A stretch of 64,000 nt of DNA from Candidatus Sericytochromatia bacterium (GCA_036676985.1 JAKFBU010000004.1:1-64000); one strand, 5' to 3'. Shown: positions 1-64,000, counted from the stretch's first letter. Program-made: numbers and translations. Notes: a model not told the origin generated them from the letters alone.

Positions 1-781
1 GTATTGGCCCTGGCTGTACAACATGGGCCAGGTCGATCCGAACCGCCAGGGACCCCATGCGAGCCTGTCCTTCATGCGCGACTGGGCGGGTGGCGCCAAG
101 ACCCTCACGAACCTCGGCTACCGAGTCGACGTCGGTAAGCGGAGCGACACGGAGTACCAGGTGGACCCGGGCGGCTTTCCGGTCCATCGCCTACCCGAGG
201 TCATTACGACCTGGCCGGCCATCTCGATTGGAGCCCTCAGCCTGCACCCGTCTGTGCGCGCAGCCTACCTCTACGAAGTGCCGACGGACCGTAGATCCGG
301 TATCCTGCAGGGCGGACTGGGTTTCGGCCTGCCCGCCTGGAGGCCGAACGATTTCTGGGAAACGACCTTCTATGGGGGGGCCAACGCCTCCTACTACCTG
401 GAGGACCGCAGTCAGTCGGTACTCTTCGTGGGCAGTGGAAGCACGCAACGGTGGGTGCCCTGGTTCAGTACGAACTTCCGTCTCGAGAGCCAGCCCGTGT
501 ACAAGACGGGAATTGGAACGCCCTTTGCTCATGACCCGGCCACGGCGGTCGACCGCCTTTTCTTGGCTGGCGATTGGCGGATCTATGGGCCGTGGAGTCT
601 CGGGGCGAGCGCTTTGTGGTCGCGCGAGCACAGTGACCCCGAGGGCAAGGTGATACTCGGCGATCTGGCCCTCAGTTTCCGCTACACCGTCAACTGCCTC
701 GGCTTTGGCATAACCTTCCGTCCGCCGCGTGGCACACAGACCTTCCAATATTCCTTCGACTATCAGTTGATCTCATTTTAG
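1..781 (+). CDS. Outer-membrane beta-barrel protein, C-terminal part (LptD-like); truncated at left edge
   Basis: Frame is open back to the window edge; alternating aromatic beta-strands, conserved-looking Cys near the end (YTVNCLG), terminal Phe (YQLISF) typical of BAM substrates. Confidence 0.55.
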   Translation, partial: YWPWLYNMGQVDPNRQGPHASLSFMRDWAGGAKTLTNLGYRVDVGKRSDTEYQVDPGGFPVHRLPEVITTWPAISIGALSLHPSVRAAYLYEVPTDRRSGILQGGLGFGLPAWRPNDFWETTFYGGANASYYLEDRSQSVLFVGSGSTQRWVPWFSTNFRLESQPVYKTGIGTPFAHDPATAVDRLFLAGDWRIYGPWSLGASALWSREHSDPEGKVILGDLALSFRYTVNCLGFGITFRPPRGTQTFQYSFDYQLISF

Positions 782-787
782 CAGAAA

Positions 788-822
788 GGAGGGAGAGTAC
801 TTAGCATTCTCTCCCTCTTGTT
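788..822. terminator. Hairpin between convergent genes (probable bidirectional terminator)
   Basis: gagggagag...ctctccctc stem between stops at 781 (+) and 831 (-). Confidence 0.6.
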
Positions 823-830
823 AAAATTGA

Positions 831-1301
831 TTAGTTATGCGCAACCCCATGGAGCAGTAGTCCGTCACTTTTTCTAATAATAACAGTCGACCTTGAATGC
901 AGTTTTGAATTTTTATCTCTTGGATCTGGGGCCAACATTCCCCCGGCGCCATCAAAATAGACAATATAACAAGATTCTTTAATTGTATTAATGTTCTTTG
1001 AGCTTGAAGTTAATCGTAACTCGTCTAGTGCCTCGGAAATGGTTGTTAGCTTAGCAGCCTTTCTGATTTTACTCGACTTGCCTACGAAACCATGAGCAAT
1101 CAAAACTGCGGTTTCAGGTGAAATTTCTGCAAATTTTTTGTCGATGGATTGAGCATTGTATGTTGTTGCCGTATTTTTCGCGAATTCTGCAGGCGGCGTT
1201 TTAACTTTAAGATAAATATTCGAATTGCTGGGTTTGTGGTTAACCGCAGTGCAAGCTGTCGCTAACAGCGCGGCAAGCAAGACGTAGTGTCCATATTTCA
1301 T
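831..1301 (-). CDS. Lipoprotein, PepSY/NTF2-immunity-like fold suspected; low-GC islet
   Basis: Lipobox LATAC, RBS gagga; ISPETAVLIA...YIVYF...VIIRKSDG pattern; AT-rich codons. Confidence 0.7.
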   Translation of the reverse strand: MKYGHYVLLAALLATACTAVNHKPSNSNIYLKVKTPPAEFAKNTATTYNAQSIDKKFAEISPETAVLIAHGFVGKSSKIRKAAKLTTISEALDELRLTSSSKNINTIKESCYIVYFDGAGGMLAPDPRDKNSKLHSRSTVIIRKSDGLLLHGVAHN

Positions 1302-1315
1302 AATTCAATCCTCAC

Positions 1316-2080
1316 TTATCTCTGAATCCACAGCTTGCCAATTGCATCGTTGTTTACGTTATTACTGTAAGCTCCATACCACGGACCGTTAGCGGAATTA
1401 ACAAAGTGAGAATTCCATATGTAATACCATTCGTTTAATGTATTTCTGTAGTAAAAATTAGTAAATGATAATCCGTTTCCGGCGGTATTTGTATATGCGC
1501 CATGATCCTCGTTATAGTTCCAAACTCCTACATCGAGTGATGTTGCGCGATTTCCTGGCGTCGTAATCGTTTTTGTTGCCTTCCAATCCCATGCCCACGT
1601 ATGGTCGGGATCGAATACTTGAACATACCAGTTTGCATTCGGCCAACTATCGCCCGTTAAATCTACCCTAAATGCAAACTTGACTCCATCGTTCTTGTTT
1701 GCCCAATCCATTGCTGAGTAGACGACAGAACCTGTATTTGGGTCTCGATGTTTCGCAAATGCAACTCGCTTGTGCGCATTTATTAATCCGCCTTGATCAC
1801 CCCACCATTCTTGAATATCAACAACTCCAACTTGGACAAAACCGCCATTATTTGTGTTTATAAAAAGACTGGCCGCATTAGAGAAAGTACCGACTGCAGC
1901 TGGAAAGCTGCTATCCTGCAGGGTCGTGATAACGGTGTATCCACCGGCGATATCTGGTGCCCCCTGAGCGGCGAAGTCATGTAAAAAGGACGCATGGGCT
2001 CCATACGCGTTTGCACTAGGAAATGTCACCGTTATTCCTGCGAGCGCTGATAGCAAGAGTTTGATTCGCAAAGTGTGCAT
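1316..2080 (-). CDS. Secreted beta-rich hypothetical protein; low-GC islet
   Basis: Signal peptide ending ANA; RBS aaggag; Trp/Asn/Gly-rich. Confidence 0.75.
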   Translation of the reverse strand: MHTLRIKLLLSALAGITVTFPSANAYGAHASFLHDFAAQGAPDIAGGYTVITTLQDSSFPAAVGTFSNAASLFINTNNGGFVQVGVVDIQEWWGDQGGLINAHKRVAFAKHRDPNTGSVVYSAMDWANKNDGVKFAFRVDLTGDSWPNANWYVQVFDPDHTWAWDWKATKTITTPGNRATSLDVGVWNYNEDHGAYTNTAGNGLSFTNFYYRNTLNEWYYIWNSHFVNSANGPWYGAYSNNVNNDAIGKLWIQR

Positions 2081-2330
2081 TCTCTTCTCCTTCGTAAGCG
2101 GGGCATGTGCACATTAAATAACGAAGTTATTATGTTTCGTCGTTTTTTGGTAATGATTTCCATGTCTATGATAAACTAAAGTACGTTTGATGATAAGATT
2201 TTTTTATGTTCTCTAACTAAAAAATGTTTTGGTCGCCGTATTCAGCTACCTCATTTGCTGCCGCGATTGAGTGTTGTTCCCCTAAATTGATCAGCCTACG
2301 ATGGACGCAACGTGAGGAAGGAGGCGAGTA

Positions 2331-2606
2331 ATGCAACCGCAATTCCCCAACGCGGACAACCAGGGGCAGAGCCAGGGCTGGAACGCCGATGCCCCGCAAC
2401 AGACGGGCATGACCACCCTGCTGGATGCCGTCGAGGGCATCCACTTTCCCACCGACAAGGAGACGCTCATCAAGGAGCGCGGCGATCGCAGCATCAACCT
2501 GACAGGACACGACCCCGAGCAGCTCCGGGTGGTGCTCCTGCGCATCGACGAGAACGACTTCAGCTCCGTCAGTGACCTGGTCCAGAAGCTCGAACGCGCC
2601 TTCTAG
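2331..2606 (+). CDS. DUF2795-like small protein
   Basis: RBS aggagg; GIHFPTDKETLI...LLRIDENDFSSVSDL pattern. Confidence 0.7.
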   Translation: MQPQFPNADNQGQSQGWNADAPQQTGMTTLLDAVEGIHFPTDKETLIKERGDRSINLTGHDPEQLRVVLLRIDENDFSSVSDLVQKLERAF

Positions 2607-2694
2607 TGCGGGCGGGGCCCTGCTCCGGGGTGCCAGAAGGGGGTACTGGTGGGTACAATGGTCCTAGAAGTGCGTACTTCTGGGAGCCTTGGCC

Positions 2695-4062
2695 ATGGCG
2701 CTGATCAAATCCAACCAGCTGATTCAGACCGGCACCGCCGTGGTGGCCGGTGATCAGGTCATTGCCGATCTGGCCAATCCCACCCCCCTCACGCCCACTG
2801 CCGAGAACCCGAACGTCATCGTCGAGCGCGTCATCCCGGAGCAGCCGCCCGAGACGGACGAGGCGCCATATGCTCACGGGCCCGAGGGGACCGAGTCCTG
2901 GGAGACCGCCCCGGTCGAGATGACGGCCGTCGTCGAGGAGGCCGAGGTCGCCTACCCGGAGCCCATCTACCACGAGCCCGAGGCGGAGTCCGGGCCGTCG
3001 GACCTGTTCGGCGCCTTCGACGCCGAGCGCGACGCCATGCTCGAAGAGGCCCAGATGCAGGCCATGCAGGCCGCCCAGGAGGCCACGGGCAACCTCGGGG
3101 CCCCCGACGCGAGCCTGGAGCTGGAAGAGGCGGCCGCCACCATCCGCGCCTCCTACCCCGACGAGAGCCAGGCCTTCGCGGACGCCATGCACTCGGTCAC
3201 GCCCTACATCGAGAGCCAGGCGGCCTCGGCCCTCGAGCTGGTCTCGATCCAGTCGGCCAACGACGCCCAGTGGCGCGAGCTGGCCACGGCCGAGGAGCAG
3301 GTCGCCTCCCTGGTCGACAACTTCGCGCGCCGGGTCATGAAGGACCCGCCCACCGAGATGGCCATCCACTCGCTCATGGCCGAGCGGGAGACCATCCTCG
3401 CCGAGGCGCGCATGCATGCCACGCGCATGGTCCAGGAGGCCGAGCAGAAGGCGGCCGAACTCGTCCACGAGGCCCAGGCCCAAGCCGCGCGCGCCATCCT
3501 CGAGATCGAGTCCAAGCGCGAGGAGGTCCTGGAGCAGCTTCGCCAGCAGGGCTACGCCGAGGGCTACCAGGAAGGCCGCAGCCAGGCGGACGAGGAGGGC
3601 GCCAAGATCGTCCAGGACGCCATGGACGCGCTCAACCGCCTCTCGGGCCTCGTCGCCGAGGAGGCCAAGAAGAACGAGGAGAAGCTGCTGAGGCTCGCCA
3701 TCAGCATCGCCGAGAAGATCCTCATGGACGAGGTTGAGCGGCGCCCGGAGCTCGTCATCAAGACGCTCGAGCAGGCCCTCAACAAGGTCTCGGACCTCGA
3801 GGAGGTCACCATCAAGGTCCACCCGGACGACATGCCCGAGGTCCAGAAGTACGAGGACGCCTTCCGCGATCGCCTCAAGAGCGTGCGCAAGGTCGAGTTC
3901 GTCGCGAGCCCCAAGATCCAGAAGGGCGGGGTCTTCATCGAGACGGCCTCCGGGTTCGTGGACGCGCAGATCAAGACGCAGCTGTCGGTCATCCAGGAAG
4001 CGTTCGAGGCGGTCATGGCCGAGGCGGCCGCCGAGCCGCTGGATATGACGGGGTCAGGCTAA
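2695..4062 (+). CDS. fliH: FliH/SctL-family export ATPase regulator with long acidic N-terminal extension (alternative TTG start 2689)
   Basis: GYAEGYQEG GxxxG repeats, IKVHPDD, GGVFIETASGFVDA; directly abuts fliI. Confidence 0.85.
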   Translation: MALIKSNQLIQTGTAVVAGDQVIADLANPTPLTPTAENPNVIVERVIPEQPPETDEAPYAHGPEGTESWETAPVEMTAVVEEAEVAYPEPIYHEPEAESGPSDLFGAFDAERDAMLEEAQMQAMQAAQEATGNLGAPDASLELEEAAATIRASYPDESQAFADAMHSVTPYIESQAASALELVSIQSANDAQWRELATAEEQVASLVDNFARRVMKDPPTEMAIHSLMAERETILAEARMHATRMVQEAEQKAAELVHEAQAQAARAILEIESKREEVLEQLRQQGYAEGYQEGRSQADEEGAKIVQDAMDALNRLSGLVAEEAKKNEEKLLRLAISIAEKILMDEVERRPELVIKTLEQALNKVSDLEEVTIKVHPDDMPEVQKYEDAFRDRLKSVRKVEFVASPKIQKGGVFIETASGFVDAQIKTQLSVIQEAFEAVMAEAAAEPLDMTGSG

Positions 4063-5412
4063 ATGGCGGTCGAAAGAGAAATCAACTTCGGGGCCTACGA
4101 GTTCGCCCTCAAGGACACGCTGCCCATCCGGGCGCGGGGCCAGGTGGTGCAGCTCATCGGCCTGGTCATCGAGGCGGTGCTGCAGGGCGTGCGCGTCGGC
4201 GAGCTCTGCTACATCTACTCCATCGACAAGTCCAAGATCTTTCCGGCCGAGGTGCAGGGCTTCAAGGCCCGGCGCGTCATGCTCATGCCCCTGGTCGAGA
4301 TCGAGGGCCTGGGCGCCGGCTGCGAGGTGGTCGCGACCGGGCGCATGGTCTCGGTCAAGGTGGGGCCGGGCCTCTTGGGCCGTGTCCTTGACGGCCTCGG
4401 CAACCCCATCGACGGCAAGGGGCCGATCATCGCAGAGACGGTCTACCCCCTGATGAACCAGCCGCCCAACTCCATGACCCGCAAGCGCATCGACACGGTC
4501 ATGCCGACCGGGGTGCGCGTCATCGACGCCTTCCTGACCTTGGGCGAGGGCCAGCGCATCGGCCTGTTCGCGGGTTCGGGCGTCGGTAAGTCGACGCTCT
4601 TGGGCCAGATCGCGCGGAACTGCAAGGCGGACATCTCGGTCCTGTGCCTGGTCGGAGAGCGTGGCCGCGAGGTGCGCGAGTTCATGGAGGAGAGCCTCGG
4701 CGAGGAGGGCCTCAAGCGCTCGGTGGTCGTGGTCGCGACCTCGGACACGAGCTCCCTGATGCGCTTCAAGGCGCCCCTGGTGGCTTCCAGCGTGGCGGAG
4801 TACTTCCGCGACCAGAACTTGCGGGTCTTCTTGATGATGGACTCCATGACCCGCTTCGCCATGGCCATGCGCGAGATTGGTCTCGCCATCGGTGAGCCGC
4901 CCGCGCAGAAGGGCTACACGCCCTCGGTCTTCGCGCTCATTCCCAAGCTCCTGGAGCGGGCAGGCACGTCGGACAAGGGCTCCATCACGGCCATCTACAC
5001 GGTGCTCGTGGACGGCGGCGACATGGACGAGCCCATCGCGGACTGCGTCCGTGGCGTCCTGGACGGCCACGTGGTCATGCTGCGCTCGATCGCGTCCCAG
5101 GGCATCTTCCCGGCCATCGACGTGCTGCAGAGCGTCAGCCGTCTCATTCAGTTCCTGGCGACCAAGGAGCACTACGCGGCCCAGATGAAGGTGCGCCAGA
5201 TCATGGCGGACTACAAGGAGGTGCAGGACCTCCTGAACATGGGTGCATACGTCCGGGGCACCAACCCGAACTACGACCGCGCGATCTCGCTGTGGGACCA
5301 GATCAAGAGCTTCCTCAAGCAGGGTATCCACGACAACGACCCCTACGAGAACACGGTCAAGACCGTGCTCATGCTCGGGTCGGATACGTCGGCGGCGTCG
5401 ATGTTCTCGTAG
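4063..5412 (+). CDS. fliI: Flagellar/type III export ATPase FliI
   Basis: GQRIGLFAGSGVGKS Walker A, GERGREV, MDSMTRFAMA, GEPP, LDGH motifs. Confidence 0.95.
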   Translation: MAVEREINFGAYEFALKDTLPIRARGQVVQLIGLVIEAVLQGVRVGELCYIYSIDKSKIFPAEVQGFKARRVMLMPLVEIEGLGAGCEVVATGRMVSVKVGPGLLGRVLDGLGNPIDGKGPIIAETVYPLMNQPPNSMTRKRIDTVMPTGVRVIDAFLTLGEGQRIGLFAGSGVGKSTLLGQIARNCKADISVLCLVGERGREVREFMEESLGEEGLKRSVVVVATSDTSSLMRFKAPLVASSVAEYFRDQNLRVFLMMDSMTRFAMAMREIGLAIGEPPAQKGYTPSVFALIPKLLERAGTSDKGSITAIYTVLVDGGDMDEPIADCVRGVLDGHVVMLRSIASQGIFPAIDVLQSVSRLIQFLATKEHYAAQMKVRQIMADYKEVQDLLNMGAYVRGTNPNYDRAISLWDQIKSFLKQGIHDNDPYENTVKTVLMLGSDTSAASMFS

Positions 5413-5415
5413 CGA

Positions 5416-5437
5416 GGCGCCCTCGTCAGAGGGCGCC
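5416..5437. terminator. Hairpin between fliI and convergent lipoprotein operon
   Basis: ggcgccctc-gtca-gagggcgcc. Confidence 0.5.
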
Positions 5438-5447
5438 CGGTAACGAA

Positions 5448-6518
5448 CTAAGGCGAGACGGGTGCCGGGACCACCAGAGGGATGGCCTGGCTGCGACCGT
5501 GGGCGTTGCCTCCACCGTAGGTGCCGCTGCCGCGCTTGTATTTCAGGACGAGGTAGCGCGTTCCAGCCTGGATTCTGTCGTCGAGGGTCAAGCTGACTCT
5601 ACGGGCCGATGTCTCGAGGGTCTGGACGGGAGTTGCCTGGTAATTCCAGGAGTTATAGAGCTCGATGACGTACTTCGGGTCCTCGACCCCGGGCTTGGCC
5701 GGCCAGCTGAGCTCGAAGGTGCGCGCGGTCAGGGTGGTGTTGGGCTGCGGCTGCAGGGTGGAGAAGTCCCAGCCGATGTCGAGGCTCGCCGTCGGGATGG
5801 CCGTCTGGGTGGCCGAGACGGTCGCGGGCTCGCTCACCGCGTAGGCCACGACCTTCGGTGCCGCGTACGCCGGCCCGGAGCCCGGGTAGTCGTAGCCATA
5901 GCGCAACTGTACCTGTCCACTGTAGAGGTTCGCGAAGAGGACCTGCCCCTGGTCTCCGCTGACGGTCTGCGTCCCGCTGTTCCCGGCGCTGACGTCGTAT
6001 CGGCCACCGCTCACCGAGCCGTCATCGACGAACCCTATCAGCTGGCTCGCCAGTGCGGATGCAAGATCGATCGGGCCCAGAGGGGTGAAGGGCAGGAGGT
6101 TGGTATCGCCTCGGCTGTCCAGGACGAGCCGCATCCTCACCGAAGAGCGCCGTCCGGCCAGGAGCGGAGCATAGGCCATGCCGCTTCCCAGTGACTCCGA
6201 CCCTTGGGCGGCCTCCATGCGGATGGTGGCATCTCCTGTTGGTAGGCCGTCCAGGTGGACGGTGGTCTTGAGGTCGGCACCCGCGAAGGTTCTCAGGTAA
6301 GCGGGCTTACCGGGGACCGTCACGCTCAGCGTCGCGTCCGTGATGTCGCTCATCAGGGCCTGTGTCTGGCGCATCCAGTCGAGCGACAGGTCCAGGCTGG
6401 CGGTCTTCAGGCTCCCGGCTCCCGAGACGGGGTCGGTCGACACTCCCGGTCCCATGGTACAGCCGGTCACGCCGAGCGCGAGCGCGAGGGAGAACGTGGC
6501 AATCAAGTGGTGTCTCAT
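5448..6518 (-). CDS. Lipoprotein of unknown function (array member 5)
   Basis: Start moved to MRHHL (ATGA overlap with upstream stop); lipobox VTGC; LSLDWMRQTQAL motif. Confidence 0.8.
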   Translation of the reverse strand: MRHHLIATFSLALALGVTGCTMGPGVSTDPVSGAGSLKTASLDLSLDWMRQTQALMSDITDATLSVTVPGKPAYLRTFAGADLKTTVHLDGLPTGDATIRMEAAQGSESLGSGMAYAPLLAGRRSSVRMRLVLDSRGDTNLLPFTPLGPIDLASALASQLIGFVDDGSVSGGRYDVSAGNSGTQTVSGDQGQVLFANLYSGQVQLRYGYDYPGSGPAYAAPKVVAYAVSEPATVSATQTAIPTASLDIGWDFSTLQPQPNTTLTARTFELSWPAKPGVEDPKYVIELYNSWNYQATPVQTLETSARRVSLTLDDRIQAGTRYLVLKYKRGSGTYGGGNAHGRSQAIPLVVPAPVSP

Positions 6519-7399
6519 AGCGTCAACCCATCCCGGCGAAGGGTTCTCAGAACCCCGGTGGAGTCGGAGAGCGTTTCCTGGATCATGCCGTCGGTGGCCG
6601 AGAGCCAACGGTCCACGGTGAGTGTCTGGCGCGTGGTGGCGTTCGAGAGCAAATAGCCGTTCGTCCAGCGGTAGTGCCGGACCCGTGGGTATTGGCCCAG
6701 GGGATCGGAGTCCACATACTGGGCATGAGTTGGCAGGCTGTACCAGATCTCGTAACCGAGGTGGGTGCTCGTACCTGCCCCGATGCGGCTATACGAGGAG
6801 TCGATGCTGACGGGCACCTTCGCGCCGTCCTGGCTCTCGAGCCAGAAGAGGACCGTCCGATAGGACGGATAGTAGTTGCGGAAGTCTTTGTCGAAGCCAT
6901 CCTCCTCGTGGAGGTAACGGTAATCCTTCAGTCGTTCGGTAATCTCGGTCGAGAAGGAGAGTCCGCTTGTGCCGCCGATGGTCGTCTTGAGGGCAAGCTG
7001 GGTGACGATGCCCGGCACCAGTGCGACGACCTGCGTCTCGCTGGCGAGCACCTCATCGGTCGCAGGGTCCTTGAGGGTGAGCGTCAGGACGCCCGAGCCG
7101 GGCTCCAGGTCCTCGAGGACGATCGGAGCCCCGGCCGGAAAGTCACGGCTGATTTCCCGGGCAGGTTGGAAGCTGTACTGGGGACGATCGTAGACGAATC
7201 GAACGCTGCACGCATAGTCGGGTTGGGACTCGGTGGTCTGGATGAGCAGGCGGAGCCCGGCAAGGGCCGTGGGATGGGCCGTCGTCTCTCGAGCGGTGGT
7301 CGCACCGGACCCGCTCGGTAAGGGCATGCCTCCGTGGCAACCGAGCAGGGTCGTGCTGGCCACGAGCGTCGAGAGGCAAAGGGATGGTAGGGCTTTCAT
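6515..7399 (-). CDS. Lipoprotein of unknown function (array member 4)
   Basis: Lipobox LLGC; LEDLEPG...VALVPG beta-sandwich pattern shared with neighbours. Confidence 0.8.
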   Translation of the reverse strand: MKALPSLCLSTLVASTTLLGCHGGMPLPSGSGATTARETTAHPTALAGLRLLIQTTESQPDYACSVRFVYDRPQYSFQPAREISRDFPAGAPIVLEDLEPGSGVLTLTLKDPATDEVLASETQVVALVPGIVTQLALKTTIGGTSGLSFSTEITERLKDYRYLHEEDGFDKDFRNYYPSYRTVLFWLESQDGAKVPVSIDSSYSRIGAGTSTHLGYEIWYSLPTHAQYVDSDPLGQYPRVRHYRWTNGYLLSNATTRQTLTVDRWLSATDGMIQETLSDSTGVLRTLRRDGLTL

Positions 7400-7420
7400 G
7401 CGGTCATCTCCACGTGCGGA

Positions 7421-8869
7421 TCAGTTGACGGTCGTGCTCAGGGGGGGCTGGTATTCCAGAAGGTCCCAGGTCCGGATGCGCTTGTTCATCTTGTCACCGT
7501 TGGGGACGAGGGTGATGTCCTTACGCTTGACCAGCCCGATGGTCGGGACGATCCAGATCTCGCTCAGGGTGGAGCCCGTATACCAGTCGGCGTTGCTGAA
7601 CGAGTAGTGCTTTGCCAGGCGCTCTCCATATCCCGGCACGGTGAGGGTTTCGTCGGGAAGCGCCACGATGCTTGCATAGGAATCCGAGAACCGGAACGTG
7701 GGCGAGTACCCGAGGTCGTAGTTCCGACCCGAACCCACTACGTAGCCTACGCTGCTTCCGTTCGAGTACCGGCGCTCCTCGTAGCGGCCCTGCCGCTCGT
7801 TTCCGTCGCACCACACCTGATAGCGGAAGGTCGAGGCAGTATACAGGGAGGTCGTCTGCGCCCCCACAGTGAATTCAGTCTCCGTGCCACCGTAAATCCA
7901 GGTGGAGCCCGAGGCGATGGGAACGCTAAAGGGCGGCTGGAGGAGCTGGAGCTCCCGCGGCTGCGCGGAGTCGTAGGCGGCGTTCCCGCCCGTTTCGAGC
8001 GAGAGGGCGGCCGTCACGGCCGCGGAGCGCGGCAGCGAGACCTTGATGGCCTTCGACTTTACGCCGTCGACCTGGAGCATCAGCCAAAGCTCGTAGCTTG
8101 AGCTGGCTGCGAAGTACGTTTGCAGCGTGTTGAGCCATTGGGCCTCGGTCGGACGCAGGGTCAGCGTTACCTGTCCGTCCGAGTCCACGGAGAGGGCCTG
8201 CTCGGGCAGTGTGACCGGCGGGCTGTACACGTAGGGGGTGGGCGTGGCGCCAATGGAATGAGTGGCGGGCGGCAGGCGCGACTCCAGGATGGCCAAGGCC
8301 TTCCATCCCTTGCTCTTGCCAAAGTGCTGGCCCGTCAGGACCGTGGAACGCTCGAATGATAGGACGCCCTCTTCCGAGACTCCCTCGATAACGGGGGCGT
8401 CGTCAGGGGTCATGTCGATGGAAAGCCAGGCGTTCACGCCGGGAACCACGTCGATCACGCGCTCACGAACCACCAGGCTTTGACCGCTGGCATCGAAGAG
8501 CTGGGCGCGCACCGTAAGCCCCGATTGTGCGGGCAACTGCCATGAGGCGTAGCTATAGAAGTAGTTGGAACTGCGCACGAACTCTCGCATGGGGATCGTA
8601 GCTCCGCTCGAGTCCTTGGCGGGCGCGCCATCCTTGTCGAGTAGCGCGATGGTGGCCTTGAAGGCGCGGTCCGGGATGGCCTGGGTCTGATAAGTAGCCT
8701 CCAAGTTGGACCAGTCGATCCGGAACGACAGGACGCCGTTCCCGGCTTGCGGTCGGGAGATCGAGACGGCCGGCGCCGCAGGACCTGGCGGGACGGGACC
8801 CGGCGCGGTGCAACCGATCAGGCTTATCGAGATGACCGAAGGGACGAACCAAAGACGTTTACGCTGCAT
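7421..8869 (-). CDS. Lipoprotein with IPT/TIG-like segment (array member 3)
   Basis: Lipobox LIGC; FRIDW...YQTQAIP motif; APVIEGV...LTGQHFG. Confidence 0.8.
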   Translation of the reverse strand: MQRKRLWFVPSVISISLIGCTAPGPVPPGPAAPAVSISRPQAGNGVLSFRIDWSNLEATYQTQAIPDRAFKATIALLDKDGAPAKDSSGATIPMREFVRSSNYFYSYASWQLPAQSGLTVRAQLFDASGQSLVVRERVIDVVPGVNAWLSIDMTPDDAPVIEGVSEEGVLSFERSTVLTGQHFGKSKGWKALAILESRLPPATHSIGATPTPYVYSPPVTLPEQALSVDSDGQVTLTLRPTEAQWLNTLQTYFAASSSYELWLMLQVDGVKSKAIKVSLPRSAAVTAALSLETGGNAAYDSAQPRELQLLQPPFSVPIASGSTWIYGGTETEFTVGAQTTSLYTASTFRYQVWCDGNERQGRYEERRYSNGSSVGYVVGSGRNYDLGYSPTFRFSDSYASIVALPDETLTVPGYGERLAKHYSFSNADWYTGSTLSEIWIVPTIGLVKRKDITLVPNGDKMNKRIRTWDLLEYQPPLSTTVN

Positions 8870-8880
8870 TTTCGTCTTCC

Positions 8881-10593
8881 CTAGTACAGGCTGACACCGA
8901 CGTAGCCGGTGGTCTGCCCGGTGAGGAGGCCGGGGTTGAGTTGAATCGAGCTACCGGGCGTCCCGTCGGGACCGTCCATCAAGACCAGGTACGGCCACGA
9001 GTCGTTGTGATAGGGCTCGAACGTGCCGTTGCGGAGCGGCATGTCGTAGTCGATGGTTCCGATGAGGGTATCGCTCGTCATGTCGAGGAGCTTGGCCTTG
9101 ACCGTGAGGGCGGGAACGTCGAGGTTGAGCGCGAGGGTCCCCTCCAGTCGTAGCCCCTCGCTCAGATCCTCCAGCACGACGGCGAGTTCGCCGGTCTGGA
9201 AGGGCACGTACTGGCGCGTCGGTGGGGTAATACCGCCCTCGAGGCGGGTCCGGAACGTGCTGCGGTTGCCCTGGTTGTCCTTGAGCGACAGGGTCGCGCT
9301 GCCGACGGCCCGCGAGAAGGCGGTGTCGAGACGCACGTCGGCCGTGGCGGCCGCCGAGGGGATTTCGACCCGTGCAAAGCCATGCGTGGGCCAGTTGAGC
9401 GTCGGAAAGACCGGGGGGTAATATGAATAGAGGTTTAAGAGGCCCTTGACCAGGGTCGAGTTGGTGGCGTTGGCGAAGCCATCGATGGTGATCTGTCCCC
9501 CCGTCCCCAGCGCCTGGCCTTGCGGGTCGAAGCGCGCCTCGGCGCTGACAGCGGTGATCGTGTCCCAATCCGGCCGCTCGCCGGCAAATAGCCGCACGGA
9601 TCGGGTGGCAGGCTCACCGATGCCATCCAGAAGCCCCGTGAAGGCGCCCGTCAGGTAGGGCTCTTTGATCCAACTCGCCGTCACGTCCAGATGTCCCTCG
9701 GCCCGGGACTGATCGCCCGTGGCGCCCGCCGGGGCGAGGCCCACCGCGAGCCGCCGGGTGGCACCGGTCGGAGTGTAGTCGAGGCTTGCCGCGTAGCCGG
9801 GCCAGTACACCTTGACGGGGTCATGCCCTGATAGTTCGACGGCATAGCCCGCCCTCGCCGACGATACCCAGCGCTCGAGGGCGCCCGTCGGCGTGGACAG
9901 GGAGCGAGGCTCCGGCCAGGACACGAGGCCTGCGGCTCGCTGCAGGTCGTAGGCGTCACGACCGGCCTGCTGGAACATGGCCGTGGCAGCGTCTATGAAC
10001 GTCCGGGCCTCGCTGCTGGTGGGATAGCTAACCCAGTGGCTGAAGCGCTGGAAGTAGTGTTGAAGATCCTTGACGATGACGAGCTGGCGCTCGATCCGTA
10101 TCCGGAGGGTCGCATCGGACGAGAGCGTGAGGCTGACGCCGGTGGCCGTGTTGTGTCGCACGGGGACGTCCTTGCGGACGCCGCGCGCCAGGATGGTGTC
10201 GTCCCGGCGCGCGATGGCCTCGATGTCGATCACGCCGACGCCGGGATCGACCTTGAAGCTCACCGTGGATACGGGCGTCTCGCCAGCCGGTCGCTGGACC
10301 CTGCTGGTGTCGAGCGTCGTACCGTCCTTCTTGCGAAGCGTGATCTCGATCGACGTCGCTTGCTCGGGGATGGCCTGGGCACGGCGTGTCGCTGCGGGCC
10401 ACTGGATCATCATGAAGACGCGTCCGCCCCGGGTCGCTTCGCCTTCGGAGTTGTCACCCGCCGTGCCGATGGCCGTGGTCTCGCCAGCCGGGGACATGGC
10501 CATGCGTTCGGGCGTGGTGGGTGCGAGGCTGGTGCATCCGACCAAGGTGACGGCGAGCAGCAATTCCCAGCGCAGGTAGGGTCTGAGTTTCAC
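8881..10593 (-). CDS. Lipoprotein of unknown function (array member 2)
   Basis: GTG start with RBS gaggag; lipobox LVGC; MIQWP...RRAQAIP motif. Confidence 0.8.
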   Translation of the reverse strand: MKLRPYLRWELLLAVTLVGCTSLAPTTPERMAMSPAGETTAIGTAGDNSEGEATRGGRVFMMIQWPAATRRAQAIPEQATSIEITLRKKDGTTLDTSRVQRPAGETPVSTVSFKVDPGVGVIDIEAIARRDDTILARGVRKDVPVRHNTATGVSLTLSSDATLRIRIERQLVIVKDLQHYFQRFSHWVSYPTSSEARTFIDAATAMFQQAGRDAYDLQRAAGLVSWPEPRSLSTPTGALERWVSSARAGYAVELSGHDPVKVYWPGYAASLDYTPTGATRRLAVGLAPAGATGDQSRAEGHLDVTASWIKEPYLTGAFTGLLDGIGEPATRSVRLFAGERPDWDTITAVSAEARFDPQGQALGTGGQITIDGFANATNSTLVKGLLNLYSYYPPVFPTLNWPTHGFARVEIPSAAATADVRLDTAFSRAVGSATLSLKDNQGNRSTFRTRLEGGITPPTRQYVPFQTGELAVVLEDLSEGLRLEGTLALNLDVPALTVKAKLLDMTSDTLIGTIDYDMPLRNGTFEPYHNDSWPYLVLMDGPDGTPGSSIQLNPGLLTGQTTGYVGVSLY

Positions 10594-10611
10594 GGGCTAA
10601 CTCCTCGGCGA

Positions 10612-12168
10612 CTAGTTGACTGAAACGTTGGTCTGGGAGTCCCAGCGCAAGGGGATGCGGATCTCGGTCCGGAGCGCCGGCAATGTCCGGGTGGTGGCGA
10701 TGACGACGGCCGTGCCCTCGGGGGCCGTCGGAAGCGCCCGGACCGTTCCGTCGGCGTCCACCGCCACCATCCCGGGCGTCGAGGTGCTCCATGCGATGGG
10801 GGCCGCCTCGCGGGAGACGAGGTCGTCGTTCCATGTGAGCGTGACGTCGAGGGTGAGCGTGCTCGCATGGCCCAGGTTGTTGTCCCCTTCCTGGCTGCCG
10901 TCCGCAGGGATGTAGAGCTCGGGAGTTGCCGAGGGCAAGGCCAGTTGGACGGTCCGGACGCGCCGGGGAGTGGGTCGGAGTTGGATCGCAAGCTCTTGGG
11001 GCGTGGCCGAGCCGAAGGGGGGAGTGGCTCGTACCGTCACGACCCCTTTGACGGCACCCTCCACCGTGGCGAGCAGGCCGCCTGCGACCGACACCTTGCC
11101 CGCATTGGCCGAGTCGGGAAGGACCTCCCAGTTGGCCAGGGGGATTGTGGTGCCGTTGGTCAGGACCGTCTCGGCCGATAACAGCAGCGTGCCGGGATAG
11201 GCGGGATCGACGTAGCGCTTGCCGTCTCGCAGAAGGGGCAGGTACACGCTGTCGCTCGCCACCGGGCCGAGGGCGAAGCTCTTGAGCGTCGTCTCAGGCT
11301 TGGTGAGGGTGGTGTCGGCGGGTGGAGGGGACGGTGTCACCGTGGGGGGGCTCGCGTCCGCGTTCCCGCCCTCGCTCAGACTGTTGGTCGCATCAACGCT
11401 CGTTTGGGCGGCCGAGAGGGCGTCGAGGGGATCGGGGGAGCCCGAGAGCTCGGAGTCGATCTGCTTGACGACCGAGATGGTCTGAAGGGCGACCTGGATG
11501 TCTTCGGCCTTCGTCAGGTCCGTTGTGGCCAGGACGGCCGTCAGGGCCTCCGCGTTGCGGGTGAGGACCGTCTGGGTCGCCTGCATGGCTTCCTGCACCA
11601 TGGCCACGTCGATGCTCGCAAGGCTGTTGGTCCGGCTCTTTTCGAGGGTCTTGGTGACGAGAGTCGAGGCGAAGTTGAGGGTCTGGGTGGGCGGAGCATC
11701 CTTCTGCTCCTTGGCTACTTTGGTCAGGGTCCGGAACTCCTGCTCCTGGCCCCGGGCATCCTTGAACTTGGCGATGATCTTGTAGACCTTGTTCACGTCG
11801 AGCCGCAGGATCGCGCGCCCGCTGGCATCGGTAGTCCCGATGATCGTGAGCCCCCCAGTGGTGGGGATGGCCTCGACGCGCGCTCCGGCCACGCTGGTCT
11901 CGAAGGTGACGCTCGGATCGCTTGCCGCTACATGGTACCCTGCGGCCTGCTGCAGCCCCGCGTTGGCAAAGACGTTGGGTTGTCGCACCGTGATGGGGGT
12001 GTCCGAGCCGAGCGGCACGGGCTTGCTCGCTGCGGTCGGCTCGTCCTTTGCAGGGGGAGTGGGTCCCGCGAACATGCTGGGACAGCCAACGAGCGGCAGC
12101 GTGAGCGACAGAGCCAAGACGAGGTGTCGGAGGGGGTGAAGGCGCGAGTAGGGCGTCGTCGGCGGCAT
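10612..12168 (-). CDS. Lipoprotein with C-terminal Ig-like (Big_2-type) domains (array member 1)
   Basis: RBS aagga; lipobox LVGC; IAWSTSTPGMVAVDADGTVRA matches the Big_2 pattern. Confidence 0.8.
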   Translation of the reverse strand: MPPTTPYSRLHPLRHLVLALSLTLPLVGCPSMFAGPTPPAKDEPTAASKPVPLGSDTPITVRQPNVFANAGLQQAAGYHVAASDPSVTFETSVAGARVEAIPTTGGLTIIGTTDASGRAILRLDVNKVYKIIAKFKDARGQEQEFRTLTKVAKEQKDAPPTQTLNFASTLVTKTLEKSRTNSLASIDVAMVQEAMQATQTVLTRNAEALTAVLATTDLTKAEDIQVALQTISVVKQIDSELSGSPDPLDALSAAQTSVDATNSLSEGGNADASPPTVTPSPPPADTTLTKPETTLKSFALGPVASDSVYLPLLRDGKRYVDPAYPGTLLLSAETVLTNGTTIPLANWEVLPDSANAGKVSVAGGLLATVEGAVKGVVTVRATPPFGSATPQELAIQLRPTPRRVRTVQLALPSATPELYIPADGSQEGDNNLGHASTLTLDVTLTWNDDLVSREAAPIAWSTSTPGMVAVDADGTVRALPTAPEGTAVVIATTRTLPALRTEIRIPLRWDSQTNVSVN

Positions 12169-12327
12169 CGTCTTTCCTTTGAGCAGAAGGCTGGAGACGG
12201 TTCAATCAGGGTAGATATGATGCTCACATAAGCATATCAGACGATCATTTTGTTGTACATTTTTGCCGCGTGAAGATGGGGGCCGTTTGCTCTCCTTCCA
12301 TATGGTTGGCGAGGCCCGTTCATGCCA

Positions 12328-12357
12328 AATAAGAAGGGCCCCCCGTGGAGGCCCTTG
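12328..12357 (-). terminator. Intrinsic terminator after the ABC-F/PDZ-like pair
   Basis: Minus strand aagggcctcc-acg-gggggccctt followed by cttattt. Confidence 0.65.
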
Positions 12358-12384
12358 GTACTGGTCCCATCTCGGCTTGACGTG

Positions 12385-13176
12385 CTAGCCGTCCCGGTCC
12401 TTGCGGGGCTTGGCGCCCTGGCGCTCCTTGAGCTTCTTGGCGGCCGCCACCCGGCGCGGGTTGGGGACCGAGTGCAAGACCTCGCGTGCAAGCACCTTCC
12501 TGTCCTCCTGGAGGTTCTCACGCATGGCCGTGCGCCACGCGGGCAACTGCGCCATCACCAGCTTGTAAGAGGGCTCGCCCACGGGGATCGTCTCCCCGAG
12601 CTCGATGGCCTGCTTCCACTGCTCGCTGCGCGCATAGTGCGTCGCTTCCAGGGCCACCCGGGCCCAGGTCGACTCGGTCTCCTCGGGCCGCAGCTGCCCC
12701 GACGCCGCCAATGACGCCACCTTGAGCCACTGACGCGAGGCGATGAGGCGCTTGAGCCGGCTCTGCGGCGAGTCGACCAGGTCCAGGACAAAAGGACCCG
12801 CCACCCGCTCCTCGAGCGCGTCCTTCTCGCGGACGCCCAGGGTCACGAGCACCGAGCGCGCCTTGAACGCGCTCGAAAGCTCCCCTTTCTCCCACAGCTC
12901 CAGGGCGGAGACGCCGTTGACGTAGAGCACCCGCAGGACCCGGCCATCCGAGGCGGGCAGGTGCGCGAGGACCGCCGGGGAGTTGGCGTCCAGCTTGGTC
13001 ACCAGCAGGCTCTGCGGCGTGCGCGCCACGTGGATGCCGGAGTGCCCGAGCTCCACGGCCTGGGCGGCCGTGCCGAGGCCGAGGCACATGGCAAGGGCCC
13101 ATGCCGCGGCCAGCCCGCCGCGACTGACGAGGGGGGAGCCCCCGAGGGGCATCAGGCGTCGGAAAGCTCTAGCCAT
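12385..13176 (-). CDS. Exported protein with degenerate PDZ-like domain and helical C-terminus (start uncertain)
   Basis: Signal peptide ending AQA; GIHV...LLVTKLDANSPA...VLYVNG. Confidence 0.6.
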   Translation of the reverse strand: MARAFRRLMPLGGSPLVSRGGLAAAWALAMCLGLGTAAQAVELGHSGIHVARTPQSLLVTKLDANSPAVLAHLPASDGRVLRVLYVNGVSALELWEKGELSSAFKARSVLVTLGVREKDALEERVAGPFVLDLVDSPQSRLKRLIASRQWLKVASLAASGQLRPEETESTWARVALEATHYARSEQWKQAIELGETIPVGEPSYKLVMAQLPAWRTAMRENLQEDRKVLAREVLHSVPNPRRVAAAKKLKERQGAKPRKDRDG

Positions 13177-15050
13177 TCTTCCGTCAAAGCCTCATGCTGC
13201 GCGCGCGTCTCCTCGAAGTCGGCCGTCACGGCCGCCGCCCGCACGTGGTCCTCGTACAGGTCGGGGGCCGCGATGAGCGCTTCCAGGTCCGCCATGCGGG
13301 CTTCCAGCTCCGCGATCTCGGTCTCGAGGGCCTCGATCCGGCGCGCCCGCTGGAACGAGTTTAGCTTGGGCTTGGCAGGCTCGACTGTGGCCGTCGCACT
13401 CGTCCTGGGAGCCTGCGGCTTGGTCGGGATTGGCGTCGGATCGGCCTTGGGCTTGCCCGAGGCCTCCCGGTAAGCCGTGTAGTTGCCGACAAACAGCTGG
13501 CCCTGGCCCGCCTCCATGGCGAGCACATGGGTGGCCACCTGATCCAGCAGGTAACGGTCGTGCGAGATGATCAGCACCGTGCCCGCGAACTCGGTCAACG
13601 CCTCGGCGAGCATCTCCTTGGAGCCCAGGTCCAGGTGGTTGGTGGGCTCGTCCAGGAGGAGCAAATTTGCGGGGGACATGAGCATCTTGGCGAGGCACAG
13701 CCGGGCGCGCTCGCCGCCCGAGAGCTTCGCGACCGGCTTGAAGACGTCCTCGCCCCTGAAGAGGAACCGCGCAAGCAAGGAGCGCGTCCGCTCCAGGGTC
13801 CAGCCGTCCACCGAGCGGTACGCCTCGTCCAGCACCGACTGGTCCTCGTCGAGGCTGTCAGCCTGGTACTGGGAGTAGTAGGCCGTCTTGACGTTGTAGC
13901 CGTGGGAGAGGTCGCCGTCGTCCGGCTCCTCGACCTTGGCCAGCATGCGCATCAGGGTGGACTTGCCGCAGCCGTTGGGACCGATGAGCGCGAGGCGCTG
14001 CCCGCGCTCGATCTTGAGCGACATCTCCCGGATGACGGGCTTGCCGTCGTAGCCCTTGACGAGCTCCGTGGCCGTGAGCACCACCTGGCCGGAGGGCGGG
14101 GCGGGCGGAAAGCGGAAGTTGACGGTGTCGAGGACCGTGGGGGCCTCGAGGCGCTCGATCTTGGCGATCTGCTTCTCGCGGCTCTTGGCCTGGGTCGAGC
14201 GGGTGGCCGAGGCGCGGAACTTCTCGATGAAGGCCTGCTGGCGGGCGAGCTCCCGCTGCTGGCGATCGAAGGCGACGGACTGCGCGGCGATGCGCTCCTT
14301 CTTCTGCTCGAGGAAGGTCGAGTAGTTGCAGGCGTAGTCGAAGAGATCGGCCTGGTCGAGCTCCGTGATGCGGGTGACGACCCGATCCAGGAATCGCCGG
14401 TCGTGCGAGATCACCACCACCGTGCCCGGGTAGTCGCGCAGGTAGTCCTCGAGCCACTCGATGGCCGAGAGATCCAGGTGGTTGGTGGGCTCGTCCAAGA
14501 GGAGCAGGTCCGGCTGCAGCAACAGGAGCTTGGCGAGCATGACCCGCATCTGCCAGCCGCCCGAGAAGCTGTCCACCTGCCGGGCCCGGTCGGACTCGGA
14601 GAACCCGAGGCCCGAGAGCACCTTGCCGATGGTCGTCTCCGCCGTGTAGCCGCCCATGGCCTCGAAGGCCTCGGTCGCATGCGCCTGCTCGTCGGTGAGC
14701 CGCTGCAGCTCGGCGGGGTCCGTGGCCTTCGTGAGGGCGTCCGCGAGGTCGTGCAGCCGGTCGGCCTGGGCCGCCAAGGCGGCGAAGGCCGTCCACATCT
14801 CGGCCTGGAGCGTGCGGCCCGCGATCCCCGGCAGCTCCTGGGACAGGTAGCCGAGGGTCGCCTTGGGGCGCAGGAGGACGCGGCCCGAGTCGGAGCTCGT
14901 CTCCTGGAGCAGGATCTTGAGCAGGGTCGACTTGCCGGCCCCGTTGGGGCCGACCAGCCCGACCCGGTCGCCCGGACTCACGTGCCAGTCGACCTCGTCC
15001 AGGACCGTCTTGGAGGGAAAGTGCTTGGATACGGCGGAAAGGGTGATCAT
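13152..15050 (-). CDS. ABC-F family ATP-binding protein
   Basis: Two NBDs (GPNGAGKS, GPNGCGKS; SGG; LLLDEPTNHLD twice), no TM segments, C-terminal coiled coil. Confidence 0.95.
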   Translation of the reverse strand: MITLSAVSKHFPSKTVLDEVDWHVSPGDRVGLVGPNGAGKSTLLKILLQETSSDSGRVLLRPKATLGYLSQELPGIAGRTLQAEMWTAFAALAAQADRLHDLADALTKATDPAELQRLTDEQAHATEAFEAMGGYTAETTIGKVLSGLGFSESDRARQVDSFSGGWQMRVMLAKLLLLQPDLLLLDEPTNHLDLSAIEWLEDYLRDYPGTVVVISHDRRFLDRVVTRITELDQADLFDYACNYSTFLEQKKERIAAQSVAFDRQQRELARQQAFIEKFRASATRSTQAKSREKQIAKIERLEAPTVLDTVNFRFPPAPPSGQVVLTATELVKGYDGKPVIREMSLKIERGQRLALIGPNGCGKSTLMRMLAKVEEPDDGDLSHGYNVKTAYYSQYQADSLDEDQSVLDEAYRSVDGWTLERTRSLLARFLFRGEDVFKPVAKLSGGERARLCLAKMLMSPANLLLLDEPTNHLDLGSKEMLAEALTEFAGTVLIISHDRYLLDQVATHVLAMEAGQGQLFVGNYTAYREASGKPKADPTPIPTKPQAPRTSATATVEPAKPKLNSFQRARRIEALETEIAELEARMADLEALIAAPDLYEDHVRAAAVTADFEETRAQHEALTEEWLELSDA

Positions 15051-15076
15051 GGCTTGATCTTACCAGGAGGGACGGG

Positions 15077-15400
15077 CTAACTCCAGCCGATGCGGAGCTC
15101 GCCGCCCCGGCTCAGCAGCTTGACGTCCTCGATCCCCGCCGCCTGCAAGACCCGGATGGCCTCTGCGATCGCCTGGACCTTTCCGGCGTCGAGGTCCCGG
15201 TCCAGGGCCTCGACGGGAGTGGGCGACCAGGTCTTCTCGCGGGCCATGCGCAGGATCTCCTCGCCCGCAAGCCGCATGCCGGCCACGAAGCCGAGCTTGT
15301 AGCTCTCGAGGATGGGCATCTCGCCCAGGCCGGGAATCCCCTGCTCCATGAAGGTGAACTCCGCGGCGCGTTCAACGGCGTCCTTGTCCGTAAGGTCCAT
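15077..15400 (-). CDS. Hypothetical protein
   Basis: Host-like codon usage, purine-rich RBS, fills gap. Confidence 0.7.
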   Translation of the reverse strand: MDLTDKDAVERAAEFTFMEQGIPGLGEMPILESYKLGFVAGMRLAGEEILRMAREKTWSPTPVEALDRDLDAGKVQAIAEAIRVLQAAGIEDVKLLSRGGELRIGWS

Positions 15401-15540
15401 GGCTCGTCTCTTTCTAAAATGGTGCTCTGGGTTCTATTCCCCATGGAGCGGGTCATGAAGCGATCGCCACTAGGCCCGCCCGGGAGAAAGGCTTTGGCCG
15501 TGCGGTGGACGCTCCCTTCGGCTCGGCGTAGAATCAGGAC

Positions 15541-16911
15541 ATGAGCCTGTTCGACGACCAGATGTCCCTGTTTGCCGCCGCCTCGTCCGGGGCCGACGCC
15601 GGAGCGCCCCTGGCCCACCGGATGCGTCCCCGGACCATCGACGAGTACCTCGGCCAGGAGCACCTCCTGGCTCCGGGCAAGCCGCTCCGGCGCCTCATCG
15701 AGGCCGATCAGATCCCGTCGCTCATCTTCTGGGGGCCGCCCGGCTCCGGCAAGACCAGCCTCGCGCAGCTCATCGCGCACGCGACCAAGGCCCACTTCGT
15801 GCCCTTTTCGGCGGTCACGGGCGGGGTGGCCGAGCTGCGCGTGCTCATCAAGGAGGCCAAGGAGCGCCGCCGGCTCGGACAGCGCACCCTGCTCTTCATC
15901 GACGAGATCCACCGCTTCAACAAGGGCCAGCAGGACGCCTTCTTGCCGCACGTCGAGGACGGGACCGTCACGCTCATCGGGGCCACCACCGAGAACCCCA
16001 GCTTCGAGCTCAATAGCGCCCTCTTGAGCCGGGCGCGCGTGCTCACGCTGCAGGCCCTGCCGGACGAGGCCGTCACGAACCTCCTGAAAAGGGCCTGGAC
16101 GGACGCCGAGCGCGGCCTGGGCCGGGACGCCGCCGAGCTCTCCGACGAGTCCGTGGCGCTGTTGGTCGAGTTCGCAGCCGGAGACGCGCGCAACGCCCTC
16201 AACGCCCTCGAGACCGTGCGCGACCTCGAGGACCGCACGCCCGAGGGGATCGCGGCCGCCCTCCAGAAGCGGACCATGCCCTACGACAAGGGCGGCGAGA
16301 ACCACTACGACACCATCTCGGCCTTCATCAAGACGATCCGGGGCTCGGATCCGGACGCCGCCCTCTACTGGCTCGCGCGCATGCTCGAAGGCGGCGAGGA
16401 TCCCGTCTTCGTCGCCCGGCGGCTGCTCATCCTCGCGAGCGAGGACGTGGGCAACGCCGACCCGCGCGGGCTCATGGTGGCCATGGCGACCATGCAGGCC
16501 GTACAGGTCCTCGGCATGCCCGAGGCCCGCATCCCGCTCGCCCAGTGCACCACCTACCTCGCGAGCACGCCCAAGAGCAACGCCGCCTACGTGGGCATCA
16601 ACGAGGCCATGGCGGCGGTCGCGAAGCTGCCCGTCTATCCCGTGCCCCTGCACCTGCGAAACGCGCCCACCCGGCTCATGAAGGACATGGGCTACGGGCA
16701 CGAGTACCGCTACCCGCACGACTTCCCGGGGGCATGGGTGCAGCAGTCCTACTGGCCGGACGACATGAAGCCGCGCCGGTTCTATCGGCCGAGCGATCGC
16801 GGCGACGAGGCCCGCCTCAAGGCGCGCCTCCAGGCCCTGCGCGAGGCCATGCGGCCCGCCAAAGAAACGAGGGGCGGCACAGATGCCGCCCCATCGACGA
16901 AGCCCGAGTAG
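15541..16911 (+). CDS. rarA: Replication-associated recombination protein RarA/MgsA
   Basis: PLAHRMRP, WGPPGSGKT, FIDEIHRFNKGQQD, GATTENP, ASEDVGNADP. Confidence 0.95.
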   Translation: MSLFDDQMSLFAAASSGADAGAPLAHRMRPRTIDEYLGQEHLLAPGKPLRRLIEADQIPSLIFWGPPGSGKTSLAQLIAHATKAHFVPFSAVTGGVAELRVLIKEAKERRRLGQRTLLFIDEIHRFNKGQQDAFLPHVEDGTVTLIGATTENPSFELNSALLSRARVLTLQALPDEAVTNLLKRAWTDAERGLGRDAAELSDESVALLVEFAAGDARNALNALETVRDLEDRTPEGIAAALQKRTMPYDKGGENHYDTISAFIKTIRGSDPDAALYWLARMLEGGEDPVFVARRLLILASEDVGNADPRGLMVAMATMQAVQVLGMPEARIPLAQCTTYLASTPKSNAAYVGINEAMAAVAKLPVYPVPLHLRNAPTRLMKDMGYGHEYRYPHDFPGAWVQQSYWPDDMKPRRFYRPSDRGDEARLKARLQALREAMRPAKETRGGTDAAPSTKPE

Positions 16912-16917
16912 GGATCT

Positions 16918-17190
16918 TCAGCGTAGCATTTCATGCCGCTCGCCGACCGGTATGGTGGCCGGCAGGTGGTAGGCCTCCTCGATCTTGCGCTGCAGCCGGC
17001 GCAGCCGCGCCAACATGAACCAGATGTAGCTGGCCAAGCTCTGGTCGTCCGCTTCGAAGAACAGTTGGGCGGTATCGCGCACCTGGCGGCTGTGGACCGA
17101 CAGGTGCTTCGAATGTTCCTTCGCCAACTCCTCGAGCAGGATCTGTTCCGCTCCGTTGGCGGCCGGAAGGTAGTGTTTGAAGCTGCCCAT
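16918..17190 (-). CDS. Small hypothetical protein (90 aa) behind a structured leader
   Basis: Start re-called at MGSFK with RBS gaggtg; upstream sigma70 promoter. Confidence 0.6.
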   Translation of the reverse strand: MGSFKHYLPAANGAEQILLEELAKEHSKHLSVHSRQVRDTAQLFFEADDQSLASYIWFMLARLRRLQRKIEEAYHLPATIPVGERHEMLR

Positions 17191-17401
17191 CGCCTTCACC
17201 TCTTCGTGCAAGCGTCTCAGCTCGTACCCAAGCCCGGGCAGTGCTGAGTCAGCGCCCCTGGCGCACGAGTCCTCCGCGGTTCTGCCGGCTGTGTCGACGA
17301 CCGAGTGGGTCGCGCCTCTGATCAGGAGCGTGGCACGAGCGGAGGGAGGTCTGAAGGCGATGTTCCGGAAAGGTCTGGACTGACCTAGAGGTACTTTACA
17401 A

Positions 17402-17429
17402 AGTGTAACACTGGCGTTGCCCCTGTCAA
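17402..17429 (-). promoter_or_regulatory. Near-consensus sigma70 promoter
   Basis: TTGACA-N16-TACACT with extended -10 TG on the minus strand. Confidence 0.7.
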
Positions 17430-17571
17430 CAGGCTGCAGATCGAGAACAGACCCTCCAGGGTTGGTCAGATCGACCCGCTTCGGGGCCCCTGGGGACTTC
17501 AAACTCGCATGTTAGAATGGCCTGGCGAACGCTACCCAGTCTGCCCGGGGTAGCCTTTGGAGGACTCCACC

Positions 17572-18105
17572 ATGAAGCGCACCCTGATCCCGGCTGCGGC
17601 CTTGCTCTTGTCCGCCTGCTCGGGGCTGACGACCCCGCCCATCGATACGCCCCACTCCCCGTTTTCGGTGACGCTCAACCAGATGTCGGGGGGCAACTAC
17701 GGCTCGAGCGTCACCTTGCCGCTGTTCCCGCCCATTCCGAGCTTCCGCATGCCGGCTCAGGCCATCGACGTGCCGTCCAACGCCCGGAGCGTGAACCTGG
17801 CCTCGGCCGTGCTGCACCTGAAGCTGACCAACAAGATGCAGCTCCCCCTGACGCTGCAGCTCGCGCTCTCAAAGCAGACGGATCCCTATGCCGATCCGGC
17901 CTCGGCCCTCGGGGCGGCCTTCACGATCCAGCCGGCGGAGACCAAGCAGGTCGACTCGAACGTCGATCCGACGATCTTCAAGCAGGAGAAGGTGTACCTG
18001 GGCGTGACCTTCAGCAGCCCCGGCACGAGCCAGCCCGTGACGGTCTCGGGCAGCGACTCCATCGACGGCGAGGCGTGGGCGACGGTGCAGGTGAAGGTGT
18101 TTTAG
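17572..18105 (+). CDS. Lipoprotein, hypothetical
   Basis: RBS ggagg; MKR...LLLSAC lipobox. Confidence 0.8.
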   Translation: MKRTLIPAAALLLSACSGLTTPPIDTPHSPFSVTLNQMSGGNYGSSVTLPLFPPIPSFRMPAQAIDVPSNARSVNLASAVLHLKLTNKMQLPLTLQLALSKQTDPYADPASALGAAFTIQPAETKQVDSNVDPTIFKQEKVYLGVTFSSPGTSQPVTVSGSDSIDGEAWATVQVKVF

Positions 18106-18130
18106 TCGCTGCTGACCCAGCCAATTACGA

Positions 18131-18280
18131 CCCCCCCTTCCCCCCCTGCCTGCGGCAAGGGGGGCATTTTGCGCCCTGCTGCGCAGGGGATTGTGGGTGA
18201 GAAGCCCAACCAATCTGCCCCCGCCAGGGGGCCGTCCCTAGAAAAAGCCCCCCTTGCGAAGCAGGGGGGAAGGGGGGGGT
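18131..18280. repeat. REPIN-like doublet of C-run/G-run palindromes
   Basis: cccccccttccccccctgc..gcaaggggggc and its inverted copy gccccccttgc..gcaggggggaaggggggg about 80 bp apart, between convergent genes. Confidence 0.75.
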
Positions 18281-18302
18281 AACTTCGTTGCGACTCCTGG
18301 CG

Positions 18303-19229
18303 CTAAGGCGCCGGAACGGCCTCCGCCGCCGGCCGCACGGGCGTCCCGTCGTCCGCCCAGAGCAGCACGCCCTCATGCCGCACGAAGAACGCGCCGTTCA
18401 CCCGACGGTGCCCCTGGATCGCGGGCTCCTCCGGCGTGTCCACGGTCTCCACCGCGCGCGGGGCCGCGACGACCTCGGGCTTCGCAGCCGTCTGGACCGC
18501 AGCTTCGCGGTTCGGGAAGATCTGCTGGCTCATGCGCTTGGCCCACTCGCCGCGCACCGGCGTCCCGTCGTCCGCCCACACGAGCTGACCCTCCTGGACC
18601 CGGTAGAAATGATCGTCCACCCGGCGATGCCCCTGGAAGACGTCTCCGACGAGCGGATTGTCCCGGGTGAGCTCGGGATTGGGAGGCGGCATCGCCCCGG
18701 CGCGAACCGGCGCCTGATGGCCATCCGGACGGACCTTGTGCTCGGAGCGCCGCTGCTGGCCAAGGAGCTCGGATGCCTTGATCTGGTGATCGCCATGCTT
18801 CTCGGCGGTCCGGATGCGGTGCCGGTGCTCGGCCTGGCGGGACTGGCGGCTCTGGACCACCTTGGGACGGCGCGGAATCGTGAAGACCTGGCCCGGGTAG
18901 ATGAGGTCCGGGTTGCGGATCTGGTCGCGGTTCGCCTCGTAGATCGAGCGCCACTCGCGGCCCCGGCCCAGGTAGGCGCGGGCGATGAACCAGAGGCAGT
19001 CCCCCTCCTTGACCCGGTAGCGGATCGAGTCGGCCTCGCGTCGGAAGGAGACCTTCTTGACGACGGGCTGCTCGGGAACGACCACCACATGCTGGACATG
19101 CTCGGGCGCGACCGGCTGGGGAGGGGCGACCGGCGTCGGCAAGGAGGCCTCGGCGCCCTGCGGCAGCACGAGACCCGCCAGCAAGGTGGCGGCCACGACC
19201 GGTTGCGTGAGGTTCCTGCGAACGCGCAT
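18303..19229 (-). CDS. Secreted LysM-domain protein with two C-terminal repeats
   Basis: Signal peptide AEA; YRVKEGDCLWFIA...IYEANRDQIRNPDLIYPGQ; GHRRV...WADDGTPVR twice. Confidence 0.9.
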   Translation of the reverse strand: MRVRRNLTQPVVAATLLAGLVLPQGAEASLPTPVAPPQPVAPEHVQHVVVVPEQPVVKKVSFRREADSIRYRVKEGDCLWFIARAYLGRGREWRSIYEANRDQIRNPDLIYPGQVFTIPRRPKVVQSRQSRQAEHRHRIRTAEKHGDHQIKASELLGQQRRSEHKVRPDGHQAPVRAGAMPPPNPELTRDNPLVGDVFQGHRRVDDHFYRVQEGQLVWADDGTPVRGEWAKRMSQQIFPNREAAVQTAAKPEVVAAPRAVETVDTPEEPAIQGHRRVNGAFFVRHEGVLLWADDGTPVRPAAEAVPAP

Positions 19230-19331
19230 CAAGTCTCCCGAAGACGCATGCTCCCCAAGTAGTTTATCGGAGCATGGAGACGATCCTAAAGGTCGTCCGT
19301 CACATCCAAGACTTTACCTCGTTCGATCGAG

Positions 19332-19366
19332 CAAAAGCAAGCCCCTGCCTAGATCAGGGTAGGGGC
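19332..19366 (-). terminator. Intrinsic terminator after histidine kinase
   Basis: gcccctaccc..aggcaggggc followed by ttgctttt on the minus strand. Confidence 0.55.
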
Positions 19367-19430
19367 GGGCGCGTCGTGAAGACGTCGTAACGTCGTCAGG
19401 TTGGGGTCGTGCCGGTCGGACGGCAGGGGG

Positions 19431-22103
19431 CTAACCCACCAACTCCTCTCCGAGGGGCGTTTGGTCGGACTCCTGCCACACGGGCAGCGTGAAGGCGAAG
19501 GTGCTGCCCTGGCCCTCGGTGGTGTCGGCCCAGATCTGCCCGCCATGCAGCTCGACCAGGTGCTTGGAGAGGGACAGCCCGAGCCCCATGCCGCCGAATT
19601 GCCGCGTGGCGCTCGGATCCGCCTGGAAGAAGCTCGTGAACAGCAAGGGCAGCTTCTCGGAGGGGATGCCGATGCCCGTGTCCCGGACCTCGGCGCGGAC
19701 CATGGCCCGGTGGTCCTTCTGGTCCCGGACGACCCGCAGGGAGACGCGGCCGCCGATGGGCGTGAACTTGAGGGCGTTGGTCAGGAGGTGTCCCAGCACC
19801 TGGTAGGCGCGCGAAGGGTCCGCGTCGACGTAGGGCAGGTCCGGCTCGACCTCGCAGTCGAAGGTGAGGCTCTTGGCCTCGGCGAGCTTGACGTAGTGCT
19901 CGCAGGCCTGACGGGCCAGGAGCTCGAAGGAGACGGGCTGGCGATCGAGCACCAGCGTCCCGGTCGCCAGCTGGCTCATGTCGATCATGGTGTTGATCAG
20001 GTCGCGCAGGTGGTAGCCCTCGCTCAACAGCTCGTGCATGAAGCTGCGCTGCTCGTCCGAGAGCTGGGTGCCCAGCTCCTCCTCGAGGATCTCCCCGTAG
20101 CCGAGGATCCCCGACAGCGGGGTGCGCAGCTCGTGCGTGACGTTGGCGAGCAGGTTTCGGCGCACCTGGTCGAGGAGCTGCAGCTTGCGGTTGGCTTCTT
20201 CCAGGTCGTGGGTGCGCGTGGTGACCTCGTGCTCGAGGTTGGCCAGGTAGCTGGCGTTGCGCACGGCCAGGCCCCCCAGGTAGGCCAGGCTGGACGCCAG
20301 ATGGCGGTCGGACTCGTCGAAGCAGCGCTCGCGAGCGGTCCCGACGACGATGAAGCCGATGAGGCGCTCGTCGAGGAAGATGGGGATGAGCAGCAGGGTG
20401 CGGGCTCTCAGGGCCGCCAGGAGCGGGTAGGTCTCGGGCGAGAGCTCCGAGGCGTCGCGGATCTGGATGGGGCCGGGCGAGAGGGTCAGCTGCCGGAAGA
20501 CGTCGTGCCGGGGACGATAGCCATCCAGGGTGGGCAGCTCGGTGCCGGGCGCCATCACCTGGCTCGGGATGACGAGCTCTCCGCTCTGGAGCAACCCGAC
20601 GAAGCCCCGGTCCGCCCCGAGGACTGCCAGGGTCCGGTGCAAGAGCCGGTCGAGCACCGCCGAGATGTCGGGCCGCTGGCGCGAGATGTCCTGGGCGGCC
20701 TCGTAGAGGGTCTCGATCTCCTGGGTGCGGCGCTGCGTCTCCTCCAGGAGGCGCGCGCTGAGGACGGCCGCCGTGATGCGGTCCGTGAGGCTCTTGGCGA
20801 GCGACATGTCGAGGTCGAGGTGTCCGGCCTGGGCCGACAAGAGCCCGAGGGTCCCGATCAGGTGATCGCCGTCCAGGATGGGCACGAACAGGGCGGAGCG
20901 GCCGCCCGTCGCCCGGGCGAGCTCCGGCGCCTCCTTGTCCATGGTGTCCACGTTCATGGGCATGCGCGTCCGCGCGAGGCTGCGGAAGGGCTCCTTCTCT
21001 TGGCTGAGGCAGCCGCCGAGCCGCTGCCGGGTGAGGGTTGGCCACTGCTCGGGGTCGAAGGAGGCGGCGGTCATCCGCTGGCACGGGGTGGGCGCCCGCT
21101 CGCTGAGCGTGACGAGCGAGGCTCCATCCGGCACGAGCATCTCGCGCCAGCAATCGGCGGCTGTCTGCAGGATTTCGTCGAGGTTCTTCGGGCCGCTCAG
21201 CCGGACGGCGATGTTGGCCAGGTGAGCGGCTCGCTCGGCCTGACGCCGCGACTGGGCGATGAGGTTCGCGTGGCTGAGCACCACGGCCGCGAGGCTCGAC
21301 AGGCTCTGGGCCAGGAGCAGATCCCGCTTGTGGAAGGTCCCGTCCGCCACGTCGCGATACACCGACAGGGCCCCCATGGCGCCGTCAGCGGCGAGCAGCG
21401 GCATGTGCAGGGAGGCTTCCTCCGGCCCGTTCACCCAAAGGGGCCGCTGCAGGGCGATGGCCTCGCGCGCATGCGCCTCGGCACCCGGCAGCCAGACGCA
21501 GTCGCCGCTCGCTCCCTCGTCCTTCCGGTAGGACGCCATGCAGCTCAGCTGGCCTTCGCCCGGGCAGACCCAGGCGATGCCGCGGCTCGCCCCGAACGCC
21601 CGGGCGACGTGCGTCAGGACCAGCGTGGGGAGCTGATCGGGGTGCTCCGCACGGGCCGAGTCCCGGGCCAGGCGCATGAGCTCGCCGAGCTCGCGACCCT
21701 GCGCGGCCAGCGTGAGGCGTTGGCGCTCCTGCTTGTCCCAGAGGCGCTCGGAGCAGGTGGCGAGGAGGTGCCGGGCGAAGCGTTCGTAGGCGGCGCACTG
21801 GGCCTGGAGCGGGGCGGGGCTGTCGGAGGGCACCGCGTCGCCCAGCCGGTCCGACAGGCGGGACATGGTATGGAGGAGGGCCGGGGCGGGGATCCCATGG
21901 CGCAGGGCCTCGTCCATGCTGCGCAGGTAGCACGCGATCGCCTCGCCCTCGCCATGGGTCTGCCAGGTCGTGATGCAGGCATCGGCCCGATCGAGGACCC
22001 ACGCGGCGTGAGGGTCCTGGGCCGCATCCGGTTCGGAGGCCCGCAGATCCTGGATGGCGGTGGCGAGGAGTCGGGAGAACTCCGGGTGCGTGATCGGGTT
22101 CAA
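19431..22103 (-). CDS. Cytoplasmic multi-GAF sensor histidine kinase
   Basis: HELRTPL H-box, NALKFT, DTGIGI, GMGLGL; three GAF-like segments; no TM. Confidence 0.92.
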   Translation of the reverse strand: MNPITHPEFSRLLATAIQDLRASEPDAAQDPHAAWVLDRADACITTWQTHGEGEAIACYLRSMDEALRHGIPAPALLHTMSRLSDRLGDAVPSDSPAPLQAQCAAYERFARHLLATCSERLWDKQERQRLTLAAQGRELGELMRLARDSARAEHPDQLPTLVLTHVARAFGASRGIAWVCPGEGQLSCMASYRKDEGASGDCVWLPGAEAHAREAIALQRPLWVNGPEEASLHMPLLAADGAMGALSVYRDVADGTFHKRDLLLAQSLSSLAAVVLSHANLIAQSRRQAERAAHLANIAVRLSGPKNLDEILQTAADCWREMLVPDGASLVTLSERAPTPCQRMTAASFDPEQWPTLTRQRLGGCLSQEKEPFRSLARTRMPMNVDTMDKEAPELARATGGRSALFVPILDGDHLIGTLGLLSAQAGHLDLDMSLAKSLTDRITAAVLSARLLEETQRRTQEIETLYEAAQDISRQRPDISAVLDRLLHRTLAVLGADRGFVGLLQSGELVIPSQVMAPGTELPTLDGYRPRHDVFRQLTLSPGPIQIRDASELSPETYPLLAALRARTLLLIPIFLDERLIGFIVVGTARERCFDESDRHLASSLAYLGGLAVRNASYLANLEHEVTTRTHDLEEANRKLQLLDQVRRNLLANVTHELRTPLSGILGYGEILEEELGTQLSDEQRSFMHELLSEGYHLRDLINTMIDMSQLATGTLVLDRQPVSFELLARQACEHYVKLAEAKSLTFDCEVEPDLPYVDADPSRAYQVLGHLLTNALKFTPIGGRVSLRVVRDQKDHRAMVRAEVRDTGIGIPSEKLPLLFTSFFQADPSATRQFGGMGLGLSLSKHLVELHGGQIWADTTEGQGSTFAFTLPVWQESDQTPLGEELVG

Positions 22104-22229
22104 GTCGCCCCCCCTTCCCTGCGCACCCGGCCCCGAGAGATCGGGTGCGTCGAGGGGGAGTCTATCACGCCCGAAAGGGGCTTTCCAGAAGCAATGACGG
22201 GTTGTCGCGCCCGTCGCTCCCGCCGTGTC

Positions 22230-23132
22230 TCAGGCCTGGAGAGCGGCTTGGCGGTTGAGCGTCATGTCCAGCGAGATATCCAGGCTACCCGCGCTGTGCG
22301 TGAGGGCGCCCACCGAGATGAAGTCGACGCCCGTCTCGGCGATCGCCCGGACCGTCTTCAGGGAGACGCCGCCGGACGCCTCCAGGCGGGCCCGGCCGGC
22401 GACCAGGCGGACGGCCTCGGCCATGGTCTCGGGGGCCATGTTGTCCAGCATGATGATGTCCGCTCCGGCGGCGACGGCCTCCTCCACCATGGCCAGGTTC
22501 TCGGTCTCGACCTCGACGGTGGTGGTCGCCGCCGAGCCCGCTCGGGCACGCCGGACGGCCTCGGTGATGGAGCCCGCCATCTCGATGTGGTTGTCCTTGA
22601 TCATGATGGCGTCCGCGAGCCCGAACCGGTGGTTGCGGGCGCCGCCCACCCGCACCGCGTACTTCTCGAAGAGGCGCAGGCCCGGGGTGGTCTTGCGGGT
22701 GTCCAGGATCTGGGCGCGGGTGCCCTGGACCGCGGCCACGTAGGCGGCCGCCAGCGTCGCGGTGGCGCTCAGGCGCTGCATGAAGTTGAGGGCGACCCGC
22801 TCGCCCGATAGGATGGCCCGGGCGTCGCCCGTGACGGTCGCCGCGACCGTGCCGGCTGCGACCTGGGCGCCTTCGGGGACGTGCGTCGTGACCTGCAGGC
22901 CGGGATCGATGAGGTGCCAGAGCCGCTGCATGATGGGGAGGCCGGCGACCACGCCCGACGCCTTGTAGAGGAACTCGGCGCGCGCCTGGATGCCTTCCTG
23001 GACGACCGTCTGGGTGGTGAGATCCCCCCAGGCCCAGTCCTCTTGCAAGGCGGCCGTGAGGATGGGGTCGAGGACTAGCGGGTGGAGGACGCCTCCAGCA
23101 CCTGGAGAGACTGCGTGAAGTGCTTCAGCCAA
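22230..23132 (-). CDS. nadC: Nicotinate-nucleotide diphosphorylase (start uncertain)
   Basis: DTRKTTPGLR, NHRFGL, IKDNH, IMLDN, EASGG, ISVGALTH. Confidence 0.95.
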   Translation of the reverse strand: MAEALHAVSPGAGGVLHPLVLDPILTAALQEDWAWGDLTTQTVVQEGIQARAEFLYKASGVVAGLPIMQRLWHLIDPGLQVTTHVPEGAQVAAGTVAATVTGDARAILSGERVALNFMQRLSATATLAAAYVAAVQGTRAQILDTRKTTPGLRLFEKYAVRVGGARNHRFGLADAIMIKDNHIEMAGSITEAVRRARAGSAATTTVEVETENLAMVEEAVAAGADIIMLDNMAPETMAEAVRLVAGRARLEASGGVSLKTVRAIAETGVDFISVGALTHSAGSLDISLDMTLNRQAALQA

Positions 23133-24679
23133 CGGTTGTCATCCTTTTCGGGGTAGTCGGTGCGATAGTGGGTGCCACGGCTCTCCTCGCGCCACAGGGC
23201 GGCGCGACAGACCAGCTCGCCGACCTGCAGGAGGTTGCGCAGCTCCCACAGCTCGCGGGTGCAGACCTGGAGGGCCGTCTCCTCGACGAGCACGCGCCAC
23301 GCCGTGACCCGCTGCAGGGCCTGATCGAGCCCCTGCGCGTTGCGCAACAGGCCCGCTTGCTGCCACATCTCGTCCTGGAAGTCCCCGCGCAGGCCGGCCA
23401 CGTCGACGGCAGGCTCGCCGACCGGCGGGAACATGGCCACGATCGGGCCCTGCGGCGCGCCCGGCGCGGTCGGCAGGTCCTTGCCGATGGCCAGGGAGGC
23501 GCGGCGGCCGAAGACGACGGCCTCCAGCAGGGAGTTGCTCGCGAGGCGGTTGGCGCCGTGGACGCCGGTGCTCGCGACCTCGCCCACCGCGTACAGGCCG
23601 GGCACGGTGGTGCGGCCCTCGAGGTCGGTGCGCGCCCCGCCGATGAAGTAGTGGGCGGCGGGCGCCACCGGGAGCATGTCCTCGGGCGGGTTGACGCCGT
23701 GGCGGCGGCAGAAGTCGACGATGGTCGGGAAGCGCTGCTCGACGAGCTCCTTGGGCAGGTGCCGCAAGTCCAGCCAAACGAAGTCGCGGCCGTCCTTGGT
23801 CATCTCGGCGGCGATCGCCCGGGCCACCACGTCGCGCGGGGCGAGCTCCTTGTCCGGGTGGTAGCGCTCCATGAAGGCCTCGCCCGCCAAATTACGTAAA
23901 ATAGCGCCCTCGCCGCGCACGGCCTCCGACACCAGGAAGGTCTCGACGCCCGGCAGCGTGAGGGCCGTCGGGTGGAACTGCATGAACTCCATGTCGGAGA
24001 TCTCGGCGCCCGCCCGGTAGGCGAGGGCGATGCCGTCGCCGGTGGCCGTCTCGGGGTTGGTGCTGTGGCTCCAGGCCTGGCCGACGCCGCCTGCTGCGAG
24101 CACCGTCGCGCGGGCCGTCAGGTAGCGGATGGAGCGATCGGCGGTCATGACGACGGCCCCGTGGCAGCGGCCGTCCTGGACCACCAGGTCGAGCACGAAG
24201 GCATGCTCGATGGTCTCGATGGCGGTATGGGCCCGCAGGCGCTCGACGAGGGCCCGCTCGATCTCGAAGCCGGTGGCGTCCCCGAGGGCATGCACCACCC
24301 GGCGCCGGGAGTGGGCGGCCTCCAGCGTGGTGGCCAGATCTCCCTCGTCCGTGCGGTCGAAGCGCACGCCGGCCGAGACGAGCGCCTTGAGCTGTTCGGG
24401 GCCTTCGGTCGTGAGCACCCGGACGGGCTCGGGATCGCAGAGCCCGGCGCCCGCCACCAGGGTGTCCTGGTAGTGCAGCTCGGGCGAGTCGTCGGCGGCG
24501 ATGGCCGCGGCGATGCCCCCCTGCGCGTAGCGGGTGTTGCAGTCCATGAGGTTCTGCTTGGTGACGAGCACGACCCGGTGGCCGTGGTCGGCCATGGTCA
24601 GGGCCGTCCACAGGCCGCTGATCCCGCTGCCGATGACCAGCACCGGGAGCGACGGGGTCGGACGGGGGGGAGTTTCCAT
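23075..24679 (-). CDS. nadB: L-aspartate oxidase
   Basis: AQGGIAA, QFHPT, SEAVRGEG, ELAPRDVV, GVHGANRLASNSLLE; adjacent to nadC. Confidence 0.95.
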   Translation of the reverse strand: METPPRPTPSLPVLVIGSGISGLWTALTMADHGHRVVLVTKQNLMDCNTRYAQGGIAAAIAADDSPELHYQDTLVAGAGLCDPEPVRVLTTEGPEQLKALVSAGVRFDRTDEGDLATTLEAAHSRRRVVHALGDATGFEIERALVERLRAHTAIETIEHAFVLDLVVQDGRCHGAVVMTADRSIRYLTARATVLAAGGVGQAWSHSTNPETATGDGIALAYRAGAEISDMEFMQFHPTALTLPGVETFLVSEAVRGEGAILRNLAGEAFMERYHPDKELAPRDVVARAIAAEMTKDGRDFVWLDLRHLPKELVEQRFPTIVDFCRRHGVNPPEDMLPVAPAAHYFIGGARTDLEGRTTVPGLYAVGEVASTGVHGANRLASNSLLEAVVFGRRASLAIGKDLPTAPGAPQGPIVAMFPPVGEPAVDVAGLRGDFQDEMWQQAGLLRNAQGLDQALQRVTAWRVLVEETALQVCTRELWELRNLLQVGELVCRAALWREESRGTHYRTDYPEKDDNRWLKHFTQSLQVLEASSTR

Positions 24680-24876
24680 GGGCGGGGGTCCTCGACACAG
24701 GCTTGGAGCCGACCGATCCGGCTCTGCGTGGAAAGTGGAATTATACCATGGGCGCCCCTTCGAGCCGCTTGTGGTCCGGGTTCGCGCCCCTGGGCCCGCG
24801 AGCGCCCCACGGGAGGGTGGTGACGTTTGGGGTGGCAGGCATTAGGATGGAAAAGGATGGTGAGAGGAGGCAGCGC

Positions 24877-25095
24877 ATGCAGGTGGAGCTCGAACCGGAG
24901 CGCCAGGCCACGGAGTTCGCGCCGATCGAGTGCGACTACCTGGACGGCGAGAACGTCGGCTGGGCCAAGCGCTACGTCGCGGACTGCCAGAGCCGCCTGG
25001 AGGCGGCCGATGCGGACGACCCGATCTACGCCCAGTACCTCCGGACCGAGATCGCGACCTGGGAGGAGCTCCTGGCGCGCTTCGGCAAGCGCTGA
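24877..25095 (+). CDS. Small hypothetical protein
   Basis: RBS gaggagg before MQVEL; host-like codon usage. Confidence 0.65.
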   Translation: MQVELEPERQATEFAPIECDYLDGENVGWAKRYVADCQSRLEAADADDPIYAQYLRTEIATWEELLARFGKR

Positions 25096-25163
25096 TCGCC
25101 TTGTCCGTTGACCCGCTCTCGGCGGCGTGCTATGACGGCCGAAGCGGGTCGGGAGGTGTCGGG

Positions 25164-25649
25164 ATGCGTGGGTGGCGTGCGGGACTGCTGGCGTGTTGCC
25201 TGGTACTCGGGATGGCCGCGGCGGCCCGCGCCCAGGCCCCCTACGCGGGCTCGGCACGCGTCACGCCCTTCCTGGTCTCGGCGCATGTGCAGCTCGCCCT
25301 CAACCACCTGCGCGCGGCCGAGGACCTCCTCCTCCTGGAGCAGGACCGCCGCGAGACGGTGACCGGGGATCTGAGGCCCGTGCGGCAGGCCCTCGCCGAC
25401 GCCTCGGACGAGCTGGCGCTCGCGCGCATGGCCACGGCCGACCCCGACCAGATTCAAGCCCTCGACGCCATGCTCGCGGAAATCGACGGCGTGCGCGACC
25501 TCTTGGAGCGTCGGGTCCTGGGGGCCCCCCGCGCCATGCGCCGTCTCGAGCAGGCCATGCTCGGCCTGCACCGGACCGCCCGCAGCCAGATCACCCAGCG
25601 CGAAGAGGCCCTCCTGCGGGAGGACGCCGCCCGCCCGGCGGTCCGCTAG
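25164..25649 (+). CDS. Secreted helical hypothetical protein
   Basis: RBS ggaggt; signal peptide ending ARA. Confidence 0.7.
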   Translation: MRGWRAGLLACCLVLGMAAAARAQAPYAGSARVTPFLVSAHVQLALNHLRAAEDLLLLEQDRRETVTGDLRPVRQALADASDELALARMATADPDQIQALDAMLAEIDGVRDLLERRVLGAPRAMRRLEQAMLGLHRTARSQITQREEALLREDAARPAVR

Positions 25650-26791
25650 CCGACGTCCGCCCCCGCCAAGAGGGCGGCGAACACCTCGTTCGACAGCCAG
25701 ATCCCCCGCGGCGTCAGCCGCAAGCGCTCCGCGGCGTTCTCGACCAGGCCGGCCTGGACCATGCGCTCGAGGGCGCCCGCGAAGACCTCCTCGGGCGCTT
25801 GGCCGAAGCGCTCCTTGAAGCGCGCCTTGTCGAGGCCCTCCTGGGTCATGCGCAGGGCGAGGAAGGCCGTTTCCTCGCGCTCGGTCTCGAACGCGAGCGG
25901 CTCGTGGGCGGGCCAGGTGGGTGCGGGGTGCCGGAGGTACTCCACGATGCCGCGCGGGTTCTCGTAGCGACGGCCCTGCCAGTAGGAGTGGGCCCCGGTG
26001 CCGAGCCCGATGTAGGGCTCGTTGCGCCAGTAGATCCGGTTGTGCAGGGCCTGGTGCCCGGGCTTCGCCCAGCTCGAGATCTCGTAGCGCTCGTAGCCGG
26101 CGGCCTCCATGCGCGCGACCACGCGATCGCCCATGGCGACCTCCAGGTCCTCGGGGGCGAGGTCGAGGCGTCCCTTGCGGTGCCAGGCGCCGAAGACGGT
26201 CTGCTCCTCGAGGATGAGGCCGTAGACCGAGTAGTGCTCGGGACCGAGCGCGAGGGCCGCGTCGAGGGTCGCCTCCCACTGGGCCATGGTCTGACCGGGC
26301 AGCGCGTAGATGAGGTCCAGGCTGAGGCTGTCGTGGCCCGCCTGGCGCATGGCCGCGAAGGTCCGGTAGACGTCCGCCACCGCGTGGTCGCGGCCGATGG
26401 CCCGCAAGAGGGCGTCGTCGAAGCTCTGCACCCCGAGGCTGAGCCGCGTGAAGCCCAGCTCGCGCGCCGCGCGCCAGAGGTCGTGGCCGCCCGTGCCGGG
26501 GTTCACCTCCATGCTCCGCTCGCTGTCGGGAGCCACCGCGAAGTGCCCCTCGATGGCGCGGATGAGGCGTTCGAGCTGCGGGGCCGACAGGATCGACGGG
26601 GTGCCGCCGCCGAGGTAGATCGTGCGGACGGGCAGGCCCGCGGGGTAGGCCCTGAGCTCGTGCTCGAGGGCCTCCAGGTAGGCCTCCAGGTGCCGCTCCT
26701 GGCCCGCGTAGCAGGCAAAGTCGCAGTAGTAGCACTTCTTGAGGCAGAAGGGGATGTGGACGTAAAGTCCCACGGGCGGTTCGGCGGTCAT
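25646..26791 (-). CDS. hemW: Radical SAM heme chaperone HemW (HemN-like)
   Basis: LYVHIPFCLKKCYYCDF, GGGTPS, YEIS, HNRIYW. Confidence 0.9.
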   Translation of the reverse strand: MTAEPPVGLYVHIPFCLKKCYYCDFACYAGQERHLEAYLEALEHELRAYPAGLPVRTIYLGGGTPSILSAPQLERLIRAIEGHFAVAPDSERSMEVNPGTGGHDLWRAARELGFTRLSLGVQSFDDALLRAIGRDHAVADVYRTFAAMRQAGHDSLSLDLIYALPGQTMAQWEATLDAALALGPEHYSVYGLILEEQTVFGAWHRKGRLDLAPEDLEVAMGDRVVARMEAAGYERYEISSWAKPGHQALHNRIYWRNEPYIGLGTGAHSYWQGRRYENPRGIVEYLRHPAPTWPAHEPLAFETEREETAFLALRMTQEGLDKARFKERFGQAPEEVFAGALERMVQAGLVENAAERLRLTPRGIWLSNEVFAALLAGADVG

Positions 26792-26811
26792 GCCGCCATG
26801 TTACCGCGACT

Positions 26812-27345
26812 TCAGCTGCGATGAAACTCGCGGCTCAGGAGCCCCATGGCCAGGAAGTCGTGGAAGCGTCCGCCGTAGAAGCGGTGCTCGCGGAGCCGCC
26901 CCTCCTCGACGAAGCCCAGCTTGCGGTAGACGGCGATCGCGGGCGCGTTGTCCCCGTGGACGTAGAGGCGGGCCTTGTGGAGGCCCAGCTCGTCGAAGAG
27001 GTAGGTCAGGAGGGTGCGGAGGGCATCGGTGCCGAGGCCGCGGCCGCGGCTGGCGGCGTCGCCCAGGTACAGGCCGACGGTCGCCTGGCGATCGCCCGCC
27101 TCGTACGTCCCGTACCAGCAGGTCCCCACCAGGGAGTCGCCGCCGTCGAGCGCGAAGGTCCGGCCCTCCTGGGGGCCCGTCTTCTCGAGCTCGCCTTCGA
27201 ACCAGCTCTCGAGCTCCTCGAAGCCGGAGATCCGCTTGCGGGAGCCGATCAGGGTCCAGAGGTCGGGGTCGTTCCACCATGCGAAGAGCGCCTCGAGGTC
27301 GTCGCGCTCGAGCGCGCGCAACCGGACGTGGGCTCCGTGGATCAT
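26812..27345 (-). CDS. RimJ/RimL-like GNAT N-acetyltransferase
   Basis: RGRGLGT, NAPAIAVYRKLGFVEEGRLR. Confidence 0.9.
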   Translation of the reverse strand: MIHGAHVRLRALERDDLEALFAWWNDPDLWTLIGSRKRISGFEELESWFEGELEKTGPQEGRTFALDGGDSLVGTCWYGTYEAGDRQATVGLYLGDAASRGRGLGTDALRTLLTYLFDELGLHKARLYVHGDNAPAIAVYRKLGFVEEGRLREHRFYGGRFHDFLAMGLLSREFHRS

Positions 27346-27352
27346 GGGGGCG

Positions 27353-27856
27353 TTAGCCGATGGTGTAGCCGAGGGTCTTGGCGCTGGAGAGGACCAACGA
27401 ACGCATCTCGGGCTGCTTGGCGGTGACCTTGACGGCCTTGACGAGCGCGCTGACGGCCTCGTCGAGGCAGCCCTCGCTGTGGGCGACGGCCGCGATCTTG
27501 ATCAGGCTCGGGGCGTCGATGGCGCTGGCCACCGCCCGCTGGAGGCTCGAGACCACCTTGGGGCGGTTGCCCTCGAGGGCGAACATGCCCACCTTGTCGA
27601 GGTGGCGGAAGGTGAAGGTCGGGAAGGGGGCGCGCACGATGCTCGCGGGCATCATGTAGGTCACGCCCCGGTAGAACAGGGGCTGCAGCTCGACCTCGGC
27701 GGTCGGCGCCTCGGTCTCGGCGGCCGTGGAGACCGTCAGGACCAAGGGGGCGGTGCCCGGTTTCGGAAGCTCCTTGACGACCGGCTCGGAGACCCGGATC
27801 GACACGTCAACGGCCTTGGGCTGCTTCGTCTTCTTGGCAGTCGTGGTCATGGCCAT
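27353..27856 (-). CDS. Hypothetical protein
   Basis: RBS gaggagg before MAMTT; host-like codon usage. Confidence 0.7.
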   Translation of the reverse strand: MAMTTTAKKTKQPKAVDVSIRVSEPVVKELPKPGTAPLVLTVSTAAETEAPTAEVELQPLFYRGVTYMMPASIVRAPFPTFTFRHLDKVGMFALEGNRPKVVSSLQRAVASAIDAPSLIKIAAVAHSEGCLDEAVSALVKAVKVTAKQPEMRSLVLSSAKTLGYTIG

Positions 27857-27982
27857 GGGAACCTCCTCACGGAAAAGCCGCAGGCGCTTGGTGCGGGGCA
27901 CGGACGTCGGCCCGACCGGCAGGCGGTGGACCAAGGGGTCTTATACCCAAAAAGCAACCGTTTCTGGAGGGTTGTCCGATTC

Positions 27983-28612
27983 TTAACCGGGAAAGTGCTT
28001 CGACAGCTCCTCGACCTGCTCCGCGGTCATCTTGAGGTGCACGCCGTCCGCCTCGACCCGATCGATCCAGCCGAGGGGGACCTCCACGTCGCGCTTGAAC
28101 AGGAAGCCCCGCGCGACCACGAACCCCAGGGCCTTGTCCGTGTCGGGATCCATGACCACGTCGGCCACGTTGCCGCACTCGCGATCGGAGCAGAACACCC
28201 GGTCGCCCTTGGTGACGACGGCATCGTCCGGAGGGACGTTGACGTGCTCGACCAGCATCGGGCCGGGCGTGTGGAACGGGGCGAACGCCTTGGCGGCGTC
28301 GCTGGGCCAGAGGATGTCCGCATGGTGCAGCTCGCCGGGCGGGGTCCAGTCCTCGGACGGCAGGAAGAAGTCGACCTCCGAGTAGGGCGGGGCCGCGGCC
28401 AGGGCCTCGCACGTGAGCCGCACGTGGATCCAGTCGTAGTGCGCCTCGGCGATCAGCGAGGCTGGGATCACCTTGAGGTCGCCGTCCGTGGTGTGGATGA
28501 CCAGGTGCGTCACCTGGCGGTGCTGCGGATCGATGACGACCCGCTCGAGGTGGCCGCACTCGGCGTCGTCGCACTTGATCGCAGCCTTCATGCGGATGCG
28601 CGCTGCTTCCAT
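27983..28612 (-). CDS. Tandem PRC-barrel domain protein
   Basis: Two repeats of x-D-x-ECG-x-[LV]xxVVxDP; DVEVPLGWIDRVEADGVHL. Confidence 0.85.
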   Translation of the reverse strand: MEAARIRMKAAIKCDDAECGHLERVVIDPQHRQVTHLVIHTTDGDLKVIPASLIAEAHYDWIHVRLTCEALAAAPPYSEVDFFLPSEDWTPPGELHHADILWPSDAAKAFAPFHTPGPMLVEHVNVPPDDAVVTKGDRVFCSDRECGNVADVVMDPDTDKALGFVVARGFLFKRDVEVPLGWIDRVEADGVHLKMTAEQVEELSKHFPG

Positions 28613-28821
28613 CGCTCTCCCTCCGATCGATGAGCCTCATGGCGGCGGGCATGGATGCCGACCGCAACATATTGTAACAAAACGCCGATCCGCCCTCCCC
28701 TCCAGTGGCACCCGAACGTGCGTTGACACCCAGGAGGGCCGTGGGATACAGTCGGGGGCAAACGTTCATAAATCTTTACAAAGAACTTTGGCATGGTGGG
28801 AATGGTGAAGGAGGAATCGGT

Positions 28822-29205
28822 ATGGCGACCAAAAAGACGACCTCTCGAGCGGCCGGAACCAGCCGCAGCGATCTGACGGTCCGTGAGGCCGGCCGCTTGG
28901 GCGGCAACAAGGTCAAGGAAGAGTACGGCGCCGAGTTCTACTCGCAGATCGGCACCAAGGGCGGCGAGGCCGTGCGCGACGCGGTCGAGAGCGGCGAGCT
29001 CCCGAACGACTTCTATTCCAAGATCGGTCAGAAGGGTGGAAACAAGGTGGCCGAGGAGTACGGCCCCGAGTTCTACTCGCAGATCGGCAAGAAGGGCGGC
29101 AACAAGGTCAAGCAGCAGTACGGCCCCGAGTTCTACTCGCAGATCGGTCAGAAGGGCGGACAGAAGGTCCGCGAGCTGATCGAGCGGGGCAAGCGCAGCC
29201 GCTGA
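28822..29205 (+). CDS. KGG-repeat general stress protein
   Basis: RBS aggagg; TVREAGRLGG plus four FYSxIGxKGG repeats. Confidence 0.9.
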   Translation: MATKKTTSRAAGTSRSDLTVREAGRLGGNKVKEEYGAEFYSQIGTKGGEAVRDAVESGELPNDFYSKIGQKGGNKVAEEYGPEFYSQIGKKGGNKVKQQYGPEFYSQIGQKGGQKVRELIERGKRSR

Positions 29206-29221
29206 GGCGAGTCGAGACCCG

Positions 29222-29246
29222 ACCGGGCGGCCATCGGCCGCCCGGT
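29222..29246. terminator. Hairpin between convergent genes
   Basis: accgggcggcc-atc-ggccgcccggt. Confidence 0.6.
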
Positions 29247-29249
29247 TCG

Positions 29250-30152
29250 CTATTGCTTGAGCTTGGGATCGAGGGCATCCCGGAGGCCGTCGCCGACGAA
29301 GTTGATCGAGGCCACCGTCAGGAAGATGAAGAGCCCGGGGTAGAAGGCGAGCCACGGCGTCTGGATCAGGTAGTGCTGGGCGTCCGTGAGGAGGTTGCCC
29401 CACGACGGCACCGGCGGCTGGATGCCCACCCCCAGGAACGAGAGCGCCGACTCCATCGTGATGGCGTCCGCCACCCCGAGCGTTGCGGCCACGAAGACCG
29501 GCGCCAGCGAGTTGGGGATCAGGTGCTTGAAGATCTGGCCCACCGGGCTCACGCCCACCGCCTTGGCCGCCTCGACGAACTCTTGGCCCTTGAGCGACAG
29601 GATCTCGCCGCGCACCAGCCGCGCCACGCCCGTCCAGGACGTCAGCGCGATGACGAGCACGATGATGCGCAGGTCGTTGCCCAGGAAGGCCACGAGCACC
29701 ATCAGGAGCATCAAGAGGGGCACGCTCTGGATCGTGTCGACCAGGCGCATGGCGAGGGTGTCCGCCCAACCGCCGTGGTAGCCCGCGAACGCGCCCACGA
29801 GCGTGCCGATGAGGACGCTCAGGCTCGCGACGATCAGGCCCACGCTCAGAGAGATGCGGCCCGCGTAGAGGAGGCGCGTGAGGACGTCCCGGCCGAGCTC
29901 GTCGGTGCCGAGCGGGTGGGCCAGGCTGGGGCGCCAGTTGCCCGCCTGGGCGAGGTCGTTGCCGTCGAAGGCGTAAGGGCTCACGAGCGGGCCCACGTAG
30001 ACGGCGATCGCCAGCAGCAGCAGCGCTGCGAGGCCCGCCACCGCGAGGCGGTGCCGGCCGAACCGGCGCACGACCATGCGCAGGCGCGACTCGGGCGGAG
30101 CGAGCTCCGACTGGGGCAGGGCGGCGGGGTGCGTCGGGGTCGTGACGGACAT
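29250..30152 (-). CDS. oppC: Peptide ABC transporter permease OppC/DppC
   Basis: HPLGTDELGRD, ESALSFLGVG, GDGLRDALDP. Confidence 0.9.
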   Translation of the reverse strand: MSVTTPTHPAALPQSELAPPESRLRMVVRRFGRHRLAVAGLAALLLLAIAVYVGPLVSPYAFDGNDLAQAGNWRPSLAHPLGTDELGRDVLTRLLYAGRISLSVGLIVASLSVLIGTLVGAFAGYHGGWADTLAMRLVDTIQSVPLLMLLMVLVAFLGNDLRIIVLVIALTSWTGVARLVRGEILSLKGQEFVEAAKAVGVSPVGQIFKHLIPNSLAPVFVAATLGVADAITMESALSFLGVGIQPPVPSWGNLLTDAQHYLIQTPWLAFYPGLFIFLTVASINFVGDGLRDALDPKLKQ

Positions 30153-30165
30153 GGCGCTTCCTCCG

Positions 30166-31116
30166 CTACTTCAAGGCGATGCGCGGATCGATCATGCTGT
30201 AGAGCACGTCGGCGAGCAGGTTGAAGACGATGACGAGGGTCGACGAGATGAGCAGGATGCCCATCATCACGGGGTAATCGCTCTTGCCCAGGCTGTCGAA
30301 GAACAGGCGCCCGAGGCCCGGCCAGCTGAAAATGGTCTCGGTCATCACCGCGCCCCCGAAGAGCGTGGGCATGGTCATCATGACCACCGTGACCACCGGG
30401 ATGAGGGCATTGCGCAGCGCGTGGCGCCCGATCACGACCTTCTCGGCGAGCCCCTTGGCCCGGGCCGTCCGGATGAAGTCGGCCCGCATGACCTCGAGCA
30501 TGCTCGAGCGCATGAAGCGGCTCCAGGACGCGATGCTCACGATGGAAAGGACCGTCACGGGCAGGACCAGGTAGGGAAGGGAGCTGAGCCAGCCCTCGGC
30601 CCCCAGGGGCCGCATGCCGCCCGCCGGCAGCCAGTGGAGGCTCGCCGCGAAGACCATCATGAGCATGATGCCGAACCAGAAGGTCGGCAGCGAGTAGCCC
30701 AGGAACGAGGCCGTGGTCGCCGCGTAGTCGAACTTGGAGTAGGGCCTGACGGCCGAGAAGACGCCCAGGGCGATGCCCACCACCAGGCTGATGACCGTGG
30801 AGACGCCCATCAGGAGGAAGGTGTTGGGCACCCGCTCGAGGATCATCCGGATCACGGGACGCCCCGTGAAGAGCGAGTTGCCGAGGTCCCCCGTCACCGC
30901 CCCCGAGAGCCACTTGAAGTACTGCAAGTGGACGGGCAGGTCCAGGCCCATGGCGTGGATGAGGCGCGCCTTGTCGGCGGCCGTCATATGCGGGTTCATG
31001 CCGTAGACGGCCATGGGGCCGCCCGGCACCTTCTGCATCAGCACGAACAGGAGCACCGAGATGCCGAGCAGCATGGGGACGGCCATGAGGAGCCGGCGCA
31101 GGACGTAGCGACTCAT
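30166..31116 (-). CDS. oppB: Peptide ABC transporter permease OppB/DppB
   Basis: FIRTARAKGL, HALRNALIP, ETIFSWPGLG, DPRI. Confidence 0.9.
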   Translation of the reverse strand: MSRYVLRRLLMAVPMLLGISVLLFVLMQKVPGGPMAVYGMNPHMTAADKARLIHAMGLDLPVHLQYFKWLSGAVTGDLGNSLFTGRPVIRMILERVPNTFLLMGVSTVISLVVGIALGVFSAVRPYSKFDYAATTASFLGYSLPTFWFGIMLMMVFAASLHWLPAGGMRPLGAEGWLSSLPYLVLPVTVLSIVSIASWSRFMRSSMLEVMRADFIRTARAKGLAEKVVIGRHALRNALIPVVTVVMMTMPTLFGGAVMTETIFSWPGLGRLFFDSLGKSDYPVMMGILLISSTLVIVFNLLADVLYSMIDPRIALK

Positions 31117-32759
31117 CGGGCGGTCTCCTGTTCTTCGATGTACCAGTCCTTGACGTTCCAGACGAACCGGCTGGCGGTCGGGTTGGAGCGGAAGTTCTTG
31201 AGCCGCCGGTTGTACCCGTGCATCTCCGTCCAGTAGACGAGCGGGATGATGGGCTCCTCGTCCATGAGGATCTCGCTCATCCGCCAGTAGAGCTTCTGAC
31301 GCTCGGCCTGGTCGAGCTTGCGGGTGCCGGCCTCGAGCACCCGGTCGATCTCGGCGTTGAGGAAGCGGCCCGTGTTCTGGCCCTCGGGCGGCAGCATCTT
31401 CGAGTGCCAGGTGGAATAGTTCGCGGCCGGATCCACGCTGGTGGTGCGCGCGAAGAGGGCCGCGTCGTACTTGCCGTTCTGCAAGAGGCCCGTCGGATAG
31501 CCTGCGAAGAGCAGGCCGCCCTGGACGTTCTGGATCTTCATCTCCGCGCCCACGGCCTTGAAATAGCCCCCGAGCACCTGCTCGGCCTGCTCACGGTGCT
31601 TGCGCCCTGTGGTCGAGGTGATGGTGAAGCTCAGGCGCTGGCCGTTCTTCGAGCGGATGCCGTCAGCGCCGAGCTTCCAGCCCGCCGCGTCCAGGAGGGC
31701 CTTGGCCCGCGCCGGGTCGTAGGCATACGGCTCCTTGTCCGCGGGGTTGAAGGACCACGCGAGCGGGTGCTCCGTGCCGAAGGCCACGGGCCACATGCCC
31801 TTGTAGATGGTCCGGGAGAGCTCGTCCTTGTTCACCGCATGGGCGAGGGCCTGGCGGACGGCGCGCTCCTTGAACACGGGCTTCTCGAGGTTCAGGGCGA
31901 TGTGCTCGTAGGTCAAAGACGGGACGTTCGCGAGCGCCAGGTGGCGGTACTGTTTGACGGGCTCGACCTGGTCCAGGTTGAAGTCGGCGTAGACGTCGAT
32001 GTCCCCGTTGGCGAGCTGGATGAAGGCCGCGTTGTCGTCGGGCACGAACTTGACGAAGAGCTTCTTGAGCCGGGGAGCGCCCCCGAAGTAGTCGGCGTTC
32101 GCCTCCATGGCCAGGTACTCGCCCGCGACCCACTCCTTGAACTTGAAGGGCCCCGTGCCCACCGGAGCCCGGTTGAAATGGTCGAGGTTGAGGTCCGGGC
32201 TCTGCTCGAGGAGATGCGCCGGGTAGATGGGGTCGTTCGGCAGGCTGAACATCTGCATGTAGGGAGCGTAGGGCTCCTTGAAGTGCACGACGGCCGTCAG
32301 CGGGTCCGGGGTGTCCACCCGGGCGATCTTGTCGTAGCCTTCGCGGCTCGAGACCAGGACCTTGGGGTCCATGTGCATCTTCCAGTTGAACCAGATGTCG
32401 CGCGAGGTCAGCGGCTGACCGTCATGGAAGCGCACGCCGGGGCGCAGCTTGTAGGTGACGGACATGCCCCCGCCGCCGAGCTTGACGAGGCCGTTCTCGA
32501 GGGTCGGCAGCACCGTCACGAGGTCCGGGAAGAAGCGCATCTGGTCGTCGACGCCGACCAGCCCGTTGAACATGGGCGTGGCGGCGTCGACCGCCGAGAT
32601 GGCGTTGGTCAGGGTCGGGTTCAGCGTGTCCGGCTCCTGCTGGGAGCGGACGACGACCGTGTCGTCGGGGTTGCGGCGAGCGACGTCGACGGTCGACTTG
32701 GAACACCCCATCAGCAGCAGGCAACCGAGCATCGGAGCCAAGAGGGTCTGGAGTCGCAA
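31113..32759 (-). CDS. oppA: Peptide ABC transporter substrate-binding lipoprotein (family 5)
   Basis: TTG start with RBS ggagg; lipobox LMGC; RFHDGQPLT, PVGTGPF. Confidence 0.9.
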   Translation of the reverse strand: MRLQTLLAPMLGCLLLMGCSKSTVDVARRNPDDTVVVRSQQEPDTLNPTLTNAISAVDAATPMFNGLVGVDDQMRFFPDLVTVLPTLENGLVKLGGGGMSVTYKLRPGVRFHDGQPLTSRDIWFNWKMHMDPKVLVSSREGYDKIARVDTPDPLTAVVHFKEPYAPYMQMFSLPNDPIYPAHLLEQSPDLNLDHFNRAPVGTGPFKFKEWVAGEYLAMEANADYFGGAPRLKKLFVKFVPDDNAAFIQLANGDIDVYADFNLDQVEPVKQYRHLALANVPSLTYEHIALNLEKPVFKERAVRQALAHAVNKDELSRTIYKGMWPVAFGTEHPLAWSFNPADKEPYAYDPARAKALLDAAGWKLGADGIRSKNGQRLSFTITSTTGRKHREQAEQVLGGYFKAVGAEMKIQNVQGGLLFAGYPTGLLQNGKYDAALFARTTSVDPAANYSTWHSKMLPPEGQNTGRFLNAEIDRVLEAGTRKLDQAERQKLYWRMSEILMDEEPIIPLVYWTEMHGYNRRLKNFRSNPTASRFVWNVKDWYIEEQETAR

Positions 32760-32823
32760 GGGTCCCTCCGTAAAAGAAGCCGGGCGCTTGCCGAAAAGCG
32801 AGCGCCCGGGAACGGGAATCGGG

Positions 32824-33848
<1,025 letters not shown>

Positions 33849-33849
<1 letters not shown>

Positions 33850-34823
33850 TACTTGGCCTCCTTGGTCAGCCAGCAGCGAACCAGGTGGCCCGCCTCGACG
33901 GTCTCCAGCAGGGGCACCTCGCGGCACTTGGCGTTGAAGTGCTTGCAGCGGGGACCGAAGGAGCAACCCTGGGGCAGCCGGGACAGGGAAGGCGGCTGGC
34001 CCTCGATGGGCTCGAGACGCTCCTGCTTGGCGCCCATGCGGGGGATCGAGTTGAGCAGTCCCTGCGTGTAGGGATGCTTGGGGTTCTTGAACAGGGTGTG
34101 GACGTCGGTGTACTCGACGACCTTGCCCGCGTACATGACGGCCACGTAGTCGCACATCTCGGCGACGACGCCCAGGTCGTGCGTGATGAGCACGACGGCG
34201 GCCCCGCGCTTGGTGCGGATCTCGCGCATGAGGTCGAGGATCTGGGCCTGGATCGTCACGTCGAGGGCCGTGGTGGGCTCGTCGGCGATGAGCAGCTCGG
34301 GCTCGCACGAGAGGGCCATGGCGATGATGACGCGCTGGCGCATGCCGCCCGAGAACTGGTGCGGGTAGTCGTCGATGCGGGTGGCGGCGGCCGGGATGCC
34401 GACGGCCTCGAGGGCCGCGATCGCGCGCTGGCGGGCGGTGGCCTTGTCGACCTTCTGGTGGAGGATGATGGCCTCCATGATCTGCTCGCCCACGGTCAGG
34501 ACCGGGTTCAGCGAGGTCATGGGGTCCTGGGAGATCAAGGAGATCTGGTTGCCGCGGATCTCGCGCATCTCGGCCTCGGAGAGGCTCAGGAGGTTCTTGC
34601 CGTTGAAGAGGATCTGGCCGCCCACGATCTTGCCCTGGGGGCCTGCCACGAGGCGCATGATCGAGAGGGACGTGATGCTCTTGCCGCATCCGGATTCGCC
34701 GACGATCCCGAGGATCTGGCCCTTCTGGACCTCGAAGTCGACGCCGTCGACGGCCTTGACGATGCCTTCCTCGGTAGTGAAGTGGGTCTGCAACCCGGAA
34801 ACCTTGAGCAACGCTTCTGCCAC
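33849..34823 (-). CDS. oppD: Peptide ABC transporter ATPase OppD/DppD
   Basis: [33 protein letters not shown]. Confidence 0.92.
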
Positions 34824-34963
34824 GTGTCCTCCGTCAGAGCGGGTAAAACCGAGCCGTGGGGCCGATTAGGCGAGAATTCCCAGATGACAACGTTATCACA
34901 CGACCGGGGGGTTGTCCACGACCGATCGCTACCGCGCGGGGTCAACCACGGGACGCGAGCGGG

Positions 34964-35533
34964 CTACTCGTCGAAGTACTCGCCGATGTGGAAGTCCGCG
35001 GGCTTGTCGAAGCGGTCCTCGCTGAGGGTGGCCTGCTTGATCCGATCCACCCGGAACACGCGCCGATCCTGGCGCATGTGGCAGTAGGCGATGAGCCAGT
35101 GCAGATCGCCCATCTGCTTGAGGCCGTAGGGGTCGACGCGGCGCGTGTTGAACTCCTCGCGGCTCATGGAGAAGTAGGAGACCTCCAGCGTGCGGCCTTC
35201 GTCGATGGCCTGCTGGATCACGGGCATGGTGCCGTCGATCGCGTACATGGGCATGGCGTAGCTGGAGTCGACGGTCATGGCGTCGATGTCGCTGGTCTCG
35301 GAGTCGTGGATGGTCGCCGTCACGATGTCCTCGACGATCTCGTCGGTCATCTCCAAGAGGTCCTCGGGCAGAGCGCCCTGGAGCTTGCCCATCAGGCCCG
35401 CCATGAGGACGTCCTGCGGCACGCCGTTGATCTCGATGACCTCCACCATGTCGTCCAGGAGCTTGAGGCCGACCATGAGCAGGACGGCTTCATCCAGTGA
35501 TAGACGGAGCGGAAGGTTGGAGGGATCGCTCAT
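34964..35533 (-). CDS. WYL-domain protein
   Basis: RRVDPYGL...WLIAYCHMRQDRRVFRVDRI. Confidence 0.88.
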   Translation of the reverse strand: MSDPSNLPLRLSLDEAVLLMVGLKLLDDMVEVIEINGVPQDVLMAGLMGKLQGALPEDLLEMTDEIVEDIVTATIHDSETSDIDAMTVDSSYAMPMYAIDGTMPVIQQAIDEGRTLEVSYFSMSREEFNTRRVDPYGLKQMGDLHWLIAYCHMRQDRRVFRVDRIKQATLSEDRFDKPADFHIGEYFDE

Positions 35534-35707
35534 CCTCGGGAGATCTCCTACGACACGGCCGCGACGATCGGCGCCAACGGGTGGAACGACTGAAACTTCG
35601 GCATCTTAAGAGCCTCCGGGCCTTCTGTCAAATGCGGGGAGGCCGTGGAGGCGCGATCGCGGGTATATGGCATGCGGTAAGCCGAAGGATTGATCGAGGA
35701 GGACCGG

Positions 35708-37492
35708 GTGCGGGGACGGGCGTTCAGGCGACTAGCCGTCGGAGTGGCGTTGGCCACGGCCGTCGGCTGCGCGCCGCGGCCCGCCGTGACGCCCCCGGCC
35801 GCTGAAGCGGGGCTCGGGACCGTCACGCTGCAGCTGGAGGGCTTCGGCGACGCGCCGCGAGCCACGCAGGCCGTCCCGACGTTCAGCCGGGCGCGCCTGC
35901 ACATCGACGGGCCCGCCATGCCCGCCGAGCGGACGGCCAATGCCTCCTTCCGCCTGGGAGCCACCCAGCTCACGGTGCGCAACGTCCCGGTCGGCCCCAA
36001 CGTCGTGGTCGTCGTCGAGGGGCTGGACGCCTCCGATCGCCCCCTGCCGGGGGCGCGCTTCGGGACGGTCCTGGATATCGCCCCCGGCGCGACCGTCCAG
36101 GCGCCGGTGGGGCCCCTCACCACGCCGCTCGCCGAGGTGGTGCTCGCGCTCCTCGCCAATGACCGCGCGGCGGGCCGCAGCCTCGACCAGGCCCTGTCGG
36201 CCCGGCTGGACGAAGCGGCCCTCCAGGCGCGTCTCGAGGGCGAGCGATCGCGGCTCGGGGTGGTGCACCCGGCCCTGTTCAACGCCGTGGGGCTCGCCGG
36301 CACCCTCGCCGCTTCCCCCACCCTGACGCCGCCGTCGGATTTGTCGAGCTACGTGCGATCGCCCGGCCGGGTGCGGGTCCGCCTCAAGGGCCTGCCCACG
36401 GGCTCCAGGGCCACGGTCTCGCTGGACGACCCTGTCTCCCCCAAGCAGCAGAACCTTGCGGAGGGCAGCCACGACATCCTGCCGGTCGCGCCCGGCACCT
36501 GGACCGTATCGGTGGAGGCGGCGGGCGGCCTTGCGGCCTCGCTGCCGGTGACGGTGCCCGAGGGCCTGACTGGGACGCCCCCGGAGGTCTTCCTGGACCT
36601 GAGCCGCTGGGAGTCGTTCGCGGGCATGTCCAAGCCCCTTGCCGCCACCCTCTGCCTGCCCATGAGCCTCGGGGACGTGCCGTCCTTGCTCATGGTGGGC
36701 GGACTGGACGCCGTTCCTTCCCCGGTCACGCGCTACGCGACCGACAGCTGCTTCGCCTACGACGGCACGCGCGTCGCTCCGTTGCCGCTCTTGCCGGATC
36801 CCGTGTCCTTTGCCGCGGGGGCGGTCGTCGAAGGCAAGCCCTACGTGATCGGCGGCCTCTCGGAGACCGGACAGCGGACCGACCAGGTCTATCGCCTCGA
36901 CGGCAGCGCATGGAAGGCCGTCGCCACGGCCTCGACCGCCTTCGCGGGGGCGGTGAGCATCGCCGACGGCGCGGACATCTACCTCTTCGGGGGAACGCTC
37001 GGCCTCGGGGGCCTCGTCTACGAGACGCAGACGGGCAAGTTCCGCGCCGGCCCCGACATGACCATCGTGCGTCGCATGCCCGCGAGCGCGGTCCACGAAG
37101 GCCGGCTCTACGTCTTCGGCGGCGGTGAGCAGGGAGAGCCCCTGGCCGCCTCGGAGGTCTTCGATCCGCAGGCCGGGGGGTGGCGCAACATCGAGGCCAT
37201 GCCGGCCCCCCGCCTCGGAGCCCGGGCCGTGTCGCACGGGGGCCGGATCTACGTCATCGGGGGCGTGAACCGGGATGGCATGGCCACCGGCCGGGTGGAC
37301 GTCTACGATCCGGCGGCGAACACCTGGGCGCTCTTCAGCGCCCTGCAGACGCCTAGGGCGGCGAGTGCCGTCGGCGTGCTGAGCGATCGCCTCTTCGTCC
37401 TGGGCGGCAGCGACGGCCTTTTGGCCTCGATCCTGACCGGGGCGCTCGACAAGCCCGCGGTCCTCGGCGCCATCGAGGTCCTGAAGCCATGA
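35708..37492 (+). CDS. Lipoprotein with C-terminal Kelch beta-propeller
   Basis: GTG start after gaggagg; lipobox AVGC; RATQAVP motif; repeated YVxGG...YDP...W. Confidence 0.85.
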   Translation: MRGRAFRRLAVGVALATAVGCAPRPAVTPPAAEAGLGTVTLQLEGFGDAPRATQAVPTFSRARLHIDGPAMPAERTANASFRLGATQLTVRNVPVGPNVVVVVEGLDASDRPLPGARFGTVLDIAPGATVQAPVGPLTTPLAEVVLALLANDRAAGRSLDQALSARLDEAALQARLEGERSRLGVVHPALFNAVGLAGTLAASPTLTPPSDLSSYVRSPGRVRVRLKGLPTGSRATVSLDDPVSPKQQNLAEGSHDILPVAPGTWTVSVEAAGGLAASLPVTVPEGLTGTPPEVFLDLSRWESFAGMSKPLAATLCLPMSLGDVPSLLMVGGLDAVPSPVTRYATDSCFAYDGTRVAPLPLLPDPVSFAAGAVVEGKPYVIGGLSETGQRTDQVYRLDGSAWKAVATASTAFAGAVSIADGADIYLFGGTLGLGGLVYETQTGKFRAGPDMTIVRRMPASAVHEGRLYVFGGGEQGEPLAASEVFDPQAGGWRNIEAMPAPRLGARAVSHGGRIYVIGGVNRDGMATGRVDVYDPAANTWALFSALQTPRAASAVGVLSDRLFVLGGSDGLLASILTGALDKPAVLGAIEVLKP

Positions 37493-38748
37493 GGATCCGG
37501 CTCCGCGGCTCCCTGGTGCTGCTCTCGCTGCTCGTCGCGGCGGCAACGGGCTGCGATCTCCCCCTGGCGCCCCTGGACCTGCCGATCGCCTCGTCGGCGG
37601 CGCCCACGGGCTCGGGGGGAACGCCGCGTCCCAGCCCGACGGCGACCGCGTCGCCGCAGCCGACCCCCACGGCCACGGCCTCCGCGACGCCGGCCCCGAC
37701 CGTCGAGCCGACCTCGGAGCCCACCCAGGCTCCCACCCAGGCGCCGACTCCCACGCCAGTGCCCACGCCGACTCCCAACGGGACGCTCATCGTAGGGACC
37801 TCTCCCGAGGCGAGGGGTGCGTGGTCGAGCCTCACGGCCCTCGCGCGGCCCCGCATGGGGCACGTGGCCCTGGTCCTGGACAGCCGCCTGGTAGTCGCCG
37901 GCGGCGTTCCCTCCGAGGTGCTCGAGGGCTATCGCCCGGCGAGCGACGTCTGGGAGGAGTTCGATCCCAAGGGGGCCTACGCGGAGGCCAAGCGCCAGAC
38001 CATCCTGGCGCAGTACTTCTCGTGCGGCGGGACGGTCGGCACGTCTCGGGTCGTGGTGGCGGGCGGCTACGACGGTGCCTTCGAGATCGGGATCCCGCGC
38101 GTGTACACCTGGACCGAGGGGTTCCAGTTCAGCACATTCTTCGGGGCGAGCATGCCCACGCCGCGCTATGCGGTCGCTGGTGCGACAATCGGCAACAAGC
38201 TCTACGTGGCCGGCGGCCTGCGGAGCCGGACCGTCTCCCTGGACGGGGCCTACCGGGGCATCGACACCGTGCCGGCCTTCGAGGCCTTTGACGTGACGAC
38301 CAATGCCTGGAGCTCCCTGCCCGCCCTGCCCTACGCGGTCTCGGGCGCCGTGGCCGTCGCCTACAACGGCCAGCTCTGCGTGCTCGGCGGCTTGCTGGCG
38401 AGCGGCGAGCCCATCGGCCATGCGCAGGTCTACCGGCCGGACATCAACCAGTGGATCACGGACCCGAACCTCGGGGCCCTACCTCCCATGCGAACGGCCC
38501 GGCACTCGGCGGCGGCGGCTGTCCTCGACGGCAAGATCTACGTGCTGGGCGGCATGGGAGAGGATCGCACGGCCCTGACGGCATGTGAGGTCTACGATCC
38601 GGCCACCAAGACCTGGCAGGTCCTGCCTCCCATGCCGTTCGCTCGCTACTTGCACGGGGCCGCGGCCCTCGCGGGCAAGGTCTACGTGCTCGGCGGCAAC
38701 AACGCGGCGGGGCAGCCCCAGCGCACGGTGGAGGCCTTCATGCCATGA
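37489..38748 (+). CDS. Lipoprotein with Pro/Thr linker and Kelch beta-propeller
   Basis: Lipobox ATGC; PTPT linker; Kelch repeats; ATGA coupling. Confidence 0.88.
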   Translation: MRIRLRGSLVLLSLLVAAATGCDLPLAPLDLPIASSAAPTGSGGTPRPSPTATASPQPTPTATASATPAPTVEPTSEPTQAPTQAPTPTPVPTPTPNGTLIVGTSPEARGAWSSLTALARPRMGHVALVLDSRLVVAGGVPSEVLEGYRPASDVWEEFDPKGAYAEAKRQTILAQYFSCGGTVGTSRVVVAGGYDGAFEIGIPRVYTWTEGFQFSTFFGASMPTPRYAVAGATIGNKLYVAGGLRSRTVSLDGAYRGIDTVPAFEAFDVTTNAWSSLPALPYAVSGAVAVAYNGQLCVLGGLLASGEPIGHAQVYRPDINQWITDPNLGALPPMRTARHSAAAAVLDGKIYVLGGMGEDRTALTACEVYDPATKTWQVLPPMPFARYLHGAAALAGKVYVLGGNNAAGQPQRTVEAFMP

Positions 38749-40196
38749 GCCGTCGATCGCTAGTCCTGGCCCTTTTGAGCCTGACGCTCGCCGCGTGCGT
38801 CCCCCCCACCGCAGGCCTTCAGCCGCCTGCGGGAGTACCGGACCTGGAGGTCTCGGTGACGCCGGCCGAGGCTCCCCCTGCCGGGGCGCCCTCTGGAACC
38901 GCAGGGCCCGTCGAGCCCGGGGCGGTCGAGGACGTCGTGCCCGGCGAGTACCTCGTGGGCCTGACGCCGGAGGCGGATGCCCAGGCGATCGCCCGGGCCG
39001 TGGGAGCTTCCTTCCAGGGCGAGATCCGCTTCACCGGTCGATACGCTCACCTGGCCCTCCCCGCGGACACGTCCCGCTCCGAGGCCGAGGCACGCCTCCA
39101 GGAGCTTTCGGGCGTGACGTCGGTGGCCCCCAACTGGCGCGTTCAGCCCGCCTACCTGACGTCCGGGCAGACGCCCGACGACATACGCTACGGCGACCAG
39201 TGGGCTCACCAGGTGACGGGCGCTCTGCCGGCCTGGCGGGCCCTGGGGACGGGCTTCACGGCCTCCAACGTGGCGATCGCCGTCCTGGACTCCGGCTGCG
39301 ACGTGTCGCACCCGGACTTCATGGGCCGGGTGCTCGCGGGCCGGAACTACACGGACGAGCATCCGGACACGAGCCTCTCGCTGGCGGACGACGTCACGGA
39401 TCTGCACGGCCACGGTACACACGTGGCGGGGATCGCGGCTGCCTCGGGGCACAACGCCCTGGGGGTGACGGGTGTGGCCTGGGATGCCAAGATCCTGCCC
39501 GTGAAGGTGCTCGGCCTCAGCGGCGGGTCGGCGGCGGGCATCCTCAAGGGCCTCGTGTACGCGGCGGATTACTCGACCTCCGAGGCGACGGTGCGGGTCA
39601 TCAACTTGAGCCTGAGCGTCCCCGGGCGCTTCACGACCGAGGCGGCCTTCGAGGACGCCATGGCCTACGCCTGGCGCAAGGGTATCGCGGTGGTGGTGGC
39701 CGCGGGCAACCAGGGCGCCGACGTCCCCCGGCCGGGCACCAATCCGCATGCCATCGTGGTGGCGGCGACCGCCGTCCATGAGATCGTGCCCAAGCTCTTC
39801 GTGGAGTTCCTGGCGGGCTTCTCCAACAAAGGCGATCGCATCGACGTGGCCGCGCCCGGCAGCAAGATCCTCTCGACGGCTCCGCGCTACGACAACCAGC
39901 TCAGCCAGCGCAGCGGCCTCTTGACCCGGGCGGTGGGCGACGAGATCTCCCCCATCGACCCGCCGTACGCGTACAACGACGGTACGTCCATGGCCGCTCC
40001 CTACGTCTCGGGCGTGGCCGCCCTCATGGCGGCGCGCTACGACCCTTACCACATGCGGATGAACGCCGCCTTCGCGGACCGGTTGGCGGAGCGCCTGGCC
40101 TCCACCTCGGACGATCTGGGGCCGGTCGGCAAGGATCCCTACTTCGGCCACGGTCGCGTGAACGTGCAGAAGGGGCTCGCGCCCTCCTCGCTCTAG
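38745..40196 (+). CDS. S8 subtilisin-family serine protease lipoprotein
   Basis: Lipobox LAAC; AVLDSG, HGTHVAG, AAGN, GTSMAAP. Confidence 0.93.
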   Translation: MSRRSLVLALLSLTLAACVPPTAGLQPPAGVPDLEVSVTPAEAPPAGAPSGTAGPVEPGAVEDVVPGEYLVGLTPEADAQAIARAVGASFQGEIRFTGRYAHLALPADTSRSEAEARLQELSGVTSVAPNWRVQPAYLTSGQTPDDIRYGDQWAHQVTGALPAWRALGTGFTASNVAIAVLDSGCDVSHPDFMGRVLAGRNYTDEHPDTSLSLADDVTDLHGHGTHVAGIAAASGHNALGVTGVAWDAKILPVKVLGLSGGSAAGILKGLVYAADYSTSEATVRVINLSLSVPGRFTTEAAFEDAMAYAWRKGIAVVVAAGNQGADVPRPGTNPHAIVVAATAVHEIVPKLFVEFLAGFSNKGDRIDVAAPGSKILSTAPRYDNQLSQRSGLLTRAVGDEISPIDPPYAYNDGTSMAAPYVSGVAALMAARYDPYHMRMNAAFADRLAERLASTSDDLGPVGKDPYFGHGRVNVQKGLAPSSL

Positions 40197-40259
40197 GGGT
40201 TAGCGCCGGTGAGCCACGGGTATGACTCGCTTGGCCTCTCGCCTTCTTGGAGGATACCC

Positions 40260-42056
40260 GTGGTCCGGCGCGCGCTCTTGCCCCTCATCGCCGTCTCGCT
40301 CCTGCTCGCCGGCTGTCCCGGCGATTGGCTGATCGCGGATGACAGCGACAACTCGAACATCATCAGCACGTCGCGGGGCGGCACCGGCGGCGGTGCAAAC
40401 TTCACGGGGGGCACCAACACCGGCTCGTCGGGAGGCAGCACGACGCCCTTCTCGTGCACGGGCCTGCGGGTCGGGATCGGCGTGGAGAGCGACGCGGCGG
40501 CGGGCACCAACCCGTCCAGCGTGTCTTTGAGTGATTCGGTCCAGGTCATGCCCCTGTACCTCGGCAGCAACGTGTCCATGTCCGTGTCGAACGCCAAGAC
40601 GGCCGTGGTGGCCATGGCCTCCCTGAACGAGACGAGCGATTCGTACGTGCAGGCGACGTGGAGCGGGTCGGGGGTGGGTACCGCCTATCGCACCCAGTCC
40701 GAGTCCGCTCTGGATGAGTCGCCGCAGAACCGGGCGGAGCGCCTGGTGCGCGAGCACGCGAAGACCTTGCGTCCGGCGCCGGTGAGCACGAGCTATCGCA
40801 CGCAGGCCGGGACGACCTACGCGAACGGGGCCGAGCGGACGTTCAAGATCCTCGACTTCAGGCCGGGCATGCCGGCGCGTTCGGTTCCGACCAAGGCGGT
40901 GCACGTCTACAACGCGCCGACTGGCCAGAAGGGTAGCTTCGTCATCTGGGTGGACCAAGAGGACGCGGCCATCTTCCAGGGGTCGGGCAGTAAGCTCGAG
41001 ACGATCGCCAACGAGCTGCGCGAGCGGATCTACAAGCTGGATACCTGTGCGTTCGGCTCGGACACGACGATCGCCGAGAACGACGCCCTGCCTGCGAGCA
41101 AAAAGGTCTACCTGGATGACGACTACGTCCACTTCGTCTTCTCGCGCCGGGTCGACAATGGCACGCTGACGACCGGGAACGGGACGCTCGGGTTCTTCAC
41201 GCTGGCGGACTTGGCGGATAGCGGGTTCAACCGGGGGAAGATCCTCTACATCGCCTCCAGTGCGACGTCGCGCTCGCTGGGAGATATGTTCGCGGTCATC
41301 GCCCACGAGTTCCAGCACCTGCTGTTCTCCTGCCACCGGGTCAAGGCGGTGGGGATGCAGAACCACATCTACGAGTTCCAGTCGGGGGCAGACACGTGGC
41401 TCAACGAGGGCCTCTCGATGCTCGCCATGATGCTCAACGGCTATGGCCCGGACGGCTCGGAGCCGAGTCCGGCCATCGTGCAGCAGATCGCCGACTACCT
41501 GGACGAGCCCAGCAAGTACTCCATGACGGAGTTCTATCAGGGCACGGGCAATCCGACGGATGCGTACGGGATGGTCACGCTGTTCGTGCAGTACCTGAAC
41601 GATCGCCTGGGCGACGCGTCGCTCAAGGACTTTCATTCCACGGACAACAGCGCGACCATGTTCAACGGGCAGGCCGCCAGTGCAGGGAACGTGGACCCGA
41701 CAGACCTGGCTGACCGGGTCTTGGCCAAGTACGGGACGACGCTCGGCCGGATGTTCGCAGACTTCGGGGCGGCGGTGGTGCTGGACGGGTCGGAGGCGGT
41801 TGCTTCCCTGGATGAGCCATGGGCCTCGCGCTACCAGATCCGCAACGTGAACCTGCGTGGCAAGTACACCGGCCTGGAGCCGGAGCAAATCCAGATGCAG
41901 GGGCCAGGGGTGCAGGTGCAGGCGTCGACGAACCTATCGTTGCGGCCGTACTGCTTGAACTTCCTGTATCAGAAGAATCTAAGCGGGACGATCAGCCTGG
42001 GCTTCACGGGCGGCGGCGGCTCGGGGTACGGGGCGAAGCTGATTCTCACGCAGTAG
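40260..42056 (+). CDS. Zinc metallopeptidase lipoprotein (M30-like gluzincin)
   Basis: GTG start after ggagga; lipobox LAGC; IAHEFQH...WLNEGLS. Confidence 0.82.
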   Translation: MVRRALLPLIAVSLLLAGCPGDWLIADDSDNSNIISTSRGGTGGGANFTGGTNTGSSGGSTTPFSCTGLRVGIGVESDAAAGTNPSSVSLSDSVQVMPLYLGSNVSMSVSNAKTAVVAMASLNETSDSYVQATWSGSGVGTAYRTQSESALDESPQNRAERLVREHAKTLRPAPVSTSYRTQAGTTYANGAERTFKILDFRPGMPARSVPTKAVHVYNAPTGQKGSFVIWVDQEDAAIFQGSGSKLETIANELRERIYKLDTCAFGSDTTIAENDALPASKKVYLDDDYVHFVFSRRVDNGTLTTGNGTLGFFTLADLADSGFNRGKILYIASSATSRSLGDMFAVIAHEFQHLLFSCHRVKAVGMQNHIYEFQSGADTWLNEGLSMLAMMLNGYGPDGSEPSPAIVQQIADYLDEPSKYSMTEFYQGTGNPTDAYGMVTLFVQYLNDRLGDASLKDFHSTDNSATMFNGQAASAGNVDPTDLADRVLAKYGTTLGRMFADFGAAVVLDGSEAVASLDEPWASRYQIRNVNLRGKYTGLEPEQIQMQGPGVQVQASTNLSLRPYCLNFLYQKNLSGTISLGFTGGGGSGYGAKLILTQ

Positions 42057-42077
42057 ATCTTTATCTGTGATATGTTG

Positions 42078-42109
42078 ACGAGCGCTCGTTATCGAGTGCT
42101 CGTTTTTTG
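42078..42109 (+). terminator. Intrinsic terminator of the Kelch/protease operon
   Basis: acgagcgctcg-ttat-cgagtgctcgt followed by a T run. Confidence 0.75.
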
Positions 42110-42120
42110 TTGGAGGGCCG

Positions 42121-42474
42121 ATGGATCTTCAAGTGATCAGAGCCCGGGCACAGCGAAACAATCCCACTGTTGCTGAACAAAAGCTGTGGCGATGCCTCAG
42201 GGGGAAGCAACTCGGGGTGAAGTTTCGGCGTCAACACCCTTTGGGGCCGTATGTCTTGGATTTCTTCTGTCCTGCGGTGGGGCTCGCGATTGAGCTGGAT
42301 GGCGGGCAACACGCGGGATCCCCGGAGGACGTGCGGCGAGATCAGTGGCTTGCAGAGCAGGGGATTCGGGTGGTGCGCTTCTGGAATCGGGATGTGCTCG
42401 GGAACATGGATGGTGTGCTGGAGCGGATACTAAGTGAGATTAACAAGGAGGACCCCCCCTACCCCCCCCTCTAG
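42121..42474 (+). CDS. DUF559 / Vsr-like endonuclease domain protein
   Basis: TVAEQKLW, FRRQHPLGPYVLDFFC, IELDGGQH, RDQWL...GIRVVRFWN. Confidence 0.92.
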   Translation: MDLQVIRARAQRNNPTVAEQKLWRCLRGKQLGVKFRRQHPLGPYVLDFFCPAVGLAIELDGGQHAGSPEDVRRDQWLAEQGIRVVRFWNRDVLGNMDGVLERILSEINKEDPPYPPL

Positions 42475-42619
42475 AGGGGGGGAAGCTCTTGGGAGGGGAA
42501 GTTTCACCCATGATCCTAAGGAGTTGCCTTGCTCTCCCTCATGATCCGATGGAGCAGCCTCGCTCTCACCCACCCATGATCCGCACACCCCCCCTCTAGA
42601 GGGGGGGCTGGGGGGGTTC
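42451..42619. repeat. REPIN-like doublet overlapping the DUF559 stop codon
   Basis: ccccccctctagaggggggg palindrome present twice, with C-run/G-run outer arms in inverted orientation. Confidence 0.8.
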
Positions 42620-42632
42620 TCCTTATTCCAAA

Positions 42633-45600
42633 CTAGAAGCTAATGCCGAGCTCCAGATAGCCCTGCGTCACCCCGTCCGTGGGATGCGTCCCGCGGGCGA
42701 CGCCCAGACGTAGCTCGGTGGGCACGTTCACGATCTCGAGGATCGTCCGGGCCTCCGCGCCCACGCCCACATGCGGCTCGCCGCTCAGGCGATCCGTCCC
42801 CACGAAGCCCGCCTCCGAGAACACCGCCCCCGACACCCGGCTCACCCAGAAGGGCAACGTCCCCGGACCCTGCTGCACCTCGGCGATCGGGAAGCGATAC
42901 TCCACGCTGCCCAGCGCCATCCGGTTGCCCGACAGCATCCCGCGCGAGTACCCACGCAATGGCTCCACCGCCACGCCGCCCACGTACCGCCGATCCACCG
43001 TCGTCAGGAGATTCGTCGACCCCGTGCCGCCCAGGTAAAAGTCGCCGTCCGGCTTCCCCAGGTTCGCCCCCGCCGCCGCACGAACGGCCAGCACATGGCG
43101 CTTCCAGGGCAGGCTCAGGTAGCGGCGGAAATCGCCCGAGATCCGGTCGAAGGACGTCGTCCCTCCGAACCAAGAGCCCGCCTTCTCGTACTCCAACCCG
43201 AAGGCATGCCCGTACTCCGGGCTGATCGCGAACTTCGAACGGTAGTTGTCCGCGTACGAGTAGCGCAGCACCAGGCTGTTGATCTGCCCTGGCTGCGGCT
43301 TGCCCTTGATGGCGTTGATGTCCGTCGGCGTGGGCTGCAGGGTCGACCCCGACCCGCTGTTGCGCATCCCCAAGTCGCCGATGGTCAGCCAGTTGTAACC
43401 GACCGTCAGCGAAGGACCCGTGATCCAGTAGGTGCCCAGCAGCTTGCTCGGCAGGCTCGGGAAGGTGGCCGCCACCGAGCCGCCCATCTGCCGCTGCCAC
43501 ACGTCGTAGGACTCCCGAGGGCCGCCCGGCAGGCGCCGGGTGACGGCGTAGGAGGTCGGCAGGTCGCTCAGCGCGAACGTGAGGCTCGGCGGCAACTGGT
43601 CGTTCTGGTAGTACAGCGAGTAGTAGGGCCGATTGCCCCCGAAGCCCCAGCCCGCGTTGATGAAGGCGTAGTGCTGCATCAGCACGTCCTGCGCGATGGA
43701 GTTCACGCCCACCATGTAGCCGTTCTCGTCGATGTAGCTCACCGGCGCCCAGTTCTTGGGCGCAAACGTCGGCCACGCATTGTAGGCATGGCTCGGGAAC
43801 GGGTTGGTGATGGTCGGCAGGTCCTCGCGCTCGGGGGCGACCGGCGCCGGAACCGGCAGGCCCGACGACGGGTCGTACACGGTCGCCGCCGAGAGGGGCA
43901 CCTCGCGCCAGGTGGCAGGGTCCACGGGCATGGCGTGGATGTCCCAGCCCTCGTGCGAGTAGCTCGCAAAGGCCAGGCGCTTGCCGTCCGGGGAGACGGC
44001 GGGCTCGATGGCCGCGCCGAGGACGTTGGTGACCTGGAAGACCTTGCCGTCCGCGAGGCGGTAGGCGAAGACGTTGAAGACGCCGCCCGTACGGTCCGAG
44101 GCGAAGTACAGCCACTTGCCGTCCGGCGACCAGTGCGGGTTGATGTCGACGGCGCTGTCGCGCCACAGGGGCTCCGGCTTGGTCTCGCCGGGCCGGAAGA
44201 CGTAGAGGTCGCGCGAGCCCGCCCGCCAGGTGGAGGTGGCGACCTGGTCGCCCTTGGGGGACCACGTGGTGCCCGAGTACTGCGTGCCGTCTTCGTTGGA
44301 CGTCAGCTGGGCCTTCATGGCGCCGCCAGTCTCGAAGAGGGCCAGGTTGTTGCGGCCGCTGCCGTTGAGCGTCGCGATGAAGTGCCGGCCGTCCGGCGAG
44401 ACCGCCGGATCGCTAGCGCGCTTGGCCTCGGTGAGCTGGTGGATCTTCTTGGTCTTGAGGTCGTAGCGGTAAATGTCGTCGTAGACGTTGAAGGCACCCA
44501 CGTCGCCCGCGGCCGAGAGGTACAGAAAGCGCCCCTGCGACAGGGTGTACGAGCTGGTGTAGAGCTTGCCGAACAGGCGCCGCGCGGGCTTGCCGTCCTG
44601 GGAGTCCAGCATCAGGGACGGGGACTGGCTCTTGGAGTACTCGGCGTAGAGGAGCTTGCCGTCTGCCGTCCACAGGGGGTGGCGGTGCTGAAAGCCCGTG
44701 GTCGTGAGGCGATCGCTCGACGTCACCGGTTGCTGCTTGATCACCGCGAGTTGCCGATCGGCCCGCTCCTTGAGATAGACCTTCAATTCGTCCCAGAGGG
44801 CGTAGGCGGACTTGCCGGGCAGCACCCGGCCGATGGCCTGGTTGATGCCGAGCCACGGAAAGGCGCCGTACTCGTGGGAGATCCGCCCCGGCACGTCTTC
44901 GCCGTACTTGTCGATCAGGTACTGGTAGAAGTAGGTCCCGTAGATGTAGGTGCTGGAGCCGCCCGGCCACTCGCTCAGGCTGCTCCAGCCCGTGGCCTGG
45001 TCGATGGAGAGCAGCTTGTCCGCCACCGCCGCCGAGCGGAGGATCATGTCGAAGTCCCCCTCCTTGGCGCGACCCCCGTTGCTGAAGCGCGACTCGGTGG
45101 TGACGGCGAGCCCTTCGATCAGGAAGACCGGCTGGAAGAGGTTGGGGTAGAGGGCCCGGCCGAAGATCTGGTTGACCAGGTCCGTGAGCCCCCCGTTGGC
45201 CTCGAACTGGGCCACGTGCGTGAACTCGTGCAGGATGATCTGCTTGAGCCAGCTCTCGTAGCGGCCCGACAGGTGGTCCTGACCCGGCGAGGTCAGGTAC
45301 ACGTACATCATGGAGTTCGGATAGGGGAAGGCGAAGCCGTTGACCGTGTCCTCGTTGTCGATGAGGGTCAGATCCGTCTTCTGGGTCGGCTTGACCTTGA
45401 GGAAGGGCGTGACCTTGGCGTAGGCCTCTTCGGCGAACACCGCCGCGCGCTGGGCGACGGTCTCCTGCCGGGCGTCGTAGTTGACGCGGAAGTGCGGCGT
45501 CTCGAGGGTGCGCCACGGGATCGTCGGATCGAACAGGGTCCCGGCCTGAGCCGGCGCGCCCAAGAGGGCTCCGATGGCGATGGCCAGGGCGATCGCCCCG

Positions 45601-45647
45601 GTCCTGGCTGCGTGACGGGTGCCTTGTGGACGGCTCGGAAACGGCAT
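42633..45647 (-). CDS. Omp85/BamA-family protein with N-terminal HExxH domain and TolB-like (PD40) propeller
   Basis: Signal peptide AQA; HEFTH...EGLA; PAVSPDG repeats; LRGY...GSVEYRFP; terminal Phe. Confidence 0.85.
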   Translation of the reverse strand: MPFPSRPQGTRHAARTGAIALAIAIGALLGAPAQAGTLFDPTIPWRTLETPHFRVNYDARQETVAQRAAVFAEEAYAKVTPFLKVKPTQKTDLTLIDNEDTVNGFAFPYPNSMMYVYLTSPGQDHLSGRYESWLKQIILHEFTHVAQFEANGGLTDLVNQIFGRALYPNLFQPVFLIEGLAVTTESRFSNGGRAKEGDFDMILRSAAVADKLLSIDQATGWSSLSEWPGGSSTYIYGTYFYQYLIDKYGEDVPGRISHEYGAFPWLGINQAIGRVLPGKSAYALWDELKVYLKERADRQLAVIKQQPVTSSDRLTTTGFQHRHPLWTADGKLLYAEYSKSQSPSLMLDSQDGKPARRLFGKLYTSSYTLSQGRFLYLSAAGDVGAFNVYDDIYRYDLKTKKIHQLTEAKRASDPAVSPDGRHFIATLNGSGRNNLALFETGGAMKAQLTSNEDGTQYSGTTWSPKGDQVATSTWRAGSRDLYVFRPGETKPEPLWRDSAVDINPHWSPDGKWLYFASDRTGGVFNVFAYRLADGKVFQVTNVLGAAIEPAVSPDGKRLAFASYSHEGWDIHAMPVDPATWREVPLSAATVYDPSSGLPVPAPVAPEREDLPTITNPFPSHAYNAWPTFAPKNWAPVSYIDENGYMVGVNSIAQDVLMQHYAFINAGWGFGGNRPYYSLYYQNDQLPPSLTFALSDLPTSYAVTRRLPGGPRESYDVWQRQMGGSVAATFPSLPSKLLGTYWITGPSLTVGYNWLTIGDLGMRNSGSGSTLQPTPTDINAIKGKPQPGQINSLVLRYSYADNYRSKFAISPEYGHAFGLEYEKAGSWFGGTTSFDRISGDFRRYLSLPWKRHVLAVRAAAGANLGKPDGDFYLGGTGSTNLLTTVDRRYVGGVAVEPLRGYSRGMLSGNRMALGSVEYRFPIAEVQQGPGTLPFWVSRVSGAVFSEAGFVGTDRLSGEPHVGVGAEARTILEIVNVPTELRLGVARGTHPTDGVTQGYLELGISF

Positions 45648-45830
45648 CCCCTCATCTTAGCGCAGGTGGCTCGGATAGGCCAATGGTCCGTCTGATGCGG
45701 ATCATGGCGATCCGTCGCGTCCGGCGCCCGTGAGCATGTTCGGCGGGTTCGTGCGCATGGCATACTCATTGGAATCGGCGCAAGACGCGAACGTGGTGCC
45801 GAGCTTGGCGACGAAATGGAGGAGACCCCG

Positions 45831-46610
45831 ATGACCCGCCCCCTGACACTCATCACCGGCGCCTCGAGCGGCATCGGAAAGGCCTTCGCGGATCGGTTGG
45901 CCAAGGAGGGCCATGATCTCATCATCGTGGCACGCCGCCAGGCCGATCTGGAGGCCCATGCGGCCAAGCTGCAAGAGGCCCACGGCGGCAAGGTGCATGT
46001 GATTCCCATGGACCTGTCGCAGGCGAGCTCGGCGGACGAGCTGTTCGCGGAGGTCCAGCGGCGGGGCCTGGTGGTCGACGGGCTCATCAACAACGCGGGC
46101 GTAGGCCTGCACGGGGCGCTGGAGGCGAACGATCCGGGGACCCTGGAGCGGATGATCACGCTGAACGTGACGGTACTTAGCAAGCTGACGCGGTTGTTCC
46201 TGCCGGCCATGCTGGAGCGGAGATCGGGCGTGATCCTGAACGTGGCCTCGACGGCGGCCTTCCAGCCGATGCCGTACTTCGCGGCCTACGCGGCCACCAA
46301 GGCCTTCGTCCTGTCGTTCTCGGAAGGGATCGCCGAGGAGGTGCGGGACCGGGGCGTGAAGGTGGTGGCCCTGTGCCCCGGCCCCACGAGCACCGAGTTC
46401 AGCGAGTCGGCGAGCCTCAAGACCAAGGCCTTGAGCTACGCGAAGTTCATGACGGCCGAAGCGGTGGTGGAGGACGGCCTGGACGCCATCCGGCGCGGCG
46501 AAGTCGTGAAGATCTCCGGCCTGATGAACGCAGTGGCCGCACGGTCCGCACCCTTCGTGCCGCGGGCGCTCTTGAACCGGATCACGGGGATGATCTTCCG
46601 GCCCAGCTAA
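45831..46610 (+). CDS. Short-chain dehydrogenase/reductase
   Basis: TGASSGIG, NNAG, YAATK. Confidence 0.93.
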   Translation: MTRPLTLITGASSGIGKAFADRLAKEGHDLIIVARRQADLEAHAAKLQEAHGGKVHVIPMDLSQASSADELFAEVQRRGLVVDGLINNAGVGLHGALEANDPGTLERMITLNVTVLSKLTRLFLPAMLERRSGVILNVASTAAFQPMPYFAAYAATKAFVLSFSEGIAEEVRDRGVKVVALCPGPTSTEFSESASLKTKALSYAKFMTAEAVVEDGLDAIRRGEVVKISGLMNAVAARSAPFVPRALLNRITGMIFRPS

Positions 46611-46624
46611 GGCTTCTTGGAAAG

Positions 46625-46650
46625 TTAATCGAGACTTTCCCCTGCCTTAA
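46625..46650 (+). promoter_or_regulatory. 11-bp-periodic TTAA-type boxes
   Basis: ttaa 46625, tttc 46636, ttaa 46647. Confidence 0.4.
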
Positions 46651-46724
46651 CGGTTTTTGGACAAGCCGGATGGCCGCGCTCCGGATAAGGATCGCGAAGA
46701 CCTCGACTGTTAAGGAGGACGGCC

Positions 46725-47753
46725 ATGATTTCCGGCGTCTCGAACTCGCCCTACGCTTACCGGCCCAAGGCCACCGCGCAGACGGCTGCCGCCGCTCCGA
46801 GCGCACCGGCTGCCGATAGCTCGGCGATCGCCCCCCGTCCTCAGCAGCCCGTGGTCCAGGCGGGTGGCGGCTTCGACGCCGCAGGCCTGCTCGACGGCAT
46901 CATGAACATGCTCAAGTCGGTCGGCGCCTTCTTCGTCGGCCTCTTCAACAAGATCTTCAAGAAGGGCGGCGAGCAGCCCGCCCCGGTGGACGACAACACC
47001 CTCAAGCTGGCCCAGCAGTACAACCTGCTGCCGACCAAGGAGAACGTCGACGCCTTCGTGACCGAGGTCCAGGGCTACGCGGCCCCCGGCCCCGGCGGCT
47101 TCCAGGTCCTCGGCCCCGGCAGCCCCAACACCGAGGCCATCGGCCAGATTCAGACCGCCCTCAAGGCCTGGGGCTTCCCCGCCGAGGTGACGGGCCAGTA
47201 CGACGCCCCCACCCAGGCCGCGGTCAAGGCCTTCAAGCAGGCCAACGGCCTCCACCAGACCTACAAGACGCCCGACGGCAACTTCGCGGTCAACGAGTAC
47301 TTCGACTACCAGACCTTCCAGAAGATGCAGGAGAAGATGAACGGCGGCGGCACGACCACCCCGGCTCCCGCTCCGACCCCGACCCAGGGCAACGGCACGC
47401 TCAACTGGCAGGCGATCGCCGACCAGTACAAGCTTTACCCGACCGAGGACAACGTCCAGGCCTTCCTCGCCGAGGTGAAGAGCTACCAGACCCCCGATGC
47501 CCAGGGCTTCAAGGCCATCGGCCCCGGCTACCCCAACCAGAACGAGATCCAGGAAGTCCAGGCCGCCCTCGCCCGCGTCGGTCACCAGGTGACCCCCAAC
47601 GGCCAGTGGGACGCCGCCACCGTCAAGGCCGTCATGGACTTCAAGGCCAAGTACGGCCTGCACCAGAACTACCGCTCGCAGGACGGCAACTGGGCCATCA
47701 ACGAGTACGCCGACAAGGCGATGCTCCAGAAGCTCTCGAGCCTCCTCGGCTAG
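46725..47753 (+). CDS. Peptidoglycan-binding-repeat protein (2 units), no Sec signal
   Basis: IQTALKAWGF...GQYDAPTQAAVKAFKQANGL pattern twice; RBS aaggagg. Confidence 0.85.
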   Translation: MISGVSNSPYAYRPKATAQTAAAAPSAPAADSSAIAPRPQQPVVQAGGGFDAAGLLDGIMNMLKSVGAFFVGLFNKIFKKGGEQPAPVDDNTLKLAQQYNLLPTKENVDAFVTEVQGYAAPGPGGFQVLGPGSPNTEAIGQIQTALKAWGFPAEVTGQYDAPTQAAVKAFKQANGLHQTYKTPDGNFAVNEYFDYQTFQKMQEKMNGGGTTTPAPAPTPTQGNGTLNWQAIADQYKLYPTEDNVQAFLAEVKSYQTPDAQGFKAIGPGYPNQNEIQEVQAALARVGHQVTPNGQWDAATVKAVMDFKAKYGLHQNYRSQDGNWAINEYADKAMLQKLSSLLG

Positions 47754-47772
47754 CCCCCTTCCCTCCTCCTTC

Positions 47773-47805
47773 GGGCCTCCCGGTCGCACGACCGGGGGGC
47801 TTTTT
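47773..47805 (+). terminator. Intrinsic terminator
   Basis: gcctcccggtcg-ca-cgaccggggggc followed by ttttt. Confidence 0.8.
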
Positions 47806-47817
47806 CGATCTCAAACT

Positions 47818-47854
47818 TTAACGCAAGGATCAGGAGGGTTTACCCGGGGCTTAA
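47818..47854 (+). promoter_or_regulatory. 11-bp-periodic TTAA-type boxes
   Basis: ttaa 47818, atca 47829, ttac 47840, ttaa 47851. Confidence 0.45.
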
Positions 47855-47938
47855 ACGGATCCATCGGAACGCTGCCTATAACACTTTCAACGGAACCCAG
47901 TTGGTAATCTTTGGTGGACCAGTGAGGAGGATGCAGCG

Positions 47939-49528
47939 ATGAACATTGGTGGAGTGCCTCAGACCCGGCTTCCCCAGCGCCCCGCGGTCAAGGCCGGCGG
48001 CCCGACCGACGGCGTGCAGCCCACCTACGCGCCGCAGCCGACGACCTACGTCCAGCAGCAGCCGACCGTGCAGCAGAACAACGTGCAGCCGATGGCCAAC
48101 ATCTTGGCGAACGTGTTCAACGGCATCGTCAACTTCCTGAAGAGCTTCTTCGGCGCCATCGCCAACATGTTCAAGGGCGCGAGCAACAACACCGGCACCA
48201 CCCCCGGTACCACCACGCCCGGCACGACGGTCCCCGGCACCACGGTGCCCACGACCCCGGCGCTCGACCCCAGCCAGGCGGCGATCGCTCAGCAGTACAA
48301 CCTGCTCGCCACCCCCGAGAACGTCCAGGCCTTCCTCGCCGAGGTCCAGAAGTACCAGGCGGACGGCGCCCTCGGCCCCGGCAACACCAACACGGCCGCC
48401 ATCCGTGACCTCCAGGGCGCTCTGGCTCGCCTCGGCTACCAGCTGCCCCAGACCGGCACCTACGACCAGGCGACCGCCCAGGCGGTGATGGCCTTCAAGC
48501 AGGCCAACGGCCTCCACCAGACCTATCGCTCGAAGGACGGCAACTTCGCGGTCAACGAGTACGCCGAGACCCAGACCCTGCAGGTCATCATGACGAAGCT
48601 TCAGGCCCTGATGACCCAGCAGCCCCCGGTCCAGCAGCCTCCTGTCGCCCAGCCCCCCGTCGTTCAGCCCCCCGTCGTTCAGCCCCCCGTCATTCAGCCC
48701 CCCGTGGTCCAGCCCCCGGTTCAGCAGCCCGGTCAGCCCAACTTCGCCGCGATCGCCCAGCAGTACAACCTCCTGAACAGCGCCGAGAACGTCAACGCGT
48801 TCCTCGCCGAGGTCCAGAAGTACCAGGCGGAAGGCGCGCTCGGCCCCGGCAGCAACAACCAGGGTGCCATCCGCGACCTGCAGGGTGCGCTCGCCCGCCT
48901 CGGTTACCAGCTTCCCCAGACCGGCACGTACGACCAGGCGACCGCCCAGGCGGTGATGGCCTTCAAGCAGGCCAACGGCCTTCGCCAGGGCTACAAGTCG
49001 GCCGACGGCAACTTCGCGGTCAACGAGTACGCTGAGACCCAGACCCTGCAGCTCATCATGCAGAAGCTTCAGGCGATGATGACCCAGCAGCCCGCCCCGC
49101 AGCCCGCTCCCCAGCCCGCCCCGGTTCAGCAGCCCGCCCAGCAGCAGCCCGCTCAGCCGGCCCCCGGTCAGCCCAACATCGCCGCCATCGCGCAGCAGTA
49201 CCGCATCCAGGCGACCCCCGAGAACGTCCAGGCGTTCCTCAACGAAGTGAAGCAGTACCAGACCGACGGCGCCCTCGGCCCCGGCAGCAACCAGACCCAG
49301 GCCATCAACGACCTGCAGACGGTGCTCAAGAAGTGGGGGTTCAACGTCAATCAGAACGGCCAGTTCGACCAGGCCACCCAGGCGGCGGTCATCGAGTACA
49401 AGAAGCGCAACGGCCTGCACCAGTCCTACCGCGCTCAGGACGGCAACTTCGCGGTCAACGAGTACGCCGACAAGCAGACGCTCGAGCACATCATGAAGAA
49501 GCTCGAGGCCGAGATGAAGGCGTCCTAA
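47939..49528 (+). CDS. Peptidoglycan-binding-repeat protein (3 units) with Gln/Pro linkers; paralog of upstream gene
   Basis: Three ~105 aa units IAQQY...ENVxAFL...LQ..L...AVxxxKxxNGL...DGNFAVNEYA. Confidence 0.88.
   Translation: MNIGGVPQTRLPQRPAVKAGGPTDGVQPTYAPQPTTYVQQQPTVQQNNVQPMANILANVFNGIVNFLKSFFGAIANMFKGASNNTGTTPGTTTPGTTVPGTTVPTTPALDPSQAAIAQQYNLLATPENVQAFLAEVQKYQADGALGPGNTNTAAIRDLQGALARLGYQLPQTGTYDQATAQAVMAFKQANGLHQTYRSKDGNFAVNEYAETQTLQVIMTKLQALMTQQPPVQQPPVAQPPVVQPPVVQPPVIQPPVVQPPVQQPGQPNFAAIAQQYNLLNSAENVNAFLAEVQKYQAEGALGPGSNNQGAIRDLQGALARLGYQLPQTGTYDQATAQAVMAFKQANGLRQGYKSADGNFAVNEYAETQTLQLIMQKLQAMMTQQPAPQPAPQPAPVQQPAQQQPAQPAPGQPNIAAIAQQYRIQATPENVQAFLNEVKQYQTDGALGPGSNQTQAINDLQTVLKKWGFNVNQNGQFDQATQAAVIEYKKRNGLHQSYRAQDGNFAVNEYADKQTLEHIMKKLEAEMKAS
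48618..48730 (+). repeat. 15-bp coding tandem repeat (QPPVV)n
   Basis: cagccccccgtcgtt-like units in tandem. Confidence 0.8.
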
Positions 49529-49540
49529 GCCGAGGTTCCC

Positions 49541-49611
49541 AATCGAAGAAGCCCGCCGGGTGTGTCCGGCGGGCTTCTTGGTTTCTAGAGGTGAGGTGGT
49601 GCGCTCTTGAT
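49541..49611 (-). ncRNA. Putative sRNA copy 1 (repeat unit 49546-49662)
   Basis: TGgCAAGAT -10, then ATCAAGAGCGCACCACCTCACCTCT and a 14-bp GC hairpin. Confidence 0.5.
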
Positions 49612-49738
49612 GCTGTCATCTTGCCATACGAGGGCTCGAGAAGCAGTTGCGTCGATCGCTCCTGATATGTGATCCTGCTATCGCCCGCTTGGCCGCTCGA
49701 TGGGACGAGCGCCTGCTTGATCCAAAGGAGGACGGTTC

Positions 49739-49963
49739 GTGACAGTCGAGATCCATTACTGCCAGATGTGAAACTACCTGCCGCGGGCGACCCGGGTGGC
49801 CGCCGAACTCAAGGAGACGCTCGGCATCGAGGCCGCGGTCATCGCGGGAGGCAAGGGCGTGTTCGACGTGCTGGTGGACGGCAAGCTGCTGTACTCCAAG
49901 CACCTGACGGCGACCTTTCCGGAGGAGGGCGAGGTGACCCGCCTGATCCGGGCGCGCTCGTGA
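49739..49963 (+). CDS. SelW/Rdx-family selenoprotein (74 aa, CxxU, TGA at 49769-49771)
   Basis: RBS aaggagg + GTG; VEIHYCQM(U)NYLPRA...GGKGVFDVLVDGKLLYSK...FPEEGEV; hairpin just 3' of TGA. Confidence 0.88.
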
Positions 49964-50095
49964 CGCGGTCGGGCTGCCTGCGCTCGCTTGGTCGTTTCCC
50001 GTTCCGGTGGAAGATGCCAACCTTCTGATCCCTCCCCGGGTTTTGGAACACTTGGGTATAAGATTTTTAGCTCACCGAACGAGAGATACTGCACG

Positions 50096-51793
50096 ATGAT
50101 CAACGGCCTTTCTTCACCGCAACCGACGCCGCAGCGGCTCGAACGTGCCCCGCTTCCCGTGGACGCCAAGCAGATCCAGGAAGCATCCGGTGGCGTGATG
50201 ACCCGTGATGCGCTCCGCAAGACAGCCGAGGCCAAGCTGGAGAACCGCAATGTCTTTGCGCTGCTGGATGGCGGCGACCTGAACGACATGCTGCGCAACG
50301 GGACGCTGTTGCCCGAACGGGCTCATTTCACGCTCGATCGGCCCCGTTTCGTGGAGAATTCCGTGCCCCTCGTGGTGCAACTCTCCGAGAACGGTAAACA
50401 GGCGCTCCTGAACGCCGACCCAGCCTTTGCCGAGGCACTGGTCGGCGACAGCTTGCAAGGTATCAAGCCCACTACCCCGTTCCGGCTCGACTCCCACGTC
50501 GCCGAGATTCTCCTGTTTGCAGAGGACAGGGAGAAGCTCTTCACGGCTTACGCCGAGAAGGCCGCCAAGGGTGAGGTGCCAGAGACGATCGCGGGTATGC
50601 CCTTCAAGACCTACTTCGAGCAGCACATCAAGGGCGCCGACGACGTGATGGCGGAGGTGGAGCTCCAGAATTTCCGGAAGCTGATTCCGGGGTTCACGAG
50701 CCTGCCGCCCACCGAGCAGCGGGTGCGCGCGGCGCTGGGTGGGAAAATGGCCGACTATTTACCCTCGGTCCTCCCCGCGGATGTGCGACGTCAGATGGCG
50801 AATACGATGATCCGCCACCAGACCTTCGACCGGGCCACTCCCGGTAGGGGGCTGGAGGTGGCCGGCGAGATCAAGGAGTTCTTCCACGGGACGACCTCGG
50901 GCAAGCTGATCTCGCGCACCGGCTTCCGAATGCAGCCCGAATTGCTCTTCAGTAAGCTGCCCAAACGGGCGCAAAACGTCTTGGAGGATAAATTCAGGAT
51001 CCGGTTCCGATCGGCGTTCGGCATGGGGGTGTATACCGGCAACGCGACGGTCGCCAGCCGCTATGCCGCCATCAAGTCCCAAAACGCGACGAGCCCCGTT
51101 CATGTCGTCAGCGGCTTGATGGCCCTGGGCAAGACGACCGTGAATGACCTCGCCGAGGACAAGCTTGCCCATACGCGGATCGTTTCGGGACAGGATTTGG
51201 AAGGTAAGTACTTCATCACTCGCGAGCCCAAGCGTTTCACCGTCAAGGGCCTGACGACCCTGGATCCCAGGCAGACCGACGGCTGGATGCGCCATTTTCC
51301 CCAGCTCCTGAAGGCCCATTCGGCCGATCCGTTCGAGATCGGGAAGCTGTTCGATCGGTTGCCGCAAGGTCCGGCCCAGCGTGCGCTCAATGAGACTCTC
51401 AAGGGGCGCGACCCCGCGACGGTGAGGAGTGCGACCCTCTTGTTGGCTCGCCGCGGTGATGAAAAGGCACTGGCCTCTACCATGAAACTGTTGGAGGGCG
51501 TGGCCTCGCCCATGGAGCGAGAGGTGATTCAGGATACGCTCATGGCGGCTCTCAAGTCGATTGGGCCCGGACACGCCGACCGGACGCGACCCATCGCCGA
51601 GGCGGTGCTGCGGCTGCCTCCCGGTCATCGGTTCTCGCCCGAGAGTCTTGCCGAGTCCCTTTTTGAGACGCTCGGCGCGGAAATCCGGCCCTTGGTCGCG
51701 CGCCACGGTCTCCAACTCCCCCCCGCACCCGCCGAAGGGGCGCTGGCGCGGGCTTGGCAGACTGCAGCCAAGGGCTTCAGGCGCCTGCTGTAA
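50096..51793 (+). CDS. Protein with PARP-like ADP-ribosyltransferase domain and helical C-terminus
   Basis: Start re-called at MINGLSS; FFHGT...GF...FGMGVY...ASRYA...LGK; atypical codon usage. Confidence 0.65.
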   Translation: MINGLSSPQPTPQRLERAPLPVDAKQIQEASGGVMTRDALRKTAEAKLENRNVFALLDGGDLNDMLRNGTLLPERAHFTLDRPRFVENSVPLVVQLSENGKQALLNADPAFAEALVGDSLQGIKPTTPFRLDSHVAEILLFAEDREKLFTAYAEKAAKGEVPETIAGMPFKTYFEQHIKGADDVMAEVELQNFRKLIPGFTSLPPTEQRVRAALGGKMADYLPSVLPADVRRQMANTMIRHQTFDRATPGRGLEVAGEIKEFFHGTTSGKLISRTGFRMQPELLFSKLPKRAQNVLEDKFRIRFRSAFGMGVYTGNATVASRYAAIKSQNATSPVHVVSGLMALGKTTVNDLAEDKLAHTRIVSGQDLEGKYFITREPKRFTVKGLTTLDPRQTDGWMRHFPQLLKAHSADPFEIGKLFDRLPQGPAQRALNETLKGRDPATVRSATLLLARRGDEKALASTMKLLEGVASPMEREVIQDTLMAALKSIGPGHADRTRPIAEAVLRLPPGHRFSPESLAESLFETLGAEIRPLVARHGLQLPPAPAEGALARAWQTAAKGFRRLL

Positions 51794-51811
51794 CGCCACT
51801 TATGCCTCACT

Positions 51812-51880
51812 GAAGGAGCCCGCCGGGTGTGCGTCCGGCGGGCTTCTGGGTTCAGAGAGGTGAGGTGGTGCGCTCTTGAT
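51812..51880 (-). ncRNA. Putative sRNA copy 2 (repeat unit 51816-51963)
   Basis: TGgCATCCT -10; same core and hairpin as copy 1. Confidence 0.5.
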
Positions 51881-52018
51881 GCTCTCAGGATGCCACACCT
51901 TCGCTCGATCGGCTGTCGGGACGATCGCTCCGCCCGTGTGAGCCTGCTTTCGCTCGCTTGCCTACTTCTCGTAGGAGGCGAGGCTCCAGCGCTTACTTCA
52001 CCAATTGATCGTGGGAAC

Positions 52019-52061
52019 TTAAAGTCGCCATAAGAATGCTGGCGACTTAACACCGCGATAA
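52019..52061 (+). promoter_or_regulatory. Two TTAA-N7-ATAA boxes with an overlapping inverted repeat
   Basis: ttaa 52019/ataa 52030 and ttaa 52047/ataa 52058; aagtcgcca...tggcgactt. Confidence 0.45.
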
Positions 52062-52118
52062 CAGCCTTGTCGCAAGGGACGATTGATTGCTTTTAGGCTA
52101 GACGGGGACGGTGCCGCG

Positions 52119-53363
52119 ATGCTCGACAATCTGCAGATGATCTATCGCATGGTCCGGAACGACGCTCCGAAGCGTGCCAAGGCGCTCGCCGCGTCCCCCG
52201 TCAAGTCGACCGTCCGCGCCGTTAGCCGCAGCGCGATGACGCCCGACGTGTTCATGCGCGGCCAGCTGCCGGCTCTCCAGGGCGTCCTGATCGATGGCGC
52301 GCAGGCCTTCTCGACCTTCAAGAACACCCTCTCGGGCGCCAAGAAGAGCATCTTGCTCGAGACCTTCACCTTCAAGGACGATGCCACCGGGCGCGAGATC
52401 GCCGACCTGCTCGTCAAGAAGCGGAGCCAGGGCGTGGACATCAAGGTCCTGCTCGATACCTACGGCACGGCGACCAACCTGCCGGATGCTCCGCACCTCC
52501 CGCTCTACCAGTTTCTCCACGAGAACGGCGTCGAGGTGCGGCTGCACAACCCCGAGGTCTTCTCGCTCAAGGAGGGGATGCCCCTCACCCATCGCAAGCT
52601 CACGATCGTCGACAACAAGCGCTTCCTCACCGGCGGCATGAACATCTCGGATCGCTACTCCAAGGAGTGGCACGACACCATGATCCGGGTGGATGGTCCC
52701 TCGACTCGCGAGGCCGTCGCGGCCTTCAACCGCAACTGGACCCGCGCGGGTGGCGAGGCCCTCCCCTTGCCGACCTTCAACCTGGCGGACCCCCGGGTCA
52801 AGGTGGTCTTCAACGATCCGCAGGCCAAGGAGTTCGGTCTGACCGAGGCCGTCTTCGGCGAGCTGCGCCAGGCCAAGAACCAGATCCGGATCATGGTGCC
52901 CTACCTGTCCGATCGCAAGCTGATGGACGAGCTGATCGCGGCACGGCAGCGCGGGGTTCGGGTCGAGGCCCTCTTGCCCAAGATGAACGACGAGAAGGTC
53001 TACGGCGACCTCAACAACGCGATCGCCCAGGAGCTCCTGGAAAACGGCGTCAAGGTCAAGTGGTACACCGGCAAGGACGTGCCGGGGCTCGCCAAGGAGC
53101 ACTTCAGCCACACCAAGGCGATGATCCTCGACCAGGACACGCTCATCATGGGCTCGGCCAACGCCGATAGCCGCTCCTTCAACGGCAACCACGAGTTGAA
53201 CGTCATCATCAAGGATCCGCACGTGGTCCAGGACGCCAAGCAGCGCCTCTGGCTGGCGGATTGGACCGCCAGCAAGCCCGCCAACCTCGAAGAGCTCCAG
53301 AATGCGAGCCTCTCGGACAAGGTCAAGCGCGGGGCCTGGAAGCTGCTTTCCCCCTTGCTCTAA
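52119..53363 (+). CDS. Phospholipase D / cardiolipin synthase-like protein without TM anchor
   Basis: Two HKD motifs (HRKLTIVD...GGMN; HTKAMILD...GSAN). Confidence 0.9.
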   Translation: MLDNLQMIYRMVRNDAPKRAKALAASPVKSTVRAVSRSAMTPDVFMRGQLPALQGVLIDGAQAFSTFKNTLSGAKKSILLETFTFKDDATGREIADLLVKKRSQGVDIKVLLDTYGTATNLPDAPHLPLYQFLHENGVEVRLHNPEVFSLKEGMPLTHRKLTIVDNKRFLTGGMNISDRYSKEWHDTMIRVDGPSTREAVAAFNRNWTRAGGEALPLPTFNLADPRVKVVFNDPQAKEFGLTEAVFGELRQAKNQIRIMVPYLSDRKLMDELIAARQRGVRVEALLPKMNDEKVYGDLNNAIAQELLENGVKVKWYTGKDVPGLAKEHFSHTKAMILDQDTLIMGSANADSRSFNGNHELNVIIKDPHVVQDAKQRLWLADWTASKPANLEELQNASLSDKVKRGAWKLLSPLL

Positions 53364-53480
53364 GGACGGCATGTCCGTCGCTGGCGAGCGCGAGGATCCG
53401 CCACGCGTCGTGCAACCGGCGCCTTCCCGATGGGGCCTGTAAGCGACCCTCACGCTCAGCAGGAAGCCGACGAACTCCGG

Positions 53481-53553
53481 AAACGACGAAGCCCGCCGGG
53501 TGTGCGACCGGCGGGCTTCTGGTTTCAGAGAGGTGAGGTGGTGCGCTCTTGAT
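53481..53553 (-). ncRNA. Putative sRNA copy 3 (repeat unit 53488-53636)
   Basis: Near-identical to copy 2 over ~150 bp. Confidence 0.5.
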
Positions 53554-53646
53554 GTTCTCAGGATGCCATACCTTCGCTCGAGCGGCAGTCGGGACGATCG
53601 CTCCGCCCGTGTGAGCCTGCTTTCGCTCGCTTGCCTGCTAACCGGC

Positions 53647-53712
53647 AAAAGGGATGGCCCGCCGGGTGTGCGACCGGCGGGCCTTGGGTCAGAGAGGTGA
53701 GGTGGTGTTGAT
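53647..53712 (-). ncRNA. Putative sRNA copy 4 (repeat unit 53656-53792)
   Basis: Core CACCACCTCACCTCTCTGA kept despite a 5-nt deletion 5' of it; hairpin followed by atccctttt. Confidence 0.5.
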
Positions 53713-53778
53713 GCTCTTAGGATGCCACACCTCCAAAGGATCGGCTGTCGGTGCGATCGCTTCTCCCGTGTGACCTTG

Positions 53779-55212
53779 CTATCGTTCGCTTGGCCGGCCC
53801 TCGGCCCCCAGGTGCCGCGAGGCAAAGGCGATCGCCTCCTCCCGGCTCGCGACCTCCCCGCGGAGCTGCGCCTCGATCACCCGGTTAAGCAGCACGCCGA
53901 TGTGCTTGCCCGGCTTGAGGTCCAGCTCGCGCATGAGATCCTTGCCGTCGACGAGCCGCTGCGGCGCCGTGTAGGCTCCATCCGGTCGGTAGTAGGCCGA
54001 CAGGAGCGCGGGCAGGACCGTGGCCAGCTCGGCCGCAATGGGGCGCTCGGCGGCCTCCTGGAGCGCGAGGCTCAGGAGCAGGAGCGCCGCGCTCGCGTCC
54101 CCTGCTGCTTGAAAGAAGCGGTAGAGGGCCACCGGGTCGTCGGGCGTCCTGGTGAGCCCTTCCGGCAGCCGCTGGAGCCGCACCAGGCGCACGAGGAAAT
54201 CCCGGGCCTTGGCCGATAGCTTCAGGCGGGTCGCGATCGCCTCCACGCGCTTGGCGCCTTCGGCCTCGTACCCGTCGTAGGAGACGGCCCCGTCTGCTCC
54301 GTAGGTCGTGCAGAAGGGCTTGCCCACCTCATGCAGGAGGGCCGCGAGCCGGAGCATGACCTCGGCCGTGGCGCCGCCGCCGAGGTCCCGGGCCAGATCC
54401 GCCCGGACCTCGGCGTCATGGGTCGGCCGGCGCGCGTCGAGGCGGCGGACGGTTTCCAGCGCATGGGCCCGCCCGTTCATCCGGGGGCTCGCCACCCGCT
54501 GGAGCATGGTGAACTCCGGCACGAGCACCATGAGCACCCCGATCCCGAACAGCCGCTCGATCCACCGGAAGGCCTGCGGCAACGCCAGGATCTTGAGGAG
54601 CTCGGCCGTCGTGCGCTCCGCGGCCACGTCCAGGAGCTTGCGCTTGTAGGTCTCGACCCACTGCAGGGTCTCGAAGTCGATGTCGAAGTCCAGCGCCGCG
54701 GCGAAGCGGAACACCCGGATCAGCCGGGCGGGATCGGCCAGGAGGTTGTCGTCGCTGATGGCCCGGACGGTGCGCCGGGCGAGATCCACCAGGCCGCCCG
54801 CGGGATCGAGGGGCTCGGGCTGCGCCACGCGCTGCCCGTTGCGCACCAGGGGCAGGGCGATCGCGTTGATCGTGAGGTCCCGCTGCAGGAGATCCGCCTC
54901 CAGGTCCGCACCCTGCAAGCGCGCCAGGTCGAGGACCGCCCCCGAGTCGAGCACGACCCGCACGATGCCGAACTCCGCGTCCAAAAGGACGTAGTGGCCC
55001 TTGAGGGCGCGGGCGATCGCCTTGCCCAGGACTTCGGGATCGGCCGAGGTCACGAGATCGACGTCGAGCTGGGCGCGACCCAGGAGGGCGTCCCGCACGT
55101 AGCCGCCGACTAGCCACAGATCGCCGCCCAGCTGGGCGGCCTGGTCGCAGCAGGCGGCGAAAAGGGGCGCGGGTTCTAGGGGAACGTTCGGAGGTTGGGC
55201 AGAAAAGGGCAT
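53779..55212 (-). CDS. Class II tRNA nucleotidyltransferase, probably CC-adding type
   Basis: LVGGYVRD, DVD, RDLTINA, DPxRxxRxxRF, ER; loop before RD motif absent. Confidence 0.85.
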   Translation of the reverse strand: MPFSAQPPNVPLEPAPLFAACCDQAAQLGGDLWLVGGYVRDALLGRAQLDVDLVTSADPEVLGKAIARALKGHYVLLDAEFGIVRVVLDSGAVLDLARLQGADLEADLLQRDLTINAIALPLVRNGQRVAQPEPLDPAGGLVDLARRTVRAISDDNLLADPARLIRVFRFAAALDFDIDFETLQWVETYKRKLLDVAAERTTAELLKILALPQAFRWIERLFGIGVLMVLVPEFTMLQRVASPRMNGRAHALETVRRLDARRPTHDAEVRADLARDLGGGATAEVMLRLAALLHEVGKPFCTTYGADGAVSYDGYEAEGAKRVEAIATRLKLSAKARDFLVRLVRLQRLPEGLTRTPDDPVALYRFFQAAGDASAALLLLSLALQEAAERPIAAELATVLPALLSAYYRPDGAYTAPQRLVDGKDLMRELDLKPGKHIGVLLNRVIEAQLRGEVASREEAIAFASRHLGAEGRPSER

Positions 55213-55321
55213 GATCGGTACCTCGGCCCCTCATCATGCCACCTGCGACGGAGGGCTGTAAACCGGACAAGAAGTGGTACAATACGCGCGTCATCCTCGT
55301 CTCGACCGAAAGGGAGCGTCA

Positions 55322-56587
55322 ATGGCGACCGGGACCTTGTACACGTCCATCAACCACCTCGAGAAGTCGCGCCTGCAACTCGACAAGTGCGGTGAGCTGC
55401 TCGGCCTCGATGCCGGCATGCTCGAGCGGCTGGGCACGCCGGACAAGGTGTTCCAGACCCACAGCCCCATCCGCATGGATGACGGCTCGGTGCGCATGTT
55501 CCCGGGCTACCGGGTCCAGCACAACAACATCCTCGGCCCCTACACGGGCGGGATCCGCTTCCACCCCACGGTCGACCTCAACAAGATCACGTCGCTCGCC
55601 ATGCTCATGACCTGGCAGTGCTCCCTGGTGGGCCTGCCCTACGGCGGCGCCAAGGGCGGCATCACAGTCGATCCCCATCAGCTCTCGGTCGCCGAGCTGG
55701 AGCGCCTGACCCGCCGCTATACCTCGGACATGGTGCTCGTCTTCGACCCCCACAAGGACATCCCCTCGCCCGACGTGAACACCCACTCGCGCGAGATGGC
55801 CTGGATCATGGACACCTGGAGCACCAACCACGGCTACGCCGCCCCCGGCGTGGTCACGGGCAAGCCCGTCGCCATCGGCGGTACGGTCGGCCGCTCCAAC
55901 GCCACGGGCCGCGGCGTCGTCATGACCCTCGACGATCTGCTCAAGTTCGTGGGCAAGGACTGGCAGGGCCTGCGCATCGCCATCCAGGGCTTCGGCAAGC
56001 TGGGCTCGGTGACGGCCCGGCTCGCACACGAGCGCGGCGCCAAGGTGGTGGCCATCTCGGACATCACGGGCGGCCTCTACCGCGAGGACGGCCTGGACAT
56101 CCCGGACGTCATCGGCTACACCAAGGCCCACCGCTTCCTCAAGGGCTACCAGGAGGCGCAGTCCATCACCGAAGAGGAGCTCCTCTACCTGCCCTGCGAC
56201 GTGCTGATCCCGGCGTCCCTGGGCGCCCAGATCCACGCCGCCAACGCCCACAAGATCCAGGCCTCCATCGTGGTCGAGGGCGCCAACGCGCCCGTGACCT
56301 TCGAGGCGGACGCCGTCCTCGAGGAGCGGGGCGTCATCGTCCTGCCGGACATCCTCGCCAACGCGGGCGGCGTGGTCGTCAGCTACTTCGAGTGGGTCCA
56401 GGGCACCCAGCAGCTCTTCTGGACCGAGGACGAGGTCAACGAGCGCCTGCAATCGGTCCTGAGCCGCGCGTTCCAGCGGGTGGCCGCCAACGTCACCAGC
56501 AAGGGCCTCTCCTTCCGCATGGGCGCCTACGTGGAGGCCGTTGGCCGCGTGGCAAACGCCCTCTCGCTGCGGGGGCTCTACCCCTAG
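55322..56587 (+). CDS. Glu/Leu/Phe/Val dehydrogenase family protein, divergent active site
   Basis: GYRVQHN, GGAKGG, VVTGKP, IQGFG, EGAN, PDILANAGGV..SYFEW. Confidence 0.9.
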   Translation: MATGTLYTSINHLEKSRLQLDKCGELLGLDAGMLERLGTPDKVFQTHSPIRMDDGSVRMFPGYRVQHNNILGPYTGGIRFHPTVDLNKITSLAMLMTWQCSLVGLPYGGAKGGITVDPHQLSVAELERLTRRYTSDMVLVFDPHKDIPSPDVNTHSREMAWIMDTWSTNHGYAAPGVVTGKPVAIGGTVGRSNATGRGVVMTLDDLLKFVGKDWQGLRIAIQGFGKLGSVTARLAHERGAKVVAISDITGGLYREDGLDIPDVIGYTKAHRFLKGYQEAQSITEEELLYLPCDVLIPASLGAQIHAANAHKIQASIVVEGANAPVTFEADAVLEERGVIVLPDILANAGGVVVSYFEWVQGTQQLFWTEDEVNERLQSVLSRAFQRVAANVTSKGLSFRMGAYVEAVGRVANALSLRGLYP

Positions 56588-56616
56588 GGCCGACTCGCTA
56601 CAGTCGGCGATTCCAG

Positions 56617-56656
56617 GCGAGGTTCGACGGACGAGACGTCCGTCGAACCTCGCTTT
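56617..56656 (+). terminator. 17-bp perfect hairpin terminator
   Basis: gcgaggttcgacggacg-aga-cgtccgtcgaacctcgc then ttt. Confidence 0.75.
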
Positions 56657-56768
56657 CGCGTTGACCATCCCCGCCGGGAGCGCCATAATTCACGTATCTT
56701 TACAATCTCTCGTCGGCCTCCGGCGGATGCCCGGCCGGCGGGCGGGATGCGAGGCAAGGAGAGGGGTC

Positions 56769-57125
56769 ATGAGAACGCGCGAGATCGATCGGCCCATGTG
56801 GAACGCCTACATGGCCCAGATCAGCAACCTGTGCATGAACCGTCCCATCACCCTGGAGATCGTCAGCGAGGAGCTCGGCGACCAGATGGTGGCGAACCAC
56901 GTGCCCTTCATGGGCATGGCGCCCGAGCAGAAGGGATCGGCCGCCTGCGCGGTGGACATCGAGCTGGGCCGCCTGGGATCGACCGACCACCTGATGCAGG
57001 AGATCGCCTGCGCCACGCGCGTCGTCGTCCGGGAGGACGACGACGGCACGCTGATGGCCATGGACATCGAGGGCGAAGACCCCACGACCCACGCCCCGAT
57101 CAAGGCCATCGTGACCTGGGATTAG
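56769..57125 (+). CDS. DUF5335-like protein
   Basis: TREI...W...ITLEIVSEELGDQ...PFMG pattern; RBS ggagagggg. Confidence 0.7.
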   Translation: MRTREIDRPMWNAYMAQISNLCMNRPITLEIVSEELGDQMVANHVPFMGMAPEQKGSAACAVDIELGRLGSTDHLMQEIACATRVVVREDDDGTLMAMDIEGEDPTTHAPIKAIVTWD

Positions 57126-57156
57126 TCACCCTCCGGAGTGTTCTAAGGGGGATGCC

Positions 57157-58119
57157 GTGGCCTACTACATCGTCGGGATCGACCTCGGCGGCACCAAGAT
57201 CGCGTCGGCGCTGCTCGATACCGACCTCTCGATCGTCAAGAACGACACGGTGCGCACGGACAACAGCCGGGGCCCCGAGGGGGTCGCCGACCAGATGGCC
57301 GAGTCGGTCAAGCGCCTCACGGAGGGCTTGGGCCGCGAGGCGGTCCTGGGGGTGGGCGTCGCGAGCGCCGGCCTCGTGGAGCCCGGTACGGGCAAGGTCC
57401 TCTACTCGCCCAACCTCGACTGGCGGGACGTGCCCCTGCGCGACATGCTCAGCGAGCGGCTCGGCATGGAGGAGGTCTACGTCGACAACGACGTGAACAT
57501 GGCCGCCCTCGGCGAGCTGCACTTCGGCGCGGGCCAGGGGGCGCGGCACATGATCTGCGTCTTCGTGGGCACGGGCATCGGCTCGGGCATCGTCATCGAC
57601 GGCCACCTCTACGCGGGCGCCAACGGCTTTGCGGGCGAGGTGGGCCACACCACCATCGACTGGGACGGGCCGCCCTGCCCGAGCGGCAACCCGGGCTGCT
57701 GGGAGTCCTACGCCTCCGGCACGGCCATGGCCCGCCGGGCCCGGGAGGCCCTGGAGCGGGGCGAGACCTCGATCCTCAAGGACATGGTCGGCGGCGACCT
57801 CGCGCAGCTGCGCGTGGAGACCATCGCCGAGGCCGACCGGGACGGGGACGCGCTGGCCCGCCGGATCCTCGCGGAGACCGGGGAGTACCTGGGTGCCGGC
57901 CTCTCGAACCTCGTCAACACGCTCAACCCCGAGCTCATCGTCATGGGCGGCGGGGTGATCCGCGGGGTGCCCCAGCTCTTCGACCTGGCCGAGGCGAGCA
58001 TGCGGCGCCGGTCGCTGCCCGATGCCGTCGCCGCCGTGCGCACGGCCCGGGCGCACTTCGGCCGGGAGGCGGGCGTCATCGGAGCGGGCGTCCTCGTGAA
58101 GCTCGCGGGCAAGCCGTGA
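57157..58119 (+). CDS. ROK family sugar kinase (glucokinase-like)
   Basis: GIDLGGTK, DND, GTGIGSG, AGEVGH, GCWESYASG. Confidence 0.92.
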   Translation: MAYYIVGIDLGGTKIASALLDTDLSIVKNDTVRTDNSRGPEGVADQMAESVKRLTEGLGREAVLGVGVASAGLVEPGTGKVLYSPNLDWRDVPLRDMLSERLGMEEVYVDNDVNMAALGELHFGAGQGARHMICVFVGTGIGSGIVIDGHLYAGANGFAGEVGHTTIDWDGPPCPSGNPGCWESYASGTAMARRAREALERGETSILKDMVGGDLAQLRVETIAEADRDGDALARRILAETGEYLGAGLSNLVNTLNPELIVMGGGVIRGVPQLFDLAEASMRRRSLPDAVAAVRTARAHFGREAGVIGAGVLVKLAGKP

Positions 58120-58135
58120 CCCGACAGGAGGAGCC

Positions 58136-59089
58136 ATGATCGCGACCGTCACCCTCAACCCCTCGCTGGACAAGACGCTCACCGTCGATGCCCTGGTGGC
58201 GGACGACACCAACCGGGCGGTCGCCGTCCGGATCGATCCGGGCGGCAAGGGCATCAACGTCTCGCGGGTGGTGCGCGAGTTCGGCGGGCAGACGCTCGCC
58301 ATGGGCCTCTTGGGCGGCCATAACGGCAAGCTCGTCCAGGACGCCCTCAACGACGAGGGCATCAGCTGCGACTTCAACTGGATCGACGGCGAGACCCGCG
58401 AGAACCTGATCCTCGCGGACAAGCGCACCAGCGATCAGTACCGCATCAACGCCCCCGGGCCCTACGTGCGGGTCGAGGAGGGCGATCGCGTCAAGCGAAA
58501 GCTCTCGGGCTGGAGTCGGCGTCCCCAGTACATCGTCTTCTCGGGCAGCATCCCGCCCGGGCTGTCCAAGGAGATCTACCACGAGCTGATCGAGGACGCC
58601 CGCACCAAGGGCCTGAAGACGGCCCTCGACGCGGACGGCAAGGCCCTGCAGGCGGGCGTGGCGGCCCGCCCGACGGTGGTCAAGCCCAACCGCTACGAGC
58701 TCGAGCGCTTCGTCGGCCACGAGCTCCAGGGCGAGGAGGCGCTCGTGCAGGCGGGGCGCGAGCTCATCCGCCAGGGCGTCGAGCTCGTCGTGCTCTCGGA
58801 CGGGCCGCGGGCGGCCTATGCCATTTCGGCCGACGAGGTCTGGGTGGCCACCCCGCCCCCGATCGAGGCGCAGTCCGCGGTGGGCGCCGGCGACTCCATG
58901 CTCGGCGGGGTGCTCTGGAAGCTCACGTGCGGAGCCCGGCTCGAGGAGGCGCTCGCCTGGGGCGTCGCCTCGGGGGCGGCCACGGCCATGACCCCGGGCA
59001 CCGAGTTGTGCCACTTGCGGGACGTGAAGACGCTCTTGGAACAGGTCCGGGTCCGCCGCCTGGAGGCGGTGGGCTCGGCGCGCGGTTAA
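58136..59089 (+). CDS. 1-phosphofructokinase family hexose kinase (PfkB)
   Basis: TVTLNPSLD, GGKGINVS, KPNxxE, VGAGDS. Confidence 0.92.
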   Translation: MIATVTLNPSLDKTLTVDALVADDTNRAVAVRIDPGGKGINVSRVVREFGGQTLAMGLLGGHNGKLVQDALNDEGISCDFNWIDGETRENLILADKRTSDQYRINAPGPYVRVEEGDRVKRKLSGWSRRPQYIVFSGSIPPGLSKEIYHELIEDARTKGLKTALDADGKALQAGVAARPTVVKPNRYELERFVGHELQGEEALVQAGRELIRQGVELVVLSDGPRAAYAISADEVWVATPPPIEAQSAVGAGDSMLGGVLWKLTCGARLEEALAWGVASGAATAMTPGTELCHLRDVKTLLEQVRVRRLEAVGSARG

Positions 59090-59101
59090 GGAGAGGAACC
59101 C

Positions 59102-59386
59102 ATGGTTCACTTCAAGGAGGTGTCGTACTTCGTCGAGGAGCTCACATGCAAGTTCTGCGTGCGACGCGTCCTCGACGGCTTACGGGCCGTAGACGGCGTG
59201 GTCGCGGTGCGGGTCAGCAGTGCTCCGGTCCTCGACGACATGACCGGCACGGGCTACGGGATCGCCACGGTCAAGTACAACCCGGAGTTCACGGGCGTGA
59301 ACCAGCTCAAGGAGTACCTGGAAGAGGGCTTGAGCTTCACCGTCCGCGAGGTCCATGAGGAGAACCATCCGATCCGGCAGTCCTAG
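59102..59386 (+). CDS. Heavy-metal-associated (HMA) domain protein
   Basis: LTCKFCVRRV...VDGV...ATVKYNP. Confidence 0.75.
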   Translation: MVHFKEVSYFVEELTCKFCVRRVLDGLRAVDGVVAVRVSSAPVLDDMTGTGYGIATVKYNPEFTGVNQLKEYLEEGLSFTVREVHEENHPIRQS

Positions 59387-59512
59387 GCTCCGCAAGCCCT
59401 GGCGATGATTGCCTCCTTATCCGTTATCTGTTAGCATTTGCAAGGTATGGCGCGCGTGCGGCTCAGGGCGGGCTCCCGCGCCATCGCCCGGCGGCGATGC
59501 GGATAGGGGTCG

Positions 59513-62500
59513 ATGATCGAGCAACTGACCAATCGCTATCGCATCCTGTCCCTCCTGGGACAAGGAGGCATGGGCAGCGTCTTCCTCGCGGAGGACGCTA
59601 GCAGCGGCGATCGCGTGGCCCTCAAGACCCTGTCGCTGCAGAGCGCGGGCGACCCCGCCGAGGCCCTCGTCCGCTTCCGGCAGGAGTTCCGCGCCATGGC
59701 GCGCCTGCGCCACCCCAACATCGTCGAGGTCTACGACTTCGGACAGCTCGACGACGGCACGCCCTTCTTCACCATGGAGGTCGTGGAGGGCTGCGGGCTC
59801 GACGAGCGCATCCCCTTTCCGCCCGACGAGCTGCCCGGCATCCTCGCCCAGCTGTGCGGGGCCCTCTCCTTCATCCACCAGCAGGGCCTGGTCCACTGCG
59901 ACATCAAGCCCGAGAACGTCCGCCTGACGCCCGAAGGGCGCGTCAAGCTCATGGACTTCGGCCTCATGAGCCCCACGGGCCAGGCCGGCGGCTCCATCAA
60001 GGGCACGCTCGCCTACATCGCCCCCGAGGTCGCCAAGCGTGCCAAGGTGGACGCCCGCTCGGACCTCTACTCGCTGGGCGCCGTCGCCTATCACCTGCTT
60101 GCCGGTCGCCCGCCCTTCCCCGGCGAGGATCCGCTCAGCGTCCTCAAGGCCCACATGGAGCTGGACCCGGATCCCCTCCGGCCCCTGTGTCCGCAGGTCT
60201 CGGTCCCCCTGGAGCGCACCGTCATGCGCCTCCTGGAAAAGGACCCCATGGCGCGCTACCAGTCCACCTACGAGGTGCTCGCCGATCTGGGCGTCGCCAC
60301 CGAGGAGGACGACAAGGGCACGCTGTTCTCCAGCCCCTTCGTGGGCCGGACGCGGGAGCTTTCGCTCTTCGCCGAGCGGTTCGAGGCCCTCGGCCGCAAG
60401 GAGGCGAGCACGCTGCACGTGGCGGGAGCACCCGGCCAGGGTAAGACCCGCCTGCTCGAAGAGCTGCGCTACCAGGCCCAGCTCGCGGGCCGCCTCGTCC
60501 TGACGGGCCGCTCCCAGGAGGACGCCCTCCCCTACGGGCCCTTCGTGGAGGTCCTGCGCGGCGCCATCGCGAGCCTGCCGGCCGAGGCCGTGGCCCCCTT
60601 CCGGGCGCCCTTGGCGGGGCTCTTGCCCGAGCTTGCCGACGAGGGCGGCCATGCGGCCCTCGACCCCCAGAAGGAGAAGGCCCGCCTCCAGAATGCCGTC
60701 GTCGACCTCTTGGCCCTGGTGGCCAAGAGCAGCGGCCTTGTCGTCCTGATGGACGACTGGCACTGGGCCGACGCCAGCAGCCAGGAGCTCTCGGACGTCC
60801 TGGCGCGCACCCTCCAGGGCCAGCCGGTCCTCGTCTTGACCGCCGGTCGCGAGAAGCTCGGCGAGGGCATGGAGCTCGAGGCCTTCGGCCCGGACGAGGT
60901 GCGCGAGATGGCCGAGGCCATCCTGGGCAGCCGCGACCTGGACACCGCCTTCATCGCCCAGCTGCATGAGGCGACCTCCGGCAACCCGTTCTTCGTCGAG
61001 AGCGCCCTGCGCCATCTCTGGCAGGAGGGCACGCTGCGTCGCCACAAGGGCCAGTGGGTTACCGCGGGCCTCACGCTCTCGGCCACGGACCTGCCGTCGG
61101 ATGTCCACGACCTGTTGCTCAAGCGGATCGACCAGCTCTCCGGGTCGGCCGTGCGCGTCTCCGAGTTCGCCGCCGCCATGGGCCAGCCGTTCGCCGTTTC
61201 GCGCCTGCGCCGCCTGGTGCCGGGCGACGACGACGCGCTCTTCGAGGCGCTCGCCGAGCTCGCCAGCGAGGGCATCCTCCGTGAGGAGGAGGGCGTCATC
61301 CGCTTCGCGGGCGGTCAGCACGCCGAGCTGCTGTACGGTCGCCTCTCCGAAGAGGCGCGGACCCGCATCCACTCGGTCATCGCGGCGGTCCTCACGGAGG
61401 AGCTCGCCGGCGACGACCGGCTCGAGGCCCTGTTCGAGCTGGCGCGTCATCACCTCTTGAGCGACGCCCCGGAAGGTGGCGTGGGCTACGCCCTGGAGGC
61501 CGCCCGCAAGAGCTTCGCGCTTTTCGGCCTCGCCCAGGCCAAGCAGCTCCTCGAGGCGGGGCTGCCGCATGCGAGCGATCGCGCCGTGCGCCTGAGCTTC
61601 CTGCAGCTGCTGGGCGACATCGCCCGCTTCTCGTCGCAGCTGGAGCCCGCGGAGGCCTACTACGCCGAGGCCCTGCCCATCGCCCAGGAACTCGGTCTCC
61701 ACACCATGGAGGCCTCCCTGCTCTACAACCAGGGCATCCTGTTCCAGATCCGCTCGCAGTACGACCCGGCCCTGGAGAAGATCCAGGGGGCGCTCGCCAT
61801 CCTCGAGACGCACCCGAACCCGCGCGAGACCCTGCGCAGCCTGTTCGCCAAGGGGCGCCTCCACAACTTCAAGGGTGAGGGTCAGAAGGCCATCGAGACG
61901 ACCGAACGCGCGCTGGTGCTCGCCCGCGAGGTGGGCGACGTCGGCATGGAGAGCGGCTGCCTAGGCTTCCTCGGTCTGCTGTACGTCCACGGCGCACCCG
62001 ACCGCATCCAGACCGGCCTCGACTACCTCGAGGAGTCCAAGGCCATCAAGGAGCGGCTGGGCGACAAGGTCGGCATCAACGACACCCTGAACCTCCTGGG
62101 CAATGCCCAGATGGCCATCGGCCGTTTCGCGGACGCGCTCGCCTCCTTCGAGCGGGGCCTGACGCTCTGCCAGGAGCTGGGCATCCGCGACGACGAGATC
62201 TGCGCCATGCTCAACGTGGGCATGATGGCCTACGAGCTCGGCCGCTTCACCGTCGCCGTCTCCCACTGGCAGCAGGCGGTCGATGCCGCCAAGGGCTCGG
62301 GCAACGTGCTCTACCAGGGCATCGGCCTGGTGTGGCTCGCCATGGCGCATGCCAACACCGCCGACCTGGATCACGCCCGGACGCGCCTCAAGGAGGCGGA
62401 CGCCCTCGCGCTGGAGACCAAGAACAGCTACCTGGACGTGACGGTCGCGACCTTCGGGATCGAGGCGGAGCTCCTGCTCGGCCGCCTGGTGGACGCCCTG

Positions 62501-64000
62501 CGCCGCGCCGAGCGGGCGGACGCCCTGGGCAAGGAGACGGGCATCCACGAGTACGATGCCAAGCTCTGGGGCCTCAAGGCGGAGCTGTTCACGCGCCTGA
62601 GCGAGCCCGCGCTCGCGGAGGCCGAGATCCAGCGGATGCTCGAGCATGCCGAGACCAACCAGGCTCTGGGCGTGCGCGCCCGCGCGCTCGTGGCTCGTGC
62701 CTTCATCGCGAGCCGCTCGGACGATCCCGAGACCTGGCTGATCACCGTCGAGCCCGCCCTGGAGGCGGCGCGCGAGTGCCAGGCCGCGTATCTCGAGGGC
62801 TTCGCCAGCTGGATCCACGGCTCGGTGCTCCTGCGCCTGGGACAAGGCGCCCGGGCCCGCGCGGCCTTCGAGCTCGCGGCCCAGCGCGCCAAGGAGGCCG
62901 GCTGTCCCCGCCTGGACGTGCTCGCGACCTTCGGCTTCGCCCAGGTGGAGCGGAGCTCGGCCAAGGCCCACCAGATCCTGCCCAAGGCCCGGACGGCCCT
63001 TGCCGACCTGCTGAGCGTCCTGGATGCCGATGCCCAGGAGGACGTCCTCTCGTTGGACGAGCTGTGGCGCGTCCAGCAGGGCGACCTTGCGGTCGCGCTC
63101 GCCGGAGCGAGCGATGCCACGGGCTCCGGGGTCTCCGAGGGCAAGTACCTGACTGCCGTCAGCGAGCTTCGCGTCGCCCAGAGTCAGCTCGAGGAGCTGC
63201 TGCGCGCCAACGACAGCCTCCAGCGGATGGTGAACTTCGCGGCCGAGGCCCAGGGCATGCTGGATCTGCCCCAGCTGCTGGACCGCATCGCGGGCCTGGT
63301 CAAGGGCCTGGTGGAGGCCGACCGCGGCTTCGTCCTCATGCGCGAGGACGACAAGCTCCGCATCAAGGGCTCGACGCTCGACTACCGCGATCGCAACCCC
63401 CGCCACTGGCAGTTCAGCGAGACGATCGCCGAGCGCGCCTACCAGGAGGGCCGCGCGGTCTTCATGCAGGATGCGAGTGAGGACGCCGGCGCGTCGCGCA
63501 GCGTGATGGACCTCCAGATCCGCACGGTGCTCTGCGTGCCCCTGATCCACCGCGACCAGACCGTGGCGCTCGTCTACGTGGACCGGCACACGGTGGGCGG
63601 CGAGTTCAGCGAGGACGACCGGGTGCTGGTCGAGAGCTTCGCCTCGCAGGCGGCCCAGGCCATCGTCAACGCGCAGCTGCACGTGGAGAGCGAGGCGCGA
63701 TCGCGCCAGCTCGAGATGCTCAACAACCTGGCGCGCACCGTCTCGACGACCCTCGTGCTCGCGGAGGTCATCGACAACATCATCGACTTCACGCTCAAGC
63801 TGACGGGCGCGGATCGGGCCTTCATCCTGCTCACGGACGACGGCGAGGTCCTGCGCTGCGACGCGGCCAAGGATCGCATGGGCAACGTGCTCACGGACTC
63901 CGGCGAGAAGGTGTCCATGAGCATCACGCAGCGCGTGCTGTCGACCCTCGAGGCCGAGTGCGTGCTCGACACCAAGGATCACGAGCGCTTCGCCGCCCAG
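59513..64000 (+). CDS. Giant Ser/Thr kinase - NTPase - TPR - GAF signalling protein; truncated at right edge (absent from ORF track)
   Basis: Read from DNA: LGQGGMGSV, VALK, HCDIKPEN, DFG, GTLAYIAPE; GAPGQGKT and MDDWHWAD; TPR-like helices; two GAF-like segments. Confidence 0.92.
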   Translation, partial: MIEQLTNRYRILSLLGQGGMGSVFLAEDASSGDRVALKTLSLQSAGDPAEALVRFRQEFRAMARLRHPNIVEVYDFGQLDDGTPFFTMEVVEGCGLDERIPFPPDELPGILAQLCGALSFIHQQGLVHCDIKPENVRLTPEGRVKLMDFGLMSPTGQAGGSIKGTLAYIAPEVAKRAKVDARSDLYSLGAVAYHLLAGRPPFPGEDPLSVLKAHMELDPDPLRPLCPQVSVPLERTVMRLLEKDPMARYQSTYEVLADLGVATEEDDKGTLFSSPFVGRTRELSLFAERFEALGRKEASTLHVAGAPGQGKTRLLEELRYQAQLAGRLVLTGRSQEDALPYGPFVEVLRGAIASLPAEAVAPFRAPLAGLLPELADEGGHAALDPQKEKARLQNAVVDLLALVAKSSGLVVLMDDWHWADASSQELSDVLARTLQGQPVLVLTAGREKLGEGMELEAFGPDEVREMAEAILGSRDLDTAFIAQLHEATSGNPFFVESALRHLWQEGTLRRHKGQWVTAGLTLSATDLPSDVHDLLLKRIDQLSGSAVRVSEFAAAMGQPFAVSRLRRLVPGDDDALFEALAELASEGILREEEGVIRFAGGQHAELLYGRLSEEARTRIHSVIAAVLTEELAGDDRLEALFELARHHLLSDAPEGGVGYALEAARKSFALFGLAQAKQLLEAGLPHASDRAVRLSFLQLLGDIARFSSQLEPAEAYYAEALPIAQELGLHTMEASLLYNQGILFQIRSQYDPALEKIQGALAILETHPNPRETLRSLFAKGRLHNFKGEGQKAIETTERALVLAREVGDVGMESGCLGFLGLLYVHGAPDRIQTGLDYLEESKAIKERLGDKVGINDTLNLLGNAQMAIGRFADALASFERGLTLCQELGIRDDEICAMLNVGMMAYELGRFTVAVSHWQQAVDAAKGSGNVLYQGIGLVWLAMAHANTADLDHARTRLKEADALALETKNSYLDVTVATFGIEAELLLGRLVDALRRAERADALGKETGIHEYDAKLWGLKAELFTRLSEPALAEAEIQRMLEHAETNQALGVRARALVARAFIASRSDDPETWLITVEPALEAARECQAAYLEGFASWIHGSVLLRLGQGARARAAFELAAQRAKEAGCPRLDVLATFGFAQVERSSAKAHQILPKARTALADLLSVLDADAQEDVLSLDELWRVQQGDLAVALAGASDATGSGVSEGKYLTAVSELRVAQSQLEELLRANDSLQRMVNFAAEAQGMLDLPQLLDRIAGLVKGLVEADRGFVLMREDDKLRIKGSTLDYRDRNPRHWQFSETIAERAYQEGRAVFMQDASEDAGASRSVMDLQIRTVLCVPLIHRDQTVALVYVDRHTVGGEFSEDDRVLVESFASQAAQAIVNAQLHVESEARSRQLEMLNNLARTVSTTLVLAEVIDNIIDFTLKLTGADRAFILLTDDGEVLRCDAAKDRMGNVLTDSGEKVSMSITQRVLSTLEAECVLDTKDHERFAAQ

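Follow-up and report, generated by a model that had tools for sequence, protein, structure and literature searches.

The window analysed here, 64,000 nucleotides from an uncultured non-photosynthetic relative of cyanobacteria (genome G000), raises the question of what is specified by four short minus-strand units that a sequence-only reading had taken for paralogous genes, each with a promoter, an sRNA containing an anti-Shine-Dalgarno (anti-SD) sequence, and a terminator. That the four are paralogous is borne out: the core CACCACCTCACCTCT, with up to two mismatches allowed, is found four times in the window against 0.19 expected (0 of 100 shuffles reach four), and the aligned units show a mean column identity of 83%. 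TGGCAnnnT, ATCAA, the core and the GCCCGCCGG/CCGGCGGGC stem are indeed identical in all four, but GAGCG is missing from unit 4. The units are probably lineage-restricted, independently transcribed, trans-acting sibling sRNAs of ~65-75 nt that act on lipoprotein ribosome-binding sites; their 5' ends, strand and expression are all predicted from sequence.

Each unit comprises a 9-10 bp GC terminator hairpin and a ~90-nt conserved upstream block, and each predicted sRNA, on the minus strand throughout, was delimited by core search, folding and a covariance-model match. Unit 1 (49541..49611, 91.9 bits) would yield an RNA of ~71 nt, its 5' end being a prediction, with the seed core at 49587-49601, the terminator hairpin at 49551-49574 and a U-rich tail at 49541-49550. 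Its promoter block (49612..49701) contains box 1 CCAAGCGGGCGATAGCA, a TCAC box, an AAC box and TGGCAAGAT at 49618-49626, with a PWM score of 78.3 and a match start at 49701; unit 1 is thus present as first described, but the boundary then set at 49662 cut off box 1, because the block reaches ~49701. Unit 2 (~73 nt, 51808..51880, 100.4 bits) has its seed core at 51856-51870 and hairpin at 51818-51843, and its promoter block (51881..51970, PWM 78.5) carries TGGCATCCT at 51887-51895, a sequence found also at 53560-53568 in unit 3 and at 53719-53727 in unit 4. Unit 3 (~73 nt, 53481..53553, 103.8 bits; seed core 53529-53543, hairpin 53491-53516, promoter block 53554..53643, PWM 79.8) is separated by ~13 nt, from the start of its promoter block, from the terminator stem of unit 4 (~68 nt, 53645..53712, 77.8 bits; seed core 53693-53707, hairpin 53656-53683, promoter block 53713..53802, PWM 72.9). 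Box 1 of unit 4 overlaps the TAG stop (53779-53781) of a 477-aa nucleotidyltransferase gene. Gene neighbours of the four copies encode PG-binding proteins, an Rdx selenoprotein, a 601-aa protein without Pfam match, a PLD-like protein and a nucleotidyltransferase; no same-strand gene was found downstream of the window units.

The four copies first described are all present, but the family is larger, the window carrying 4 of at least 10 gene copies in the genome. The search for further copies found 10 members in G000, 7 with the exact core and 3 diverged variants, and the covariance model finds 2-18 copies per genome in 8 of 9 further genomes from the same family, with no credible match in 37 other genomes of the class. 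The 63 matches at E <= 1e-8 lie in loci retrieved from 9 genomes in four genera. The sister species G001 shares four syntenic positions with G000, its copy of unit 1 lying downstream of the same PG-binding gene and its copy of unit 4 after the same nucleotidyltransferase gene; identity between the two species is 92-95% in the units and 76-82% in flanking coding DNA. No Rfam 15 covariance model (ar14 RF02344 and ncr1175 RF02450 were among the families compared) matches the window at gathering thresholds, the best sub-threshold matches reaching 22.7 and 21.4 bits (E 0.6-0.7), and a search with the variants and the relatives' copies likewise matched no family. The family is previously undescribed, and the earlier proposal of a sibling sRNA family of ~70 nt is supported by conservation, a covarying terminator, synteny, the polarity of the U tail, absence from Rfam and complementarity to ribosome-binding sites.

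The predicted RNAs of the four units fold at -25 to -33 kcal/mol with z from -4.5 to -6.1 (MFE -32.6, -31.9, -32.7 and -25.1, z -6.09, -4.93, -5.17 and -4.54, for units 1 to 4). Folding places CACCACCUCACCUCUCUGAAC within a single-stranded 5' ~30 nt, which in the centroid fold is unpaired in three of the four units and has a 3-bp helix in unit 2, in agreement with the single-stranded C-rich anti-SD seed proposed at the outset. The part of the seed that is invariant family-wide is CACCUCUCUGA(G/A)C, and 7 nt, UCACCUC, are common to the seed and the 16S anti-SD tail, whose 3' end in relatives is GGAUCACCUCCUUUCU; in variant type C the seed is placed in a hairpin loop. The terminator alignment has 96.5% paired cells, compared with 84.5% in shuffled versions, and both partners vary in 11 of 15 base pairs, a level reached by 0 of 500 shuffles. 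The tails are only moderately U-rich: over the 63 matches U accounts for 0.41 of the 10-nt tail on the RNA strand, compared with 0.24 on the opposite strand, and the RNA strand has the higher fraction in 45 matches, the same in 12 and the lower one in 6.

The promoter would be read in the order box 1 CAAGCGnGCGnTAGCA, TCAC-N9-GYG and an AC-N-G box placed 17 nt upstream of TRTGGCAnnnT; the RNA would begin ~7 nt past the latter, at the A of AUCAA, and terminate at the GC hairpin and U-rich tail. It appears to be specific to the family and would be driven by something other than sigma-54. A PWM of 87 columns built from 46 units matches, at a score > 18 in 4.68 Mb, only at 9 sRNA genes. TGGCAnnnT is not the organism's generic -10, as it shows no enrichment in front of genes (72 sense, 63 antisense), in contrast to TGnTAnnnT (545 sense, 237 antisense).

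The seed is proposed to pair with GCUCAGAGAGGUG-type ribosome-binding sites in a small set of lipoprotein mRNAs and so to block translation initiation, the clearest candidate being a beta-propeller-like lipoprotein family. The conserved terminator loop (..CACACC) may pair with GGUGUGUG(A), which lies 50-70 nt upstream of the seed's site in these 5' untranslated regions (UTRs), so that a two-site interaction would result, and, as other sibling sRNAs do, the many copies may provide dosage or differential input. Start regions were taken from genes called by our own crude script, and lipoproteins were scored by a lipobox pattern. Ranking the 4094 start regions with a 13-nt seed puts lipobox proteins in all of the top 5 places, the base rate being 11%; flank-permuted controls give a mean of 0.62 lipoproteins and a maximum of 2 (0 of 60 reach 5). 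Two of the leading targets are paralogous, and genomes that are related do not count as independent. The flank GCTCAGA+GAGG is present in 3 of 4090 start regions, where permuted flanks average 0.18 (4 of 629 reach 3), but at <=1 mismatch the count of 7 against a mean of 3.6 is not significant (82 of 629 reach 7). Among exact 11-mers 7 of 20 matches are lipoproteins (mean 1.43, maximum 4 in 40 shuffles); among exact 10-mers 10 of 57 are (mean 6.5, not significant); and full 25-37-nt seeds place 2-5 lipoproteins among the 30 best duplex energies, where ~3 are expected. The enrichment thus depends on the method and is not robust, and the lipoprotein idea is post hoc, having been raised after the first matches were seen.

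Candidate target 5' UTRs in G000 belong to lipoprotein genes at C6:65171-66247 and C23:219394-220659. Among 22 lipoprotein homologues the site is kept in 13 and absent from 9; 10 of the 13 were scored for pairing, and the 9 of these from genomes with sRNA matches can each pair perfectly, over 11-16 nt, with an sRNA encoded in the same genome. The remaining one, from genus g3 (G009, without an sRNA match), pairs over 10 nt with g3 sRNAs and over 8 nt with all others. A second, unrelated lipoprotein retains CUUCAGAGAGGAGG in genus g2, with protein identity at 28-38%. In G000 the GGUGUGUGA(A) site further upstream matches the loop UUCACACACC over 11 nt, and in g3 it is altered to GGGUGUGCG, matching the g3 loop CGCACACCC. 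The window copies carry GAAC, which leaves one mismatch to the G000 targets; the perfect partners of these are variant members on other contigs. The members appear, from sequence, to have an accessible seed with conserved complementarity to mRNA targets. An 8-nt match noted earlier in the ribosome-binding site of the gene at 17190 is real (17196-17203) but weak and lies outside the convincing targets: the window holds 7 such matches, 4 of them the units' own opposite strands, leaving 3 against 1.44 expected.

The same RNAs could be made and yet act otherwise, titrating an RNA-binding protein through the CA/CU-rich stretch and CACAC loop or, as anti-SD mimics, generally dampening the translation of messages with a strong SD; we regard this as unlikely. 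Up to 18 matches per genome would suit titration, and the terminator stem and loop are near-invariant in sequence over four genera, more than termination alone would require. Through the 7 nt common to it and the 16S tail, the seed is able to pair with any SD of the GGAGGUG type, and the long-seed target ranking gave no class enrichment. Against this stand the specific 11-16-nt complementarity to particular mRNAs, conserved and partly co-varying between genera, the loop-matching sites in the same 5' UTRs and the failure of the anti-SD core alone to reproduce the top-5 lipoprotein result; no candidate protein partner was found.

Another account, quite unlikely in our judgement, makes the units a repeated DNA module behind convergent genes, for instance bidirectional terminators with a conserved element or a decayed mobile repeat, the complementarity in the 5' UTRs being related sequence in opposite orientation. 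The hairpins could also terminate plus-strand genes, since three of the four window units lie directly behind the 3' ends of such genes, and the antisense of the G000 C6 5' UTR has an sRNA-like layout with a seed and a CACACACC element. However, no terminal inverted repeats were found, the sole inverted repeats being the hairpins and GCGATCGC palindromes, and the copy number is 2-18 per genome, so that the hundreds of scattered MITE-like copies named at the outset as a refutation are not seen. In inverted repeats and copy number the units do not resemble a MITE or REP-type repeat. The syntenic positions between species, the better conservation of the units than of adjoining coding DNA and the always constant orientation and spacing of the upstream block relative to the hairpin also argue against a DNA module, as do variant members in which an ordinary -35/-10 promoter and a U7 tail accompany an unchanged orientation.

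It is very unlikely that the product is instead a plus-strand 20-residue peptide (M-x-x-S/G-C-H ... A-V ... stop), for which the reverse complement of the seed would be a strong Shine-Dalgarno and the promoter block the coding sequence. An ATG stands at a fixed place in 36 of 46 anchored units and the 20-codon frame to the TGA of the TCAC box is open in 30 of these 36 (column shuffles: mean 23.3, maximum 29; 0 of 2000 reach 30), a count inflated by the relatedness of the paralogues; the variable bases of the AC-N-G box and before TGGCA also fall at third codon positions. Nevertheless variability has no three-base periodicity, entropy being 1.33, 1.27 and 1.31 at codon positions 1, 2 and 3, and GC at these positions is 0.60, 0.62 and 0.64 (the gene caller was trained on long ORFs selected for GC3 above 0.8, of which 1220 were found). 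Promoter boxes and RNA features are kept in the 10 of 46 units without the ATG (9 from genus g2 and 1 spurious non-family row), and type C variant members, outside the 46, lack such a frame. A strong hairpin also immediately precedes the frame, leaving no space for a promoter, the SD-to-ATG spacing is 13-18 nt in most units, and residues beyond C, H and V are unconserved.

The sigma-54 alternative raised by the sequence-only reading is extremely improbable and was rejected, failing because G000 has no rpoN and the -12 GC is unconserved. It would make the genes sigma-54-dependent and Qrr-like, with TGGCA as the -24 element, GC as the -12 element and the upstream block as activator enhancer; GG-N10-GC is the sigma-54 promoter consensus, TGGCAT-N5-GAGCA fits it in 6 of 7 G000 copies, and there is a conserved block 30-90 nt upstream. 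G000, with a completeness score of 100%, contains 0 matches to Sigma54_DBD and Sigma54_CBD (PF04552, PF04963), whereas models of both domains match in 4 of 14 reference genomes; Sigma54_activat matches are all weak (<= 33 bits), and that model is unspecific because it matches in all 14 controls. Most G000 copies retain the -12 GC, those of G007, G004 and G002 do not, and its position is not preserved across the family, e.g. in TGGCAAGATACTCCC.

Returning to sibling sRNAs, we read the family as new and as probably working in the manner of LhrC or Yfr1, the latter of which targets outer-membrane or cell-wall genes. Qrr1-5 of Vibrio are likewise sibling sRNAs with a special promoter that is near-exclusive to them; they need sigma-54 together with LuxO, unlike the present genes in a genome without rpoN. 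Cuckoo and alpha-r14-type RNAs resemble the family in being multi-copy, often tandem and endowed with anti-SD-like C-rich motifs, but carry these (CCUCCUCCC) in hairpin loops, whereas the window family has a free 5' seed, and the best score to ar14 RF02344 is 21.4 bits (E 0.59) against a gathering threshold of 58.8.

LhrC1-5 of Listeria monocytogenes exist as several near-identical, partly tandem sibling copies with a dedicated regulator-dependent promoter, and pair with the Shine-Dalgarno region of mRNAs for the surface-exposed envelope proteins oppA, tcsA and lapB (PMC5880928). Near-identical copies and, here as predictions, a dedicated promoter and SD-region pairing on envelope mRNAs are common to both. 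The two differ in phylum, are without sequence relationship (no Rfam family matched), and the window family has a single 5' seed and a conserved terminator loop.

Yfr1 has 54-69 nt, a GC-rich terminator, a U tail and two stem-loops around a 16-20-nt unpaired region with the ultraconserved unpaired undecanucleotide ACUCCUCACAC, and its gene adjoins trxA in 27 of 31 genomes (PMC2190773). Compared with that description, the family shares the phylum in a wide sense, an unpaired C-rich motif beside a GC-rich terminator hairpin, and CCUCAC in the window copies; its predicted length, 68-73 nt, would be similar, and its tail is only moderately U-rich. It differs in that the window copies fold with the 3' hairpin only and no 5' stem-loop, in being multi-copy where Yfr1 is single-copy, and in that trxA is not among the neighbours of the four window copies. 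ACUCCUCACAC is in 0 of 10 G000 members; its single genomic occurrence (C41:106485) is not within a member and lacks a terminator. It is possible, if doubtful, that a clade-specific, strongly amplified family of sRNAs mimicking the 16S anti-SD tail (up to ~18 copies per genome) forms a self-contained envelope-control circuit in non-photosynthetic relatives of cyanobacteria, with a promoter that serves no other genes and two-site repression of lipoprotein synthesis, and that it may also be the Sericytochromatia counterpart or a distant relative of Yfr1. Were that relationship true, C-rich envelope-controlling sRNAs would predate the origin of oxygenic photosynthesis.

The four units that the sequence-only reading had taken for paralogous sRNA genes share one layout on the minus strand within window 49300-54100, and their status as a gene family is well supported by comparative sequence evidence. 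The predicted RNA genes lie at 49541-49611, 51808-51880, 53481-53553 and 53645-53712 (units 1 to 4). Each is preceded by a conserved block of ~90 nt that terminates in TGGCA(T/A)nnT; 3' of this block follow ATCAA(GAGCG), an invariant CACCACCTCACCTCT and, set off by a short spacer that varies, a hairpin (GCCCGCCGG / 6-8-nt loop / CCGGCGGGC) with a moderately U-rich tail. The paralogy is borne out by the 15-mer core, which at <=2 mismatches occurs four times vs 0.19 expected (0/100 shuffles give four), and by a mean column identity of 83% in the four-unit alignment. The unit coordinates first proposed hold overall except at unit 1, whose conserved block extends to about 49701. The predicted RNAs were folded at lengths of 68-77 nt and reach -25.1 to -32.7 kcal/mol in minimum free energy (z -4.5 to -6.1), with 0/200 shuffles folding equally well, and ~30 nt at the 5' end are unpaired in the centroid structure of three of the four; unit 2 has a 3-bp helix there. 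Downstream of the window units there is no gene on their own strand in any of the four cases. Three of them point towards the 3' ends of genes on the plus strand, and unit 4 comes after a nucleotidyltransferase stop codon. The TGGCATGAT earlier remarked upstream of the nucleotidyltransferase gene is indeed present (55233-55241, 20 nt ahead of the start codon ATG), but it is a lone 9-mer that is equalled in 24/100 shuffles and lacks the full promoter block. Parts of window 49300-54100 occur in 20 runs of DNA or unknown type from 10 studies, and in no listed RNA run.

Further copies were found both in the same genome (4.68 Mb, 79 contigs, 67% GC) and in its relatives. There are seven exact cores, i.e. 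four in the window, a pair on contig C39 separated by 1.1 kb and a single one on C59, against zero for the backwards control. On C25, C23 and C28 there is one diverged member each, with CACCTCTCTGAGC and the hairpin kept. R1, a covariance model trained on the seven copies, gives 3-26 matches in 8/9 other genomes of the family, counting both strands and weak matches. Loci fetched from those genomes contain 63 matches at E <= 1e-8, from which a second model (R2) was built and run on 47 genomes of the class. At E <= 1e-5, R2 has 2-18 matches in 8/9 sister genomes and 11 in the window's genome, one of the latter being a plain hairpin; it has none in the family genome G009 (83% complete). Beyond the family R2 gives only three marginal matches, and these, like eight weak R1 matches, proved on inspection to be plain terminators without motif or promoter block. 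A strict exact pattern, which diverged members would escape, was found among 185,579 species genomes (GTDB-wide) only on contigs of two relatives. That the family is undescribed, as had been proposed, agrees with Rfam, which holds no family for the window units, the variants or the relatives' copies (best ~22 bits, E 0.6-0.7). The densest cluster seen is in G007 (locus L038, C22:172500-190500), where seven members, six of them at E <= 1e-8, are interspersed over 18 kb with genes for NHL/TIG-repeat, TPR and PrcB_C-domain proteins; no regulator gene is evident among the neighbours of this cluster.

The C-rich, unpaired seed of the predicted RNA contains a part that is invariant over all genera and variants, CACCUCUCUGA(G/A)C, and UCACCUC is common to the seed and the 3' tail of 16S rRNA (GGAUCACCUCCUUUCU in two relatives). 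Possible targets were sought among 4115 genes of the window's genome, called with a crude codon-usage script, and lipoproteins were scored by a lipobox pattern. GCTCAGA+GAGG, the exact complement plus the SD core, lies <=16 nt from the start at 3/4090 starts, compared with an average of 0.18 for 629 permuted flanks (three are reached by 4/629); all three gene products start with a lipoprotein signal, and two are paralogues. When duplex energies of the 13-nt seed are ranked over 4094 start regions, the top five are all lipobox proteins (base rate 11%), against an average of 0.62 and a maximum of 2 in 60 controls that keep CACCUC and permute the 3' flank; in the top twenty the real lipoprotein count is equalled by 5/60 of the same controls. 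Exact 11-mers from all members in the genome match 20 5' UTRs, seven of them of lipoproteins (mean 1.43 and maximum 4 in 40 shuffles). The enrichment is limited to a handful of near-perfect sites, since three other tests are not significant: exact 10-mers (10/57 lipoproteins vs 6.5), flanks with <=1 mismatch (7 vs 3.6) and full 25-37-nt seeds, among whose 30 best duplex energies there are 2-5 lipoproteins, i.e. no enrichment. The seed of the window copies ends in GAAC and so has a single A-C mismatch with the targets of this genome; even so, the 13-mer of these copies places those targets 1st and 3rd among the 4094. A lipoprotein regulon of the sRNA family, predicted from such sites by a hypothesis framed post hoc after the first of them were seen, is plausible but unproven; less probably, the RNA may act on a protein instead, or may compete as an anti-SD in a general way. 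A Pfam search for Hfq gave no match in this genome, and likewise none in the control Synechococcus.

Conservation of the pairing was followed in the main predicted target, a lipoprotein family of 360-420 residues with weak WD40/PD40-like matches that is found in 10/10 genomes of the family, in the window's genome at C6:65171-66247 and C23:219394-220659. The site stands immediately upstream of the start in 13 of the 22 homologues examined and is absent from the other 9; it has the form (G/A/U)(C/U)UCAGAGAGGUG in 10/13, and CUUGAGAGGUG or UCUGAGAGGUG in three homologues of genus g3. Pairing was scored for ten of the 13, leaving out the g3 homologues of G003 and G006, whose start was misplaced by the script, and one homologue of G005, whose upstream DNA was outside the data set. 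Nine of the ten, those in genomes with sRNA sequences, are each perfectly complementary over 11-16 nt to a family sRNA from their own genome. The g3 sRNA seed is CACCUCUCGAC; the sole g3 target scored, that of G009, the genome lacking an sRNA match, pairs over 10 nt with the sRNAs of other g3 genomes and over 8 nt with all non-g3 sRNAs, and non-g3 targets pair over only 8-9 nt with g3 sRNAs. Mean pairing is 12.9 nt within the same genus (n = 23) and 11.5 nt with another genus (n = 67). In a second, unrelated lipoprotein (C56:133276-134253) the homologues of genus g2, at 28-38% identity, keep CUUCAGAGAGGAGG before the start.

At 50-70 nt upstream, the 5' UTRs of the main targets also carry either GGUGUGUGA(A) or repeated GU. 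The upstream site of the C6 gene is an 11-nt complement of the terminator loop region GUUCACACACC of the diverged type C sRNA, and in genus g3 the upstream site is GGGUGUGCG and the loops are CGCACACCC. These correspondences suggest a two-site interaction, in which the seed would bind the ribosome-binding site and the terminator loop the upstream site; conservation of the terminator loop would be explained by the latter pairing. In the window's genome (L093, C23, gene 219394-220659), in its genus-mate G001 (L096, C374) and in G004 (L100, C47), the lipoprotein 5' UTR contains some 7-9 (GT)n units at 35-45 nt upstream of the start; this tract may both vary in length and serve as a site for pairing with the sRNA loop.

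The alternative that the units are a non-transcribed repeat or terminator module is disfavoured by their copy number, their orientation, their synteny between species and the absence of terminal inverted repeats bounding them. Four members are syntenic between the window's genome and its genus-mate, namely those behind the PG-binding gene and the nucleotidyltransferase gene and those at the type B and type C loci, and the units are 92-95% identical between the two genomes vs 76-82% for adjoining coding DNA. The hairpin itself is supported by covariation: in the 63-sequence alignment 96.5% of hairpin cells are paired vs 84.5% in shuffles, and two-sided changes occur in 11/15 hairpin pairs, values reached by 0/500 shuffles, although the alignment was fitted to the covariance model and structure is therefore somewhat favoured. 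Slid registers of the hairpin are 37-54% paired; the seven inner pairs are almost invariable, and CACAC is kept in the loop. As to strand, the U content of the 10 nt past the hairpin is 41% on the proposed RNA strand vs 24% on the opposite one, and the RNA strand has the higher value in 45 of 63 units, an equal one in 12 and a lower one in 6, related copies not being independent. The type C members (C23:247471-247574, with orthologues in four genomes) show a -35/-10 promoter of the usual kind and, in the same orientation, a run of seven U. It is very improbable that the opposite (plus) strand instead encodes a 20-codon peptide (M..SCH...AV...stop): the frame is open in 30/36 ATG-bearing units vs 23.3 in column shuffles (maximum 29), but it has neither codon periodicity nor GC3 excess, is absent from 10/46 units and from the type C variants, and lies immediately behind a strong hairpin, and it is treated as a by-product of fixed boxes.

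The RNA genes so delineated appear to have a promoter of their own. In 46 units anchored on TGGCA the upstream boxes stand at constant distances without gaps: AGCG..CAAGCGnGCGnTAGCA, (T/G)CAC-N9-G(Y)G, AC-N-G at exactly 17 nt from (T)RTGGCA on its upstream side, and (T)RTGGCA followed by A/T-n-n-T-A. Over the whole genome of the window an 87-column weight matrix scores >18 only at nine block-bearing sRNA genes (37-82), and thus the promoter is used by nothing else there. TGGCAnnnT is found upstream of genes 72 times in sense vs 63 in antisense, compared with 545 vs 237 for TGnTAnnnT; it is not a generic -10, which suggests that the sRNA promoter depends on an alternative sigma factor or an obligatory activator. 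The sigma-54 promoter once offered as an alternative is rejected, the RpoN DNA-binding and core-binding domains both being absent from this genome (scored 100% complete) and the -12 GC being lost in other genera of the family alignment. RNAalifold suggested small helices in the upstream block; however, the hairpin from TCAC to AC-N-G is unsupported, because its inner pairs (0.40-0.62) are no better than column shuffles (0.36-0.53). Only CAC-N9-GYG is conserved in the block over 45 anchored units, and the conserved elements are read as DNA boxes. Judged from spacing, transcription would start at the A of AUCAA, 7 nt past the last T. Many of the sRNA promoter blocks contain GCGATCGC (window examples at 53752-53759 and 53826-53837), which has 2729 copies in the genome vs 70-875 for other GC-rich 8-mer palindromes; this is the cyanobacterial HIP1 signature, and the present genome is that of a relative without photosynthesis.

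The plus-strand neighbours of the units include two adjacent genes with PG_binding_1 domains (46725-47753 and 47939-49528; E 2.5e-17 and 2.8e-24), the second with an additional extensin-like proline-rich stretch and, in the window's genome and its genus-mate alike, with unit 1 directly behind it. Between units 1 and 2 lies a 601-residue open frame (49988-51793, plus strand) with 0 Pfam matches at E <= 0.001. A small Rdx-family (SelW-like) gene at 49742-49960 (plus strand) has an in-frame TGA at CxxU (…YCQM-U-NYLP…) and matches Pfam Rdx at E 3e-18 with the TGA read through; its product is probably a selenoprotein, and a SelA gene is located at C62:18511-19608.

The conserved hairpin, synteny, U-tail polarity and negative Rfam search agree with the initial proposal of a new sibling-sRNA family of a known kind of regulator; since that kind is well known, the advance is a new family with a predicted regulon and not a new principle. 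Because Sericytochromatia are uncultured, sequence-derived regulons are the sole handle on their physiology. The present one would be a compact and testable circuit: a promoter used for these genes alone would drive about ten RNAs of nearly the same sequence, whose few lipoprotein targets have sites that co-vary. Such a circuit is amenable to reconstruction in a heterologous host. No description of a regulatory RNA for Sericytochromatia was found; the single paper listed in a full-text search as naming the group together with sRNA terms is, by its title and abstract, a general review. A motif and hairpin search of the window's genome found no canonical Yfr1 gene. A terminator-ended element of G008 (L068:644-731, C67:35343-35430, plus strand) carries ACUCCUCACA, with 10/11 Yfr1 motif bases, within what looks like an open stretch. 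The family promoter block is absent from this element, which is a possible Yfr1-like RNA of Sericytochromatia. In operation the window family resembles LhrC1-5 of Listeria, outlined in PMC5880928 as sibling sRNAs with a regulator-dependent promoter that target the SD regions of surface-protein mRNAs. It likewise resembles cyanobacterial Yfr1, outlined in PMC2190773 as a small RNA whose C-rich motif is left unpaired, although the undecamer, 5' stem-loop and trxA neighbourhood of Yfr1 are all absent from it. The window family is distinct from both LhrC and Yfr1, no covariance model matching it, and offers a comparison point for the origin and multiplication of C-rich anti-SD sRNAs (Yfr1, LhrC, cuckoo RNAs).
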